A stretch of 64,000 bases of DNA from Treponemataceae bacterium. GTDB taxonomy: Bacteria; Spirochaetota; Spirochaetia; Treponematales; Rectinemataceae. Below the pieces are notes generated by a model. That model worked only from the letters and a program-made list of their open reading frames with translations. It had not been told where the DNA came from and did no database searches. The stretch lies in assembly GCA_963677895.2 (NCBI GenBank), contig CAXXGJ010000018.1, positions 224,001 to 288,000 on the forward strand. Reading direction: 5' to 3'. Positions 1 through 64,000 of this stretch are shown here, piece by piece (position 1 is the first letter of the stretch; every line of letters starts with the position of its first letter). The position numbers were made by a program, and so were the translations under genes.

Positions 1-648
1 TACGACAACATTTCCCAGGACAAGGACTGGCTCGTCTTCGAGCCTACCGACCTGAGGATAAAACTCGATAGCCCGACCAGTCTCCTCGCGTCCTGGGGGC
101 CGGCAGTCGAGGGGGAACCCGAAGACACGGCTGGATGGCGGGCGGGCGACAGCTTTATCCGCTTTATCGTCGTGGACAAAGATATAAGGGAATCCATTCG
201 CGCCGAGGAAGCCAGACGCTCCGAGGCCTTGGGAAAATTCTTCGCCGCTGTCGCCTCCATCGGCGGCGGAAAAGGTGACAGGGCGGGCATGCTGGAATTT
301 TCTTCCCCGTCGGCCGGCACCCTCGAACTGTGGCCAAGCGGCCTTTATTCATGGAAAGATACGTTGTTCCTTCCCGCGAACTTCACGCCCGCGGCCGACG
401 ACAGCGCCGCGGAACAGAAGGGAACCGCCGTTTTCGGCCTGAGACTTTCCAATGACCTCTCCGCGCAATGGCAGGGCGGATTCTCCCTCTATTCCGACGC
501 GACGGGAAAAAGATCGGACTATGTCTACCGGCTGGAATCCAAGGGACTCGTCCTGGCGAAGGCTATCGGCTCCGCTCCCGGGCTTCCCCTGGGCGAAATA
601 GAAAACCGGCTCGGAATGGCGACGTTAGGCTTCTCGGGCAAACAGTGA
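1..648 (+). CDS. Hypothetical protein, C-terminal part (5'-truncated by window edge)
   Basis: Frame +1 is open from base 1 through the 172..648 ORF to TGA at 646-648; GC3-rich codon usage; stops 16 nt before the ABC-F start. Confidence 0.7.
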   Translation, partial: YDNISQDKDWLVFEPTDLRIKLDSPTSLLASWGPAVEGEPEDTAGWRAGDSFIRFIVVDKDIRESIRAEEARRSEALGKFFAAVASIGGGKGDRAGMLEFSSPSAGTLELWPSGLYSWKDTLFLPANFTPAADDSAAEQKGTAVFGLRLSNDLSAQWQGGFSLYSDATGKRSDYVYRLESKGLVLAKAIGSAPGLPLGEIENRLGMATLGFSGKQ

Positions 649-664
649 ATCACGGCAGGATACA

Positions 665-2644
665 ATGGCTTTCGTACAACTAAGCAATGTCAGCGTGGCT
701 TTCGGGGCGCGCGATCTCATAAAATCGGCGACGCTCACTCTCATGGAAGGCTCCAGGGCTGCCCTGGCGGGGCCGAACGGTGCGGGCAAGTCCACGCTCA
801 TGAAGATCGCCGTAGGTCAGTTCAAACCCGATACGGGCGACATAGCCATAACCAAGGGCGCGAGGATCAGCTATCTGCCCCAGACCAACGTCACGCTCGG
901 CCGCGGCAGCGTGCTCGAGGAAGCAGAATTGGCTTTCTCCCACATCGCCGAGATGATGAAACGCCAGGAAGAGCTGGGGCGGCAGCTTCAGGCCAAGGAT
1001 CTCGACGAAAGGCTGACGAGCCGACTCCTCGAGGAGTTCGACGACATCGGACGGGCGGTCGAATCCAGCGGCTACTTCCGGCGGGCGGAGCGCATCGCCG
1101 AAGTTCTCCGCGGTCTGGGATTTGCCGACAAGGATTTCGGGAAGATGACGACGGAGCTCTCGGGCGGCTGGCAGATGCGGCTCGCCCTCTCCAAGGTGCT
1201 TCTCGAGGATCCCGATATAATGCTTCTCGACGAGCCGACGAACTATCTCGACCTCGAAGCCCGCACCTGGCTCGAAGGTTTCCTGCGCGCCTACAGGGGC
1301 GGCGTCCTCCTCGTCTCGCACGACCGTTATTTCCTCGATGTTACCGTCAACGAGGTCTATGAACTTTTCAACGGCAAACTCAGCCGATATCCTGGTACCT
1401 TCTCGGGTTACGAGGACCGACGCGCCAAGGAGCTCGACGCCATTTTCGAGCAATGGGAACGCCAACAGGAAGAAATCCAGAAGCTGGAGGACTTCATCCG
1501 CCGGTTCAGGTACAAGGCGACCAAGGCCACTCAGGTACAGAGCCGCATCAAGGTGCTGGAGAAGATCGTCCCCATCGAGATTCCCGAGGGCATGAAGCAC
1601 ATCCATTTCAAGTTCCCGCAGGCGCCCCATTCGGGCAAGATCGCCGTGCGGCTTGAAAACATCGGCAAATCCTACGGGGCGCTGCGCGTCATCGACAATT
1701 TTTCCCTGGAGATAGAGCGGGGAAGGAAGATGGCTTTCGTGGGTCCGAACGGAGCGGGCAAATCGACGCTCATGCGACTTCTGGCCGGCACCGACAAGGA
1801 TTTCGAAGGAAGCATCACTTTAGGCTCAGGCATAGAGATAGGTTATTTCGCCCAGGATTCCGCCGAGAAGATGTCTTCGAACCGCACGGTCGAGGAAGAA
1901 GCCGAGACGGTCTGTCCCAACGAGCTCAACCCCAAATTGAGGAATATGCTGGGAGCCTTCCTTTTTCGCGGCGACGACGTGGAAAAGTCGGTGTCCGTGC
2001 TTTCGGGCGGCGAGCGTTCGCGCCTCGCGCTTCTGAAGATGCTGCTCCATCCGGCCAATCTCCTCATCCTCGACGAGCCGACCAATCACCTGGACCTCAC
2101 GTCCAAGGATGTCCTTCTCGAGGCGCTGAGGTCTTTCGAGGGCACCGTGCTCTTTGTCTCGCACGATCGCGGTTTCATAGCCGATCTTGCCGATATGGTG
2201 CTCGAACTCGAGGCGGGCACCACGCCGCGCCTTTACTACGGCGATTACGCCTACTACCTCGAGAAGAAAGCGGCCCTGGCAGCGGCCGCCGCCGACGCCG
2301 CCCAGGACCCTTACGGCCCCGCCCGAAACGCGGCGGCCGCCGTCGCCGCCGCGGCTCCAGTACCAGCCATTTCGGCCCAAGAGCCGCCCTCCTGGGAAGA
2401 AGAGAAGAGCAGGAAAGCGCGTTACCGCAAGCTGATGAAGAGGGAAGAGGAACTCCTGGCGAGACTCGAGACCGTTTCGGAGGAAAAGAAGAAACTCGAG
2501 AACGCCATGGCCCAGCCCCTCAATTATTCGGATGGCGCCAAGGTAAAAAAAATCCTCGCTTCCATCGCCGATTTCGAAACCGAAGCTTCGGCGCTGAACG
2601 AGGAATGGATCGAAATCGCCGACGAGCTGTCGGCCTTCGAATAA
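665..2644 (+). CDS. ABC-F family ATPase (Uup/YheS-like) with C-terminal coiled coil
   Basis: Two ABC domains (GPNGAGKST x2, LSGGW/LSGGE, LLDEPTN x2, SHDR x2), inter-domain linker, no TM segments. Confidence 0.95.
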   Translation: MAFVQLSNVSVAFGARDLIKSATLTLMEGSRAALAGPNGAGKSTLMKIAVGQFKPDTGDIAITKGARISYLPQTNVTLGRGSVLEEAELAFSHIAEMMKRQEELGRQLQAKDLDERLTSRLLEEFDDIGRAVESSGYFRRAERIAEVLRGLGFADKDFGKMTTELSGGWQMRLALSKVLLEDPDIMLLDEPTNYLDLEARTWLEGFLRAYRGGVLLVSHDRYFLDVTVNEVYELFNGKLSRYPGTFSGYEDRRAKELDAIFEQWERQQEEIQKLEDFIRRFRYKATKATQVQSRIKVLEKIVPIEIPEGMKHIHFKFPQAPHSGKIAVRLENIGKSYGALRVIDNFSLEIERGRKMAFVGPNGAGKSTLMRLLAGTDKDFEGSITLGSGIEIGYFAQDSAEKMSSNRTVEEEAETVCPNELNPKLRNMLGAFLFRGDDVEKSVSVLSGGERSRLALLKMLLHPANLLILDEPTNHLDLTSKDVLLEALRSFEGTVLFVSHDRGFIADLADMVLELEAGTTPRLYYGDYAYYLEKKAALAAAAADAAQDPYGPARNAAAAVAAAAPVPAISAQEPPSWEEEKSRKARYRKLMKREEELLARLETVSEEKKKLENAMAQPLNYSDGAKVKKILASIADFETEASALNEEWIEIADELSAFE

Positions 2645-2648
2645 GTCG

Positions 2649-3128
2649 CTACTTCGCCGGCGCTGGCGCCGCCACCGTAGTCGCGGTAGTTGCCGCAGTC
2701 TTATCGATAGGCAGCTTGGCCATCACCTTTTCGGCGAGGATTTTCCAGGTCTGGGGCAGGGAAATCCCTTCAGGGGTCGCGTATTTATCCAAGACAGCCC
2801 TGAGCCCCACTTTGGCGGCCTCATAATGACCCTGTTTGTATTCGATGAACGCCAGTTCGTACATGGCGGAAACGACGAGAGCCTGGTCGTCTGGGAACTT
2901 TTCGAGCAGGGCTTTATAGTAATACTGGGCGCCCTTCCAGTCGTAGATATCGGAGCGTTCCTGCGCCTTCTGGATAATCTCGGCCGAGCTGATGTCGGCG
3001 GGGATGGGGGGAAGCTTCGTGGCGCAGGATAAAGACAGAAGCGCCGCGAGCAGCACAATCGCCGTTATGGCGGGCATCGCGCGGAAATCTCTCGCGCCGC
3101 GTTTATATACGTTGAATTTGCTTTGCAT
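2649..3128 (-). CDS. TPR-containing lipoprotein (BamD/YfiO-like)
   Basis: Hydrophobic signal with lipobox LSLSC; helical TPR-like motifs (AQYYYKALLEKFP, AMYELAFIEYKQG); start may be downstream at ~3077. Confidence 0.7.
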   Translation of the reverse strand: MQSKFNVYKRGARDFRAMPAITAIVLLAALLSLSCATKLPPIPADISSAEIIQKAQERSDIYDWKGAQYYYKALLEKFPDDQALVVSAMYELAFIEYKQGHYEAAKVGLRAVLDKYATPEGISLPQTWKILAEKVMAKLPIDKTAATTATTVAAPAPAK

Positions 3129-3218
3129 AGGCTCCCCTTAGGCATTTCGATTATGCTATACTTCCGCGACCAGGGTCAATCATAGAAGCTTATCCTCCGA
3201 CCACTGTGGAAGGTTACA

Positions 3219-3917
3219 ATGTTAGCTGCCGTCATCAATGCCCTTGCCGTCGTAATTGGCTCCATCATCGGACTCATCCTGCGCAAAGGCATCAAGGAAC
3301 GTTATCAGCAAATCATCTTCGCCGCCTCCGGCGTCACGTCCCTCACCATCGGCATCCAGATGGTGCTCAAGACCAATCATCTTCTCGCTTTCGCCATCGC
3401 CCTTATCCTGGGCGGCCTCATCGGCACATGGCTCAATATCGAAGGCGCCATAATGGGTTTTGGCGAGCGGCTCAAGAAGCGTTTCGACAAAAAATCAGAA
3501 GGCTCCACCTTCGCCCTGGGCTTTCTCAACGCGTCCATTCTCTATTGCGCGGGCGCGATGGCCATCATCGGATCATTCAAGGCCGGCACCGAAGGCGACT
3601 ATTCAATCATTCTAACAAAGAGCGTGCTGGATGGTTTCATGTCCATCATCTTCGCCGGCGCGATGGGGCCTGGAGTCGCCTTTTCCGCCCTATCCATCCT
3701 TGTCTATCAGGGAATTCTCACCATCGTTTCGGTTTGGGTAAAGCCCTTTGTCACCGAAATAATGCTCGCCGAAATCACCGGCATCGGGGGAGCCCTCGTT
3801 CTTATGATAGGCCTTGGCCTTCTTGACATAAAGAAACTCAAGACGGGGGACTTTCTCCCCGCTCTCGCCGTTACCGTACTTCTCGTCCTTGCCTTTCCCT
3901 ATGTCCCCTTCTTATAA
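3219..3917 (+). CDS. DUF554 family membrane protein
   Basis: N-terminal INALAVVIGSIIG, CAGAMAIIGS, KSVLDG and YQG motifs; multiple TM helices. Confidence 0.9.
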   Translation: MLAAVINALAVVIGSIIGLILRKGIKERYQQIIFAASGVTSLTIGIQMVLKTNHLLAFAIALILGGLIGTWLNIEGAIMGFGERLKKRFDKKSEGSTFALGFLNASILYCAGAMAIIGSFKAGTEGDYSIILTKSVLDGFMSIIFAGAMGPGVAFSALSILVYQGILTIVSVWVKPFVTEIMLAEITGIGGALVLMIGLGLLDIKKLKTGDFLPALAVTVLLVLAFPYVPFL

Positions 3918-3923
3918 TTGAGC

Positions 3924-5264
3924 ATGGTTATCGACAAGAGCCAGCGCTTCATCCACACGAAGCAGGTCGATGAGTCGGGGGCATGGTATAGCCTAGACAA
4001 CGCCGGCATCATAATGCCCGCCGTCACCGACGCGATATCCTCGGGGCTCTTCAGGATAGAAGTCACGCTTGCCGAACCCGTCGACGAAATCATCCTCAAT
4101 CGCGCGCTGGCCGATACTTCCAACCGCTTCCCTTATTTCAACGTCGTCCTGAAACGCGGTTTTTTCTGGTACTATTTCGACCAATGCCAGACAAGCCCCC
4201 AGGCATGCGAAGACGATTCGAGCCCCTGCCAGCACTGCGATACCAACCGTCAGGGCACGCGCATGTTCCGTGTCCGGAGTACCGGATACCGCATAGCGGC
4301 GGAATTTTCCCACAGTCTCACGGATGGTTCCGGCGGCATGTCGTTCATGAAGACGCTGCTCGCCAGATATTTCGCCCTCCTGGGCATAGAACCGGGCGCG
4401 ACCATAGGCGAAGGTGACTATGCCGACATCCTTTCGGTGGAAGATCAGCCGGACCGCGAGGAATACGAGGACGGTTACCAGAAATACTTTCCGGGCAAAC
4501 TGCCTCTGCCCGAGCCCAACCCGCATGCCTGGCATCTTCGCGAACCTCGTCTGCCCGAGGGAAGGTACAGAATCCTGACCGGCCGCCTCAAGCTGGACGA
4601 GGTCCTGGCCGAAGCGAAAAGACGGAACGTGACGATAACGGAGCTTTTGGGCGCCGTCTACCTCGATGCCCTTCAGAGTCTCTGGTTTTCCAAACCCCTA
4701 AAGCCGCGCGAGCACTTCATAAGCGTGGAAATTCCCGTCAACCTCAGGAATTTCTTCAAGACGAAGACGAACAGGAACTTTTCCCTCTTCATCCTGTTGA
4801 GGGAGAATATGCAGCTGGGCGCTCGCGGCTTCGATGAACTGGTCAAAAGGGCGCACTACCAGATGAGGCTCGAAAACGATCCGCGCTCCCTGGCTCGGCA
4901 GATTTCCCGCAACGCCGGGGGTACGCGCAACTTTTTCGTCAGGATTACGCCCCTCTTTGTCAAGAATGTCGCGGCGCGCATACTTTTCGCCAAACTGGGC
5001 GAAAACATGCTGAGCGGCTTCATATCGAATCTTGGACCTCAGCGCATGCCTCCGGGCTTGCTGCCGCATATTGAAAGCTTCACGTTCATTCCAGCTCCGA
5101 GCAAGACCACGCTGACCAACGCGTCGGTCATTTCCTGGAAGGATGAGCTGATTGTGACGTTTGGAAGCCTGTCGCATTCACGCGAGCTGGAAAAGCTCTT
5201 TTTTCGGCGTCTGCGCGGCTTAGGTCTCGCGGTGAGCGTGCGCTGCCGCGACGACAAGGAGTAA
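3924..5264 (+). CDS. CoA-dependent acyltransferase (alcohol acetyltransferase/condensation-domain-like)
   Basis: HxxxDG motif (HSLTDG), LDNAG, GFFWYY, IPVNLR..F and SNLG motifs. Confidence 0.8.
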   Translation: MVIDKSQRFIHTKQVDESGAWYSLDNAGIIMPAVTDAISSGLFRIEVTLAEPVDEIILNRALADTSNRFPYFNVVLKRGFFWYYFDQCQTSPQACEDDSSPCQHCDTNRQGTRMFRVRSTGYRIAAEFSHSLTDGSGGMSFMKTLLARYFALLGIEPGATIGEGDYADILSVEDQPDREEYEDGYQKYFPGKLPLPEPNPHAWHLREPRLPEGRYRILTGRLKLDEVLAEAKRRNVTITELLGAVYLDALQSLWFSKPLKPREHFISVEIPVNLRNFFKTKTNRNFSLFILLRENMQLGARGFDELVKRAHYQMRLENDPRSLARQISRNAGGTRNFFVRITPLFVKNVAARILFAKLGENMLSGFISNLGPQRMPPGLLPHIESFTFIPAPSKTTLTNASVISWKDELIVTFGSLSHSRELEKLFFRRLRGLGLAVSVRCRDDKE

Positions 5265-5267
5265 ACC

Positions 5268-5999
5268 ATGCCCTATTGTCCAGATTGCGGCGTTGAAATC
5301 GGAAACGCGGCGGTCTGCCCGCTCTGCGGAGCCAGGAATCCGAAGGCTGGCGCCGGCCACGACCCCGAATGCGGCGACAAGACCGACGCTCGCCATTCCG
5401 ACTTCTTTGGCGAGGCGGGAGTCGCGGAGGCCCTCACCCCCAAGGAAAAGCGCAAGATTTCCTGGGAAGTCGTCACGGTGGCTTTTGTCATCGCCAGTCT
5501 CGTAATCACGGCGATCAACATCCTCGTCGTCGGCAGGCTCTCCTGGTCTCTTTATCCCGTATCCTCCTTCCTCTTCATCTGGACAATGGCGACTGCCTTC
5601 CTCGTTCTGGACAGCCGGCCCCGGCTTCGCTATACCCTTGCCGCCTTGGACGCGCCGCTTTTCCTTCTGGCTTTGGGACTTTTCACCAGCGATTTATCCT
5701 GGGCCTGGAAGCTGGCCGTGCCCATCGCTCTTTTCACCGAACTCGTGATCTTCAGCGTCTTTCTCCAGATTAGGAACGCGAAGCGAAAAGGCCTTAACGT
5801 TTTTGCCTTTCTCCTGACTGGGGTGGCCATCGGCTGCGTGGGAATCGAAATCTTCGTCGATCTTTTTGTCGGAGGGCATATCCATCTAGGCTGGTCGGCC
5901 ATCACCGCCATCGCCCTCATCCCCATCGCGGTCTTTTTTCTCTACCTGCATTACCGCGTAGCCAAAACCACAAACCTTCACCGGCTCTTCAAGCTTTAG
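5268..5999 (+). CDS. Zinc-ribbon membrane protein (DUF6320-like)
   Basis: N-terminal CPDCG..CPLCG followed by ~6 TM helices; AAGGAG RBS overlapping upstream stop. Confidence 0.8.
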   Translation: MPYCPDCGVEIGNAAVCPLCGARNPKAGAGHDPECGDKTDARHSDFFGEAGVAEALTPKEKRKISWEVVTVAFVIASLVITAINILVVGRLSWSLYPVSSFLFIWTMATAFLVLDSRPRLRYTLAALDAPLFLLALGLFTSDLSWAWKLAVPIALFTELVIFSVFLQIRNAKRKGLNVFAFLLTGVAIGCVGIEIFVDLFVGGHIHLGWSAITAIALIPIAVFFLYLHYRVAKTTNLHRLFKL

Positions 6000-6074
6000 C
6001 CGGCCGATCCGCTCACCGAAGCGCTCGTTTTTCGGCCTTTTTCCGCCTTTCCTCGCTTGGGTTTTCACCGTCTA

Positions 6075-6103
6075 TTGACATTTTCTGCAGTTTTCTGTAA
6101 AGT
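6075..6103 (+). promoter_or_regulatory. Sigma70 promoter of tRNA-Met
   Basis: TTGACA (6075-6080), 17 bp, TAAAGT (6098-6103), 13 nt before the tRNA. Confidence 0.75.
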
Positions 6104-6116
6104 ATTGTCAACACGA

Positions 6117-6189
<73 letters not shown>

Positions 6190-6192
6190 AAA

Positions 6193-6227
6193 AAAAAGAG
6201 GCTTTCTTCGGAAAGCCTCTTTTTCTT
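6193..6227. terminator. Bidirectional intrinsic terminator between tRNA-Met and the LacI gene
   Basis: AAAAAGAGGCTTTC-TTCG-GAAAGCCTCTTTTT perfect hairpin with A/T tails on both sides. Confidence 0.9.
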
Positions 6228-6265
6228 ATATACCTAACAGCTTTAACATCATCTCATTCGTATCG

Positions 6266-7297
6266 TTACTCTGAAATATTTTTTACCGACGACCGTACGA
6301 TCAGTTCTGGGCTTAAGATGATCTGTCTATGTTCATTGTGGCTGTTTTCTATCTGATCCAGTAGCATTGTCACAGAAAGAAAGCCGGTTTGCTCTTTAGG
6401 CTGCTGCACGGTAGTCAAGGGCGGATTAAGGTATTTTGTGGCGAGGATGTTGTCGTAGCCGACAACGCTGTATTTTCCCGGGATGCTGAATCCGTGCTGC
6501 AGCGCGGATTCGTATACGCCGATGGCGATGACGTCGCTAAGGGAAAGGATGGCGCTGAAATCGTCGCGCCCGATCTTGTCCTTTCCCGAGTAGATCGCAT
6601 CGAGCTGTTCGCAGGTGTTATCAACGGTTATCAGGTTATTCTTGATCATCTGTTCGCGGACCGGGAGGCCATTCTCGGCCAGCGTTTTCACATAGCCATT
6701 TCTGAAATCCTGCGAGGAAGGTAGCTCCGAAGGACCGTTCAGCAGCAAAATGTCTCGATGGCCGTTTCGGATCAGGTATTCCGTGGCTAGCCGGGCGGCT
6801 TCCTCGTGATCGACGTAGACGCAGTTGTAGTTGTCGCTCAGTGGACGGTTGTCTATGAAAACCGTCTTGACGTCGTCTTCCAAAAGTAAACGCATGTTGT
6901 CCGAATTTTTGCTCACGGGAGAGATGATGATCCCCTCGACTCCTTGGGAAATCATGGTCGATATATTGTTCATTTCAAGTTTTTCATCGTAGCTGGAATC
7001 GGATAGAAGCATCGTGTAGCCCTTTTTATTGAGCACGCTGCCGACCGCCTTGAAGATTTCCAGGTAAAAGGGGCTCTGGAGATCGTTCAGGATCATGCCG
7101 ATGAATTTCGTCTTCCTGTTCCGGAGTCCTTTCGCGAGCATGTTGGGTCTGTAGTTGTATCGCTTGGCGATGGATTGGATCTTCTCCCTGGTCTTTTCAT
7201 TGATGACGGGATCGTCGTGCAGGGCTTTCGCCACCGTGGAGAATGACATGTTCGCCTGTTCGGCGATGAACTTAATCGTGATGCTCTTTGGCTTCAT
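6266..7297 (-). CDS. LacI family transcriptional regulator
   Basis: N-terminal HTH (ITIKFIAEQANMSFSTVAKAL), YRPN..AKGL hinge, SVVGYDN and PPLTTVQQP motifs. Confidence 0.95.
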   Translation of the reverse strand: MKPKSITIKFIAEQANMSFSTVAKALHDDPVINEKTREKIQSIAKRYNYRPNMLAKGLRNRKTKFIGMILNDLQSPFYLEIFKAVGSVLNKKGYTMLLSDSSYDEKLEMNNISTMISQGVEGIIISPVSKNSDNMRLLLEDDVKTVFIDNRPLSDNYNCVYVDHEEAARLATEYLIRNGHRDILLLNGPSELPSSQDFRNGYVKTLAENGLPVREQMIKNNLITVDNTCEQLDAIYSGKDKIGRDDFSAILSLSDVIAIGVYESALQHGFSIPGKYSVVGYDNILATKYLNPPLTTVQQPKEQTGFLSVTMLLDQIENSHNEHRQIILSPELIVRSSVKNISE

Positions 7298-7326
7298 AGG
7301 CTTCCAAGGATAAAATTTATAAAATA

Positions 7327-7355
7327 AGTTTAAAGAGGCCTTACAACGTTGTCAA
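7327..7355 (-). promoter_or_regulatory. Promoter of LacI gene overlapped by operator copy TTACAACGTTGTCA (7341-7354)
   Basis: Minus strand TTGACA (7355-7350), 17 bp, TAAACT (7332-7327); 13/14 match to the palindromic operator at 7544-7557. Confidence 0.75.
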
Positions 7356-7448
7356 TCCTTGGATGAAAATGCGCTGCCATTTGCTAAAATCCTGTAAAAA
7401 GACAAGAAGCTCGTGTATTTAGGCCGGTAAAAATAGTTGAAAAAAAAC

Positions 7449-7476
7449 TTGACAGGCCTATGACGCGATGTATAAT
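7449..7476 (+). promoter_or_regulatory. Sigma70 promoter of the catabolic operon
   Basis: TTGACA (7449-7454), 16 bp, TATAAT (7471-7476). Confidence 0.8.
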
Positions 7477-7482
7477 GAAACC

Positions 7483-7559
7483 GAATTACAACGATGTAAA
7501 AGCATATAACTGAATTACAACGATGTAAAAGCATATAACTGAATTACAACGTTGTAAAA
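7483..7559 (+). repeat. 29-bp tandem repeat (2.7 copies), each copy carrying a LacI-type operator TTACAACG(A/T)TGTAA
   Basis: GAATTACAACGATGTAAAAGCATATAACT at 7483 and 7512, GAATTACAACGTTGTAAAA at 7541; third core is a perfect palindrome with central CG. Confidence 0.92.
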
Positions 7560-7617
7560 TCTTGAGTTCGACAGCGATAGCGCGCGATGGTTTGAAACAT
7601 GGGAAAGGGGGAATCTG

Positions 7618-8793
7618 ATGTCATATTTTGATTTAGGGGAAACGAAATCGAGGCTTGGGAAAGTCCGAAATATCCTCCGCGAGAAGCACCTGGACGCGGC
7701 GCTCATCTATTATGACGAGCTCAATATTGCCAATGGCTGGTACCTTACCGGCTGGTGTCCGCAGTTTGAGAAGGGTTGCGTATTGCTTCCGCTGAATGGC
7801 GACCCCCTCCTTCTCGGCGGGCCGGAAAGCGAGCCTTTCGCGAAGATGAGCAGCGCGATTGTGGAAACGAGGAATTTTCCGCCCTTCATGGTGCCGGATG
7901 AAGAATATCCGAACGCTACGATCAGCACTTTTGAGATGCTCGCGGCCGAGCTCGTGGGAAAGAATCTTCCGATGAGGACGATTGGCGTCGTCGGCACGGC
8001 ATCGTTGCCGCATAATGTCTACCAGCAGTTCGAGGCGGGGTTTTCTGGCATCCAGCTCGTGGACATCACCGACGACTACGAGCGGCTACGCGCGTTCAAA
8101 TCCCCCTGGGAGATACGCAATATCAGGTCTTCATTTGGGCTTACGTACAAGGCCTACGAAGCCATGAAACAAAAGATCGCTCCCGGCGTCATCGAATATG
8201 AAGTCGCCGCGGAAGGGGAGTATGTCTGCCGTAAGGCCGGTGCCAACAACTTCGCGTTCTCGTGCATCGTAGGAAGCGGCGAGAGGGCCAAGGCCGTCGT
8301 CCCTACCGCGCTCAACAAAGAGATGAAGGATGGGGAACTCGTCATGGTCGGCATCGCGCCCAGAACCAATGGGTACGCGGGGGTGATTGGCGACACGCTG
8401 CCTGTGAACGGGGTCTACACGAAACGGCAAAAAGAATGCGTGAATCACCTTCGCGAGGCGTTCAGGCTCACCAGGGCGATGCTGAAGCCTGGAATGAAGG
8501 GCCGCGAGATAGATCTGCCCGCCAGGAAATATTTTATCGACCATGACCTCATCAAATATCTCGTCTGTCCCTTCGCGCACACGATTGGGCTCATGGAAGC
8601 GGAAGCGCCATTCTTCGGCCCCAACAGCGATGACGCGCTCCTTCCTGGCATGACGGTGTGCGTGGATGTGAGTTTCTTCGGGCATCCAGAATTCCACGGC
8701 GCGAGGATAGAGACGGGCTATGAAATTACCGAGACCGGCTGCGAGCCATTGTGCCCTGAGATGGATGCTTTCTTGTCCAAAGATGTCGAATGA
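7618..8793 (+). CDS. M24 (Xaa-Pro peptidase/creatinase) fold hydrolase
   Basis: Creatinase-like N-domain, RAFKSPWEI, HTIGL, LPGM and GARIE motifs. Confidence 0.85.
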   Translation: MSYFDLGETKSRLGKVRNILREKHLDAALIYYDELNIANGWYLTGWCPQFEKGCVLLPLNGDPLLLGGPESEPFAKMSSAIVETRNFPPFMVPDEEYPNATISTFEMLAAELVGKNLPMRTIGVVGTASLPHNVYQQFEAGFSGIQLVDITDDYERLRAFKSPWEIRNIRSSFGLTYKAYEAMKQKIAPGVIEYEVAAEGEYVCRKAGANNFAFSCIVGSGERAKAVVPTALNKEMKDGELVMVGIAPRTNGYAGVIGDTLPVNGVYTKRQKECVNHLREAFRLTRAMLKPGMKGREIDLPARKYFIDHDLIKYLVCPFAHTIGLMEAEAPFFGPNSDDALLPGMTVCVDVSFFGHPEFHGARIETGYEITETGCEPLCPEMDAFLSKDVE

Positions 8794-8804
8794 GGAGTGG
8801 AGCG

Positions 8805-9170
8805 ATGACAATAGGAAAGAAAGTCTGGGTTTTCGCCGATGGAGATCTCCCGCCGCACCCCATTGGCACCGAGGATCCCAAGGCGCATGAAGCGCTCATG
8901 GTCGTGAACAACAATGAAAGGCAGGCGAACCTTTCGATCACGCTGCTATTTGAAAATGCCGAGCCAAAACAGGGATTGAGTCTGACGGTTCCCCCAAAGA
9001 GGGTGAACTGTTTCAGGATGGATCTTCCTATATGGGGCGGGGATTATGTCATTCCCTTCGGCCAATATGCGGTAATCGTGGAAAGCGATGTCCCGGTAGT
9101 CGCCGTATTCGGGCGGCTCGATCGCAGGGAGAACATGGCTTATTATCCGGTGGCGCCATACGCCCAATAA
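8805..9170 (+). CDS. Sensory rhodopsin transducer (ASRT/DUF1362) family protein
   Basis: GKKVWVFADG..P, HEAL.V.N, GQYAVIVESDVPVV...RLD motifs; GAGGAG RBS. Confidence 0.85.
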   Translation: MTIGKKVWVFADGDLPPHPIGTEDPKAHEALMVVNNNERQANLSITLLFENAEPKQGLSLTVPPKRVNCFRMDLPIWGGDYVIPFGQYAVIVESDVPVVAVFGRLDRRENMAYYPVAPYAQ

Positions 9171-9260
9171 CGTCGGATAGGAGTCCGGTGCCATCTCGGA
9201 TTCCTTTATATAATTTGCCGTGAGTCATTCATGGCATGAGATTCAGGAAGGAGGGACAGG

Positions 9261-10193
9261 ATGAAGAGAGTATTGCTATCGGTTCTGGCATTGGCGATCA
9301 TCGTCGGGTCGGGATTCGCGCAAGGGACGAAGGTTTTGAAAAAAATCATTCTCTCGAACGCGTACTATTCGGCACCCTATTGCGCCGCGTTCAACCCTTC
9401 CGCGATCGCGAAAGCCAAGGAACTCGGGTATGAGCTGCAGATCCTCGATGGTGAAGGGAATCAGCAGAAGCAGCTGGAGCACGCGCGTCTGGCGATCGCC
9501 GAAGCGGCCGGATTTGTCTACTTCCCCGCCGATGTCGCGGGATCTCTGCCCATAGTGGAAGCTTTGGCCAAAGCAAAACTTCCCTACGTAATCGTGAACA
9601 ACTACACGCTCGATGCATTGAAGGCAAACAACGTTCCATGTTATGTGGGGACCAACGTCAAGCAGCACGGCCACAATATGGCGACCTTGATCAAGCAGCT
9701 GCTGCCCAAGGGCGTCGGAAACCTGGTGGCCATCGAGGGAACGGCGGGGCATGCCCAGACCATCGCTTTCAACGAAGCATTCGCCGAAGATTTCGCGGGC
9801 ACGCAGATCAAGTTCCTGGACAAGCAGCCCGCCGATTTCGACGCGGACAAGGCGCTGAACAAGATGAACGATTTTCTCACCAAGTACGGCAACAAAATCG
9901 ATGTCATCGTCTCCCATGACGGCGGAATGCTTGCGGGCATCATCGCGTCGCTTCGCGCCGCGGGCAAGCTCGGAAAGATCCCCATTGTCTGCGCGGGATC
10001 CAACAAGATAATCTATACCGCCATCAAGGCCGGCAATGTCTATGGAACTTCTACCCAGGACCCGGGAGTGGAAGGCGCTCTCGCCGTATCGACGTTGATC
10101 GATATCATCAACGGTAAGAAGCCGCCGCAGTGGGTGGAGCTGCCGATCAAGCCGGCGACGAAAGAAACGATCGACAACTTCAATTGGTTCTGA
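9261..10193 (+). CDS. Sugar ABC transporter substrate-binding protein (RbsB-like)
   Basis: Signal peptide, periplasmic binding protein type I pattern (IEGTAG, QDP..EG). Confidence 0.9.
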   Translation: MKRVLLSVLALAIIVGSGFAQGTKVLKKIILSNAYYSAPYCAAFNPSAIAKAKELGYELQILDGEGNQQKQLEHARLAIAEAAGFVYFPADVAGSLPIVEALAKAKLPYVIVNNYTLDALKANNVPCYVGTNVKQHGHNMATLIKQLLPKGVGNLVAIEGTAGHAQTIAFNEAFAEDFAGTQIKFLDKQPADFDADKALNKMNDFLTKYGNKIDVIVSHDGGMLAGIIASLRAAGKLGKIPIVCAGSNKIIYTAIKAGNVYGTSTQDPGVEGALAVSTLIDIINGKKPPQWVELPIKPATKETIDNFNWF

Positions 10194-10322
10194 GCATAGA
10201 CTGAAAAGAGTTTTTATTGAATCGGAGGGAGGGTGCATGTACGTATCCTTCTTCCCTGTTTTCAGCAATAGGCGATTTTAAGCCATACGCCAAATAGCAA
10301 AATCGATGAAGGGGAAGCAGCG

Positions 10323-11810
10323 GTGAATAGGCATATTCTGGAAATGCAAAACATCACGAAGACGTTCCCTGGCGTGAAGGCGCTGGACAGAGTATCCTTT
10401 TCGGTTATGCCAGGCGAAGTTCACGCGTTGGTAGGGGAAAACGGGGCGGGGAAATCGACGCTCATGAAGATTCTGAACGGGGTGCTCGAGCCCGATTCCG
10501 GCACGATTCTCGTCGATGGCGCGCAAGTAGCCTTCAAACAGACCAAACAGGCGCAGGCTTGCGGTATCAGCTTGATCTACCAAGAATTCAACCTCGTCAA
10601 TACGTTGAGCGTCGCCGAAAATATCTATCTTGGATTTTTGCGGACCGGAAAAACCGGAATGGTGGACTGGAAAAATGTCCGCCAGGAAGCGTCCAACTTG
10701 ATCAAACATCTGGGATTCGATTTCAACGTAAAGGAAAAGGTCCAGAATCTCAGCGTCGCGGAGAAGCAGCTCGTGGAAATCGCGAAAGCTCTATCCGTGA
10801 ATGCGCGTATTATCGCTATGGATGAGCCCACTTCATCGCTCACGAAAAATGAAATCGAAAAACTGTTCGCGATCATCAGGAATCTCAAAGCGAGCGGAAT
10901 CACGGTCATCTATATTTCCCACAAACTCGATGAGATTTTTGCCATATGCGATAGCGTTACGGTGCTGCGCGATGGGCACATCATAGATACAAAGCCGATA
11001 CGCGAGACAAACAGCGCTGAGATCATTTCGAAGATGGTCGGCAGGCCGGTGGAGATGAGTTATCCCAAGCGCTCATCCGCCGTTCGGCCTGAGGTGACGC
11101 TTGAGGCTCGGGATCTCGCCTGCGCCGGTTTTGTCCAGAATATTTCCTTTTCGTTACACAGGGGCGAGATTCTGGGCATAGCAGGTCTCGTGGGTTCGGG
11201 CCGGACGGAACTCGTGGAAGCCATATTCGGGGCGCGCCGTCTTCACGCGGGTGAAGTGTTCGTCCATGGAAAAAAAGCGAAGATCAGGAACACTTCCGAC
11301 GGCAAGAGTTATTCCATCGGTCTCGTGACGGAGGACCGCAAGGAAACCGGACTCGCGCTGAACTACAGTCTCACCGACAATATCGTCATCACGAATCTCC
11401 GGAGAGTAGTCAAGAACCTGCTCGTCAGCAAGAAGCTCACGCAGCTTAGCGTAAGCCGCTACATCGACGAATTGGGCATAAAGACGCCTTCCGCCAAACA
11501 AGCGGTAATGAATCTTTCCGGCGGAAATCAGCAGAAAGCCGTACTGGCGAAATGGTTGTTTTCAGATGTGGAAATACTCATTATGGACGAGCCCACTCGC
11601 GGTATCGATGTAGGCGCAAAATATGAAATCTATCTGCTGATGAATTCACTGGTCGAGCAGGGGAAATCGATCATAATGATTTCTTCGGAGCTTCCCGAGG
11701 TGATCGGAATGAGCGACAGGATCCTCGTGATCAACGAGGGCAGAAAAAAAGGCGAACTGCATGGCGCCCAGATGACTCCCGAAGCCGTTATGAGCATGGC
11801 GCTACAATGA
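10323..11810 (+). CDS. Sugar ABC transporter ATP-binding protein (RbsA/MglA-like)
   Basis: GENGAGKST, MDEPT, EDRK, LSGGNQQK and DEPTRGIDVGAK motifs. Confidence 0.96.
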   Translation: MNRHILEMQNITKTFPGVKALDRVSFSVMPGEVHALVGENGAGKSTLMKILNGVLEPDSGTILVDGAQVAFKQTKQAQACGISLIYQEFNLVNTLSVAENIYLGFLRTGKTGMVDWKNVRQEASNLIKHLGFDFNVKEKVQNLSVAEKQLVEIAKALSVNARIIAMDEPTSSLTKNEIEKLFAIIRNLKASGITVIYISHKLDEIFAICDSVTVLRDGHIIDTKPIRETNSAEIISKMVGRPVEMSYPKRSSAVRPEVTLEARDLACAGFVQNISFSLHRGEILGIAGLVGSGRTELVEAIFGARRLHAGEVFVHGKKAKIRNTSDGKSYSIGLVTEDRKETGLALNYSLTDNIVITNLRRVVKNLLVSKKLTQLSVSRYIDELGIKTPSAKQAVMNLSGGNQQKAVLAKWLFSDVEILIMDEPTRGIDVGAKYEIYLLMNSLVEQGKSIIMISSELPEVIGMSDRILVINEGRKKGELHGAQMTPEAVMSMALQ

Positions 11811-11829
11811 GATATTGAGGAAAACAACG

Positions 11830-12834
11830 ATGTCAAAAAGACTTGAAATTCGATATCTCAGAAATAAATTCGTCAAGGTTCTTAAAAGCCAGGGAGTCCT
11901 GATCGGGCTCGTGCTCATCATTATAATCGCGTCGATCACAGAACGCTCTTTTATGACCGCTAGCAACATTCTCAACATTCTGCGGCAGGCTTCCGCGATT
12001 GGGATCCTGTCGCTTGGGGTAACTTTCGTCATGATGACCGGCGGCATGGATTTGTCGGTAGGCGCGATCGTATCCCTCTGTTCCCTGGTAGCCGTGAGCA
12101 TAATGAACGGATACGGTCAGACCGATGGGGCCGATGGCGTCGCGTTGATAGCGATCCTTGCGGTCATGGTGCTCGGCTTCCTGATAGGCATGGCCAATGG
12201 ATCGCTCATCGTTCTGTTCGATGGCAGGCTCGGGGAGACGTTCATCATCACCTATGGGATGCAGATAGTCATCGCCTCGCTGGCGCTTTTATATACGGGC
12301 GGGCAATTCATAGCGGGCACCTTCGGAACGGGGCTTTACCAAAAAGTGAGCGAGGGATTCACCCCCATTATCTGTTTTCTCGCTTTGGCCGCGATAATGC
12401 ATGTGATCCTGGCCTATACGCGTTTCGGAAAACAAATGAGCTTCATCGGCGCCAATATCGACTGCGCCCGCATGTCCGGCATAAAAGTGGGGAAGCTGAG
12501 AATGATTACCTATGGGATCGGAGGCATGTGCGCCGGTCTCGCTTCAATAATCGTGACATCGCGAGTCTATTCCGCGTCTCCATTACAGGGGAGCGGGTAT
12601 GAGCTCGACGCCATAGCCGCGGTCGTCGTAGGCGGAACCAGCCAGACGGGCGGAACGGGCGGAATAATAAACACGATTCTGGGAGTGCTTGTGCTCAGTG
12701 TGCTGAGTAACGCGCTCAACGTTATCGGCGTGAACGCCAACGCCCAGCTTCTCGTCCGCGGCGCGATAATCATTGTCGCGGTAGGGCTCGATATGCTGAA
12801 CAAAAATTCCGCGACGAGGGAGTCGGCTACATGA
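11830..12834 (+). CDS. Sugar ABC transporter permease
   Basis: GGMDLSVG and GYELDAIAAVVVGGTS motifs; multi-TM. Confidence 0.94.
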   Translation: MSKRLEIRYLRNKFVKVLKSQGVLIGLVLIIIIASITERSFMTASNILNILRQASAIGILSLGVTFVMMTGGMDLSVGAIVSLCSLVAVSIMNGYGQTDGADGVALIAILAVMVLGFLIGMANGSLIVLFDGRLGETFIITYGMQIVIASLALLYTGGQFIAGTFGTGLYQKVSEGFTPIICFLALAAIMHVILAYTRFGKQMSFIGANIDCARMSGIKVGKLRMITYGIGGMCAGLASIIVTSRVYSASPLQGSGYELDAIAAVVVGGTSQTGGTGGIINTILGVLVLSVLSNALNVIGVNANAQLLVRGAIIIVAVGLDMLNKNSATRESAT

Positions 12835-13799
12835 AGAAAAATTCGACGATCAAGGCACGCCCTCTTGAAATAGTCCTGGATCAGACGGTTCTGTTCCTTT
12901 TATTCGGCTTCGTTATCTTTATGGCCTTCGTCAAGCCGTCGTTCCTCGCGTGGTGGAATATACAGAGCATCCTGATAGATGTATCCATTTACGGCGTCGT
13001 CGCATGCGGAATGACCATTCTGATCATTGGCGGGGATTTTGACTTAAGCGCGTCATCGCAATACATGTGGGCGCAGATATTGTTCGTCACGCTGCTCAAC
13101 GCCACGAATAATCCTTTCATCTCCATCGCGCTGACGCTTTTGTCCGGCTGCATCCTGGGGACGATAAACGGCTTGATCATCACTCGGTTCCACATCAACT
13201 CATTCATCACAACCTTGGGCACGATGACTATGATACGGGGGCTATGTCTCGTATTCACGAATGGCAAGATGGTGAGTACGCTGAATCCTTTCATAAAGAG
13301 ATTGGGTTCGGCTGAATTCCTGGGCTTGTCTTCCCTGTTCTACATCTATCTGTCCGTCCTGATAATCATCTCGCTCATGCTGGCCTACACGAACTTCGGG
13401 AGGAGATTCTATTCGACCGGGGGGAATTTGGAAGTGGCGCGTCTCGCTGGCATAAATACCGCGTTTCAGAAGACCGCCGGTTTCTCCATCATGGGAATCC
13501 TATGCAGCATCGGCGGCATCATGCTCGTGGCTCAGCTTCGCGCGGGCTCGACGCAGTACGGAACGGATTTGGCGCTTACCTGCGTGGCGGCCACCGTCAT
13601 CGGGGGGACGCAACTTTCCGGCGGAGCGGGCAGCGCCCTGCGCACAGCGCTTGGAATGCTTGTCATTGTGGTTCTGTACAAGGCACTAATATATCTGGGG
13701 CTACAGGCGTACTACCAGAATCTGGTGAAGGGCCTTGTGCTCATCCTGGTCGTGATGTTCGATCTGTTCATGACAAGACGCCGCGCGATCAGGCACTAG
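12831..13799 (+). CDS. Sugar ABC transporter permease
   Basis: GDFDLS, FITTLGT, GGNLEVARLAGI and AATVIGGT motifs; ATGA overlap with upstream gene. Confidence 0.94.
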   Translation: MKKNSTIKARPLEIVLDQTVLFLLFGFVIFMAFVKPSFLAWWNIQSILIDVSIYGVVACGMTILIIGGDFDLSASSQYMWAQILFVTLLNATNNPFISIALTLLSGCILGTINGLIITRFHINSFITTLGTMTMIRGLCLVFTNGKMVSTLNPFIKRLGSAEFLGLSSLFYIYLSVLIIISLMLAYTNFGRRFYSTGGNLEVARLAGINTAFQKTAGFSIMGILCSIGGIMLVAQLRAGSTQYGTDLALTCVAATVIGGTQLSGGAGSALRTALGMLVIVVLYKALIYLGLQAYYQNLVKGLVLILVVMFDLFMTRRRAIRH

Positions 13800-13808
13800 G
13801 AACGGCAT

Positions 13809-15290
13809 ATGAAAATCGTCGTAGGTTCCCTGCAGCAGGAATCAAACACCTTGACCTCGAGGATGAGCGACCGGGAAGATTTCACCATATATAGAGGCGA
13901 TATGATGCTGTCGCACATCGCCGTGACGGACTACTTTTCCTCCCGGGGAGCCGATCTTGTCCCGACCCTCTACGCCAACGCGGTGCCCGGAGGATGGCTT
14001 CGGGAAGCGGATTTTCGCGAGCTCGCCGATGAAATGCTCTCTATGATTCCGGAAGCCGGCATAGATGGCATATGGCTGTATCTTCACGGCGCCATGGAAG
14101 TGGAGAATATCGGAAGCGGCGAGGCGGCCCTCCTGCGGATGATCCGTGGAAAAATCGGGTTCGGAACGCCGATTGCGCTCGCCCTTGATTTTCACGCCAA
14201 CAACACCTTTGAGTTGATGAAGTTAGTGAATACCGTCTCCGGCTATCGTACCGCCCCGCACCGTGATATGAGAGAAACCGAGCTGAGGGCGGCGGAGCTG
14301 CTGATGCGCTGCATTGAAAAACGTATCCTGCCCGAACCGCAAATGGCCAGGACCGATGTCGTGGTCCCCGGCGACTGCGTGCTGACCGATGAATATCCCT
14401 TGCGTAAAATCATGGAGACCGCGGCGGATCTGGAAAAAATTCCTGGAATGCTGGCATGTAACGTGTTCAATGGCCAGCCATGGGTAGATGCGCCGAACAT
14501 GGGGCCATCGATGGTCTGCATACATGAGCGGGATGCGGATATAGCCAAATCCGCGGCGGAGAAGTTGGCACGGATGTTTTACGATTCGCGCCGCGACTTC
14601 AAGTTTTCCATCGAAGCGCGCGAGCCCGGGGAGGCCCTCGATCTGGCTTTCGCGCAACGCGTGCGGCCCGTTTTCGTCACGGACAGCGGCGACAACACGA
14701 CGGCTGGCTCATCAGGCGACAATGCGTATTTGCTCGCCTTGGCCAAGGAAAAGAGCATGAAAGGGGTGCTACTCGGGGGGCTGACGGATGAGCCCGCCTT
14801 AAAACGTTGCGGAAAGGCGAAGGTCGGCGATCTTCTTGAGCTTGACCTAGGCGGAACTATCGAAGCGACAAGCGCGAGGGTCCACGTCAGCGCGCAACTT
14901 CTCTACAAGGGCGATATCGAGGGATGGTACGGCGAAAACGCGGGTCCATGCGCCGTGCTGCGCTCCGGCGGCATCGACATAATCGTGACGGCAAAACGTT
15001 GCGCGCTCACGAAGCCGAGAATTTTCGAAGGCCTCAACCTGAGGCTCGAAGCGTATAGATTCGTCATAGTCAAACTGGGATACCTATACCCCGAGCTTGC
15101 GAAGGTGGCGAAGGTAACGATTCTCGCCTTCACGAAAGGCGGAAGCACGGAGCGATTGCAGGATATGGGAATGACGCGCATTCGCAGGCCGATGTTCCCA
15201 TTGGATGACGATTTCTTGCCCGAATTAAACTCGACCAATGGCGTCGTCTGCGCTACCACAGGCAGCGACCTTTCATCGGCAATAGATTGA
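13809..15290 (+). CDS. MlrC-like M81 family metallo-hydrolase
   Basis: QESNT, LHGAM, LDFHAN, YRTAPHRD, DSGDN and IVKLGY motifs. Confidence 0.9.
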   Translation: MKIVVGSLQQESNTLTSRMSDREDFTIYRGDMMLSHIAVTDYFSSRGADLVPTLYANAVPGGWLREADFRELADEMLSMIPEAGIDGIWLYLHGAMEVENIGSGEAALLRMIRGKIGFGTPIALALDFHANNTFELMKLVNTVSGYRTAPHRDMRETELRAAELLMRCIEKRILPEPQMARTDVVVPGDCVLTDEYPLRKIMETAADLEKIPGMLACNVFNGQPWVDAPNMGPSMVCIHERDADIAKSAAEKLARMFYDSRRDFKFSIEAREPGEALDLAFAQRVRPVFVTDSGDNTTAGSSGDNAYLLALAKEKSMKGVLLGGLTDEPALKRCGKAKVGDLLELDLGGTIEATSARVHVSAQLLYKGDIEGWYGENAGPCAVLRSGGIDIIVTAKRCALTKPRIFEGLNLRLEAYRFVIVKLGYLYPELAKVAKVTILAFTKGGSTERLQDMGMTRIRRPMFPLDDDFLPELNSTNGVVCATTGSDLSSAID

Positions 15291-15313
15291 ATTCGAACAC
15301 CGAGGGCGACTAG

Positions 15314-16318
15314 ATGAAGAAACGCGGATTGGGCCGGACTGGACTAGAGGTGAGCGAATTGTCCCTCGGCGCCGCGTTCGTGGCCCAGAGCGGCAATGGC
15401 TTCGCCGGCGCCGAGAGGATCATACACGAATCGCTGAACGCTGGGATAAATCTTCTGGACACATCGGCCGACTATGGCGACAGCGAACCTGCCGTCGGAG
15501 AGGCGCTCCGGCGCGAAACCAGGCCGGTCATCCTTTCGACGAAGTTGGGTCCCCGGACTAAGGCGTTTGATCCAAAGGATTCACGGGACCTGCGCGATTG
15601 CGTGAAGCGCAGCCTCGACGCTCTCCATCGGGCTACGATCGATATTCTCATGATCCATGAGCCCGATAGACCCGGCGAGATAGACTGGTGGGCCGATCTG
15701 CGCGCCTTTTCAGGTCCAGTCGTCGATATCCTCCTGGAGCTGAAAGCGGAGGGGAAGATAAGGTTTTTAGGTTTGGGGGGAACGACAGCCTATGAAATAG
15801 TACCCATAATCGCCACGGGCCTGTTTGATGTCGTCCTCACCGCGTTCAACTACAGCATGCTCTGGAGAGAGGCCGAGATCGAGCTCATTCCCGAAGCAAA
15901 ACATCAGGGCATGGGGATATTGCTCGGTTCTCCGACCCAGCAGGGGTGGCTCTCGCGCCGCTACGACTCGCAGGTGGCGTCTTCCAATTCGCGATGGCTG
16001 AACAAGCCTCGCCGCGACCAGCTCAAGCTGCTCTATCGGCTCGTCGACGAGACGGAGATACCCTTGCCCGAACTGGCGCTTCGCTGGGCGTTGATGAACC
16101 CCGACGCGGCGAGCGTTCTGACCGGCCCGAGAACGGTCGACCAGCTGAGGCAAAACCTGAAAGCCTGCCAGGATGGTCCCCTGTCATCCGATATAGTCTC
16201 CCGCATCGATGAGGTTGCCGCCCTCGTACCCTTCCGGCCTTATGAGGAGCCGGCTTACTGTCCTTTCAGAAACGCGCAATTCGATATGCTCAAACGTCCC
16301 GGGCCTGTGGTCTATTGA
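15314..16318 (+). CDS. Aldo/keto reductase
   Basis: LGRTGLEVSEL, DTSADYG.SE, STK and IDILMIHEP motifs. Confidence 0.92.
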   Translation: MKKRGLGRTGLEVSELSLGAAFVAQSGNGFAGAERIIHESLNAGINLLDTSADYGDSEPAVGEALRRETRPVILSTKLGPRTKAFDPKDSRDLRDCVKRSLDALHRATIDILMIHEPDRPGEIDWWADLRAFSGPVVDILLELKAEGKIRFLGLGGTTAYEIVPIIATGLFDVVLTAFNYSMLWREAEIELIPEAKHQGMGILLGSPTQQGWLSRRYDSQVASSNSRWLNKPRRDQLKLLYRLVDETEIPLPELALRWALMNPDAASVLTGPRTVDQLRQNLKACQDGPLSSDIVSRIDEVAALVPFRPYEEPAYCPFRNAQFDMLKRPGPVVY

Positions 16319-16336
16319 TCCGCTTATGAGGGCAAA

Positions 16337-16579
16337 ATGCCGTTCTACATCACTCCACTCCCCATTCAGAAGATCAAGATCACGGTAACGGACATCCTGG
16401 AAATAATGCAGGCGAAACTACGCTATCCCAATCTTATAGATGACATTCTTCCCTGCAACAGGAAAGACTTCGATTTGGTGAAGGAAATGTTATTGGATAT
16501 CAACCCTGTTAGCCAAACCGTCGTGAAAAGCTATATGTGCCAATATTTCGAAATAAACCGTATAATTTACAATATATGA
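16337..16579 (+). CDS. Small AT-rich ORF of unknown function, possibly a gene remnant
   Basis: 80 codons with GAGGG upstream; no recognisable motif; atypical codon usage. Confidence 0.3.
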   Translation: MPFYITPLPIQKIKITVTDILEIMQAKLRYPNLIDDILPCNRKDFDLVKEMLLDINPVSQTVVKSYMCQYFEINRIIYNI

Positions 16580-16662
16580 CACCCGGAAAGCCCATATGAA
16601 GCGACCATCAATTCAAGGATCGAGGTGCTGGGCTTATTATGGCTAGAAAACGAGGAGCTCTC

Positions 16663-17685
16663 ATGATTTGCACTCTGAATCCTTCCATGTTCTCGGAAAA
16701 AGAACATGAGTTTTTAAAGTCTTCATCTTATGCGGCGAGCTTGTTCCGTTTTCGGTCGGGCGTGGAAGCTGTCCGTATCCGATCTGGACGAGGCGAGTTC
16801 GTGTGGCTTCCTTATCTAGGGCAGCAGATCTGGGATTGGAGCGTCGATGGGAAAAGCCAGAAGTTCGAAGGTTTTGTGGCAGAACCCTCTTATGGCAAGA
16901 ATTTTCTCCAGAATTATGGCGGATTCCTGATTCATTGCGGGATGACGGCGATGGGCAATCCTAGCAACGCAGATTCTCATCTGCACCATGGAGAGCTGCC
17001 AGTATCTAAGTTCGATGAAGCGTGGATCGAAGTGGCAAACGACGATGGACGAGAGGTGTTGTCCCTTGGCGGTCGCATTCATTGGCATGTTCCCTTTATC
17101 GCCGAGTATCGCTGCGTTCCAAGCCTGCGCATTTCACCCGATGGGTTGTCGCTGCACGCTGAAGTGCGCCTTGAAAACCCGACGTCCAACGTCATGGATT
17201 ACATGTATCTGGCGCATATCAACTTTTTATTCTCCGGCGCCAAAGAGCTGCTTTCAACAACGCCTTTCGATCAGGCGCATGTAGGCATCAGGAATGAGAT
17301 ATTCCCCGGTCTGTCCGCGAATCCCGGCTTGCTGAAGCGAATAGATCAAGCAGCCAACTATGAACCGGAGTTGGTGGCCATAATGGACGATGGAGATAGA
17401 GAAAAGGACTCAGCCGGGTCAATTATGATCTACGCAGACGGCACCTGCCGCTGGGTGTGCCAGGGAACCTCCGGGCTCGATCATCATGTGCTGTGGATTA
17501 CCCATAACTCGGACCGCGGCGCTTGCGGATTCCAACTTCCTTCGACGGCCGGCTCTACTGGATTCGAGAACGAAAAAGCCATGGGTAATATCAAGCATCT
17601 GATGCCCGGCAGCGGCATCACCCTGCGGTACGCCTGCGGATTCTGCGACAGGCTGGAAGACGCGCATATCGAGGGTGCAAGGTAA
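16663..17685 (+). CDS. DUF4432 / aldose 1-epimerase-like protein
   Basis: LPYLGQQIW, FLIHCG...MGNP...D.H.HHGEL, YMYLAHINF and LPSTA motifs; GAGGAG RBS before 16663. Confidence 0.8.
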   Translation: MICTLNPSMFSEKEHEFLKSSSYAASLFRFRSGVEAVRIRSGRGEFVWLPYLGQQIWDWSVDGKSQKFEGFVAEPSYGKNFLQNYGGFLIHCGMTAMGNPSNADSHLHHGELPVSKFDEAWIEVANDDGREVLSLGGRIHWHVPFIAEYRCVPSLRISPDGLSLHAEVRLENPTSNVMDYMYLAHINFLFSGAKELLSTTPFDQAHVGIRNEIFPGLSANPGLLKRIDQAANYEPELVAIMDDGDREKDSAGSIMIYADGTCRWVCQGTSGLDHHVLWITHNSDRGACGFQLPSTAGSTGFENEKAMGNIKHLMPGSGITLRYACGFCDRLEDAHIEGAR

Positions 17686-17714
17686 ATCTTCACGCCGTGT
17701 GAGAAGAAGGAATA

Positions 17715-17984
17715 ATGAAGGACGATATGGGGAAAACGCAATGGGTCTAGCCTGACCTCAAGTTTCTGCCGTCGGGGGATTCTCCGTTGAAAAGAAATGA
17801 ATTGCTCATTGTTCTCAACATGAATGACACCCATGCTTCGAAAATCCTTTGTATATATTTTACCGATAAGGAACCCATCACACTCGCCCCCGTGAAAGTT
17901 ATAGCTCGCCGAGTCCGTTGTTTCAGGCTCGATACGCGCCAGCAAAATATAGCTTTTTATACCGTCTTGGGATACAGTGGCTGA
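17715..17984 (+). pseudogene. Degraded second ASRT-family gene (in-frame TAG, C-terminally truncated)
   Basis: ATG 17715 reads MKDDMGKTQWV*PD...NELLIVLNMND..A...IYFTDKEP...V.ARRVRCFRLD, colinear with 8805..9170; TAG at 17748-17750. Confidence 0.75.
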
Positions 17985-18005
17985 AAAGCCGCTTTTGTAT
18001 CTCTC

Positions 18006-18521
18006 TCATATCTTAAAGATCAAACCAATGCTCCCGAAGCCGCTTCCCCCGGCATTCACGTTGAAAAACCGCGCGTAGATAACGGAAGAATAGATCGCGA
18101 TATTGGGATTGAAGAAGTAGGATATCCCTCCGCCGTTGCCTATCCCGATGTTGAAGGCGGGATTGAAGCCGAATCCCAGACCCAAGCCATAATAAAAGTC
18201 GAATTTCTTGAGCCAGTAAGGGAGGTCGGCGATGAACCCGAGCCCGAAGTGGGCGGTGGCGAGACCGACGAGCGTGAAGTTGGTTCCGTAGATGAAACCA
18301 ACGCCGCCCCTGGCCGCGAGACCGAAGGTGATCGGGACGGAATCCGCGAGGTCGACGCGCGCGAACACGTATTCGACGCTTCCTCCGATGCCATAGTCCC
18401 ATCCGAAGTTGAAGCCGACAGCGACCGCCACGTCGCCTTTGTCCATATTGACGGGAATCTGGGCAGATACGGCGCCGCCGATCAGAATCGCGAGCACGAG
18501 AACAACGATCATTTTTTTCAT
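18006..18521 (-). CDS. Small outer-membrane beta-barrel protein
   Basis: Signal peptide (AVSA/Q), Gly/aromatic-rich alternating strands, C-terminal IGLIFKI; AGGAGG RBS. Confidence 0.75.
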   Translation of the reverse strand: MKKMIVVLVLAILIGGAVSAQIPVNMDKGDVAVAVGFNFGWDYGIGGSVEYVFARVDLADSVPITFGLAARGGVGFIYGTNFTLVGLATAHFGLGFIADLPYWLKKFDFYYGLGLGFGFNPAFNIGIGNGGGISYFFNPNIAIYSSVIYARFFNVNAGGSGFGSIGLIFKI

Positions 18522-18671
18522 TATCGCCTCCTTAGCGGAATTCTCTATATAGTATTGAAAATACGGCTAAAGCGCGGGATTATCTGTTCGGCAGCGCACA
18601 TACGCGATACTCGGGAATTGGCTGGCTATATATTCGCATCGGCATTAAAATTCCGGCATAAGGAGCCAGAC

Positions 18672-19193
18672 ATGAAAGATTGCCTTATCGCTATGGCCAA
18701 ATACAACAGGCAGGCCAATCAGGCCATGTGCGGGATCATGAAGAGCGCGGACAGGGAAAAGATCGCGAAGGACTGCGGGACTTTTTACCATACGGCGATC
18801 GCCGCGTTGGGGCATATCGCGTCGGCCGAGGCTATTTGGTTCAAGCGGTTCGCCACTTTCGGCGCTTACGCATCGCTGGAGAACAGCAAGACAATCGCTC
18901 CGGAAATGGACGCCATAAGAGCCAGGCTCGCCGGCAATGTCGATGAGTCATCCGCGCTGTTGGATGAGTTGGATGCTTTGCTCATCGATTATATCGAAGA
19001 ACTGGGCGACGAAGAGCTGATGAAGACTGTCCGATACAAGAACATGAAAGGCGATGTGTTCGAAAAGCCGAATTATCAGACTATTCTCCATGTCCTGACC
19101 CACAGCGTTCACCATCGCGGAGAGATTTCGGCCATGCTCGATATCCAGGGTATCAAGAACGACTACTCCGGTTTTATCGCCTATACATACTGA
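18672..19193 (+). CDS. DinB/YfiT family protein
   Basis: YN..AN, HI..AE..W and H...HSVHHRGE motifs; AAGGAG RBS before ATG 18672. Confidence 0.9.
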   Translation: MKDCLIAMAKYNRQANQAMCGIMKSADREKIAKDCGTFYHTAIAALGHIASAEAIWFKRFATFGAYASLENSKTIAPEMDAIRARLAGNVDESSALLDELDALLIDYIEELGDEELMKTVRYKNMKGDVFEKPNYQTILHVLTHSVHHRGEISAMLDIQGIKNDYSGFIAYTY

Positions 19194-19201
19194 ATCGGCG
19201 G

Positions 19202-20347
19202 TCAGCGGCCGAAGACGCCGGATACTTCTTTCAACAAGTCGCGAATCGGGAGGTCCTGCGGACACATGGCCTCGCATTGGCCGCAGTCCACGCAGGCTTC
19301 GGGCTTGCCCGTTATCTGGCCATATCCGGTGAACATATGATCTGAGGTATCCCAGATGGCGGCCTTGTTGAGCGCGGCCAGGAGTTCGGGGATCTGCACG
19401 CCCTGGGGACAGGGCTGGCAATATCGGCAGGCGCTGCAGTCGGCTTTCATGCGCGATTTCATCGCGGCGCGGGCGGCTTCGTACACGGCCAGCTGATCGT
19501 GCGTCAATATGTTTTCGGCGGCCGACTCGGCGGTCCTAAGGTTTTCCCTCAGTTGCATGGCGTCGCCCATGCCTGACAGAAGCAGGCTGACTCCCGGTTC
19601 GTTCCATACGTAGCGCAGCCCCCATTCGGCGGGACTCCAGGCTTCGGAGCGCCGGTCGAAGGCTGCCTGCATCTCGGGCGGCAGATTGTTCGCGAGTCTT
19701 CCGCCTTTCAAGGGTTCCATCACCACGATGCCAAGCCCTTTGTCTGCCGCATAACGCAGTCCCGAATGCCCGGCCTGGTAATCCACGTCTATGTAGTTGT
19801 ATTGAATCTGGGCAAAGGACCATCCATCGTATTCATCTATAATCCGGATAAAATCTTCTTTCTTGCCGTGAAATGAAAAGGCCGGGTAACGTATGAGGCC
19901 CCGCTCCCGCGCCTTGTCGAGGAATTCCCTAACGCCGAGATCCTTCATGCGGTTCCACGCGTCTCCATTGAGCGCATGCACGAGGTAAAAATCCAGGCTG
20001 GCAGTCTGAAGCCTTTCGAGCTGCCGCTCGAGGAAGCGGTCCATATCGTCGCGCGTTGCGACGAGTTGCTGCGGCAGCTTGGTGGCGAGATGGACTCGTT
20101 CGCGCCAGCCGTTCTTCAGGGCTCGACCCACGAAAGGCTCGCTGCTTCCCGCCTGTCCCGTGCTCGTCGAGTGATAGAACCATGCCGTATCGATATAGTT
20201 GATGCCCGACTCGATCGCTTCATGTAGCAGTTCGGTCGAGATTTCCTCGTCGATCCTGTCGGGACTGCCCAAGGTGGGGAGGCGCATGCATCCAAAACCA
20301 AGCGCCGAAACGTCGATGCCTGTGCGGCCAAGCCTGCGGTAGTTCAT
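19202..20347 (-). CDS. Aldo/keto reductase with C-terminal 4Fe-4S dicluster
   Basis: LGFGCMRLP, DTAWFYH, ATKLP, MEPLKGG; CSACRYCQPCP and CVDCGQCEAMCPQ. Confidence 0.93.
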   Translation of the reverse strand: MNYRRLGRTGIDVSALGFGCMRLPTLGSPDRIDEEISTELLHEAIESGINYIDTAWFYHSTSTGQAGSSEPFVGRALKNGWRERVHLATKLPQQLVATRDDMDRFLERQLERLQTASLDFYLVHALNGDAWNRMKDLGVREFLDKARERGLIRYPAFSFHGKKEDFIRIIDEYDGWSFAQIQYNYIDVDYQAGHSGLRYAADKGLGIVVMEPLKGGRLANNLPPEMQAAFDRRSEAWSPAEWGLRYVWNEPGVSLLLSGMGDAMQLRENLRTAESAAENILTHDQLAVYEAARAAMKSRMKADCSACRYCQPCPQGVQIPELLAALNKAAIWDTSDHMFTGYGQITGKPEACVDCGQCEAMCPQDLPIRDLLKEVSGVFGR

Positions 20348-20493
20348 CAAATGACTCCTGTCAATCCGCGCTCCCGTCATTCCGGAAGGCGAATCCGTGA
20401 CATCCTATCAGGCAGGACCGGTGGAAGTACAGGGAGAAAACGTCGCGTTCGCGTTTGACGAGAGGAAGATCCGCCCGCAGAGATGAGTATGCC

Positions 20494-23493
20494 TTATGGT
20501 ATCTTGTATTCTCCCGACCATAGCGACTGTTTAAGTGCGTCCTCGGGCTTTAGGTAATCGGTCATCGTCGCCCCATATTTATCTTTTGAGGCATTCTTGA
20601 CATCGTCGGCGAAACCGCCCTGGAAATTCTGCTCGACCTTGCCCGAGAGGGTACATCCCCGTTTCGTGGAAGCCTCGAATCCTGCGGTAGCCGTGCCTCC
20701 GGTCTTGCCCGCGAAATCCTGGGAGATGCCCGCCGAAAAATCGGAATCGCTCGCTCCGCCGGGCCCGAAGGTGATTTCGCCGCCTACCTTCACCGTGGTG
20801 CCTCCCTTTACCGAAACCGAGACATCGGTGCCGGCGGTGACCGAATAATTGGAGACCGTTCCCTGCCCGTCGGTGGAGACGGTGCCCGAGAGGCTGAGAT
20901 TGGCGCCTACGCTGCCAGTGCCGACTTCCTTGTTGTAGCCGAGTTTGACACCAGCCCCGTAGGTCGCCGCGCCCGTGTTTTCGCTGCGGGTCATGGAGGT
21001 CGAGATTTGCGGCATGCCGGGAATCGGCAGCGTGAAATTGAATTTTACGACGGTGCGCGCGCAGGAAATGCGGCCGCTCAGGAAGGGAATGAAAGGAATG
21101 TTGAGATCGGTGCCATACTCGTCGAGCCGTTTCCAGAGAGGGGAACTTTCGGGTATCTCGCCGGAATCAAACTGCTTTTTCGCGTTCATGTTGCGCATGA
21201 CGCGGGCATTCTCCTCATCTTCCTGGGCCGTTCTTTCTTGTTCCCTTCGCTGCATGAGCGATCCGACATCGCAGCCGCAGTCCCATTCGTCTTCGTAACG
21301 CGTCGAGCCATAGGCTATCAAGACGTTCTGCAACCCTGAGCCCACGGCCGAGGCGATAGCGTCGCGAAGCATCGCGTCCCTGTGTTCGCGCACGGCCGGA
21401 TCCGTGATCAGCGCTACGTGTCGCATAACGTCGTAATAGAATTTTTCGGCGTTGGGTTTGATTCTCGTCAAATAGGCAACCGAGGCGATCTGGGTTGCTT
21501 GAGCCCATGATGTCGTCGCGACGCTATTATATTCCGTTTGATATTGCACATGTATGTTGTGGATACGCAATTCATCTTCCGCGGACATTTGATGAATGTT
21601 TGTCTCTGCTCTATCTTCGGCTGCTAATTGGGCAAGCATTTGGGTGATGTCGGCATCTTTTCTTACGTCAATGTCCCTGAATTTGCGGCTTGCCATGTTA
21701 TAGATTTCCTGGATTTGCCGCAAAGACTTTTTATTCACCGAGTGCATGTAATTATTGTAGAGATTGAATTTCCGGTTGTGGACGGCGAAATTGTATTTCT
21801 GCATCAGAATGTTCATCGGATCGGCGTACCGCATCGGATCGATCTGGAGGATGGCCACGAAAGGATCGAGCCGGGCGGCGAGGGCGATGGTCGAAGCGGT
21901 ATTGCCCGACGCGAGATCGGCTTGAGCCTTCGTGGCATCGTCTTTCATCGCCAGCATGTCGGCCTTGAACTTTTCCTTGCCTTCCACCGTGACATTGGGC
22001 TTGGCGTTTTCATATTTCTCGGGATGAGCCGCCGCATCCTTCAAGTCGATGCCAGGGTCGATGTCCAGCCCCATGTTTTTAAGCCACGCAAGCTGCGAGT
22101 CGGAGGTAGCCGCGAAGGATCTGAACATGTAGACGGCGACGGACTCTGAAAAATCGTTGATCGCGCTCAGGCCGGGAGGGGCGGAAATGGCTTGAAGAGT
22201 CGAGAACTGCGATACCAGTTTGATAGGCGGCACGGCATAACTGCCCTGGGGCGGAAGGTTCTCGATGAAATAGCGCATCTTGTTCCGCTCGCTCTGGTCC
22301 AGTTGGGCGATGAAGTCTGCAGAGGTCAGCATAGGCTGCGATTCCGCGACTTTTATCAACTGCTCATACTCATCGGGTGGCGACTCCACGGGCATCGTCG
22401 CCGCTTTCTCCGTTTCCTGGAGCAGCTTTTCCGTCTTTCGCGCGATCATGTACATGGCAGGCCTGTCCAGCCTGTCGTCGTCGAGGATAGTCCGCGCCTT
22501 GTCGGGTTTGCCGATCGCGAGGAAATAGGCGGAAAGCCCGAGAGCGGCGTCCCAGGATCTTCTATTCAATTTCCGCGCAACCATGAATAGGGAGCGGGCT
22601 TCCTCGTTCTTGCGCAGATCGATGTAAAGATTCCCGAGATTTATGAGCGGCGTCATGCTGGCCTCGACGAAGGCGTCGGCTTTCATCGACGCGGCGACCG
22701 AGAAGATGAAGAACGCCTCGGCGTCGCCTCGGTAGGGTCCCATCAGCTTCGCGTAGTTTTGCGCGGACGGGTCGGGGTTGAAACGCTCCCCGGCTCCGAG
22801 TATGGCTGACGCGAAATTGTTCGCCGCATTCATTCCCTCGGGCTCGAGGGAGTATGCCGCGGCCGCGAAAGCCGTGACGAAATTGGGTTTCACGAGGTAA
22901 TTGGTGAGCAGAGAAACCTGGAGGGAGACATTCTTCGCATGGGCTGGATTCGCGCCATTGCCATCGAACTTTGGGCTCCATGTCACGAGACGGGCATATT
23001 CGACCGTTTCCTCGGGGGAGAATTTCGCCTTGGCCACGTCGTGACGATCTTTCGCGATCTGCAATAACCTAGCTTTTGAGAGGGCTTTTTCCCATTTGGG
23101 AAGGAGGAGTTTCTTGGCTTCGAGCTCGGTGTCGAGGAGGGCGACCTCCTGGGCGCGTTGTTCGGGTGTCTGATATGAATAAGGCGACGGCGAGTCGGGC
23201 ATGACTTCGGGCGTATAGTCTGAGGTTGCGGGCAGGGCGATCAGCGGCTGCATCGCGCTCGTACCGTCCGCGCCCTCTTCTTCCGGGACCGGCGCGGCGA
23301 TGGTAGTCGTCGTCGCGACAGCCTGCGTCACCGTGCTCTGGGCCGCGTCGTTCAGCGCGCCTTTAAGAATGTTCCCAATGCTCGGGATACCGGGAAAAAG
23401 CTGGGCGGATACAGGTATTGCCGTCAAGAAGAACGTCAATGCCGCCGCGATAAAAAGATTCCTGGAAAAGGTACGATCGCAATGTCCTTTCAT
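20494..23493 (-). CDS. Large secreted TPR-containing protein with Gly/Thr/Ser-rich beta C-terminus
   Basis: ~1000-codon ORF; GGAGG RBS before 23493; signal peptide (PVSA/Q); TPR-like INLGNLYIDL...EARSLF..ARKL. Confidence 0.8.
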   Translation of the reverse strand: MKGHCDRTFSRNLFIAAALTFFLTAIPVSAQLFPGIPSIGNILKGALNDAAQSTVTQAVATTTTIAAPVPEEEGADGTSAMQPLIALPATSDYTPEVMPDSPSPYSYQTPEQRAQEVALLDTELEAKKLLLPKWEKALSKARLLQIAKDRHDVAKAKFSPEETVEYARLVTWSPKFDGNGANPAHAKNVSLQVSLLTNYLVKPNFVTAFAAAAYSLEPEGMNAANNFASAILGAGERFNPDPSAQNYAKLMGPYRGDAEAFFIFSVAASMKADAFVEASMTPLINLGNLYIDLRKNEEARSLFMVARKLNRRSWDAALGLSAYFLAIGKPDKARTILDDDRLDRPAMYMIARKTEKLLQETEKAATMPVESPPDEYEQLIKVAESQPMLTSADFIAQLDQSERNKMRYFIENLPPQGSYAVPPIKLVSQFSTLQAISAPPGLSAINDFSESVAVYMFRSFAATSDSQLAWLKNMGLDIDPGIDLKDAAAHPEKYENAKPNVTVEGKEKFKADMLAMKDDATKAQADLASGNTASTIALAARLDPFVAILQIDPMRYADPMNILMQKYNFAVHNRKFNLYNNYMHSVNKKSLRQIQEIYNMASRKFRDIDVRKDADITQMLAQLAAEDRAETNIHQMSAEDELRIHNIHVQYQTEYNSVATTSWAQATQIASVAYLTRIKPNAEKFYYDVMRHVALITDPAVREHRDAMLRDAIASAVGSGLQNVLIAYGSTRYEDEWDCGCDVGSLMQRREQERTAQEDEENARVMRNMNAKKQFDSGEIPESSPLWKRLDEYGTDLNIPFIPFLSGRISCARTVVKFNFTLPIPGMPQISTSMTRSENTGAATYGAGVKLGYNKEVGTGSVGANLSLSGTVSTDGQGTVSNYSVTAGTDVSVSVKGGTTVKVGGEITFGPGGASDSDFSAGISQDFAGKTGGTATAGFEASTKRGCTLSGKVEQNFQGGFADDVKNASKDKYGATMTDYLKPEDALKQSLWSGEYKIP

Positions 23494-23795
23494 GGGAAAA
23501 CCTCCCAAGGCATACGGCATTTTTCGGGCTTTCTGGATGCCCAGTATTGGACGGATCGGCGATTCGCACTGTTTGTTATTGTATGGTTCAGGAAGCGAGG
23601 CTCAGGATAAGCATAGTTCATCCTGAGATGAAGTCAATGCCGGAATCTTGGGTATGGAACGGAGCCTCGGCATCTTGTCGGCAGGAGAGGGAGACCGATT
23701 TGATAAAAATCCGATGATAGAGTATTATGGTACTCATCGCTTCAACCGAGCCAAGCGTCGCGGGGCGAGCTTCAGAAAAAGAACCGGGGGCTATC

Positions 23796-24563
23796 ATGGT
23801 GGATATCGATGAAAGGGAAAGCAGCCGCAACCGGTCGCTCGAAAGGGCGCTCAGTCTTCTTGCCATCCTGGAAGAGACGGGCAGGCCGCTCACGCTCACG
23901 GAGATAAGCACCGAGGCGCAGCTGCAGAAACCCACGGTTCAGAGATTGCTCGCCGTTCTCGAAAGGTATGGCTACGCCGAGAGAATTCATAATCGCTATC
24001 ACCTAGGTCCCATCGTTCTTCCCCTCGCTTATTCCTATCTGATGGGCAACGAGCTTTCCCGCGCCGCTCTGCCCGCGCTGCAGGAGCTGGCGGCGGCTTC
24101 CCAGGAAACCGCCTCGCTTTTCGTGCGCATCGGCGACTTCCGCGTCGTGGTCCAGCGTGTCGAAGGGGTGCATCCCCTGCGCTATGTGTTGCCGATTGGC
24201 AGGAGGCTGCCGCTTCACATGGGCGTCGGGAAGGTGTTGGCGGCGGCGATGCCTGAAGCCGAACAGGCGGCGCTGGTCGCTACCCTGGGCGATGTCCACT
24301 ATGCGAGAGGCGAGACGGTGACGGGAACCCAGCTTATGGAAGAATTCGCCAAAGTCCGCGCCCAGGGCTACGCCGTTTCGCGCAACGAACGCGAGATGGG
24401 AGTCTCCTCGGTGGCCGCGCCCGTATATAACGCCTCGCGCGAAGTCACGGCGGCGATTTCTGTGGCCGGTTCCACGGAACGTTTCGACGTGAAGCTGGAT
24501 GAGCTCATCCTCGAAGTCTGCCGCGCGGCGGCTTCCATTTCGGAGCGTCTCGGCAGGCTCTGA
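23796..24563 (+). CDS. IclR family transcriptional regulator
   Basis: RSLERALSLL HTH, ETASL, G.RLPLH..GKV, R.QGYA and SVAAPV motifs; TTGATA-17-TATTAT promoter at 23700-23728 favours the 23796 start. Confidence 0.93.
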   Translation: MVDIDERESSRNRSLERALSLLAILEETGRPLTLTEISTEAQLQKPTVQRLLAVLERYGYAERIHNRYHLGPIVLPLAYSYLMGNELSRAALPALQELAAASQETASLFVRIGDFRVVVQRVEGVHPLRYVLPIGRRLPLHMGVGKVLAAAMPEAEQAALVATLGDVHYARGETVTGTQLMEEFAKVRAQGYAVSRNEREMGVSSVAAPVYNASREVTAAISVAGSTERFDVKLDELILEVCRAAASISERLGRL

Positions 24564-24747
24564 CGGTTTTTTCGACTTCAATAAAGCCAAAACCATGAAA
24601 TCCTCCAAAGAAGTCCATAAACGTATTTCATAATGGCGTGTCGGAACTATTTTTATTGACAGATTTCTGAATGAGTGTTTTACTGTATGTAACAAAGTAA
24701 TGTACATTGAAACAATCGATAGTTTTTAATCGATAAAAGAGGTTGCA

Positions 24748-25236
24748 ATGCGAAAGGCAAGCCTTATCACCGGCATCATATTCCTCGCTTTTTCCCTGAC
24801 CGTGATGGTCTCCTCCTGGTCGATGGAATATTACTCGTCGATAGGTCCTGGGCCAGGTTTTTTCCCTTTCTGGCTGAGCGCGATTCTAGGCCTGCTCGCC
24901 ATTCTATGGATCGTGCAAATCCTTCGGAGCCCATCCAAATCCAAGGATAAAGACGGAAACGACACGCTGTTTCCGCGCGGCGACGGCCTGCTCCGGCTGC
25001 TCTCCATAGTGGGAGCGGTTTTTTTCATGATGATCCTCATGGAACCGCTGGGGTTCCAGCTCACCATGTTCGCTTTTCTTATATTCCTCCTCATAGTCCT
25101 GGGACGCGTCAGAACAAGGACGACGCTGATAATCGCGGCTGTAGGGAGCTTTGGTCTATTCCGCGTATTCACGATGCTGCTCGATGTGCAGCTGCCCCAG
25201 TCGGCTATTTCATTTTTAGCCGCCATAGGACTTTAA
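24748..25236 (+). CDS. tctB: Tripartite tricarboxylate transporter small TM subunit
   Basis: GPGPGFFP motif, 4-5 TMs, LDVQLP C-terminus, upstream of tctA. Confidence 0.9.
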   Translation: MRKASLITGIIFLAFSLTVMVSSWSMEYYSSIGPGPGFFPFWLSAILGLLAILWIVQILRSPSKSKDKDGNDTLFPRGDGLLRLLSIVGAVFFMMILMEPLGFQLTMFAFLIFLLIVLGRVRTRTTLIIAAVGSFGLFRVFTMLLDVQLPQSAISFLAAIGL

Positions 25237-25248
25237 AGGAGGTCGACC

Positions 25249-26760
25249 ATGGATGTCTTGAACGATCTGTTGATGGGCTTTTCGGTCGCCCTTACGCCGG
25301 GCAACCTGCTTTACGCTTTTCTCGGCAGCGCTTTCGGCACACTCATAGGCGTGCTTCCCGGCATAGGGCCGGCTGCGGGAACCGCCCTCCTCATTCCCCT
25401 TACCGCCAGACTGGAGCCTACGGGGGCCATCATCATGCTCACCGCGATTTTCTACGGCACGCAGTATGGCGGAACTATAACGAGCATTCTGCTCAACGTG
25501 CCTGGCGAAGCGGCTTCGGCCATCACCTGCATCGACGGTCATAAGATGGCGCTTAAAGGACGCGCCGGCGCCGCGTTAAGCATCGCGGCGATCGGCTCCT
25601 TCATCGGCGGCCTCTTCGCGACGATAGCCCTTGTATTCCTCGCCAAACCCCTCACCAAAGTCGCCCTCGAATTCGGCCCTGTCGAATTCTTCGCCCTGAT
25701 GGTGCTCGGCATTTCCCTGCTTATGGGACTGGCCGGCAAGTCCATGGTCAAGGCCCTCATGATGGGCGTTCTCGGCCTCCTCCTGGCCATGGTCGGCATG
25801 GATCCCGTGCGGGGCGCGCCGCGCTTTACCTTCGGAAGAATGGAGCTCATGGACGGGCTCAACTTCGTGCCGGTCATAATGGGCCTGTTCGGCCTGTCCG
25901 ATATCCTCGAGAACGCCGAAGAATCCCTGGCTTCGACAAAAAGCGCCAAGGTCGGATCGCTTAAGCCTTCCAGGGAGGAAGTCAAGGATTCAGTCGGTCC
26001 CATAGCCCGCGGCTCCCTTCTGGGGACGGTGCTTGGATTGATACCTGGAATGACAGGCTCCATGGCTTCATTCCTTTCCTATTCCATGGAAAAGAAAATC
26101 TCCAAGCATCCCGAACGATTCGGGCAGGGCGCCGTGGAAGGCGTGGCCGGACCCGAAACGGCCAACAATGCCCACGCCAACGGGGCCTTGATACCTCTCT
26201 TCACCCTCGGCATACCGGCTTCCCCGACCGTCGCCGTTCTCATGGGCGCCTTTCTCATGAATGGACTCATCCCGGGGCCCTTCCTGTTCCGGGAAAATCC
26301 TCAGCTGGTATGGGGCGTCATCGCGAGCTTCTTCGTCGGAAACGTCATTCTCCTCATCCTCAACCTGCCCCTTGTCGGCGTCTGGGTGAAACTGCTCAAG
26401 ATTCCCTATTCGATCCTCTTCGCCGTGATATTGGCCTTCATGGTGATCGGAGCCTACGGCGTAGATAATTCCGTGTTCGACGTCTTCATCATGCTGCTCT
26501 TCGGCGTTCTCGGATACATCCTCAAGAAATTCGACTTCCCTATGGCGCCCATGATCCTGACGCTCATCCTCGGGCCGACCATGGAACGTTCGCTCAGACG
26601 TTCCATGGAGATGTCGCAGGGCGATTTCTCGATTCTCTTCTCGAGTCCTCTGGCCGCGTCCTTGCTGGTCATCTCAGCGCTTGTACTCGTCACTTCCGCA
26701 CTCAAGGTCTTTCCGGGCAGCCGGAAAGCCAAATCGGGCAGCGGAAGCGATGGCAAATAA
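25249..26760 (+). CDS. tctA: Tripartite tricarboxylate transporter large TM subunit
   Basis: GVLPGIG, YGGTITSILLNVPG, PETANNA and TLGIP motifs. Confidence 0.95.
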   Translation: MDVLNDLLMGFSVALTPGNLLYAFLGSAFGTLIGVLPGIGPAAGTALLIPLTARLEPTGAIIMLTAIFYGTQYGGTITSILLNVPGEAASAITCIDGHKMALKGRAGAALSIAAIGSFIGGLFATIALVFLAKPLTKVALEFGPVEFFALMVLGISLLMGLAGKSMVKALMMGVLGLLLAMVGMDPVRGAPRFTFGRMELMDGLNFVPVIMGLFGLSDILENAEESLASTKSAKVGSLKPSREEVKDSVGPIARGSLLGTVLGLIPGMTGSMASFLSYSMEKKISKHPERFGQGAVEGVAGPETANNAHANGALIPLFTLGIPASPTVAVLMGAFLMNGLIPGPFLFRENPQLVWGVIASFFVGNVILLILNLPLVGVWVKLLKIPYSILFAVILAFMVIGAYGVDNSVFDVFIMLLFGVLGYILKKFDFPMAPMILTLILGPTMERSLRRSMEMSQGDFSILFSSPLAASLLVISALVLVTSALKVFPGSRKAKSGSGSDGK

Positions 26761-26773
26761 TAGGGAGGAAACC

Positions 26774-27751
26774 ATGAAATCTTCATCGTTCCGAAAGTGC
26801 GCGGCGATACTTGTCGCGGCGTGCCTGTTCATCGCGGCGGCTTCGGTCGGCGCCCAGGAATTTCCCGCCAAGAACAAAGCGATCACCCTGATCGTCGGGT
26901 TCTCCGCCGGCGGCAGCTCCGACGCCGGAGCGCGCATCCTGGCCGGCGGCATGGAAAAGGTCCTCGGCACCAAAGTGGAAGTGCTCAACAAGCCGGGCGC
27001 TTCAGGCCAGCTTGCCTATACCATGCTTTCGCAGTCCAAGCCCAATGGCTATACCTTCGGTCTGGCCAGCCTGCCGGGCATCATGGTCAGTATCATGGAT
27101 CCGGCTCGCCAGGCCGCCTACAAGAAAGATGATTTCCAGCCCATCGGTCTTCAGGTCGTGGACGCCGGCGTTCTGGCGGTCAAGGCGGACAGCCCCTACA
27201 AAACCGTCAAGGATCTCATCGATGACGCCAAGGCCAGGCCGAGGAAGATCACCGTATCCACCACGGGCCTTCAGACGGGAGACCACTTCTCCATACTCCA
27301 GCTTCAGCAGCTCACGGGCGCCCAGTTCGCCATCGTCCATTTCGACGGCGCCGGCACCGCCATGACATCGCTTCTCGGCAAGAAAATCGACGCCTATGTC
27401 GGCAATGTCGGCGACGTTCTTTCCCAGCTGAAGTCCGGCGACATCCGCGTCCTGGGCGTCATGGACAAGGAAGCGAGTCCCTTCCTTCCCGGCGTGAAAA
27501 CCTTCGAATCGCAGGGCATTCCCCTCCTCGGCGGTTCATGGCGCGGGTACCTGGCTCCCGCCGGCACCCCGAAAGACATCGCCGATAAGCTCTCCGCGGC
27601 CATGAAAACCGCGCTGGAAACCGAGGATGTAAAATCCGCCATGGCCAAGCTGGGTCTGCAGATCCGTTATATGGACGTAGCTGGCTATACCGCCATCTGG
27701 GATGAATACGGCACCGTGGTCAAGGAACTCATTCCCCTTAGCAAGCAATAA
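26774..27751 (+). CDS. tctC: Tripartite tricarboxylate transporter substrate-binding protein (Bug/TctC)
   Basis: Signal peptide, FSAGGSSD..AR, NKPGASG and PNGYT motifs; GGAGG RBS. Confidence 0.93.
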   Translation: MKSSSFRKCAAILVAACLFIAAASVGAQEFPAKNKAITLIVGFSAGGSSDAGARILAGGMEKVLGTKVEVLNKPGASGQLAYTMLSQSKPNGYTFGLASLPGIMVSIMDPARQAAYKKDDFQPIGLQVVDAGVLAVKADSPYKTVKDLIDDAKARPRKITVSTTGLQTGDHFSILQLQQLTGAQFAIVHFDGAGTAMTSLLGKKIDAYVGNVGDVLSQLKSGDIRVLGVMDKEASPFLPGVKTFESQGIPLLGGSWRGYLAPAGTPKDIADKLSAAMKTALETEDVKSAMAKLGLQIRYMDVAGYTAIWDEYGTVVKELIPLSKQ

Positions 27752-27832
27752 CAGTCTTCGCGTCGAGTGCGACGAAAGCCGTCCGGCTGGAATACAGCCG
27801 GGCGGCTCGATCCCGAAATGGAGAAGTCTTCA

Positions 27833-28810
27833 ATGGAAAAAATCGCGTTGGTTGGCCCTTATGGCGCCGATGTCCAGGCCTTGCTCGAAAAACGCCTGAA
27901 CGGCGCCATGAGCGTCGAGATGATCGGAAGCGAAAACGAGTTCCATCGTCTCGACGATGTGGAGTATGTGATTCTGCGGGTCTTCGCCATGAAAAGGCCG
28001 ACTATCGAAGCCATGCCGAAACTCAAGCTCATCCAGCGTTGGGGCGTGGGGTTTGACAAGGTGGATATCGCTGCCGCCGGCGAGCGCGGAATTCCCGTGG
28101 CGATAGCGCCGGGAGCCAATTCGGCGCCCGTATCCGAACTGGCGGTTCTCCTCATGCTCGCCCTGTACCGCAACCTCATAAAGCTGCATGGCGGAATCGT
28201 GCGGGGTCGCTGGGAGAAGGAAAAATTCATCGACAATTCCTTCATGGTCAAGGGCAAGATCGTCGGCCTGATAGGTTGTGGCGCCATCGGCCAACAAGTG
28301 GCGCGGAAGGTCCAGGCCTTCGGCGCGGAAGTGATCTATTACGACGCTTTCCGCCTGCCCGAAACCGTCGAACTGGAACTAGGCCTGAAATATTTCGAAC
28401 TCGATGAAGTATTGGCGAAGGCCGATATCGTCAGCCTCCACCTTCCCCTGCTCGACAGCACCCGCGGCTTGATAGGCCGACGTGAGATCGGCCTCATGAA
28501 GCCGAATGCCATACTGATCAATACCGCCAGGGGCGAAATCGTCGATTCCACGGCTCTGGCCGCGGCGCTCGCGGAAAAACGCATTGCCGGCGCGGGGCTG
28601 GATGTCTTCGATTCGGAACCCCTTTCGTCCGACAGCGTTTTGCGGACCCTCGACAATGTGGTGATGACGCCCCATGTCGGAGGCAATACCGCCGATATGA
28701 GCATGGATATGGTCGATATCTGCCTGAAGAATATCATGGCGGTGCGCGATGGCCAGAAGCTTTCGCCTAAAGTGCTCGTGAACGGTCAATTTTTGAAGAA
28801 AAGCGTCTGA
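27833..28810 (+). CDS. D-isomer-specific 2-hydroxyacid dehydrogenase
   Basis: GVGFDKVD, GCGAIG, LINTARG, LDVF..EP and TPHVGG motifs. Confidence 0.93.
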   Translation: MEKIALVGPYGADVQALLEKRLNGAMSVEMIGSENEFHRLDDVEYVILRVFAMKRPTIEAMPKLKLIQRWGVGFDKVDIAAAGERGIPVAIAPGANSAPVSELAVLLMLALYRNLIKLHGGIVRGRWEKEKFIDNSFMVKGKIVGLIGCGAIGQQVARKVQAFGAEVIYYDAFRLPETVELELGLKYFELDEVLAKADIVSLHLPLLDSTRGLIGRREIGLMKPNAILINTARGEIVDSTALAAALAEKRIAGAGLDVFDSEPLSSDSVLRTLDNVVMTPHVGGNTADMSMDMVDICLKNIMAVRDGQKLSPKVLVNGQFLKKSV

Positions 28811-28830
28811 GACGACAAATAGGAGAATAT

Positions 28831-29529
28831 ATGTCCGTAGGATTCAGAGTATTCCTGAAACGCGATCTGCCCGCCCCGGAACTCGTGGAGGCATTCAAGT
28901 CTTTGCCGCCGGCGAACGTGGCGGACTGCATGGGCAGGCTATGCGCCCTTTCTTCGCAGATCAGGCTGCTTTCTTCGCCGGCCGAGCCGATTATGGCAGG
29001 CGTCGCCTTGACGGTAAAAGCCAGGCCGGGCGACAACCTCATGATACACAAGGCGCTCAACATGGCTGGTCCCGGCGACATCATCGTCGTCTCCAACGAA
29101 GGCGACCGCAGCCAGTCCCTCGTGGGCGAAATAATCGTGACCTACGCCACCTACAAAGGCCTCGCCGGCCTTGTGTTCGACGGCCCCATCCGCGATATCG
29201 ACGCGATTTCCAAGATGGACATTCCCGTCTACGGAACGGGAACGACCCCCGGCGGCCCCTACAAAGATGGTCCCGGCGAGGTGAACGTACCCATCGCCTG
29301 CGGAGGAATCCAGATAGAGCCGGGCGACATCATCCTGGGCGACGCCGATGGCATCATCGTGATTCCCCGGCGCGACGCGGCCGAAATACTGGCGGTAGCC
29401 GGGAAATTTTCCGCGAACGACGCGGCGAAAGTAAACGCCGCGGCCAACGGTACGGCCGATCGAAGTTGGGTGGACAAGACCCTCGCGGCGAAGAATTGCG
29501 AGATCATCGACGCGGTATACGGCGCCTGA
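28831..29529 (+). CDS. RraA family / HMG-aldolase-like protein
   Basis: ANVADCM, G.ALTV, GDNL, DGPIRD and PGDIILGDADG motifs. Confidence 0.9.
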   Translation: MSVGFRVFLKRDLPAPELVEAFKSLPPANVADCMGRLCALSSQIRLLSSPAEPIMAGVALTVKARPGDNLMIHKALNMAGPGDIIVVSNEGDRSQSLVGEIIVTYATYKGLAGLVFDGPIRDIDAISKMDIPVYGTGTTPGGPYKDGPGEVNVPIACGGIQIEPGDIILGDADGIIVIPRRDAAEILAVAGKFSANDAAKVNAAANGTADRSWVDKTLAAKNCEIIDAVYGA

Positions 29530-29631
29530 TATCGCGTTCCAGTCTCGCGTCCCAGTCCTGATAGGCTCTTTCGCGCATTACCCTCGCCGCGAACCTTGTA
29601 TTTTCCGGGATTCTGCCATTATGCTTGACGC

Positions 29632-30591
29632 ATGAAGATAGTGATTTTGGATGGATATACGGAGAATCCCGGAGATCTGAGCTGGGCGGGTTTCGAGGCG
29701 ATCGGCTCGCTTTCCGTCTATGAGCGAACGCCTCTGGAGAAAATCGTCCAGAGAATCGGCGACGCCGAAGCGGTCATAACCAACAAGGTTCCGATCTCCA
29801 GGGCGACGCTGGAAGCCTGTCCTTCCGTCAGATACATCGGCGTGCTCGCCACGGGCTACAATATAATCGACGTGGCAGCCTGCTCGGAAAAAGGCATCGT
29901 CGTCGCCAATATTCCCACCTATGGGACGAACGCGGTAGCCCAGATGGCGATTGCGCTTCTGCTCGAACTTTGCCACCACGTCGGCGCCCACTCCGAATCG
30001 GTCTTCGCCGGCGAATGGACGAACAGCGCCGATTGGAGCTACTGGAAATACCCGCTCGTGGAACTCGCCGGCAAGACCATGGGCATCATAGGTTTCGGCA
30101 GGATAGGGCAGGCTACCGGCAGAATCGCCCAGGCGCTCGGCATGAAAATTCTGGCGCATGACGATCACAAGGTTCCCGGCCTTGAATCCGAAACTTGCCG
30201 CTATGTCGATCTCGATACGCTGTTCGCCCATTCGGACGTCATTTCCCTGCATTGCCCGCTCTTTCCCTCGACGCAGGGCATCATCAACCGACACAACATA
30301 GCCAAGATGAAGGATGGCGTATTCGTCGTCAACACTTCGCGAGGACCGCTCATCGTCGAGGAGGATCTCCGCGACGCCCTTTTGTCCGGCAAGGTGGGAG
30401 CCGCGGCGGTGGACGTCGTTTCCAGCGAGCCGATCAAGGCCGACAACCCTCTCCTGAAGGCCCGGAACTGCCTCATAACGCCGCATATCGCCTGGGCTCC
30501 CAAGGAATCGCGGCAACGACTGATGGATATCGCCCTGGGAAACCTGAAAGCCTTCGCCGCGGGCAACCCCGTCAATATCGTGACGGCGTGA
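29632..30591 (+). CDS. D-2-hydroxyacid dehydrogenase (glycerate dehydrogenase/hydroxypyruvate reductase-like)
   Basis: MKIVILDGYTENPGDLSW, ATGYN, GFGRIG, NTSRG and TPHIAWA motifs. Confidence 0.93.
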   Translation: MKIVILDGYTENPGDLSWAGFEAIGSLSVYERTPLEKIVQRIGDAEAVITNKVPISRATLEACPSVRYIGVLATGYNIIDVAACSEKGIVVANIPTYGTNAVAQMAIALLLELCHHVGAHSESVFAGEWTNSADWSYWKYPLVELAGKTMGIIGFGRIGQATGRIAQALGMKILAHDDHKVPGLESETCRYVDLDTLFAHSDVISLHCPLFPSTQGIINRHNIAKMKDGVFVVNTSRGPLIVEEDLRDALLSGKVGAAAVDVVSSEPIKADNPLLKARNCLITPHIAWAPKESRQRLMDIALGNLKAFAAGNPVNIVTA

Positions 30592-30601
30592 AGGTTCGAG
30601 A

Positions 30602-31850
30602 ATGGAATGCTACAATAAAGGCTATTGTCTTGTTCTTTCGGGCGGGGGAGCGAAAGGCGTCTATCATCTGGGGGTCTGGAAAGCGCTCAAAGAACTGGGC
30701 ATCCAGGTCGATGCCTTCATGGGAACATCCATCGGGGCCGTGATCGCCGGTCTCCTTGCTCAGGACAGCGACGATTCGCTCGATGATTTGGGCGCTTCCA
30801 TCACGGTGAATTCCATCATTTCCCTGCCCGACACCTTTGTCGATGAAGGAAAAATCAATGTAAACAAGGAATCCCTGTCCGAAGCGCAGGAACTTTTCCG
30901 TTCCCTCATTGAAAACAAAGGCCTCGACACCAGCCCTCTGCGTCAGCTTCTGGTGTCGCGCATCGACGAAGGCAGAATCAGGAAATCGGGAAAGGATCTC
31001 GGAGTCGTCACCATAAACCTTAGCGACTTGAAACCCCGCGAGATGTTCATTGAGGAAATGGGCGAAGGCGCGATCATCGATTACCTGATGGCGAGCGCCG
31101 CCTTTCCCGGATTCCGCCAGCCGGTCATAGAAGGCAAGAAATATATGGACGGCGGCATCGTCGACAACATACCCTACGCGATGGCAAGACAGCGGGGCTA
31201 TCGACGCATCATCGTCTCGGACATCTCCGGGCTGGGCATGAACAGGCGCCCGGAGATCGAGGGAAGCATCACGATCTATATCAAGAATTCCATCAACATG
31301 GGCGGCGTCCTGGATTTCGACCGCGATTTCATGAAGGATTTCGAGCGCCTGGGCTATCTCGACACGTTGCGCGTCTTCGGCCGGCTGCGAGGATATTCAT
31401 ACTTCATCGAGCCCGATGCGAAAGCCGAAGCGGCATTCGCGAAGAAGCGGGGAGAGGCGCTGTCTGTCTTCCCGAAGGAAATGCTTCATGACAGAAATCT
31501 TCTCCTGAAGTATCTCGAATGCGCCGCTTCGATCCTGGAGGTTCCTCGCGTGGCGTCGTATACCTACGGCGAGCTGGCTTCCGCCATAGCGGAAAGGAAA
31601 AATGACGACGAAGAGCAAGATCGCCGAAATCTTCAAGGCAGGTTCCGACATAAAAGCCGCGATCATCGCGATGCTTCGCGAATCGATGGCGAACCGCACT
31701 TTCAAGGGAAGCCCCTATTATTATTTCCGTCTGATGGAAGAATTCCTGCCCCAAAAAGCCGGCGCCGTGCCGAGAAAAACCCTGATAGGCCTCTTCCCGG
31801 AATTGCCCGCCGGAATGGAGTATCTACGGAGCGTTGAGCGCTCGAATTAA
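30602..31850 (+). CDS. Patatin-like phospholipase with apparent frameshift near 31615
   Basis: GGGAKG, GTSIG and DGG motifs intact; protein-like C-terminus continues in another frame (31602..31850) ending in a TTAA overlap with the convergent gene. Confidence 0.85.
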
Positions 31851-32842
31851 ATTCCGGCGGCCTGCACGATGAGCGATACCAAAGCCACCGAAATCCAGCA
31901 AGCAAGCCCAAGCAGTATGGGGCGTATGCCGTTGCGGACAAGTTTCAAGGGATTGGAGCGCAGACCGATGGCGGCCATCGCCATGCAGATGCCGAACTTG
32001 CCGAGCTGGGCGAGGGAGTAGCCCGCGTCCAGGGAAAACGCGCCAAGCGTCCGGCAGAGGGACGCGGCCAGGAAGCCGAGCACGAACCAGGGAAATATCT
32101 TCACGAAATTGAACGCGCCCCGCTTGCCCTCTGTGCCGCGCAATCTGCTCATGGCGAGGAAGAGCGTGATGGGAATGATCATGAGGGTGCGCGTGAGTTT
32201 TACGATCGTGGCGTAACGTCCGGCCTCGTCGCCGTAGGAAAACGCGGCGGCCACCACCGATGAGGTATCGTTTATCGCCGTGCCCGCCCAGAGGCCGAAA
32301 GCGTGCTGGTCCATGTTCATCATATGTCCCAACGCCGGGAAAATGAATACGGCGAGTATGTTGAAGATGAAGATCGTCGAGATGGAATAGGCTACTTCTT
32401 CCTCGCTGGCTTCGATCACGGGAGCGGTCGCCGCGATGGCCGAACCGCCGCATATGGCCGTCCCTACGCCGATGAGCGTTTTCACCTTTGGATCGATCCC
32501 CAGCCATTTGCCGACGAAGCGCGCGGCGAGGAATGCCGCCGCGAGCGTGAACGCCATGACGGCGAGCGATTCGCTTCCTACTTTGAGCACGACCGAAAGG
32601 TCGAGACTGAAGCCGAGAAAGATGATCGAATACTGAAGCATTTTCTTCCCGGTGAAGCCGATGCCTTCCTCGAGATAAGCGGGGCGTTTGAAAAAGGAAA
32701 GGGCCATGCCGAAAATGATCGCGAAAACAGGCGCCCCGATGAGGGGAACGATTTTCCCGAGGAACCAGGAAGGAAGCGCCAACGCCAGGGCGAGGAAGAT
32801 CCCGGGGAAGGTCGCGATGATGCGCTTTGGTGTAGGTCTCAT
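31847..32842 (-). CDS. YeiH/UPF0324 family membrane transporter
   Basis: GTAICGGSAIAAT, G.WAGTAINDTSSV, KLTR and PWFVLGF motifs; ATGA overlap with ROK gene. Confidence 0.92.
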   Translation of the reverse strand: MRPTPKRIIATFPGIFLALALALPSWFLGKIVPLIGAPVFAIIFGMALSFFKRPAYLEEGIGFTGKKMLQYSIIFLGFSLDLSVVLKVGSESLAVMAFTLAAAFLAARFVGKWLGIDPKVKTLIGVGTAICGGSAIAATAPVIEASEEEVAYSISTIFIFNILAVFIFPALGHMMNMDQHAFGLWAGTAINDTSSVVAAAFSYGDEAGRYATIVKLTRTLMIIPITLFLAMSRLRGTEGKRGAFNFVKIFPWFVLGFLAASLCRTLGAFSLDAGYSLAQLGKFGICMAMAAIGLRSNPLKLVRNGIRPILLGLACWISVALVSLIVQAAGI

Positions 32843-34062
32843 CTGCGGCGCACCATAGAGGCGAGGGCGAGCTTGCGATCGAGCACGAGGCAGGCGCCGC
32901 CCAAAGCGCCGACCGATTCGCCGAGGGCGCCGCGCTCGATCTTTACCGCGTTGAAGGCATGCGGCATCGCCCAACGCGCGGCGACCTTGCGTGTGTAGTC
33001 AATAAGCGGACTCTCGATCAGCCCGATCGGTCCGCCGATTATCACCTTGTCGGGATTGTACGTGGTCACGATATTCGCGATGGCGAGACCCAGCTGCGTG
33101 GATGCCTCGCGGACGCATTCGAGGGCGAGCGGATCGCCGGCGGCCGCGGCGAGGCAGACATCTTCGCCGCTGATCGATTCGCCGGCTTTTCCTCCGGCCG
33201 CCAGCTGCGACTTTCCCCCCTCGGTGATGAGCGCGATCGCCCTCCGCGACAGGGCGCTTCCCGATGCGTAGACATGGAGGCAGCCGCGTTTTCCGCAGGC
33301 GCAGACAGGCCCTTCCGTGTTCACGGTGACATGGCCGATTTCACCCGCGCTGAAGAAGGACCCGTGGACAAGCTCTCCGTCTATCATGATCGCGGCGCTG
33401 ATCCCCGTGCCTATGCCGATGTACACCATCTGGTGGACGGCCCTTCCTCCGCCGAAACGGGCTTCGGCCAGTCCGGCGCCTCTGTTTCTGTTGATGAGGA
33501 GAACCTTGGTCTTAAGCTTCTTTTCCACGAGATCGGCTACGCGGACATTTCGCCAGCCCAGGTCGTCGGCTCTGATGATGAGGCCGCGGTCACAGTCGAC
33601 GAGGCCGGGAGCGCCGACCCCGAAGGCCGGCAGCAGCTCGCCGCTGACGCCTTCTTTAAAATCGCTCAAGCCCCGCACGAGGCTGTCGAGGAAGGAGTCG
33701 GGGTCGGCGCCGGCGACCTTGAGCGAAGCGCTCCTCAGGATACGCCCCTTCAAGTCGGTTTCGACGAAGGACCAGTGCCCCGAATGGTATTCGGCGCCGA
33801 TCGCCCGCCATCTCGAATCGTCCAGGTCGAGGAGAATGCCCGGTCTTCCCCTGCCTTCGCGGAGCAGGTTCTTTTCCACGAGCAGATTGAGGCTAATCAG
33901 CCTCGATACGATCGTGGAGGCCGTGGTACGGCTCAGGCCCAGATGCCGGGCTATCGATGCCCGCGACTCCGCGGCGCGGTATTCTATCGCCTTCAGGACG
34001 GCGACAGTGTACTCGCCTTCGGGCAAGGCGTTGTAGTTCTCGGTTTCGGCGCGATTTTTCAT
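32839..34062 (-). CDS. ROK family transcriptional repressor (XylR/NagC-like)
   Basis: N-terminal wHTH (SRASIARHLGLSRTT, GRP), GTGI, AGEIGH and C.CGKRGCL zinc motif. Confidence 0.94.
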   Translation of the reverse strand: MKNRAETENYNALPEGEYTVAVLKAIEYRAAESRASIARHLGLSRTTASTIVSRLISLNLLVEKNLLREGRGRPGILLDLDDSRWRAIGAEYHSGHWSFVETDLKGRILRSASLKVAGADPDSFLDSLVRGLSDFKEGVSGELLPAFGVGAPGLVDCDRGLIIRADDLGWRNVRVADLVEKKLKTKVLLINRNRGAGLAEARFGGGRAVHQMVYIGIGTGISAAIMIDGELVHGSFFSAGEIGHVTVNTEGPVCACGKRGCLHVYASGSALSRRAIALITEGGKSQLAAGGKAGESISGEDVCLAAAAGDPLALECVREASTQLGLAIANIVTTYNPDKVIIGGPIGLIESPLIDYTRKVAARWAMPHAFNAVKIERGALGESVGALGGACLVLDRKLALASMVRRR

Positions 34063-34104
34063 CGGTGCGTCTATAATACTATGAAAATTTAATTTGTACA
34101 GATA

Positions 34105-34145
34105 TTTGTAAAGAAACTTGACAAAATACAGACTCGTGGTATCGT
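34105..34145 (+). promoter_or_regulatory. Putative ROK operator TTTGT-N11-ACAAA (34105-34125) overlapping the -35 of a promoter
   Basis: TTTGTAAAGAAACTTGACAAA contains TTGACA (34118-34123); extended -10 TGGTATCGT (34137-34145). Confidence 0.7.
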
Positions 34146-34151
34146 GAAGCT

Positions 34152-35561
34152 ATGGCATTCAACCGGGATATACGAGTGGAAGGGCTCTCTCTTTTCTATC
34201 TGCCCGTGAAGACCAGGATTCCCCTCAAGTTCGGCCCCGAGACGACGACGCACGCGACCTGCGCGCGGGTACGGATCGACGTTTCCTCGAGGCAGGGCCT
34301 TCATGCCGTGGGCTGGGGCGAGACCCCGCTCAGCGTCGCCTGGGTCTGGCCCTGCGAACTCTCCTATGATTCCCGCCTCGCCGCGATGCAGGAATTCTGC
34401 CTTCTCCTCGCCCGCGCCTGGAAAGATTTTCCCCTATGGGGTCATCCGATGGAGATCGGGCACGCATTCCTCCAGGAAAGCCTGTCAGTCTTATTCGGCG
34501 AGTTCAACGCGCGCCGAACCGCCCTGCGCCTCCCGGAAATGCCCTGGCTGGCCGCCCTCGTGTGTTCTGCCTCCTTCGATCTGGCCCTCTTCGACGCCTA
34601 TGGAAACCTCCATGGCCTTTCAGCCTTCGATACCCTCGGCCCCGAGTTCATGAATCATGAACTTTCATGGTTTTACGGTCCGGAACACGCGCCGCTTTTC
34701 AAGGACAAATATCCGGAAGATTTTCTCGTCCGGCCCGCGCCGCTTTCGCTGCCCGCCTGGCACCTCGTCGGCGGCAAGGATATCCTCACGGCGGAAGGAC
34801 TCAAGGGTTCGGAACCGGAGGACGGCTACCCCGTAATTCTTTCGGATTGGATCGCGCGGGACGGGCTTAAATGCCTGAAAATCAAGCTTACCGGCACCGA
34901 CGCCGAATGGGATTACGCGCGCATCCTCGATGTGGGACGCATGGCGATCAATTATGATGTCGACTGGCTCAGCACCGATTTCAACTGCACGGTGCTCGAT
35001 CCGGCCTACGTATGCCGGATTCTCGACAGGCTTCTTGTTGAAGAGCCGAGAATTTTCGCGATGATCCTCTATATCGAGCAGCCTTTCCCCTATGATCTCG
35101 AACGCAACCGTATCGACGCGCATTCGGTAAGCGCCCGCAAACCCCTTTTCATGGACGAAAGCGCCCACGACTGGAAATATCTCGCCTTGGGCAGGACGCT
35201 CGGATGGACGGGCGTCGCCCTCAAGACCTGCAAAACTTTTACCGGCGCGCTGCTCAGTCTTTGCTGGGCCAAGACGGCGGGCATGACGCTGATGGTTCAG
35301 GACCTGACCAATCCTATGCTCGCGCAGATTCCTCATATCCAGCTGGCCGCCCATGCCGGAACGATCATGGGCGTCGAGACGAATTCGATGCAGTTCTACC
35401 CCGATGCCTCGAAGCCCGAGGCCGCGGTCCATCCCGGCTTGTTCTCGAGGGTGGGCGGACGGGTGCGGCTCGATTCGATCGGACCGACGGGATTCGGTTA
35501 TAGAATCGACGAAATCTCGAGAATACTGCCTGACGCGGCCTGGGAAGGCGGCAGGGCATGA
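34152..35561 (+). CDS. Enolase superfamily (mandelate racemase/MLE-like) enzyme of unknown substrate
   Basis: GWGE N-domain, KxK (LKIKL), metal ligands TDFN, IEQP, MDES, and Lys in ALKTCK. Confidence 0.8.
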   Translation: MAFNRDIRVEGLSLFYLPVKTRIPLKFGPETTTHATCARVRIDVSSRQGLHAVGWGETPLSVAWVWPCELSYDSRLAAMQEFCLLLARAWKDFPLWGHPMEIGHAFLQESLSVLFGEFNARRTALRLPEMPWLAALVCSASFDLALFDAYGNLHGLSAFDTLGPEFMNHELSWFYGPEHAPLFKDKYPEDFLVRPAPLSLPAWHLVGGKDILTAEGLKGSEPEDGYPVILSDWIARDGLKCLKIKLTGTDAEWDYARILDVGRMAINYDVDWLSTDFNCTVLDPAYVCRILDRLLVEEPRIFAMILYIEQPFPYDLERNRIDAHSVSARKPLFMDESAHDWKYLALGRTLGWTGVALKTCKTFTGALLSLCWAKTAGMTLMVQDLTNPMLAQIPHIQLAAHAGTIMGVETNSMQFYPDASKPEAAVHPGLFSRVGGRVRLDSIGPTGFGYRIDEISRILPDAAWEGGRA

Positions 35562-36349
35562 AAAAATCCGGATACTTCGCGGCGAAAGTCCTGCCGAGGC
35601 TGCTTTATATCGTACTGGCCATAGCTCTCTGGCAGGCGCTCATCATGATCTTCAAGGTGAAGGAATTCGTCGTTCCCTCGCCGATCGCGGTGTTCAAGAG
35701 CCTGTTTTCGGGAGAGCTGATCGCCGAGAATACCTGGGGCGTGCATATCAGGACGACGCTTACGGAAATAGCAGTCAGTTTCTTCCTTACGGCTGTCGTG
35801 GGATTCCTTCTCGCCCTCGTCATCTGCTGGTCCAGAATCCTGCGCGGCATTCTCATGCCGGTCATCGCCGTTCTGAATTCCCTGCCCAAAATAGCCCTGG
35901 CTCCGCTTTTCCTCATCTGGCTCGGCTATGGTTTCAAGGCCAATGTGACCATAGCGATCATCTGCGCCTTCTTTCCCATCGTGCTCAACACGACGATGGG
36001 GCTCGATTCCGTGGACGAGGATCTGCTCGACCTCGTCCGCTATCTGAACGCATCCAAACTGCAGGTGTTTCTCAAGATAAGGATCCCGAATTCGCTTCCC
36101 TATGTTTTTTCCGGTCTCAAAGTGAGCGCCACCATGGCGGTCGTGGGGGTGATTGTGGGCGAGTTCGTGGCTTCCAGCCAGGGCTTGGGCTTCCTGATCA
36201 AAGATTCCCAGGCCATGATGAATACGCCGCCCATGTTCGCGGCTCTCTTTCTCATATCGGGAATAGGCCTCGGCTTGTTCGCCTTCATCGGCTTTCTGGA
36301 ACGCGCGCTTATGCCCTGGAATATTGAGCGGACGGAGGGCAAGGCATGA
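35558..36349 (+). CDS. NitT/TauT family ABC permease
   Basis: PSP, PKIALAPLF..W.G.G, FFPI..NT..GL, P.SLPY.FSGLK and VGEFV motifs. Confidence 0.93.
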   Translation: MKKSGYFAAKVLPRLLYIVLAIALWQALIMIFKVKEFVVPSPIAVFKSLFSGELIAENTWGVHIRTTLTEIAVSFFLTAVVGFLLALVICWSRILRGILMPVIAVLNSLPKIALAPLFLIWLGYGFKANVTIAIICAFFPIVLNTTMGLDSVDEDLLDLVRYLNASKLQVFLKIRIPNSLPYVFSGLKVSATMAVVGVIVGEFVASSQGLGFLIKDSQAMMNTPPMFAALFLISGIGLGLFAFIGFLERALMPWNIERTEGKA

Positions 36350-37146
36350 AAAGTTCCAATTCGGCGAAGCTGAGTTCGCTCTGGGCGCGGCTCAAGACTC
36401 CGGCGGTCATCGTCGCCCTTCTCGTGATATGGGAACTCTGCGTGAGGATTTTCAAGGTCAAGGAATATATCCTTCCATCGCCCATCGTGGCGCTGAAGCA
36501 CCTTTTCCTTCCGCAGCCCGACGCGAACTACAGCTGGATCGTCCATATTCGCATAACGTTGATGGAACTCGCCATATCCTTCGTCGTCACCTCCATCCTC
36601 GGCATCGCGATCGCGATTGGCCTCGCGTGGAACGCGACCGTCAAGAAAATCGTCATGCCTGCCTTCGTATTCCTGAATTCGCTGCCCATCGTCGCGATAG
36701 CGCCACTCCTCGTCCTCTGGTTCGGCTACGGTTTGAAGACGAACATCCTGATCGCTTTTCTCGTATCCTTCTTCCCCATCGTGATCAACACGACGGTGGG
36801 GCTTTCCGAGATAGACGACGATCTTCTGGATCTCGTGAAGTACCTGAACGGTACGAAACTCCAGATATTCCTCAAGCTGAGAATACCCAATTCGCTTCCC
36901 TACATTTTCACGGGACTCAAGATAAGCTCCACGATGTGCGTCGTAGGGGCGATCGTCGGCGAGTTCGTCGCCTCGGACAGAGGCTTGGGCTACATCATCA
37001 TAAATTCCCAGTACACCATGGATTCGCCGCCGATTTTCGCGGGGCTCATGCTCGTGTCGCTGTTCGGCGTCGCGTTGTTCGGCATCGTGTCGGCTTTGGA
37101 AAGGCTTTGCATGCCCTGGCAATTCAGGGGTAGGAATAGTGACTGA
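36346..37146 (+). CDS. NitT/TauT family ABC permease (paralogue of upstream gene)
   Basis: Same motif set; strongly similar to 35558..36349. Confidence 0.93.
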   Translation: MKSSNSAKLSSLWARLKTPAVIVALLVIWELCVRIFKVKEYILPSPIVALKHLFLPQPDANYSWIVHIRITLMELAISFVVTSILGIAIAIGLAWNATVKKIVMPAFVFLNSLPIVAIAPLLVLWFGYGLKTNILIAFLVSFFPIVINTTVGLSEIDDDLLDLVKYLNGTKLQIFLKLRIPNSLPYIFTGLKISSTMCVVGAIVGEFVASDRGLGYIIINSQYTMDSPPIFAGLMLVSLFGVALFGIVSALERLCMPWQFRGRNSD

Positions 37147-37218
37147 AGTCGGAACTTCGCTCGGGATCGCGTAAGCGGTCCCTCAGTATCTCAAGTTTTC
37201 GAATCTAGGAGGATTAAG

Positions 37219-38208
37219 ATGAGGAAACGTTTCGTCGCGACAATCGCCATTGCTTTCCTGGTCCTGGCGGGGGCATCGGCCCAGACGACCAAGATCAACT
37301 TCCAGCTGAACTGGAAAATCTCGGGCGACCATGCTCCCTACTATGTGGCCATGGAAAAGGGATGGTTCAAGGAAGAAGGCCTGGACGTGAATGTCATGAT
37401 CGGCCAGGGTTCGGGCTTCACCGTCCAAATGGTGGACGCCGGCAAGGCCCAAATCGGCATTTCCGACGCTCCCGTTCCCATCGAGGCCAGGGCGAAGGGC
37501 GCCAACATCAAGATCGTGGGCATAATTTTCGACAAGCACCCCAACTGCATGTTCTTCTGGAAAGATTCCGGCATCAAGGTCGCCCAGGATCTCAAGGGCA
37601 AGACGGTGGCCGTGCCCGCCTCGGACGGTCATAAAGTGATGTGGCCGGCTTTCGCGAAGCTCATCGGCCTCAACGCCAACGACGTCAAATTCATCAATAT
37701 CGAGCCGACGGCCAAACCGGCAGCCCTCGGATCGAGACAGGCCGATGTGGTATTCGAGCTTTTCACCGGCAAGCCCTTCATGGAAAAAGCGGTTCCGGCC
37801 GACCAGCTGGGATGGATCATCTGGGCCGACTATGGTTTCAACGCTTACGCGCACAGCTATATCGCCAACGAAGACTTCATGAAGAGCAACCCCGAGGCGC
37901 TGAAGAAATTCCTCAAGGTGTCCTATAGGGCATGGCAGTACACGCTCAACAACATCCCCGAGGCGATCAACATCCTTTCGAAGTATCATCCCATCAACAC
38001 AGATGACTTCGTCGCCAATCTCACCGCCGTCAAGGAATTCTTCAAGACCGACCGCTACAAGAACAACGGCATCGGCTACATCGATCCGTCGAGGATGCTG
38101 GATACCATCAATATCGTCAAGGAAAAGGGCCTGGCCATGAATCCGGATCCGAATTACTATTATTCTTCGGCTTTCCTTCCCAGCCCGCCGTATAAGTTCA
38201 ACTTCTGA
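37219..38208 (+). CDS. NMT1/THI5-like ABC substrate-binding protein
   Basis: Signal peptide, LNW....HAPYYVA.EKGWFKEEGLDV, G.GS and DLKGK motifs; AGGAGG RBS. Confidence 0.9.
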   Translation: MRKRFVATIAIAFLVLAGASAQTTKINFQLNWKISGDHAPYYVAMEKGWFKEEGLDVNVMIGQGSGFTVQMVDAGKAQIGISDAPVPIEARAKGANIKIVGIIFDKHPNCMFFWKDSGIKVAQDLKGKTVAVPASDGHKVMWPAFAKLIGLNANDVKFINIEPTAKPAALGSRQADVVFELFTGKPFMEKAVPADQLGWIIWADYGFNAYAHSYIANEDFMKSNPEALKKFLKVSYRAWQYTLNNIPEAINILSKYHPINTDDFVANLTAVKEFFKTDRYKNNGIGYIDPSRMLDTINIVKEKGLAMNPDPNYYYSSAFLPSPPYKFNF

Positions 38209-38308
38209 TTTTCATCGCCGAAGGAGAGAGCCGAGGCGGCCAGCGATAGCTGGCCGCCCCCGCCCGGCTCGATTTTTCGGTTTTATTCACGGATAAGGTG
38301 GCCAAACG

Positions 38309-39076
<768 letters not shown>

Positions 39077-39090
39077 CAGGAGGCTTTTCG

Positions 39091-40134
39091 ATGGATCAGG
39101 AAGGAAGATACTGCGTGGGAATCAGGGGGGCGGGACAGGTCGCGAACCAGCATGCCGCCGCCATTCTCGCCAATCCGAAACTGCGTCTGGCGGCCGTCTG
39201 CTCGCGTTCGCGCTCGAGCTCGGAAAAGCTGGCCCGTGAATGGGCTTCGGCGGGGAAGGGCGGCGCCCCTATCGTCATCTACGATCGTTACGAGGACCTT
39301 CTCGCCGACGACACTGTCGATATCGTTTCCGAATGCATGCCGAACTACCTGCACGCGAGCGAAGGCGCCCTCGCCTTCGAGGCGGGGAAGCATCTCATCC
39401 TGGAGAAGCCGGCCGGAATCGGCCGCGAAGAGCTGAACGCGCTTCGCGACGCCGCCAGGCGTTCGGGACGCAAGAGTGTCGTGAGTTTCGTCCTGCGCTG
39501 GCACCCCCTCATCGCGAACCTGAAAAGCCTTCTCGACGCCTCGGCCATCGGTGAGGTCTACTACGCGGAATTCGACTACTGGCATGGGATAAAGCCGACA
39601 TTTTCCAGCTATAGCTGGATACGCCGCAAGGAATTCGCGGGCGGAGCCATGATAACGGGCGGCTGCCACGCGGCCGATCTCGCCCGCTACCTTCACGGCG
39701 AGATCGATGAGGTGTCCGCGTATTCCACCAAGGCCCGCGACGATTTCGATTATCCGACCACCATTGTGTCGGCCGTGAAATTCGCCGATGGGTCGGTGGG
39801 GAAACTTTCAGTGTCGCTGGATGGCCTCTGCTTCCCCTATCAGTTCAATATCGACCTGCTCGGCACGAAGGGCGCGTTGCGCGACAACAGAATTTATTCC
39901 AAGGAACTTTTCCCTTCGCAGAAAGATTTCGTCGTCCTCCCCTGCGACACGCCGAATTCCGGCTCGGTGGAGCATCATCCATTCAAGCAGGAGATCGACA
40001 ATCTCGTCGAATGCATCGAGACGGGCGCTCCCGTGCTCTCCGATGTCGAAGACGCGTGCAAATCGATGGAGGTGGCGCTCGCCATAACGGAATCCGCGGC
40101 GACAGGGCAGTCCGTCAAGATTACACGGAGCTGA
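39091..40134 (+). CDS. Gfo/Idh/MocA family oxidoreductase
   Basis: GAGQVA Rossmann, GKHLILEKP and GGAMITGGCHAAD motifs. Confidence 0.92.
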   Translation: MDQEGRYCVGIRGAGQVANQHAAAILANPKLRLAAVCSRSRSSSEKLAREWASAGKGGAPIVIYDRYEDLLADDTVDIVSECMPNYLHASEGALAFEAGKHLILEKPAGIGREELNALRDAARRSGRKSVVSFVLRWHPLIANLKSLLDASAIGEVYYAEFDYWHGIKPTFSSYSWIRRKEFAGGAMITGGCHAADLARYLHGEIDEVSAYSTKARDDFDYPTTIVSAVKFADGSVGKLSVSLDGLCFPYQFNIDLLGTKGALRDNRIYSKELFPSQKDFVVLPCDTPNSGSVEHHPFKQEIDNLVECIETGAPVLSDVEDACKSMEVALAITESAATGQSVKITRS

Positions 40135-40150
40135 AGACATGGAGGAAGCC

Positions 40151-40927
40151 ATGGAGAATTTCCCCGCGCCTGTCGGACGCCGCATAGACAGAATGACGTC
40201 GCCGCGGTTCGCGGAAGCGCTGGAACGCTGCGATACCCTCATTCTTCCATTGGGATCGGTGGAGCAGACGGGAAAGCATTGCCCCCTCGGCACTGATCTA
40301 TTCGTGGCCGAAGCCGTTTCGGAGCTGCTGGCGGGAAAGGCCGACTGCCTCACGACAGCCCCCATTCCTTATGGCGACACCTTCGAGCTGGATTTCTGGC
40401 CTGGAACGGTCCATGTGGAATCGCCCGTGCTGGGTTCCTACCTGGAAGCCGTCGCGCGGTCCTTCCTCAAGCAGGGATTCGCTAATATCGTTTTTCTCAG
40501 CTGCCATTCCCTCAACATGAAGACGGTGGATCTGCTCTGCCGCCGCCTGCACCGGGAAGGCCATGGCGTCTGCGCGATAGACTGGTGGAAGGCGGCGGGC
40601 GACGCGGCCAGGGGCGGCACCGCTTCGACCGAGCCTTTCGGCCACGGCGGGGAAGTGATCAGTTCCATTATGATGGCCTTGGCCCCCGAACTTATGGATC
40701 TGGACAGCGCTGAAGACGAGTCTTCCCTGCCCGGTCTGGCGCAGGTGGCGGCCCATCCCCTCGGCTCGGCTTTCGTGGCCTATGGGGATTTCAAGGATTA
40801 TTGCGTGACAGGTGCCTGGGGCGAGGTTAGGGATACCGTCTCCGCCGAAAAGGGAAAGAAGTGGCTCGCGAAAGCCCTCTACGCTTCGGCCGACTTCATA
40901 CGCGAATGGCGCAATAGCGGCAGCTGA
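40151..40927 (+). CDS. Creatininase family amidohydrolase
   Basis: LPLGSVEQ.G.H.PLGTD, PGT, HGGE..SS and G.WG...SAEKG motifs. Confidence 0.88.
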   Translation: MENFPAPVGRRIDRMTSPRFAEALERCDTLILPLGSVEQTGKHCPLGTDLFVAEAVSELLAGKADCLTTAPIPYGDTFELDFWPGTVHVESPVLGSYLEAVARSFLKQGFANIVFLSCHSLNMKTVDLLCRRLHREGHGVCAIDWWKAAGDAARGGTASTEPFGHGGEVISSIMMALAPELMDLDSAEDESSLPGLAQVAAHPLGSAFVAYGDFKDYCVTGAWGEVRDTVSAEKGKKWLAKALYASADFIREWRNSGS

Positions 40928-41006
40928 TTTCCGCCTGGAAAGAATAGGCGGAAAGCGGAAAGCTTGGCGTGGAGCGCGCGGCACGGGGCGCTTGGCGCGG
41001 ACAACA

Positions 41007-41050
41007 TAAGAAAAGGGCTGACCACGATCGTGGCCAGCCCTTTCTTTATT
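41007..41050. terminator. Bidirectional intrinsic terminator between convergent genes
   Basis: AAAGGGCTG-ACCACGATCGTGG-CCAGCCCTTT hairpin with A/T-rich tails. Confidence 0.8.
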
Positions 41051-41077
41051 GCGGTCTCTATTCTCGGAATAGGCGCT

Positions 41078-42262
41078 TTATTTTATCGTCATATACTTGG
41101 AAGGAATCGCTACCTGGTTCATGCCCATGGCGCCTTTGCCGAAGGCGTAGCTGTCCTGGTATACGAGAAGGAAATTGCGCATGCGGACCTGGGTGGACGC
41201 GTCCTTGTAGGCCGTGCTGTTCCAGTCGACGCCGGGGGAGAATTGCGCGAGGGAACTCATGACATCGGCGCTGTTGCCCAGTCTGGCTTTTTTCTCGACC
41301 GTTCTCTTCGCGAACTCGCCGAGACCGGCCACGATGCAGTAGCCCGAGGGATAGGGCCATGTGACGAGGCGGCCGCTGGCGCCCTTGGCCACGACCGTCT
41401 GTTCGATCTTGGCGAGAATGGCTTTCCAGTTGCCCTTTTCCTTGCTCAGGTCGACGCCGAAGGCTCCCGCGTAGCCCTGGAGCGGGGAGTCGGTCTGGAC
41501 ATAGAGGCCGCCGAGCTCGGCGATGCGCTTGAGGAGCGGTTCGACATGGGCGTTGTTGGTGCTGAAGAAGGCGGTGTTCTTGCCGTATTTTTCGAGCCAC
41601 ATCGGGACTTTCTCCAGGATGAACTGCTGGGCGCCGGGTACACCCACTTCGCTGGTCGGATCCGGAGCGGTCTCGAAGGCGAATTTGAGTCCGAGGTCCT
41701 TGCAGGCCTGCTCCATTATCATGCGTCGGCGTCCGAGGAGCTCGTAGCTCATGTGGCGAGGGAAGGAGATGTGTACGTAGGTGTCGGCACCCAACTTCTT
41801 GGCCACCAGAGGCATGATGTAGCCCATGGAAAGCGTGTCCGAATTGATGCAGAGATCGGTCACCGCCGCTATGACGGCGGGGTCTTCCTGCGGCTCTCCG
41901 GCGAAGCAAAGGATGTCGGGGCGCTTCTGCTTGACTCTGCGGAAAGCTTCGGCCGTGCCAGGCACCGCTTCCACGACGACGATAGCCTTCATGAGGGGAT
42001 CGTCGCTGAGACCGACGATCTGCGATATGACCGTTTCCATTTCCGAGCTGAAATTGTCCGGATAGGTGATGTGCTGGATCATTCCGCCTTTCTGCGCGCT
42101 TCCATAAAGGCTTATCAGCGCCTCGGCTCCCCTGATCACGTCTTCGCCCTGGGAAACCGTGCCGGTCACGATACCAATGTGAAAGTCTCCCGCGGCGAAA
42201 AGGGGCACGAGGGCGGCGCCGAAGGCCATGAAAGCCAGCAGCGCGAACTTCAGTTTTCTCAT
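41078..42262 (-). CDS. DUF3798 family periplasmic binding-like protein
   Basis: Signal peptide; IGIVTGTVSQGED, TYPDNF..E.ET, HISFPRHMSYE and APDP motifs; GGAGG RBS. Confidence 0.88.
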   Translation of the reverse strand: MRKLKFALLAFMAFGAALVPLFAAGDFHIGIVTGTVSQGEDVIRGAEALISLYGSAQKGGMIQHITYPDNFSSEMETVISQIVGLSDDPLMKAIVVVEAVPGTAEAFRRVKQKRPDILCFAGEPQEDPAVIAAVTDLCINSDTLSMGYIMPLVAKKLGADTYVHISFPRHMSYELLGRRRMIMEQACKDLGLKFAFETAPDPTSEVGVPGAQQFILEKVPMWLEKYGKNTAFFSTNNAHVEPLLKRIAELGGLYVQTDSPLQGYAGAFGVDLSKEKGNWKAILAKIEQTVVAKGASGRLVTWPYPSGYCIVAGLGEFAKRTVEKKARLGNSADVMSSLAQFSPGVDWNSTAYKDASTQVRMRNFLLVYQDSYAFGKGAMGMNQVAIPSKYMTIK

Positions 42263-42456
42263 ACAGCGAACCTCCTGGATTCTGGATACGGCCTTAAGTA
42301 TATACCTGAAAGCCGTGAAGCGCGAGGCTTGGCGAAGCGGATTTATTCGCTTCGCCAAAGCCCTGTTTCAGAGGACGTTCTTGCGGCGATGCATTTATCT
42401 TGACGGGCAGGGAGCGCGCGCCTAAACTTCCATCACCAACCCCAAGGGAGAATAAC

Positions 42457-43305
42457 GTGAAATACGCGGTCTGCAACGAACTGTTCGGCGATATGCCATT
42501 GAGGAAAGCCGCGGCGACGCTTCGCGGCGCGGGATATCGAGGCATCGAGTTCGCTCCCTATACCCTGTTCGGCGACTTTTCCCCCGCGATGATCAGGAAC
42601 GGCGTGGCCGGCATCGCCGAAGCGCTGGCGGGCGAGGGGCTCGAGTTCGTGGGATTCCACTGGTTGATGGTGGGCCCGGAGCCATTGCATCTCACCACCA
42701 CCGACGAAAGCCTCCGCCAGCGCTCCCTGAACCATCTTCGGCGGCTCCTGGACGCGGCCGGCTGCCTGGGAGGCGGCGTACTCATCCTGGGTTCCCCAAA
42801 ACAGCGATCCACCTCGGCGGGCTCTAACAGGGCGACAGCCCTCAAGCGGCTAGCCGAAGGCCTTGCCCAGCTGGGCGACCATGCCGTCGCCTGCGGGTCG
42901 CGCATCCTATTGGAGGCGCTCGACTCGAATCAGACCGATATCGTGAACACCCTGGCCGAGGCGCGCGCGCTCGTGGAAGCGATAGGCTCGCCCGGAATAG
43001 GAGAGATGTTCGATTTCCACAACGTCGGCGACGAAACCGATCCCTGGGACGCCTTGATCCGTGCTCAAGGCGAGAGAATCGCCCACGTCCACATCAACGA
43101 GATGGACGGACGGGCGCCCGGTACGGGAACATCGGATTACGGTCCCGCTTTCGAAGCGCTCCGGGAGATTAACTACAAGGGTTGGATCAGCATGGAAATA
43201 TTCGAAAAGCCCGTCAATCCGGGGGCGGTCGTTGAAAAAGCCCTGCGCTATTTAGCCGAACACGACCGCACCATATTTCTTCCGGAAAACGGGTTTAGAA
43301 TATAA
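42457..43305 (+). CDS. Sugar phosphate isomerase/epimerase (D-tagatose/psicose 3-epimerase-like TIM barrel)
   Basis: EAL, D.H, HVH.NE..R.PG.G and SMEIF metal motifs; promoter TTGACG-17-TAAACT at 42400-42428. Confidence 0.88.
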   Translation: MKYAVCNELFGDMPLRKAAATLRGAGYRGIEFAPYTLFGDFSPAMIRNGVAGIAEALAGEGLEFVGFHWLMVGPEPLHLTTTDESLRQRSLNHLRRLLDAAGCLGGGVLILGSPKQRSTSAGSNRATALKRLAEGLAQLGDHAVACGSRILLEALDSNQTDIVNTLAEARALVEAIGSPGIGEMFDFHNVGDETDPWDALIRAQGERIAHVHINEMDGRAPGTGTSDYGPAFEALREINYKGWISMEIFEKPVNPGAVVEKALRYLAEHDRTIFLPENGFRI

Positions 43306-43351
43306 AAGTGGCTGTGTTTACGGCATTTCGATACAATTGTATAGATTTTAA

Positions 43352-43407
43352 TTTGTTCACTTTCTTTACAAAAACACTTGACAGGTTCTTGGACCTGTTC
43401 AAATAAT
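43352..43407 (+). promoter_or_regulatory. Second putative ROK operator (43352-43372) upstream of a TTGACA promoter
   Basis: TTTGTTCACTTTCTTTACAAA; reverse complement matches 34105-34125 at 18/21; TTGACA 43378-43383 and AATAAT 43402-43407. Confidence 0.7.
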
Positions 43408-43437
43408 GAAAATACACTTACCTACAAGGAGCGCACC

Positions 43438-44448
43438 GTGAAAAGAAGAAGCATTGCGGTACTTTTTGCTATCGTGGCTTTCTCATCGATCGCCGTCAGC
43501 GGAAATCTCGTGGCACAGTCTCTCTGGAAACCGACGCATCCGATCCAGGTCGTCGTGCCCTGGCCAGCCGGAGGAGCCTCGGACACCGTAGGCAGAATGC
43601 TTGCCGGACAGATGGAACAGTTCATCGGACAGCGCATGGTAATCGTGAACACGGCCGGCGGCTCAGGCGCCATAGGAACGCAGGAAGTCTGGGACAAGCC
43701 GCATGACGGCTACACCCTTACCGCCAACGCCGTGGCTTCCGTCGTAAGCTACGCGGTGCTCGGGAAAATGGATCAGACACACAGAGACTGGATCTATTAT
43801 CTGCCCATCTTCACGCCGAACGTCATCGTCGTGAAAGGCGATTCCCCTATCAAGACGCTCGCGCAGCTTCTGGATTACATGAAATCGAAACCGGGCGCCA
43901 CGATCCTTTCGTCTGCCGGCGTCGGCAGTTCGGGCTATTACGCCGCCGAGCTGTTCAAAAAGGCGACCGGGCTTACTTACAGGCACGTTCCCTACGCGGG
44001 CGGAGCTCCCGCCGTCATGGCTGTCGCCCAGGGCGAAGCCGAAGTCGTCATGCAGCTGTCCGTCGAAGTGGCCGAGCTTCTCCGCGGCGGAAAACTCCGC
44101 GCCCTCGCCGTAACCTCCGCCGACGACCTGGTCGTCGATGGATATGGAACGATCCCCTCGGCGCAGAAGACGATTCCCAATTTCCCCAACTACGGTTCAT
44201 ATTTCGGAATCATGGCTCCAGCCGACCTTCCCGCCAACGTCATCGCCATGCTGGATGCGGCCTTCGTGAAGGCGGCGGCTGCACAGGGAGTCAAAGACTA
44301 CGCCAAAATCAAAGGCGCCATCCCTTCCGCCATTTACGGCAAGGAAGCGACAGCGCTGACCGAAAAGCTCGCCAGCACCGAAGCATGGCTTCTGTACGAC
44401 GCTGGCGCAGCCGCCAAATCTCCCGCCGTATTCAATATCTCGAGGTAA
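43438..44448 (+). CDS. tctC: Tripartite tricarboxylate transporter substrate-binding protein
   Basis: PWPAGGASD..GR, N.AGGSGAIG, DGYT and PYAGGAPA motifs; AAGGAG RBS, GTG start. Confidence 0.92.
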   Translation: MKRRSIAVLFAIVAFSSIAVSGNLVAQSLWKPTHPIQVVVPWPAGGASDTVGRMLAGQMEQFIGQRMVIVNTAGGSGAIGTQEVWDKPHDGYTLTANAVASVVSYAVLGKMDQTHRDWIYYLPIFTPNVIVVKGDSPIKTLAQLLDYMKSKPGATILSSAGVGSSGYYAAELFKKATGLTYRHVPYAGGAPAVMAVAQGEAEVVMQLSVEVAELLRGGKLRALAVTSADDLVVDGYGTIPSAQKTIPNFPNYGSYFGIMAPADLPANVIAMLDAAFVKAAAAQGVKDYAKIKGAIPSAIYGKEATALTEKLASTEAWLLYDAGAAAKSPAVFNISR

Positions 44449-44454
44449 TTCTTA

Positions 44455-45015
44455 ATGTCCAATGAAATAATGAAGGAAGAGGAGGCTACGCCTTCTCTTC
44501 CTCCAGAATTGACCGATGAAGTCATAGCCAGGAAACCGAGGCGCGAGGTAATCGGCGCCCTCGGCCTCCTGGCTGTCGCAATCGTTTTCGGCGTCGAATC
44601 CTTCAAGACGCCTTTCAAGGATACTCTTTGGGAATTCTACACCTCCCCGACGATCTTTCCTCTCTTTATGGCCATTCTGCTCGGAGCGACCAGCATCGCA
44701 GTCCTGGCGCGAGGAATAAAGGAATGGCACGACCAGAAAGACAGCCTTAAGCCGATTCATCTGATCGAAGATATGAAGCGTTGGGGTATGGGTCGTTTTA
44801 TGGGCGGCGCTGGGATAATCGCAGCGTTCCTGTTTTTCCTGGGCAAGGTTAACTTCTATCTGCTGTCGGTGATCATGATCAATATCTTCGGGATGATATT
44901 CAGGCTCGGAACGCTGAAGAAAGCCCTCAAATCCTCTCTGATCACCTCGGCCGTGGTAGCCATCTTCCTGTTCATCATAAGCAGGGTTTTTGGCATAGTG
45001 TTCCCGGGAGCGTAA
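44455..45015 (+). CDS. tctB: TctB-like small TM subunit
   Basis: 4-5 TMs, SP.IFP motif, between tctC and tctA. Confidence 0.75.
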   Translation: MSNEIMKEEEATPSLPPELTDEVIARKPRREVIGALGLLAVAIVFGVESFKTPFKDTLWEFYTSPTIFPLFMAILLGATSIAVLARGIKEWHDQKDSLKPIHLIEDMKRWGMGRFMGGAGIIAAFLFFLGKVNFYLLSVIMINIFGMIFRLGTLKKALKSSLITSAVVAIFLFIISRVFGIVFPGA

Positions 45016-45018
45016 ACG

Positions 45019-46563
45019 ATGAATATTCTCAGCATTTTCAGCGGATTTTGGAAACTACTCCTGGATCCCGTCACCATACTTTTTATTTTCATTGGGGGTC
45101 AGGCTGGCATCATTTTCGGCATGATGCCCGGCCTTACAACGACTACGGCGATGAGCCTGCTTACGGGATTGACCTTCACCCTTCCGCCTGAAAGGGCGAT
45201 AGCGGTCGTTCTCGGCGCATATGTCGGATCGGTGACGGGCGGCAGCCGATCGGCGATCCTGGTCAATATTCCAGGAACTCCGGCGCAGGCAGCGGTCTGT
45301 CTGGATGGATATCCTTTAGCCCTGCAGGGACGAGCCGCTGAAGCTATCGGCTTGTCGGTGACGGCATCGACGATCGGTACGCTCCTCGGCTTCATATGTC
45401 TCGCTCTCTTTACGCCTCTGCTCGGCGCGGCGGCCATGAGCTTTGGAACCTATGAGTTCTTCTGGCTCGCCATCATCGGCGTCGTCATCGCCGGAAGCCT
45501 CTGTTCGCCCAAAGATCCGATCAAGGGGTGGATAATGGGCTTTCTTGGCCTCGTCCTGATGACGGTGGGAGAAGACAACATCCATGCCATCGAACGCTTC
45601 ACTTTTGGGTATAATCCCCTGAGGGGCGGTTTCGCCCTGATTCCCGTCATGATAGGCGCCTACGGAATACCCGAGGTGCTTGACGCGGTGAGGCAGCGCC
45701 AGCAGATCGTCGTTCAGACGAAGGTCGGCAGAGTAGTGCCCCGCTTCGGCGAAGTGCTGAAATACAAATGGCTCATTCTGCGCTCCTCGCTGATCGGCCT
45801 CATCATAGGGATTATCCCAGGCGTAGGGAGCGATACGGCTTCCTGGCTTTCCTACTTCGCGGCGAAAAAATCCAGCAAACATCCCGAATTGTTCGGCCAC
45901 GGCGCGATAGACGGATTCATCGCGGCGGAAACAGGCGATAACGCCTGCGTTGGAGGGGACATAATTCCCACGCTGACGCTCGGCATACCCGGCAGCGCGC
46001 CCGCCGCCGTCCTTCTCGCGGCCCTCACCATCCACAACCTGCGGCCGGGACCCATGCTCGTAGTCGAGCAGCCCGAGGTTGTCGGCCAGATCATCGCGAT
46101 TTCGATGGTGGCCACCATAGCGGTTTTCATACTAAGCCTTCTTATGGTTAAGCAGATGGTGAAACTGCTTCTGATTCCTCGCAACGTCCTCATGCCGGCG
46201 GTCTTCATCATTTGCGTTACAGGCGCCTATGCGCTTTCGGGAAGGCTCTTCGACATCTACATTATGTTCGCATTCGGATTGTTCGGCGTTATAATGAAAG
46301 AACTGGATTATCCCGTGGCGCCTCTGGTGTTGGGATTCATACTCGGCCCCATGGCCGAAGACAACCTACGCCGCGGCTTGATGATCACGGGCGGCAGCGC
46401 TTCTCCCTTCTTTACCCGCCCCATTTCATTCGCGCTTTTCCTTCTTCTCTTCTTCTCCGTATTCGGCGCTACGAAAACGGGAAAGCGCCTGATGAACGCG
46501 ATCAAAGGGAAGCTCTCTCTTATATTTCCCAAGCGCTCCGCGGCTGGCGGAAATGTGAAGTGA
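45019..46563 (+). CDS. tctA: Tripartite tricarboxylate transporter large TM subunit
   Basis: GMMPGL, GGSRSAILVNIPGTP, AETGDNA and TLGIPGS motifs. Confidence 0.94.
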   Translation: MNILSIFSGFWKLLLDPVTILFIFIGGQAGIIFGMMPGLTTTTAMSLLTGLTFTLPPERAIAVVLGAYVGSVTGGSRSAILVNIPGTPAQAAVCLDGYPLALQGRAAEAIGLSVTASTIGTLLGFICLALFTPLLGAAAMSFGTYEFFWLAIIGVVIAGSLCSPKDPIKGWIMGFLGLVLMTVGEDNIHAIERFTFGYNPLRGGFALIPVMIGAYGIPEVLDAVRQRQQIVVQTKVGRVVPRFGEVLKYKWLILRSSLIGLIIGIIPGVGSDTASWLSYFAAKKSSKHPELFGHGAIDGFIAAETGDNACVGGDIIPTLTLGIPGSAPAAVLLAALTIHNLRPGPMLVVEQPEVVGQIIAISMVATIAVFILSLLMVKQMVKLLLIPRNVLMPAVFIICVTGAYALSGRLFDIYIMFAFGLFGVIMKELDYPVAPLVLGFILGPMAEDNLRRGLMITGGSASPFFTRPISFALFLLLFFSVFGATKTGKRLMNAIKGKLSLIFPKRSAAGGNVK

Positions 46564-46577
46564 AACAAGGAGTGACC

Positions 46578-47621
46578 ATGAATTTTGGAATAGTAGGCAC
46601 AGGACTCATCGCAGAGTTTCACGCGAAAGCGTTGGCGGAAATCCGCGACGCCAAACTCGTGGCCTGCATCGATGTCGTTCCAGAGAGGGCGGCCTCCTTC
46701 GCGGCCAGGTTCGGCTGCGCCGCGTATTCGGACATGGCGAGTTTTCTGCGACATCCTAAATTGGACATCGTCAACGTCTGCACTCCCTCCGGTCTGCATC
46801 TGGACGCGGCGCTCCCCGCCGCCGCCGCAGGAAAGCACCTCATCGTGGAAAAGCCCCTGGAAGTGAGCTCCGAGCGCTGCGGCAGGATGATAGAAGCCTG
46901 CGACAAGGCCGGAGTGACCCTTTCCGGAATCTTCCCTTCCCGGTTTCATGACTCCTCCCGCACCATAAAATCGGCGCTCGGGGAGGGCCGGTTCGGCAGG
47001 CTCACCATGGGCAACGCTTATGTGAAGTGGTGGCGCGAGCAGAGTTACTACGACAAGGGCGGCTGGAAGGGCAAGAAGGCCCTGGATGGCGGCGGCGCTC
47101 TCATGAACCAATCCATCCACGCCATCGACCTTCTGCGTTGGTTTATGGGGCCGATAGAGGAAGTGAACGCGTTCACCGGCGCGGCCGGCCATTCGGGCAT
47201 AGACGTAGAAGACAACGCCATCGCCGCCGTACGCTTCGCGAACGGCGCCCTCGGCGCGATTCAGGGTTCAACCTCGGTGTGGCCCGGTTTCCTCAAGCGA
47301 CTTGAAGTCTCGGGGATGGATGGAAGCATCGTCATGGAAGAAGAAAACATCCCCTTCTGGAAATTCCGCGTCGAGACCGGCCGGGATGACGAAATCCGCG
47401 CGCATTTCGCCGGCGCCACGAGCACGGGCGGCGGCGCCTCCGATCCCGCCGCTATCGGCTACCATGGCCACAAGCTGCAGTTTTTGGATGTGATCGGCGC
47501 CATCGGAAAGGGAGAGAAACCCTCCATCGATGGAAGGGAAGCCGCGAAAGCCGTGGCGATCATCGAAGCGATCTATAAAAGCGCCGAGACCGGCAAATCG
47601 GTAAAAGTAGTCGAGCAGTGA
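46578..47621 (+). CDS. Gfo/Idh/MocA family oxidoreductase
   Basis: GIVGTGLIA, TPSGLH, GKHLIVEKP and GGGALMNQSIHAID motifs; AAGGAG RBS. Confidence 0.93.
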   Translation: MNFGIVGTGLIAEFHAKALAEIRDAKLVACIDVVPERAASFAARFGCAAYSDMASFLRHPKLDIVNVCTPSGLHLDAALPAAAAGKHLIVEKPLEVSSERCGRMIEACDKAGVTLSGIFPSRFHDSSRTIKSALGEGRFGRLTMGNAYVKWWREQSYYDKGGWKGKKALDGGGALMNQSIHAIDLLRWFMGPIEEVNAFTGAAGHSGIDVEDNAIAAVRFANGALGAIQGSTSVWPGFLKRLEVSGMDGSIVMEEENIPFWKFRVETGRDDEIRAHFAGATSTGGGASDPAAIGYHGHKLQFLDVIGAIGKGEKPSIDGREAAKAVAIIEAIYKSAETGKSVKVVEQ

Positions 47622-48574
47622 GCCATGGCAAAGTGAACGAGATGTATTTGAGCGGCTTCGCCGACGAAGCCGCGGACGGCATCGCCGGGCAGATCGAGGC
47701 GACGAAGGCCCTGGGCTGGTCCCATATCGAAATCCGGGCCGTGGACAAGGTAAATCTCCACGATCTGGACGAAGCTTCCTTCGAGCGCTGCGCCGAAGCC
47801 TTGGAACGAGCCGACATCCATGTCAGCTGCCTGGGCTCGACGATAGCCAATTGGGGAAAGAGGGTGGACGAGGATTTCGCCGCCGCGCTTCGCACCGTGG
47901 ACAGGGCCGTTTCGAGGATGAAAAGACTGGGCGTAGGCCAGATACGCCTGATGAGCTACGCGATCATGTTCGATGCCTCGGGACGCGCCTTGCCGGATCA
48001 GAAAGATGGCGAACGCTTCACCAGGCTCCGCGAGATATGCGCCCGCTTCCTCGATGCCGGCATCACTCCCGTCCACGAAAACTGCCTCAATTACGGAGGC
48101 ATGAGCTGGGAGCACACGCTCCGCCTGCTGGAGGAAGTACCGGGGCTCAAGCTGGTGTACGATACGGGAAATCCCGGCCTTACTCCCGATTTTCGCAAAC
48201 CCTATCCCTATCCGAACCAGGACGGCTGGGAAGCTTGGGAACACTTGAAGCCATATGTGGTCTATATGCATATCAAGGACGGGAAGCGAAACCAGGCCAC
48301 GGGCGAGGAAAGCTATTTCTTTCCCGGCGAAGGCGACTGTCAAGTGGAGAGAGTCCTGGCGGATCTTCTTTCCATGGGATACGAGGGCGGGCTTTCCATA
48401 GAACCGCACATGGCCGTCGTTTTCCACAACGATAAAGTTACTTCGAGCGTCGCGGCCAGATTCGACAACTATGTCGAGTACGGGCGCAGGACTGAATCGC
48501 TTCTCCGGCGCCTCGGCTGCGAAGTCGGCTCAGGGCGCATCCTCTATGGCGCGCGCTCCGATCCAGGGTTATAG
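47618..48574 (+). CDS. Sugar phosphate isomerase/epimerase family (xylose isomerase-like TIM barrel)
   Basis: SGFADE, HEN, YDTGN, HIKD, PGEG and SIEPH motifs; start could be ATG 47642. Confidence 0.88.
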   Translation: MSHGKVNEMYLSGFADEAADGIAGQIEATKALGWSHIEIRAVDKVNLHDLDEASFERCAEALERADIHVSCLGSTIANWGKRVDEDFAAALRTVDRAVSRMKRLGVGQIRLMSYAIMFDASGRALPDQKDGERFTRLREICARFLDAGITPVHENCLNYGGMSWEHTLRLLEEVPGLKLVYDTGNPGLTPDFRKPYPYPNQDGWEAWEHLKPYVVYMHIKDGKRNQATGEESYFFPGEGDCQVERVLADLLSMGYEGGLSIEPHMAVVFHNDKVTSSVAARFDNYVEYGRRTESLLRRLGCEVGSGRILYGARSDPGL

Positions 48575-48609
48575 TAGGGTAAATACCTACTCTACCGGAG
48601 TGACGCAGC

Positions 48610-49989
48610 ATGGATCAAAAAAAGCTCAGTGTTGGCACGAAACTCGGATTCGGCGCCGCCGATCTGGGAGGAAACCTCTTCTTCACGGCCATGGGATTCT
48701 GGACTCTCAATTACCTCACGGACTCAGTGGGACTCTCGGCCGCGGCGGCCGGGGCCGCTGTCATGGTCGGCAAGCTCTGGGATGCCGTCACCGACCCGAT
48801 GATGGGATTCATTTCCGATCGCACCCGCTCGAGATGGGGCAGGCGCCGGCCTTATCTGCTCTTCGGCGCAGTCCCGCTGGCGCTGACCATGTGGTATTTT
48901 TTCACGAATCCCCATATCGGAAGCCAGACATGGCTCACCATCTGGGCGGCCCTCGCTCTCTGCGCGCTCAACACGGCGTATACCATCGTCAATATCCCCT
49001 ACTCATCGCTCACCCCCGAACTCACCAAGGATTACCATGAGCGCACATCGCTCAACGGCTATCGCTTCGGATTCGCGGTTATAGGCACAATCCTCGGCGC
49101 CGGAGCCGTCCTCCCCCTCGTAGGCTTATTCGGTTCCGACAGATCGGCGGGCTTCTCCTTCATGGGAGGAGTGCTCGGCCTCCTAATGGCGGCAAGCACC
49201 CTCGTCACTTTTTTCTCGGTGCGGGAGCCGGATCACAGCCAGGAACCCATACCCACGGAAAAATTTTTCCCCACCTTTCTCGCCGTATTCCGGAACAAGC
49301 CATACGTGATACTCCTCCTCACCTACGCGCTCAATCTGACGGCGCTCAACTTCGTGCAGGGAATCCTCGTGTATTATTTCAAGTATATCTATAGAAACGA
49401 AGCCATGACGACGCTCGCCATGGTTATGCTGCTCCTGACGGCCATGATATGCATCCCGATCTCCGTAAAGGTCTCCTCCCATATCGGCAAGAAGCGAACC
49501 TACCAAATATGCTTCGCCATAATCGCCTCAGCCTGCACCATCATCTACTTTCTCGGCCACATACTAGGCCCCAACTTCTTCCTGGTCATGATGATCTATG
49601 CCGGCGTGGGCATCGGTTTCGGGTACGTGGCTCCCTGGGCCATGGTCCCCGACGCCATCGAGTTCGACGCGGTCCGCACGGGCAATCGCAAGGAAGGGGC
49701 TTTCTACGGAATGTGGACCTTCACCTCCAAGGTGGGGACCTCCCTCGCCATCGCGCTCACGGGCCTCATTCTGGGATCGGCGGGCTACGCCGCCAACGTG
49801 GCGGAACAAAGCCCCTCCGCGCTCGGCGCCATAAGGCTCATAATCGGCCCCATCCCGACGGTCATTTTCCTGGCCGCCATTTTCCTGATCGAGCGATACC
49901 CGATAGACGAGAAGACCTATGTGAAGTTCATGGCTGAAAACGCTGCTTTACATAAGGCCGATCCGTCAAAAGACGGCTCCGAATCTTGA
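48610..49989 (+). CDS. MFS glycoside-pentoside-hexuronide (GPH):cation symporter
   Basis: WDAVTDPMMG..SDRTRSRWGRRRPY, NIPY.SL.PELT...ER and R.EG.FYG motifs. Confidence 0.94.
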   Translation: MDQKKLSVGTKLGFGAADLGGNLFFTAMGFWTLNYLTDSVGLSAAAAGAAVMVGKLWDAVTDPMMGFISDRTRSRWGRRRPYLLFGAVPLALTMWYFFTNPHIGSQTWLTIWAALALCALNTAYTIVNIPYSSLTPELTKDYHERTSLNGYRFGFAVIGTILGAGAVLPLVGLFGSDRSAGFSFMGGVLGLLMAASTLVTFFSVREPDHSQEPIPTEKFFPTFLAVFRNKPYVILLLTYALNLTALNFVQGILVYYFKYIYRNEAMTTLAMVMLLLTAMICIPISVKVSSHIGKKRTYQICFAIIASACTIIYFLGHILGPNFFLVMMIYAGVGIGFGYVAPWAMVPDAIEFDAVRTGNRKEGAFYGMWTFTSKVGTSLAIALTGLILGSAGYAANVAEQSPSALGAIRLIIGPIPTVIFLAAIFLIERYPIDEKTYVKFMAENAALHKADPSKDGSES

Positions 49990-50004
49990 CGGGAGGGAAA
50001 GGCA

Positions 50005-50568
50005 ATGATTTTCCCCAATTGCTGGGAAGAAGTGGATTCGAAGAAGATCGCCGATTGTCATATATTTACCCTGTCGGAAAGCGATAGGGAAACCTGCGAC
50101 CGTAAGAAGCGGGGCGCTTTCTATCTCTTGAACGCCCCCGATTGGGCGGGCGTCATCCCCGTCGTGGATACGCCCGAGGGACGGAGTTTCGTGATGATCC
50201 GGCAGTATCGCCACGGTACCGGCAGGGTTTCCGTGGAATTTCCCGGAGGAGCGATCGACCCCGGCGAGGACCCGGGCAGGGCGGTGGCAAGGGAACTCCT
50301 GGAGGAGACCGGTTACCGCGCGGAAATGATCCTCCCCCTTGGCGATCTTTCCCCTAATCCGGCCTTCATGACCAATACATTCCATGCCTTCATCGCCGAA
50401 GGCTGTTATCTCGAGCGCGACCAGATCCTGGACGAAAATGAGGAAATCGAAGTCCTCCTCGTTCCCGAGCGCGACGCCATAGACATGATCGGCGCGGAAG
50501 ATTACGGTCATGCGCTGATGACAGCGACGCTTTTCTTCTATATGCGATACAGAGGGTATTCCGAATAG
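50005..50568 (+). CDS. NUDIX hydrolase (ADP-ribose pyrophosphatase-like)
   Basis: RQYRH, Nudix box GAIDPGEDPGRAVARELLEETGY. Confidence 0.93.
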   Translation: MIFPNCWEEVDSKKIADCHIFTLSESDRETCDRKKRGAFYLLNAPDWAGVIPVVDTPEGRSFVMIRQYRHGTGRVSVEFPGGAIDPGEDPGRAVARELLEETGYRAEMILPLGDLSPNPAFMTNTFHAFIAEGCYLERDQILDENEEIEVLLVPERDAIDMIGAEDYGHALMTATLFFYMRYRGYSE

Positions 50569-50590
50569 CTGGGCGCGAACATAAAATACC

Positions 50591-50619
50591 TTGCGGCCTC
50601 CTGAAGGCAATGCTATAAT
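50591..50619 (+). promoter_or_regulatory. Sigma70 promoter of the por cluster
   Basis: TTGCGG (50591-50596), 17 bp, TATAAT (50614-50619) with extended -10 TG. Confidence 0.7.
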
Positions 50620-50717
50620 TTCTGAAATGGGGTTGCGCGGGCCGAAACGGTCCTCTGCCTATGCCTCAATACTCCTGTCTACGGTAGAAACTCAAATCGT
50701 CTCATAAGGGCGGAAAA

Positions 50718-51323
50718 ATGCAGGAAATCAGATTTCACGGAAGAGGCGGGCAGGGTACCGTGCTCGCTTCCATAGCGCTGGCGAAAGCCTTTTTCCAGGC
50801 GGGCTTTTGGGTGCAGACCTTTCCCGTCTTTGGCTCGGAAAGAAGGGGAGCCCCTGTCGAGGCCTATCTCCGTCTCGATTCCTCCAAGATATACGTCCGC
50901 AGCAATGTATACGAACCGGACCATGTCATCGTGCAGGATTTGCGGCTCCTTCAGCTCGTCGACGTGACGAAAGGCCTGAAAAAGGGGGGATGGATCCTCC
51001 TCAATTCACCCGGCCTGCCCGAAGGCCTGGAACGCTTCGAAGGCTTCAGGCTGGCTTGCGTCGATGCTTCGCGGATCGCGCTGGAGCATGGTTTGGGAGC
51101 GAAGACTCAGCCTATCACGAATACATCGATGATGGGCGCCTTTGCTCAGTTGTTCGGCACGCCTCCACTCGAGGCGGTGGCGACGGCGATAGAGCATGAA
51201 ATGCCCGTGAAGATCGCCGAAAACAAGGCCGCGGCCAGTGCCGCCTACAATGAGGTCAAGAAGTTCGGCCTCATCGATGCCGCATTCCTGAAATCGGCGG
51301 CGTCCGGGGGGACGGTCTTATGA
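50718..51323 (+). CDS. porC: 2-oxoacid:ferredoxin oxidoreductase gamma subunit
   Basis: EIRFHGRGGQG and FGSERRGAPV motifs. Confidence 0.93.
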   Translation: MQEIRFHGRGGQGTVLASIALAKAFFQAGFWVQTFPVFGSERRGAPVEAYLRLDSSKIYVRSNVYEPDHVIVQDLRLLQLVDVTKGLKKGGWILLNSPGLPEGLERFEGFRLACVDASRIALEHGLGAKTQPITNTSMMGAFAQLFGTPPLEAVATAIEHEMPVKIAENKAAASAAYNEVKKFGLIDAAFLKSAASGGTVL

Positions 51324-53101
51324 CAAACGAAAGGTTCGATGCCATGCATATATCGCTCTTGATTCCCAAGTCCAGCGCCTACACCACGGCCAACAAGACA
51401 GGCTCATGGAGCTACATGCGCCCGCGCTACCTGGAAAAGACGGCCCCCTGCTCGGCTCGCTGCCCTTGCGGACAGGATATCCCCCGCATCGAAATGCTGG
51501 CGTCGCGCGGGCGCCTGGAGGCGGCGTGGCGAACCATACTCGCCGAAAACCCTCTGCCCGGAACCTGCGGCCGCGTCTGCTTCCATCCCTGCGAAGAAGC
51601 GTGCAACCGCGGGGAATTCGACGCGGCGGTTTCGATCAACGCGTTGGAGCGCTTCCTCGACGACACGGCGCGCGACCAATCGATCCTCGAAGATAATTCG
51701 AAAGCGCCTCCAAAGGGAAAGCGCGTAGCGATCGTCGGCTCGGGGCCGGCCGGTTTGTCCGCCGCTTATTTCCTCGCGCGGCTGGGATACGAATGCGAGA
51801 TCTTCGAAGCCGGCGACGCGCCAGGCGGCGTGCTGCGCGGCGGCATTCCCTCATATAGACTGCCGAACGCGACCCTGGATCGTGAAATACGGAGAATCGA
51901 AGGCTTGGGAGTCACGATCCATTATTCGACGCCGGCAAGCCCCGAATTCATAGAGTCGGCCGGGTCGCGCTTTGAGGCCGTATTCCTGGGCTGCGGCCAT
52001 GGAAAGCCGACGGCTCTCGGCATTCCCGGCGAGGAACTGGCGCTCGATGGCCTGGAATTCCTCAATAAATGCAAGAATGGATCGTTAGGCGCTTCCAACG
52101 GATCAGCCCTCATCATCGGCGGCGGAAACAGCGCCATTGACGTTGCGCGCTCCATTCTGCGCTCAGGGGTCTCCTCAACGATAGTCTACAGAAGGCGGCG
52201 GGACGATATGCCGGCTTTCAGCCACGAAATAGCACGCGCCGTAGAAGAAGGCGTAAAAATCGTGGAGTTGAGCGCTCCCGCCGCGATAGCGCGCAAGGGT
52301 AAAACTCTCGAGCTGACGGTGCGGAAAATGCGCCCGACGGAGATTGGCGCCGATGGCAGGATGCGCGTCGCGCCCATCGAGGGACAAACCGAAATTCTCG
52401 CGGCCGACGCCATATATTCGGCCGTCGGCGCTTCGGCCGTGGAAGCCTGGATGCTTCCGCCCCGCAATCCGGATGTCCTTCATTTGAGCCACAGCGCGGC
52501 TTTATGGAACTCCCCGGCCGGCATTCCCATCATGTATGGCGGCGACCCCGTCAACGAGGAGGAAAGCGTGGCCGACGCCATCGCTTCCGGCAAACAGGCG
52601 GCCATCGCCCTGGACGTTTTTTTCACGAAGGGGCAGGCGTCGGTGGAAACCGAGATTTCCCGCTGCAGGCTGGGAGACGGCACATCCCTTTCCATGGAGA
52701 TTTATCTCGGCGGAGCGAGGAAGAGCCGCGCGAATAAAGTTGTGCGATTTGAAGATCTGAACGACGATTATTTCGCCCCATTGGAAAGGCAGCGCGGGGT
52801 TTCCATTCCTGCCGACCTTTCAGTCCGGTCTTTCGCCGAAATAGAATCCTGCCTGGATGAGGCAGGCGCGGCGAAACAGGCCGAACGCTGCTTCAACTGC
52901 GGCATCTGCAACGACTGCGACAATTGCCGGACCTACTGTCCCGAGGTCGCGGTATTAGCGGCGCGCGCGGCGCGGGGCGAAACCTGGGCGGAAGATGCCG
53001 GCGTGGATCGCGAAGTGGACGCCGACTATTGCAAGGGCTGCGGCGTATGCGTGACGGAATGCCCGCGCTGCGCGATGGTCATCGAGGAGCAGCAATCATG
53101 A
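51320..53101 (+). CDS. GltD/DsrL-like FAD/NAD(P)-binding Fe-S oxidoreductase fused into a PorD-like ferredoxin
   Basis: KTGSW..RP; APC...CP and CGRVCFHPCE..CNR; GSGPAG; GGGNSA; YRR; RCFNCGICNDCDNC...CP; YCKGCGVCVTECP. Confidence 0.88.
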   Translation: MTNERFDAMHISLLIPKSSAYTTANKTGSWSYMRPRYLEKTAPCSARCPCGQDIPRIEMLASRGRLEAAWRTILAENPLPGTCGRVCFHPCEEACNRGEFDAAVSINALERFLDDTARDQSILEDNSKAPPKGKRVAIVGSGPAGLSAAYFLARLGYECEIFEAGDAPGGVLRGGIPSYRLPNATLDREIRRIEGLGVTIHYSTPASPEFIESAGSRFEAVFLGCGHGKPTALGIPGEELALDGLEFLNKCKNGSLGASNGSALIIGGGNSAIDVARSILRSGVSSTIVYRRRRDDMPAFSHEIARAVEEGVKIVELSAPAAIARKGKTLELTVRKMRPTEIGADGRMRVAPIEGQTEILAADAIYSAVGASAVEAWMLPPRNPDVLHLSHSAALWNSPAGIPIMYGGDPVNEEESVADAIASGKQAAIALDVFFTKGQASVETEISRCRLGDGTSLSMEIYLGGARKSRANKVVRFEDLNDDYFAPLERQRGVSIPADLSVRSFAEIESCLDEAGAAKQAERCFNCGICNDCDNCRTYCPEVAVLAARAARGETWAEDAGVDREVDADYCKGCGVCVTECPRCAMVIEEQQS

Positions 53102-54270
53102 GAGAAGTGCTCGAAGGCAGCCAGGCCGTCGCCGAAGCCGCGCGGCTGGCCAGAGTCAAGGTCGTTTCCGCCTATCCCATCACGCCGCAGACGCATATCG
53201 TCGAAGAGCTGGCGAAATTCTGCTCGGACGGAAGCCTCGACGGCAAGTTCATATGCGTGGAAAGCGAACATTCCGCCATGGCTTCGGTGATAGGCGCCCA
53301 GTCGGGCGGCGTCAGGTCTTTTACGGCCAGCTCCTCCCACGGACTCGCCCTCATGCACGAAATGCTGCACTGGGCTTCGGCCGCCCGCCTCCCCATCGTC
53401 ATGGCCGAAGTGAACCGCGCCCTCGGCCCTGGATGGAACCTCTGGGTGGATCAGACGGACAGCCTCGCGCAGCGCGATACGGGCTGGATACAACTCTACT
53501 GCGCCGACGGCCAGGAAGCCTTCGATACGACCATCCTCGCGTACAGGCTGGCCGAAATCGTGAACCTTCCCGTCATGGTGGTGCTCGACGCCTTCTTCCT
53601 TTCGCATACCTACGAACCTGTCGACGTTCCCACCCAGGCGGAAGTGGACAAGTACCTTCCGCCCTATGAGCCGAAATTTCTCATGGACACGAAGGATGCC
53701 TACACCTTGAATACGGTGGCTCCTCCCAACGTATACATGGAAATGCGGCGGAGCATCCAGATGGCCATGGAAGCGGCGCCCGAAGTCTACGAAAAGATAG
53801 AGGACGAGTTTTATGAGCAGTTCGGGCGCCGCTACGGCCTCGCGGAGGAATATCGCTGCGAGGACGCGGACACCGTCCTGGTCATGGCGGGGACAGCCGC
53901 GGGCACGGCGCGCGTCGCCATAGACAGCCTGCGCGAAAAGGGCGAGAAAGTCGGACTCCTGCGCATCAGGATGTTCCGCCCATTCCCCGTCAATGCCTTG
54001 AGAAAAAGCCTGGCAAAGGCGAAAAAAGTCGCTGTCCTGGACCGGAACTGTTCCTTCGGCGCCGGCGGCATCTTTGCCCAGGAACTGAAGGCCGCCCTCT
54101 ACGGCTCCGGCGCCAATCCCCCCAAACTCTACAGCTACATAACGGGATTGGGAGGACGCGATGTCACGGTCGATACCATAGGGACCATGTACGCCATGAC
54201 CCGAGACCGTGAAGAGCCCGCTTCCGAAAGCCTCTGGCTCGGACTGAACGAGGAGATGCTGAAATCATGA
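53098..54270 (+). CDS. porA: 2-oxoacid:ferredoxin oxidoreductase alpha subunit
   Basis: AYPITPQT, ESEHSA, TASSSHGL and NRA motifs; ATGA overlap. Confidence 0.93.
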   Translation: MREVLEGSQAVAEAARLARVKVVSAYPITPQTHIVEELAKFCSDGSLDGKFICVESEHSAMASVIGAQSGGVRSFTASSSHGLALMHEMLHWASAARLPIVMAEVNRALGPGWNLWVDQTDSLAQRDTGWIQLYCADGQEAFDTTILAYRLAEIVNLPVMVVLDAFFLSHTYEPVDVPTQAEVDKYLPPYEPKFLMDTKDAYTLNTVAPPNVYMEMRRSIQMAMEAAPEVYEKIEDEFYEQFGRRYGLAEEYRCEDADTVLVMAGTAAGTARVAIDSLREKGEKVGLLRIRMFRPFPVNALRKSLAKAKKVAVLDRNCSFGAGGIFAQELKAALYGSGANPPKLYSYITGLGGRDVTVDTIGTMYAMTRDREEPASESLWLGLNEEMLKS

Positions 54271-55151
54271 AAAACGACCTTTATTCAGGCATTGAATACA
54301 TGAATTCCGGCCATGTGGGATGTCCTGGCTGCGGCGGCACCATAGCCATGAAGCTGGCCCTGCGCGCCCTGGGCGAAAAGACCGTCCTGGTCATCCCGGC
54401 TTCCTGCTGGGCGATCATGAGCGGCAATTATCCCCAATCCTCCCTGAAAGTGCCGGTCTTCAACACCGGTTTCGCGACGACGGCGGCGGCGGCTTCCGGC
54501 CTCCGCGCCGCCCTCGACCTCCGCGGCGATACGGAAACCACCGTGGTGGGCTGGGCGGGCGACGGCGGCACTTTCGACATCGGCTTCCAGGCGCTGAGCG
54601 CCGCCGCCGAGCGAGGCGAGGATTTCATCTATGTCTGTTACGATAACGAAGCATACATGAATACGGGCGTCCAACGAAGCTCCTCCACGCCCTGGGGCGC
54701 GAGAACCATGACCACGCCCGGAACGAACTGGAAACACACCGAGAAGAAAAATATCGTGGAGATAATGGCCGCGCACCGCATACCCTACGCCGCGACGGCA
54801 AGCATAGCCTATCCAGAGGATCTCGAGCGGAAGATCAACAAAGCGATGTCGATTCGAAGCGGACTGCGCTTCATCCATATCTTTTCCTCATGTCCTACGG
54901 GCTGGGGAATGGCGCCCGAGAATTCAGTCAAAGTGGCGCGCATGGCCGTCCAGTCCAGGGCATTTCCGCTCTACGAGGTTGAGGATGGACTGAAGTACAC
55001 GATCAACGAAGCGGGCGATAAGCCGGTCAAGGATTATCTGCGTTCGCAGAGCCGATTCCGCCATCTCTCGGACGAGGATATCGGCATCATCCAGGAGCGC
55101 CTGGATATCGAATACGGGCGCCTGGTGCGAAAAACCTTGGCCGAGAGCTGA
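54267..55151 (+). CDS. porB: 2-oxoacid:ferredoxin oxidoreductase beta subunit (TPP-binding)
   Basis: CPGCG, GDGG..DIG, YDNEAYMNTG.Q.S and CPTGW motifs. Confidence 0.93.
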   Translation: MKNDLYSGIEYMNSGHVGCPGCGGTIAMKLALRALGEKTVLVIPASCWAIMSGNYPQSSLKVPVFNTGFATTAAAASGLRAALDLRGDTETTVVGWAGDGGTFDIGFQALSAAAERGEDFIYVCYDNEAYMNTGVQRSSSTPWGARTMTTPGTNWKHTEKKNIVEIMAAHRIPYAATASIAYPEDLERKINKAMSIRSGLRFIHIFSSCPTGWGMAPENSVKVARMAVQSRAFPLYEVEDGLKYTINEAGDKPVKDYLRSQSRFRHLSDEDIGIIQERLDIEYGRLVRKTLAES

Positions 55152-55193
55152 CGCGGCCCTTGCGGGGTTGTCGCCCCTGATACTCGGAGAATC

Positions 55194-56078
55194 ATGCGAG
55201 TCATCCCTTATCTGCTCGATGGGCTCTCCCCGCTCGACCATATGTCCATCGAGAATGTACTCCTCGAAACCTGGGGAAGGCCCGAAGGTTTGCTTCTTTT
55301 CTACATAAATGGACCGTCGGTCATCATAGGGCGCAATCAGAATCCCTGGCGCGAGGCCGCTCCCGGTACCGGTCTTCCTCTGTACAGGCGCGCCTCCGGG
55401 GGAGGCGCCGTGTATCACGACGAGGGCAACCTCAACTGGGCGCTGATCGTGCCTCGCCTCATGCATTCCCAGGACGCGGAGCTGGCCATGGTGGCCGCCG
55501 CGCTTTCCGCCCAGGGAGTCGACGCGGTGCCGGGACCGCGCGGCGGCCTCTACTGCGGCCCCACTTCGCCTCACGAGAACAAGAAATTGTCAGGCACGGC
55601 CAGGCGCTTCGGTACCCGGAACGTGCTCCACCACGGGACGCTCCTCGTCCATGCCGACATGGCCAGACTCCACGCGAGCCTCGGCGGAATCCAGACCTTC
55701 AATGATCGATCGCTGCCTTCGGTACCAGCCGCGCCGCTCAACCTGTCTACCCTGGACCCATCGATTCAGATGGAACCCCTCATCGAAGCGCTCTCCAGAC
55801 AAATCGCCGGTGTTCCCCCTCGGCCTCTCCCCGCAGCCTTCGCCGACCCCCTACGCATGGAGAAGGAGACGACGAGACTTGCGTCGGACGAGTGGATTTA
55901 TCATGCCACGGCGCCGTTTTCCGTCCTCCTGGAGGGCGGAGAAAACGCCGCGTCCGCCCGCATCGAAAAAGGCCTCGTAGCGGCGATTTCCGGATCCGGC
56001 GTCGACGGCTCCTATCTTGGCCGGCCTTTTTCATATTCACTCCTCGAGGCAATGATGGAGCTAATTCGCTCGCGGTAA
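55194..56078 (+). CDS. lplA: Lipoate-protein ligase A family (short C-terminal domain)
   Basis: IGRNQNPW.E, RR.SGGGAVYHD.GN.N, KLSG and HHGTLL motifs. Confidence 0.88.
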   Translation: MRVIPYLLDGLSPLDHMSIENVLLETWGRPEGLLLFYINGPSVIIGRNQNPWREAAPGTGLPLYRRASGGGAVYHDEGNLNWALIVPRLMHSQDAELAMVAAALSAQGVDAVPGPRGGLYCGPTSPHENKKLSGTARRFGTRNVLHHGTLLVHADMARLHASLGGIQTFNDRSLPSVPAAPLNLSTLDPSIQMEPLIEALSRQIAGVPPRPLPAAFADPLRMEKETTRLASDEWIYHATAPFSVLLEGGENAASARIEKGLVAAISGSGVDGSYLGRPFSYSLLEAMMELIRSR

Positions 56079-56138
56079 AGAATTCCGCGGCTTTGCCGAT
56101 GGATCTGTCGCTAAAGCCCGCTTGTATCGATTATTTTC

Positions 56139-56167
56139 TTGACATGCAGGCGAGGCTCACCTATAAT
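56139..56167 (+). promoter_or_regulatory. Perfect-consensus sigma70 promoter
   Basis: TTGACA (56139-56144), 17 bp, TATAAT (56162-56167). Confidence 0.85.
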
Positions 56168-56247
56168 TATCCCTCATATCTATATAAAAAGCGCAATTTT
56201 TGCCTCCGCATAGATTTCGCAACCAAGAAATGAGCGAGAAAAGATAA

Positions 56248-57150
56248 TTGAGTACAAAAAGTGTGGGTTTCTATAAACGGCTCATTCTCATCATCGTTGC
56301 CGCGGTTTTAGTACTGCCCATCGTAGCCTGTGTGATTTTGGGCATCCAAAACATTGGGATGAGAAAAAAGATCAAAGCGGCGACGTCTCCCCCCGATGAC
56401 ATCGTGACCGTTGGCGCCACCCAGCTCGAACCCGCTGGAATCGCGCGCGACAAGCCTGTCCTCAGCTATCAAATTCTCTATCCGGATTTCAACACTAATT
56501 TTTACGGCTTCAAGGAAGACCTCGTCGGCGATAAAACCGTTTTTCTCACCTTCGACGACGGTCCCTCCACCGGAACGGACGAGCTGCTCGAAGTGCTCAG
56601 AAAGCATGAAATCAAGGCCACCTTTTTCGTGAACGGAAAATCGAACCGGGTGCTGACCGATAAACTGAAACATATCGCCAACGAAGGGCACGCGATAGGG
56701 ATGCACAGTTATTCGCATCGGTACAACGTCATCTATAAAAACATGGAAAATTTCCTCGACGATTTCTACCGTAATTATCTGTATATCAAAGCAGAGACAG
56801 GTAAAGCGCCGGAAATTCTCAGGTTTCCGGGCGGAAGCATCAATATTTTCAACATCTCCACCTATCAATCCGTCGTAGCCGAGGTTTTAAGACGAGGATT
56901 TATATACTATGATTGGAATGTGAGCGCGGGCGACGCGATAGGGGGAGCCACAACCCAGAGCATCATCGACAACGTGATCAATGGGGTGCGTCTTTGCTGG
57001 GGACCAGCCATTGTGCTTATGCATGACAACGGAAAACCGGCATTGATCAACGCGTTGAGTACAATCATTGAAACGCTGGCGAACGAGGGGTATGAGTTCA
57101 GGATCCTCGATAATTCTATCAAGCCCCCAATGTTCATATATCCGGATTGA
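56248..57150 (+). CDS. Membrane-anchored polysaccharide (peptidoglycan) deacetylase, CE4/NodB family
   Basis: N-terminal TM; TFDDGP, HSYSH, RFPGG, DWN and LMHD motifs; TTG start. Confidence 0.92.
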   Translation: MSTKSVGFYKRLILIIVAAVLVLPIVACVILGIQNIGMRKKIKAATSPPDDIVTVGATQLEPAGIARDKPVLSYQILYPDFNTNFYGFKEDLVGDKTVFLTFDDGPSTGTDELLEVLRKHEIKATFFVNGKSNRVLTDKLKHIANEGHAIGMHSYSHRYNVIYKNMENFLDDFYRNYLYIKAETGKAPEILRFPGGSINIFNISTYQSVVAEVLRRGFIYYDWNVSAGDAIGGATTQSIIDNVINGVRLCWGPAIVLMHDNGKPALINALSTIIETLANEGYEFRILDNSIKPPMFIYPD

Positions 57151-57180
57151 CGAGCGTATCCTTACGCAGGGAGAGAAACG

Positions 57181-57816
57181 ATGAAAATGCAAGGTAATTT
57201 CCTAAAGGCCGTTGACGAGCTGATGAACGGAAAATTCTCGGGGATCAAGACGGACCTTAAGGAAGTCAACAGTCCGGGAGAACCTGAAACCGACCTCGAA
57301 CCTGGTCCGGCCGCGTCCGCGGATTATAAATTTAGCGAAAAGGCTCAACCGGACTTCACAGTGAGCCTCGGGACTTCGGTGCGGCGTATCGACGGCGGAA
57401 GCGTCGAGGCCGTCATCACCGGCGATATGACGGTTAAAGGGAACATCAATTCCACGGCCAATATTTCGATTTCCGGAACGATACTCGGCGATGTAAGCAG
57501 CGAAGGCGACGTCGTCGTGAAGGGCAAGGTAGAAGGAAACATCACCGTCCATTCCCTGTCGGTCGAGGGCGGGAATATCTCGGGGGATATAGTCTCTTCC
57601 GGGGTTGTCACCGTCGCCGACGGCTCATCTATCGACGGCAACATCAAGGCCGAACGGATTGAGGTGAACGGCCGGATAATCGGCAACCTGGACTCCGCCA
57701 CGAAGATAATACTCCACCCAAAATCGGTGATTGAAGGCAATATAACGGCTCTGGAACTTTCCATGACAGAAGGCGCCGAGCTTAAGGGCGCCATGAACGT
57801 CCATAAAAAGTCCTGA
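57181..57816 (+). CDS. Bactofilin (polymer-forming cytoskeletal protein, extended beta-helix)
   Basis: Repeated V/I-x-G-N/D-I hexad pattern across the C-terminal ~135 aa, ending GAELKG. Confidence 0.85.
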   Translation: MKMQGNFLKAVDELMNGKFSGIKTDLKEVNSPGEPETDLEPGPAASADYKFSEKAQPDFTVSLGTSVRRIDGGSVEAVITGDMTVKGNINSTANISISGTILGDVSSEGDVVVKGKVEGNITVHSLSVEGGNISGDIVSSGVVTVADGSSIDGNIKAERIEVNGRIIGNLDSATKIILHPKSVIEGNITALELSMTEGAELKGAMNVHKKS

Positions 57817-57829
57817 AGAGATTTTTCTT

Positions 57830-58618
57830 ATGGAAATAAGCCGCTATGAACGCCCGAAAACCATGGATGAAGCGTATTCCCTGATCGTCGAACAGCGGGG
57901 ATTGCCCGTCGCGGGCGGCGCATGGACCCACCTGACCATGAAGAAGACAGCCCTGGCCGTCGATCTGTCGGGTCTGGAGCTGCGTTACATCCGCGATGCC
58001 GGCGATGCTATGGAAATCGGGGCGATGACGACGGCGCGCGATCTGGAGACTTCTTCGCTGCTCGCGGCCGAGTTTGGGAATATCTTCAGCGAGGCTACCA
58101 GCCATATCGTGGGCGTGCAGCTCCGGAACGTGATTTCGGTCGGAGGCAGCGTGGCGGGAAAATTCGGCTTTTCCGATCTCGTCACGGTTCTGACGGCGAT
58201 GAACGCGTCGCTTCGCTTTTATGGCGGAGCGATGGCGGATATATCCGGATTCCTCGCGGCGTCCAAGGAAGGCCCTTTTCTTCTGGAAAAGATCGTCGTG
58301 AAGAAGGGCGCGAAGGCGGCCTTCCAAAGTCTGCGCGTCACGAAAAATGATTTCGCCGTACTGAATGCCTGCGCCGCTTTTGCCGATGGCGGCTGGCGAA
58401 TCGCCGTGGGGGCGCGGCCCGCGGCCTCCCGGCTCAGTCCCGCGGCGGCTGACGTTCTCGGGCGGGAAGGGACCCCGACCGTGGAGGCCGCGGGCCGCGC
58501 CGGCGATGCCGCGGCGGCGGAGCTCTCCTTTGGCGACGATACGCGGGGCAGCGCCGAATACAGGCGCGCCGTCTGCGCCGTTCTCGTGAAACGGGCCGTC
58601 ATGGAGGCCTCCCGATGA
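57830..58618 (+). CDS. Xanthine dehydrogenase family FAD-binding subunit
   Basis: Y.RP.T..EA, AGG, IGAM.T, QLRN..SVGG and DD.RGSAEYR motifs. Confidence 0.9.
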   Translation: MEISRYERPKTMDEAYSLIVEQRGLPVAGGAWTHLTMKKTALAVDLSGLELRYIRDAGDAMEIGAMTTARDLETSSLLAAEFGNIFSEATSHIVGVQLRNVISVGGSVAGKFGFSDLVTVLTAMNASLRFYGGAMADISGFLAASKEGPFLLEKIVVKKGAKAAFQSLRVTKNDFAVLNACAAFADGGWRIAVGARPAASRLSPAAADVLGREGTPTVEAAGRAGDAAAAELSFGDDTRGSAEYRRAVCAVLVKRAVMEASR

Positions 58619-59070
58619 TCATCAACCTGAAGGTGAACGGCAAATCCATCGGCGTGGAATGCAATCCCGGCGATCCCCTGGTCGATGTCCTGCGCGCCGC
58701 CGGCTACACCGAAGTCAAGAAAGGCTGCGGTACGGGCAACTGCGGCCTTTGCACGGTTCTCCTCGACGGAGTGCCCGTACCCTCCTGTTCCGTCTTCGCG
58801 GGCCGCGCGGCCGACCGCGCCATAACGACGATTCGCGGCGTGGAAAGGGAAGCGGCTGAACTCGCGAAGTTCATCACCGCCGAAGGCGCGGAACAATGCG
58901 GTTTCTGTTCTCCAGGCTTCGCCCTCATGGTGCTGGCCATGAAAAAAGAATTGTCTTCCCCCACCGATGCCGAGATAAGGCATTATCTGGCGGGCAACCT
59001 CTGCCGCTGCTCCGGCTACGAAGGGCATCTCCGCGCCGTAAGGAAATACCTGGAGGCCGGCCGTGAGTAG
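58615..59070 (+). CDS. Xanthine dehydrogenase family 2Fe-2S subunit
   Basis: KKGC..G.CG.CTV, QCGFCSPG and GNLCRCSGY motifs. Confidence 0.94.
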   Translation: MIINLKVNGKSIGVECNPGDPLVDVLRAAGYTEVKKGCGTGNCGLCTVLLDGVPVPSCSVFAGRAADRAITTIRGVEREAAELAKFITAEGAEQCGFCSPGFALMVLAMKKELSSPTDAEIRHYLAGNLCRCSGYEGHLRAVRKYLEAGRE

Positions 59071-61393
59071 GAATTTCATCTCCGTCGGACATAACTTCCC
59101 CAAGATCGACGGCCTAGGCCTCGTCACGGGCCGGCCGGCCTATACGGACGATCTCGCTCCCAGGGACGCGCTCGTCGTCAAAATCCTGCGAAGCCCGCAC
59201 GCTTTCGCCAGAATCATCTCCATCGACGCGTCGAAAGCGCTCGCGTTGCCCGGCGTCGCCTGCGTCCTGACATGGAAGGATGTCGGGCGCGTGCCCTATA
59301 CCCGCGCCGGCCAGGGACATCCCGAGCCCAGTCCGCACGATAAATTCATACTGGACGAATATGTGCGCTATGTCGGGGATGAAGTCGCCATCGTCGCGGC
59401 CGAGGACGACGCGACGGCGGAGCGGGCGCTGTCGCTCATCGTTGCGGAGTACGAGATTCTCGAACCGGTCCTGGATTTCGAGAACGCGGCCGACAATCCT
59501 ATCGTCATTCATCCCGAACCCGAAATACACGAAATGTTCCCCATCGGTTTCAAGCCGAGGCGCAATATCGCGGCCGCTTACGACATGAAAATCGGCGATG
59601 TCGAAAAAGAGCTTGCCAAGAGCGATATCGTGCTGCAGAAGGCATTTTACACGCAGGCCCAGTCCCATGTCGCCATGGAACCGCATGTCGCCTTCAGCTA
59701 TCTCGATATCCACGGCAGGCTGAATATCTGCACGAGCACGCAGAATCCCTTCCATACGCGGCGCATCCTCGGCCAGGCGCTTTCAATGCCCCTCTCCCGG
59801 ATCAGGGTGATGAAGCCGAGGATCGGCGGAGGTTTCGGCGGAAAGCAGCATATCCACGTCGAGCCCTTCGTCGCGCTTGTCACCTTGAGGACCGGCCGCG
59901 CCGCGCGCATCGCCTTAAGCCGCAGGGAAGTGTTCGAAGCCACCTTCTGCCGGCATCAGATGCGCATAAGCATGCGTATCGGAGCCGACAAGGATGGTTC
60001 GCTCAACGTAGTCGACATGAACGTGCTCTCCAACACGGGCGCGTACGGGGAACACGCGTTGACCGTCTTCATGGTGGGGGGCTCCAAGACTTTGCCGCTC
60101 TACAACAAGACGAAAGCCGTGCACTACGGCGGAAAGGTCGTGTACACCAACAAGGTTTCCTCGGGCGCTTTCCGCGGTTACGGCGCCATCCAGGGGAATT
60201 TCGCCCTCGAGTCGATGATGGATGAACTGGCGCACGCGCTGCGGCTGGACCCGGTCGCCCTGCGCGAGAAGAATATGATCCGCGAAGGCGAGACGAGCGA
60301 GGTTTTCCGGATCATGGGCGAGGGAAGCGAAGGCATTGAAATGACGGTCGAGTCCTGCAAGCTCGATTACTGCGTCGCGCGCGGCAAGGAACTGATCGGA
60401 TGGGAGCCCGGAAGTCTGGCGCGGGAAGTGGCGCCTGGCCGGATCAGGGCCAAAGGAATGGCCATAGCGATGCAGGGATCGGGCATTCCGCTCGTCGATA
60501 TGGGATCGGCGACGCTCGAACTTCAGGACGGAGGATGCTTCAAGCTGCGGGTGGGCGCCACCGACCTGGGCACGGGCAGCGACACGATTCTCGCCCAGAT
60601 AGCCGCGGAAGAACTCGGGATTCCGGTTTCCTCCATCGTCGTGTACGCGTCGGACACGGATCACACTCCTTTCGACGTAGGCGCCTACGCGTCGAGCACC
60701 ACCTATGTGTCGGGCAACGCTGTCCTCTCCGCGGCCAGGAAAATGAAGATTGTCCTGGAGGAAGCGGTTGCGGAACGTTATGCGATAAACAAAGACGAAG
60801 TGATCTTTGACGGCGTCAATTTTCTTAGGAACGACGGGACTGCCCTTGTCGGTTTGGCGGAATTCAGTTTCGATACGCTCTACCACAACGGCGAGCTCAT
60901 GAAGACCTTGACCGCGACGGCTTCCTTCACCGGGGAAAAGTCGCCGCCGCCTTACATGGCCGGTTTCGCCGAAATCGAGGTGGATCTCGAGACAGGGAAA
61001 GTGGATCTTCTGAAGTACGTCGCGGTGGTCGATTGCGGCACGACGATAAATCCCAATCTCGCGCGCATCCAGATGGAGGGGGGACTGCTCCAGGGCATCG
61101 GCATGGCCTTGTTCGAGAATGTCAAATACAGCGGTAAAGGGAAGCTTCTCACGAACAGCCTCATGACCTATACGGTGCCGTCGCGCGAGGATGTCGGCGA
61201 GATAATCGTGGAGTTCGCGGACAGCTACGAACCTTCGGGTCCTTTCGGCGCCAAGTCCGTGGCGGAAATCGGCATCGATACGCCGCCGGCGGCCATCGCC
61301 AACGCTATCCGGAACGCCACCGGTCTTCGTTTTGTCGAAACGCCTTTTACTCCGGAACGCGTGCTGATGGCGCTGAAGGCCGCGGCTAAATAA
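59063..61393 (+). CDS. Xanthine dehydrogenase family molybdopterin-binding subunit
   Basis: MEPH, IGGGFGGK, AFRGYG, GAYASSTT, GGLLQGIG and GPFGAKSVAE motifs. Confidence 0.94.
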   Translation: MSRNFISVGHNFPKIDGLGLVTGRPAYTDDLAPRDALVVKILRSPHAFARIISIDASKALALPGVACVLTWKDVGRVPYTRAGQGHPEPSPHDKFILDEYVRYVGDEVAIVAAEDDATAERALSLIVAEYEILEPVLDFENAADNPIVIHPEPEIHEMFPIGFKPRRNIAAAYDMKIGDVEKELAKSDIVLQKAFYTQAQSHVAMEPHVAFSYLDIHGRLNICTSTQNPFHTRRILGQALSMPLSRIRVMKPRIGGGFGGKQHIHVEPFVALVTLRTGRAARIALSRREVFEATFCRHQMRISMRIGADKDGSLNVVDMNVLSNTGAYGEHALTVFMVGGSKTLPLYNKTKAVHYGGKVVYTNKVSSGAFRGYGAIQGNFALESMMDELAHALRLDPVALREKNMIREGETSEVFRIMGEGSEGIEMTVESCKLDYCVARGKELIGWEPGSLAREVAPGRIRAKGMAIAMQGSGIPLVDMGSATLELQDGGCFKLRVGATDLGTGSDTILAQIAAEELGIPVSSIVVYASDTDHTPFDVGAYASSTTYVSGNAVLSAARKMKIVLEEAVAERYAINKDEVIFDGVNFLRNDGTALVGLAEFSFDTLYHNGELMKTLTATASFTGEKSPPPYMAGFAEIEVDLETGKVDLLKYVAVVDCGTTINPNLARIQMEGGLLQGIGMALFENVKYSGKGKLLTNSLMTYTVPSREDVGEIIVEFADSYEPSGPFGAKSVAEIGIDTPPAAIANAIRNATGLRFVETPFTPERVLMALKAAAK

Positions 61394-61450
61394 CGCCGAA
61401 CAAAGAGAGCCGAGGGAATAAGACCTAGGAAAGACGCCGCATTCGGGGCT

Positions 61451-64000
61451 TCAGCGTTCCGATGGATCGAGGGCGGTTATTCCCGGGAGCGATAGCCGCT
61501 CCAGATATTCGAGGAACGCGCGGGGACCCGAGGAAATATGGAGATTGAGGAAGTCCGGAATATCCGATTGCTTTTCTTCCTCGCTGCATACGATCGTCAG
61601 CGCGCCGCGCCGAATGGCTTTATGCAAGGCGGTCTTGTCGGCGGCGATGTTCCTTTGCGTCCTGTTTCCCCGGCCTGGAATCAGTTCTTCGAGATGAGCC
61701 TGTCCTGACCAGAGAATGGTCTTTGCCCCATCGAGCTTTCGAGCCAGCAGTTCCAGACCCTCCCTGCCGTCCATTTTCCCTTCCATCGTCATGATCAACT
61801 TGTCGGGGTAAGAGACTTTGAACGCGTCCATCATCGCCTGGGCAGCCTGCGGCGCGGAACGGATTGCCTGTTCCTCTCCTTCCGCGTCCAAGCCTTCCAG
61901 GGTGATGATCGCCAAGGAATCGACCCTGGGCAGCAATGCCGCCATGACGCCGAATTGGGCCCTCGTTTCCCTGCCGGCGAAAACGGCGATGAAGGGTCTC
62001 GGTGGATTTTCCAGGAGGGTCTCCAGTATCGCCAGCTCCTTGGCCACCATTGGGCCCGCGAGGCGGTGATCGACGAATTTGGGGACGCCCGTGATGCTCG
62101 CATGGCGCCGATGGCAGACGTTGAACGCGTCGTTGACATACCATCCATCGGAGAGGGCGGCGAGGGAGCGCGAAAAAGCCTCGTCATTGTCCCGCTCGCC
62201 CGTGGCGAAACGAAGATTCTCCAGAAGGTTTACAGCGCCGGGGACAATGTCCTTTTTCGTGATGAGGAGGCCGGATGCGGCCACGCTCGTCTTATGGAAC
62301 ACAAGCGGTTTGCCAAGCTGCTGTCCAAGCGCTTCCGCGATAGGCCCGAGGCTGAAATCGCGGGATATTTCTTCCCTGGTGAGTCGCGCGTCGAGACCGG
62401 CGCCCGGATCGCCGAGATGGGAACAGACAATGGGCGTCCCTCCCTTGGCGAGGATCGATTCCAGCGTCGGTGCGATTTGCCGGATGCGCTGCATGCTGCT
62501 TGTCTTCCCGCGGCGGATCTCCACATTCACGTCCACCCGTACGAGGACGAATCCTCCATTGAAGGAATCCACTTTGCCGAGATCGGCTCTGTGGAGATTC
62601 GTCTCGCGATGGAGGCGGGTCAGTTCGGAATCGATAAGGCTCCTGACGACCTGGGCTGCCCCGGCCGCCGTCGGGCAGCGCCCGACGGCGGCGCTCACCG
62701 TGGCGAGCGGAAGGAAAAACTCGGAAATGGGCGCGATGCCCCGATATACCGCCCCGGTGTTTCCGTCGGCCGTCACGCGTTCCCCCTCGCGCAGGACGGC
62801 ATCACCCGCGGCGTGGAAGATCACCAGGCTTTTTTCATAATCGATTTCCACGTCGTCGCAGCCGACGATGCATGGCTTATTCATGGACATCGCGGTGATG
62901 GCCGCGTGCGACGTCCTCCCCGGGTAGACGGTCACGATGGCGTGAGCGCCGTTCATCACGTCGAAATCCGTGGGTTTCGTGTTGTAGGCGATATAGACGA
63001 CGCTTTCTCTTCTCGCGGTCGCTTCCTTGAGGCGCGCCTCGCTGAGCACGAGGGTTCCCGAAACGACGCCGCCGTTGATCGGCACGCCGACGCTGAGCGG
63101 CGGATTCCATCGCCTCGAGCGGAAATCGGCGCGAGGCAGAGCGGCGTTCGCGTACGCCATCTCGAGCCGATCGATCCTCGACCTGTATTCGGTCAAATCG
63201 ATGATGCTTCGACCGAGAAAGTCCGTATCGGCGACGAGCTGCGCGAAGGCTCCCAGTCTGGCCGCCCTGGCCTGAAGAAAAAAGAGGTCGCCGTTTTCGA
63301 CCGTGAATTCCAGGTCCAAATCCTGCCGGTAATGTTCGATGAGCAGCTTTTTCGCGCGTTCCAGTTTTTCGCCGATTTTAGGATCAAGCCTGGATATGGG
63401 TTCCGTATTGGCGCTTCCCATGACCACTTCCTCGCCCTGGGCCATCCTCTTGAATTCCCCAAAAAGCTCGTCGTCCCCGGTGATGGGGTTCCGCGTGATC
63501 AGTACGCCGCTCAGGGATTTCTGGTTCAGGTTCCCGAAAGCCAGTTGCTGGACCGTCACCGCCGTCTCGGCATTGACGTTGGCCGCCAGCGTTCGGGAAT
63601 AGGCGTTCACCGCCCTGGATCTTCTCGATCCATAGACAAGCCCGACGCAGCGCAGAAGCTGTTCCTCCGGATCGATGAGGAAACGTTGGCCGAGCGCCTC
63701 CGCCAGACGCGCCTCCATCGCCTCAACCGCGCTTTCCTCTTCTTTTCCTGCCTGGCCGGCGCCCGCATCGCCGTCCAATTCCGTATCGCCATCAATGCCT
63801 TCATCGCTGTCCAAACCTGACATAAGATCCAAAGCCGACAGGCAGTTTTCCAGAAAACGGCGATAGAGCGAGGCGGTGAGATGGACGCCCCTCCGCTTCT
63901 CCATATGAACGCGTACATCGGGGCTCCATCCAACATTGAGGATAGTCGCCATGACTCCGGGCATGGAAGTGGGAGCGCCCGAACGGACCGATACGAGCAG
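61451..64000 (-). CDS. PPDK-like dikinase (ATP-grasp + phosphohistidine domain) fused to a phosphoglycerate kinase-like module; 5' end outside window
   Basis: Frame open to 64000 (LLVSVRSGAPTSMPG); TRNP.TG, AQGE.VV, DLEFT, LQAR; GRTSHAA; then RVDVNV, SHLG, LLENLRF, YVNDAF..CHR.HAS, PPRPF, LEYLE..LPGI.AL. Confidence 0.88.
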   Translation of the reverse strand: MLVSVRSGAPTSMPGVMATILNVGWSPDVRVHMEKRRGVHLTASLYRRFLENCLSALDLMSGLDSDEGIDGDTELDGDAGAGQAGKEEESAVEAMEARLAEALGQRFLIDPEEQLLRCVGLVYGSRRSRAVNAYSRTLAANVNAETAVTVQQLAFGNLNQKSLSGVLITRNPITGDDELFGEFKRMAQGEEVVMGSANTEPISRLDPKIGEKLERAKKLLIEHYRQDLDLEFTVENGDLFFLQARAARLGAFAQLVADTDFLGRSIIDLTEYRSRIDRLEMAYANAALPRADFRSRRWNPPLSVGVPINGGVVSGTLVLSEARLKEATARRESVVYIAYNTKPTDFDVMNGAHAIVTVYPGRTSHAAITAMSMNKPCIVGCDDVEIDYEKSLVIFHAAGDAVLREGERVTADGNTGAVYRGIAPISEFFLPLATVSAAVGRCPTAAGAAQVVRSLIDSELTRLHRETNLHRADLGKVDSFNGGFVLVRVDVNVEIRRGKTSSMQRIRQIAPTLESILAKGGTPIVCSHLGDPGAGLDARLTREEISRDFSLGPIAEALGQQLGKPLVFHKTSVAASGLLITKKDIVPGAVNLLENLRFATGERDNDEAFSRSLAALSDGWYVNDAFNVCHRRHASITGVPKFVDHRLAGPMVAKELAILETLLENPPRPFIAVFAGRETRAQFGVMAALLPRVDSLAIITLEGLDAEGEEQAIRSAPQAAQAMMDAFKVSYPDKLIMTMEGKMDGREGLELLARKLDGAKTILWSGQAHLEELIPGRGNRTQRNIAADKTALHKAIRRGALTIVCSEEEKQSDIPDFLNLHISSGPRAFLEYLERLSLPGITALDPSER

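Follow-up and report, generated by a model that had tools for sequence, protein, structure and literature searches.

What does a gene encode in which the nucleotide-binding and phospho-histidine domains of a pyruvate phosphate dikinase (PPDK) run straight into a phosphoglycerate kinase (PGK)? The question is raised by a minus-strand frame that continues unbroken from position 61451 to the end of the window (the whole stretch of DNA analysed here, 64,000 nucleotides), where it has reached 849 aa and is still open at its 5' end. The whole gene (L003:2451-6623, minus strand) encodes approximately 1,390 aa, of which the C-terminal 849 fall inside the window, while about 1.6 kb lies past the window end. 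The protein has four modules, in the order helical N-domain, PPDK-type ATP-grasp domain, phospho-histidine swivel domain and two-lobed PGK (Table 1). The 5' end, which the first-pass annotation of the window had left to the neighbouring sequence, was thus recovered, and the upstream part consists of a 460-aa helical domain. Residue numbers refer to the full 1480-aa frame, in which the N-domain starts at aa 91.

Table 1. Features of the dikinase-PGK gene (positions are those of the window unless prefixed L003).
Feature	Position	Strand	Basis or remark
Probable GTG start of the dikinase-PGK gene	L003:6621-6623	minus	
Remainder of the ATP-grasp domain (aa 551-631) and helical N-domain (aa 91-550)	L003:5244-6623	minus	outside the window
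PPDK-type ATP-grasp domain, aa 632-929 inside the window	63107..64000	minus	TIGR01828, phmmer to 5jvn
Phospho-histidine swivel domain, aa 930-1056; loop YPGRTSHAAI	62726..63106	minus	Pfam PEP-utilizers
Codon of catalytic H996	62906-62908	minus	position mapping
Linker helices from the His domain to the PGK module, aa 1057-1097	62603..62725	minus	1dik/PGK model alignment
PGK N-lobe, aa 1098-1296, 3-phosphoglycerate ligands retained	62006..62602	minus	Pfam PGK, conservation, fold match
Relic of the nucleotide-binding PGK C-lobe, aa 1297-1448, shortened	61550..62005	minus	all ATP/ADP motifs gone
PGK C-terminal helix, aa 1449-1480 (HxSxGPRAFLEYLERLSLPGI), and stop codon	61451..61549	minus	PGK C-terminus alignment

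The first-pass annotation had asked whether this architecture occurs in other genomes and whether the junction is real. The combination of PPDK_N, PEP-utilizers and PGK was found in 57 protein clusters and the same fusion at 67 loci in species genomes of several phyla, while the His-PGK junction is spanned by contigs that come from three other studies (X3, 61451-63439, 0 differences; X4, 62253-64000, 8 differences; X10, 62445-796, 13 differences). The idea that the assembly joined two unrelated genes, whose probability we put at practically nil, is rejected on both counts, the recurrent architecture and the bridging contigs. The protein is a conserved bacterial dikinase-PGK fusion, previously uncharacterised. 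Its distribution is patchy, with 6 of the 24 genomes of the host's family and 0/400 in a sample of the phylum carrying it. The source genome (39 contigs, 92.8% complete, 5.5% contamination) also encodes a canonical PGK and a canonical PPDK, and a separate PGK was present in all five further genomes that were tested, which rules out that the fused PGK is the sole PGK of the cell.

By its sequence, the protein belongs to the swivelling-histidine phosphotransferase (PPDK/PEPS) superfamily. In the dikinase half, Pfam recognised PEP-utilizers (PF00391, E 9e-18) and PPDK_N (E 9e-14), phmmer aligned the half to residues 14-510 of PPDK 5jvn (E 4e-68), and the model superposes on PPDK 1dik up to chain residue 530, which we take to lie near the start of the PPDK PEP barrel. 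The PPDK profile TIGR01828 was matched over positions 7-508 with 329 bits, and a score of 267 bits was obtained against its curated equivalog cut-off of 843. NF004531, presumably a truncated VadK-type PPDK model, scored 223 bits where its cut-off demands 456, two further domains being present in our protein, and the rifamycin phosphotransferase model NF041857 gave 15 bits against 999. The dikinase motifs initially read from the window (SVRSG, SMPG, TVQQ, DLEFT, LQAR and PGRTSH) all lie as listed in one continuous frame, and mapping confirmed the position given for the catalytic histidine codon. Across a conservation set of 49 family sequences (40-73% identity), GGKGN, SVRSG, SMPG, TRNP, QGE, LEFTVE and LQAR are invariant, and so is the loop P991-I999 with T994, S995 and H996; the linker that follows the swivel domain is the segment with the lowest conservation (0.38 identity). 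The loop reads [YF]PGRTSH in 49/49 and in 43/43 fused members, with GGxTSH instead in all nine motif-bearing sister proteins that lack PGK and in 68/68 TSHAA motifs from loci L084-L158. The PEP/pyruvate TIM barrel PF02896 gave no match at E <= 1 in the full 1480-aa frame, and a PGK fold stands in its place. A PEP barrel hidden upstream in the same gene, against which the initial proposal had been set, is therefore absent.

The PGK half was matched by Pfam PGK (PF00162) with E 6e-54 and 182-184 bits against a gathering cut-off of 27, over positions 6-212 only of the 379 in the profile. In the predicted model, the module matches the fold of PGK 4dg5 with Z 34.2 and an rmsd of 2.8 A over 337 residues, PGK residue 1 being aligned from model residue 548-552. 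RVDVNV, MQRI, SHLGDP, ENLRF and HRRHAS are all found, and D1121, N1123, H1159, R1173, R1228, R1262, H1264 and S1266 are invariant in the 49 sequences. We take D1121/N1123 (DxN), R1136, H1159, R1228 and R1262 to be the ligands of 3-phosphoglycerate (3-PG), equivalent to DxN, R38, H62, R122 and R170 of PGK. The early claim that these ligands are kept holds for the invariant D1121, N1123, H1159, R1228 and R1262, and R1136 is kept in 42/49 sequences, with Ser in seven of the 49 members and in 4/19 spirochaete rows. The accompanying claim of a lost nucleotide site in a shortened domain also proved correct: GGAK is replaced by AGRE, WNGP by WSGQ and STGGGA by SSGPRA, and the module of the window contains no GGG helix, no WNGPxGxFE and no GGGD. 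At the position of the catalytic Lys the protein has Glu. Despite its erosion, the C-lobe is still modelled within the two-lobed PGK fold. The C-terminal helix of PGK packs back against the N-lobe, and here H1452, S1454, G1456, R1466, L1469, P1470 and G1471 of this helix are invariant in the 49 sequences, its identity within the clade being 0.78.

When compared to PPDK (EC 2.7.9.1; TIGR01828; 1dik, 1kbl, 5jvn), the ATP-grasp and T-S-H domains align end to end (residues 6-530), the swivel domain being alignable to the PPDK central domain, and every nucleotide-site motif is kept; unlike PPDK, the protein has no PEP barrel, adds the 460-aa N-domain and the PGK module, and carries PGR in the phospho-histidine loop where PPDK has GGM. 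Rifampin phosphotransferase, glucan water dikinase, PEP synthase and PigC/RedH each combine an ATP-grasp domain and a mobile histidine with a dedicated acceptor domain; we know of none among them with a PGK module, and the fusion protein gave weak partial matches to such swapped-acceptor dikinases (RPH 15, PigC 21 and PEPS 62 bits). With PGK (EC 2.7.2.3; PF00162; 4dg5, 1vpe) the fusion module has in common the two-lobed fold, the 3-PG ligands and the C-terminal helix, but it lacks the nucleotide motifs, has a shortened C-lobe and Glu for the catalytic Lys, and stands behind a dikinase, as a paralogue beside the housekeeping PGK. VadK (Rv1127c) is described as a PPDK without the PEP domain that autophosphorylates on its catalytic His and is a reported regulator (PMC13400623). 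VadK resembles the fusion protein in having the ATP-grasp and His domains with the PEP domain absent, and differs from it in its size of about 490 aa, without helical N-domain or PGK module (PMC13400623). Passages of a PGK review record PGK fused to other domains (PGK-TIM, PAS-PGK, PGKL), some of these forms being catalytically dead, and one dead form has lost the 3-PG residues, exactly those that the fusion protein keeps; these passages do not describe a dikinase-PGK fusion (PMC7729029). Full-text literature searching returned no description of a dikinase-PGK enzyme.

The family falls into two clades with respect to the nucleotide site of PGK. All nucleotide motifs are lost in 19/19 spirochaete rows and all are kept in 26 of the 47 rows, every one of them non-spirochaete (the frameshifted, unalignable L070 being excluded from these counts); the intact-site members belong to Elusimicrobia, Riflebacteria and Wallbacteria. 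Per-domain identities, calculated without L070, L054, L026 and L014 and with L069, L067, L019 and L021 placed in neither clade, follow the same division: the C-lobe has an identity of 0.33 and a length of 119-160 in the spirochaete clade, whereas its identity is 0.83 in the other clade, where it is the best-conserved domain and always 182 long. Within the spirochaete clade the PGK N-lobe (0.57) is as constrained as the ATP-grasp domain (0.54). Since 26/47 rows have an intact nucleotide site, the fusion did not originate by replacing the ATP site of PGK, and the ancestral fusion used an ADP/ATP-competent PGK. As judged from the alignment, erosion of the nucleotide site is confined to the spirochaete branch, the 3-PG ligands being invariant meanwhile. 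The loss of the catalytic Lys is not random decay, since E or D occupies its position in 19/19 spirochaete rows.

For the function of the protein, the reading that we favour, with a probability of roughly 0.4, is that ATP loads H996, which would exchange phosphate with a 3-PG-type ligand bound in the PGK N-lobe. The ATP-grasp domain would load H996 from ATP in the manner of PPDK, with Pi yielding AMP + PPi, and the swivel domain would then shuttle the phosphoryl group, in one direction or the other, between H996 and the ligand's carboxylate. Overall this would amount to ATP + Pi + 3-PG <-> AMP + PPi + 1,3-bisphosphoglycerate (1,3-BPG), which by our own estimate from textbook hydrolysis energies lies near equilibrium, so that either direction would be possible. 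Succinyl-CoA synthetase is a chemical precedent for transfer from a phospho-histidine to an acyl phosphate, and the Mg2+ otherwise brought by the nucleotide may be bound by the acid that is conserved where the catalytic Lys used to be. Because PGK's own ATP site is gone in the spirochaete branch, the phospho-histidine is the sole evident partner for the 3-PG site there, and the presence of PGRTSH in fused proteins versus GGxTSH in PGK-less proteins and PPDK is compatible with adaptation of the His domain to a partner acquired together with PGK. The loop switch counts as one evolutionary event only. That the family as a whole catalyses this net reaction, for which no enzyme is known, with the phospho-histidine docking on the PGK N-lobe, we regard as less likely than not. 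In the full-PGK subfamily, bound phosphoglycerate could act as a relay that passes phosphate between the phospho-histidine and ADP, giving AMP + PPi <-> ADP + Pi overall.

Several observations speak against the shuttle. Fusion at the C terminus of a PGK-less ancestor would place PGK after the His domain regardless of function; 26 of the 47 PGK sites are intact, the R38 equivalent is Ser in some members, no conserved neighbours link the gene to glycolysis, canonical PGK and PPDK are retained and the distribution is patchy. The first-pass proposal that the His shuttle stands in for the ATP site of PGK is in keeping with the lost nucleotide motifs of this protein, but it runs up against the intact rows and against the N-domain, which also occurs in PGK-less proteins and is for that reason a rival acceptor site.

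The N-domain (460 aa, all helical, model pLDDT 87.5) had no match in Pfam (E <= 1) or NCBIfam (E <= 0.01), and Foldseek returned nothing from the PDB at E <= 1e-3. In the VIA wide structure search its best Z was 10.6, to four-helix bundles of about 95 residues, within the level usual for helical models, and protein atlas matches had low scores only (0.79-0.84). A word-based search for shorter N-domain proteins gave 19 matches, all at least 44% identical to the dikinase-PGK protein, which we read as fragments of the fusion family. A profile search with the N-domain recovered PGK-less proteins of 900-1150 aa with N-domain, PPDK_N and PEP-utilizers (E 1e-13 to 7e-4; P0094, P0096, P0103 and others) from Desulfobacterales and Planctomycetota MAGs. 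These sisters have the homologous helical N-domain followed by the ATP-grasp and His domains, terminate directly after the latter and keep the GGxTSH loop; a metagenome scan with P0096 found mostly ordinary PPDKs, L080-L083 being the only true sisters. At the one sister locus whose surroundings were inspected, a canonical PPDK lies next to the gene. Residues common to both N-domain groups are R203, R227, H231, S235, D374, N390, E456 and R500, with R500 and G419 in 12/12 sequences and R203, R227, H231, S235, N390 and E456 in 9/12. With identities of 0.61 and 0.70, the N-domain ranks with the best-conserved regions of the fusion protein, and it may be the ancestral or true third site.

On these grounds, a serious contender, itself short of even odds, is that the catalytic core consists of N-domain, ATP-grasp and His domain, the phospho-histidine serving a substrate of the N-domain or a separate protein as in VadK, and that PGK is accessory: a working paralogue elsewhere, and in the spirochaetes a pseudo-enzyme that binds 3-PG/1,3-BPG and senses glycolytic state. 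Such a core agrees with the existence of the PGK-less proteins, with the polar residue constellation and high conservation of the N-domain and with the score on NF004531, and VadK, which autophosphorylates without a PEP domain and is a reported regulator, offers a parallel (PMC13400623). A lost nucleotide site with a retained ligand site is also the pattern expected of a sensor, the regulatory alternative that the first-pass annotation had named, and a solitary, patchily distributed gene is what an accessory regulator might be. However, no known fold or family marks the N-domain as an acceptor, a sensor has no need of an acid that is invariant where the catalytic Lys once stood (19/19), the change of the phospho-histidine loop that tracks the presence of PGK is left unexplained, and the PGK of the other clade, fully catalytic by sequence, goes beyond what sensing needs. 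Quite unlikely, by comparison, is a decaying fusion, in which the spirochaete PGK part has lost its ligand role and is heading for loss as a mere scaffold. The short, length-variable C-lobe, 0.33 identical in the clade, and the disappearance of all nucleotide motifs would suit it, but the N-lobe ligands and C-terminal helix are invariant among sequences at 40-73% identity, the reading frame is intact in the 19 spirochaete rows and the N-lobe is conserved like the ATP-grasp domain. An ordinary ADP-dependent PGK incidentally joined to a dikinase is plausible for the non-spirochaete subfamily, whose module shares about 50% identity with housekeeping PGKs and keeps every motif. For the window's protein, which lacks GGAK, the GGG helix, WNGPxGxFE, GGGD and STGGGA and whose Pfam match stops at 212, this explanation is highly improbable.

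Glycolysis has known PPi-linked variants at the steps of phosphofructokinase and pyruvate kinase, and full-text literature searching found none described at the PGK step. If the phosphoglycerate dikinase of our favoured reading were true, central carbon metabolism would gain a new reaction, and estimates of energy yield would change for the anaerobes carrying the enzyme. At the PGK position, these organisms would have either a glycolytic step linked to PPi/AMP, which saves energy, or a gluconeogenic step that is strongly driven. Should the protein turn out to be a regulator whose pseudo-PGK senses 3-PG, it would represent a new way of coupling a histidine phosphotransfer switch to glycolytic state. 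In either case, the PGK-less, full-PGK and eroded-PGK forms make up a natural series that shows the recruitment and remodelling of a kinase domain and is open to ordinary enzymology.

As to genome context, when the ORFs of 54 loci were clustered no group extended beyond 12 loci, and a recurring MFS transporter neighbour matched no specific family. A Pfam scan of the 71 immediate neighbours showed diverse functions, and neither set contained a conserved neighbour linking the gene to glycolysis. Finally, the R65 position of PGK is Asp in the fusion protein (SHLGDP). The change from HLGR to HLGD had at first been taken as a hint of a different substrate, a suggestion that we rejected since the housekeeping PGK of the same genome also reads SHLGDP.

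The dikinase-PGK architecture is real. A PGK-region search returned 57 protein clusters, all with PPDK_N, PEP-utilizers and PGK domains, mostly 1300-1450 aa long and with identities from 99% down to 33%, and 67 fusion loci turned up when one genome per species was scanned, in Spirochaetota (Treponemataceae, Rectinema), Riflebacteria/Ozemobacteraceae, Elusimicrobia, Wallbacteria and a few other MAGs. A single Logan contig, from X1 (which may be the source sample), spans the whole stretch, and contigs of three other studies (X3, X4 and X10) bridge the His-PGK junction, so that the assembly chimera named by the first-pass annotation as a possible refutation is rejected. The distribution is patchy: the fusion occurs in 6/24 other genomes of the same family, in 0/16 genomes representing the order's other families and in 0/400 genomes of an even sample of the phylum, from which some bases are missing.

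Coordinates of the fusion gene, its domains, junction-spanning contigs and related loci (bare numbers are window positions; L numbers are fetched loci)
Feature	Location	Strand	Detail
Fusion gene in window	61451-64000	minus	single open frame, 849 codons, continuing past window end
PPDK_N	within 849-codon frame	minus	Pfam E 9e-14
PEP-utilizers mobile domain	within 849-codon frame	minus	Pfam E 9e-18
PGK	within 849-codon frame	minus	Pfam E 6e-54, profile 6-212 of 379
Catalytic His codon	62906-62908	minus	H996
Likely GTG start codon	L003:6621-6623		
M24 peptidase gene	begins L003:6681		divergent
X3 contig	61451-63439		0 differences
X4 contig	62253-64000		8 differences
X10 contig	62445-62796		13 differences
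Mo-enzyme genes	58615-61393	plus	2Fe-2S subunit and 776-aa molybdopterin subunit
Gap-linked PGK	G000:C38:400249-401459 (L004:1474-2592)	minus	frame change near C-terminus
Second PGK copy	G000:C35:15686-16832 (L005)		frame change mid-gene
PGK-less sister gene	L081:4828-7701	minus	
Canonical PPDK	L081:7971-11273	plus	complete: PPDK_N, mobile, PEP-utilizers_C
MFS transporter cluster	L023:14012-15250, L024:7265-8536, L030:6972-8255, L041:6767-8020, L043:13944-15221		downstream of fusion gene; L043 record labelled Erysipelotrichia

The window corresponds to G000:C18:224001-288000. With the 5' end recovered from L003, the stretch beyond the window, the frame reaches at most 1480 codons, the numbering used here. 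The GTG is the likely start (product of ~1,390 aa) because of where the divergent M24 peptidase gene begins and because homologues start at about residue 91-101; cluster P0002, 99% identical to the fusion protein, has 1389 aa. The motifs and His codon previously quoted are all present as written, and a PEP barrel upstream in the same gene, which had been considered, is absent: PEP-utilizers_C was not found on the full frame (Pfam, E up to 1), nor did Pfam give any further upstream domain. The top NCBIfam model is PPDK TIGR01828, which scores 267 bits where the cut-off is 843. The dikinase half aligned with PPDK 5jvn over residues 14-510 (E 4e-68), and a structure model of residues 551-1480 (pLDDT 81.9) matched chain residues 6-530 of PPDK 1dik (Z 31.9) and, from model residue ~548 onwards, both lobes of the PGK fold in full (4dg5, Z 34.2, rmsd 2.8 A, 337 residues). 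An alignment of 49 full-length members shows no variation in the ATP-grasp motifs or in the loop P991-I999 that includes H996, and the 3-PG ligands D1121, N1123, H1159, R1228 and R1262 are invariant as well; R1136, which corresponds to R38, is found in 42/49, and an invariant R1173 (in SREE) lies in an insertion after SHLGDP.

In order to compare the PGK modules, those of 47 family ORFs were aligned to the host genome's own PGK, one frameshifted row being dropped. In 26 rows, all non-spirochaete, every nucleotide motif is kept (GGSKISxK, VGGGIGYTL, WNGPIGAFE, GGDS, STGGGASLEF); in the 19 spirochaete rows, including the window gene, all are lost, confirming the loss of nucleotide motifs first described for this protein. 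One row, L069 (a Myxococcia-labelled MAG), has a half-eroded site (GGNK, VGGSLACTM, WSGSLGRYE, STGGSAFLEF) and may be an intermediate or a separate onset of the same decay. The complete module is ~50% identical to ordinary stand-alone PGKs, and a separate PGK is present in 5/5 tested genomes with a full-PGK fusion. Motif retention in the other clade, this ~50% identity and the domain identities together indicate that the spirochaete form is derived, its nucleotide lobe having decayed and its 3-PG lobe being kept under constraint. At the position of the catalytic Lys the decay is non-random, with E or D in 19/19 spirochaete rows.

Domain identity within the two clades
Domain	Spirochaete clade	Other clade
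Helical N-domain	0.61	0.70
ATP-grasp	0.54	0.70
His domain	0.73	0.77
PGK N-lobe	0.57	0.77
PGK C-lobe	0.33 (length 119-160)	0.83 (length fixed at 182)

The N-terminal 460 residues gave a confident all-helical model (pLDDT 87.5); neither Pfam nor NCBIfam matched them, and structural searches yielded nothing convincing. A profile search against 1.84 billion representatives returned 38 proteins, of which 12 are remote relatives (694-1150 aa) and the remainder family members and fragments. PPDK_N lies behind the N-domain in 12/12 of these sisters and the PEP-utilizers His domain in 9/12, while the PGK module is found in 0/12, the full-length ones stopping directly after the His domain; their source labels are PEP-utilizing enzymes from Desulfobacterales or Planctomycetota MAGs, of no characterised function. 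By parsimony, the ancestor would have been N-domain, ATP-grasp and His domain, with PGK joining later at the C-terminus. Polar residues common to fusion and sister N-domains (R203, R227, H231, S235, D374, N390, G419, E456, R500) look like a ligand site. The His loop reads [YF]PGRTSH in 49/49 and 43/43 fused members, GGxTSH in 9/9 sisters having the motif and GGxTSH in 68/68 TSHAA motifs from loci L084-L158, nearly all ordinary PPDKs; the change tracks PGK addition, which is weak evidence because it is a single lineage event. At L081, the sole well-flanked sister locus, the sister gene is divergent from and adjoins a canonical PPDK, a single case.

These facts fit a swivelling-His phosphotransferase in which ATP would phosphorylate H996. 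We favour, with a probability of roughly 0.4, the reading that phospho-H996 would exchange its phosphate with a 3-PG-type ligand held by the PGK N-lobe, because the 3-PG site is conserved with no remaining nucleotide partner in the spirochaete branch, and because an acid occupies the catalytic-Lys position and the arrival of PGK came with a change in the His loop. The proposed reaction, ATP + Pi + 3-PG <-> AMP + PPi + 1,3-BPG, would be near equilibrium by our own estimate from textbook values. Of the 'phosphoglycerate dikinase' in the first-pass annotation, the fusion, the intact His site and the kept 3-PG ligands are upheld. The main rival, nearly as probable, is that the true phospho-His partner would be the N-domain or another protein, and the PGK module a sensor or relic. 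It is favoured by the ATP site that the other subfamily keeps whole and by the existence of PGK-less sisters; some members also have Ser in place of R38, which likewise counts against catalysis at the PGK site. VadK gives this rival a precedent, being a PPDK without PEP domain that is reported to serve as a regulatory His kinase (PMC13400623). The portions of the full-text literature and of a PGK review covered here describe no dikinase-PGK fusion or PPi-linked PGK. The protein joins a phosphotransfer machine of known type to a partner module that has no precedent, and carries an uncharacterised fourth domain.

The host genome retains a full PPDK (1270 bits) as well as a canonical PGK, whose gene adjoins gap on contig C38. 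HLGD in place of HLGR, previously read as a clue to another substrate, is not fusion-specific, because the housekeeping PGK reads SHLGDP too. A frame change interrupts each of the assembly's two stand-alone PGK genes; the C35 copy, which has a second GAPDH next to it and lies in DNA of higher GC content, may be contamination (5.5% for the assembly). No gene neighbour of the fusion is conserved across the examined loci. In the window it lies between a xanthine-dehydrogenase-type Mo enzyme (xanthine-dehydrogenase/aldehyde-oxidase family), an association not seen in other loci, and the M24 peptidase; the Mo-enzyme genes converge on it, ending 58 bases from its stop. One MFS transporter cluster, matching no specific NCBIfam transporter family, lies immediately 3' of the fusion gene at three spirochaete and two Riflebacteria-type loci. 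GC content rises from ~0.48 to ~0.63 across window positions 56000-58000.
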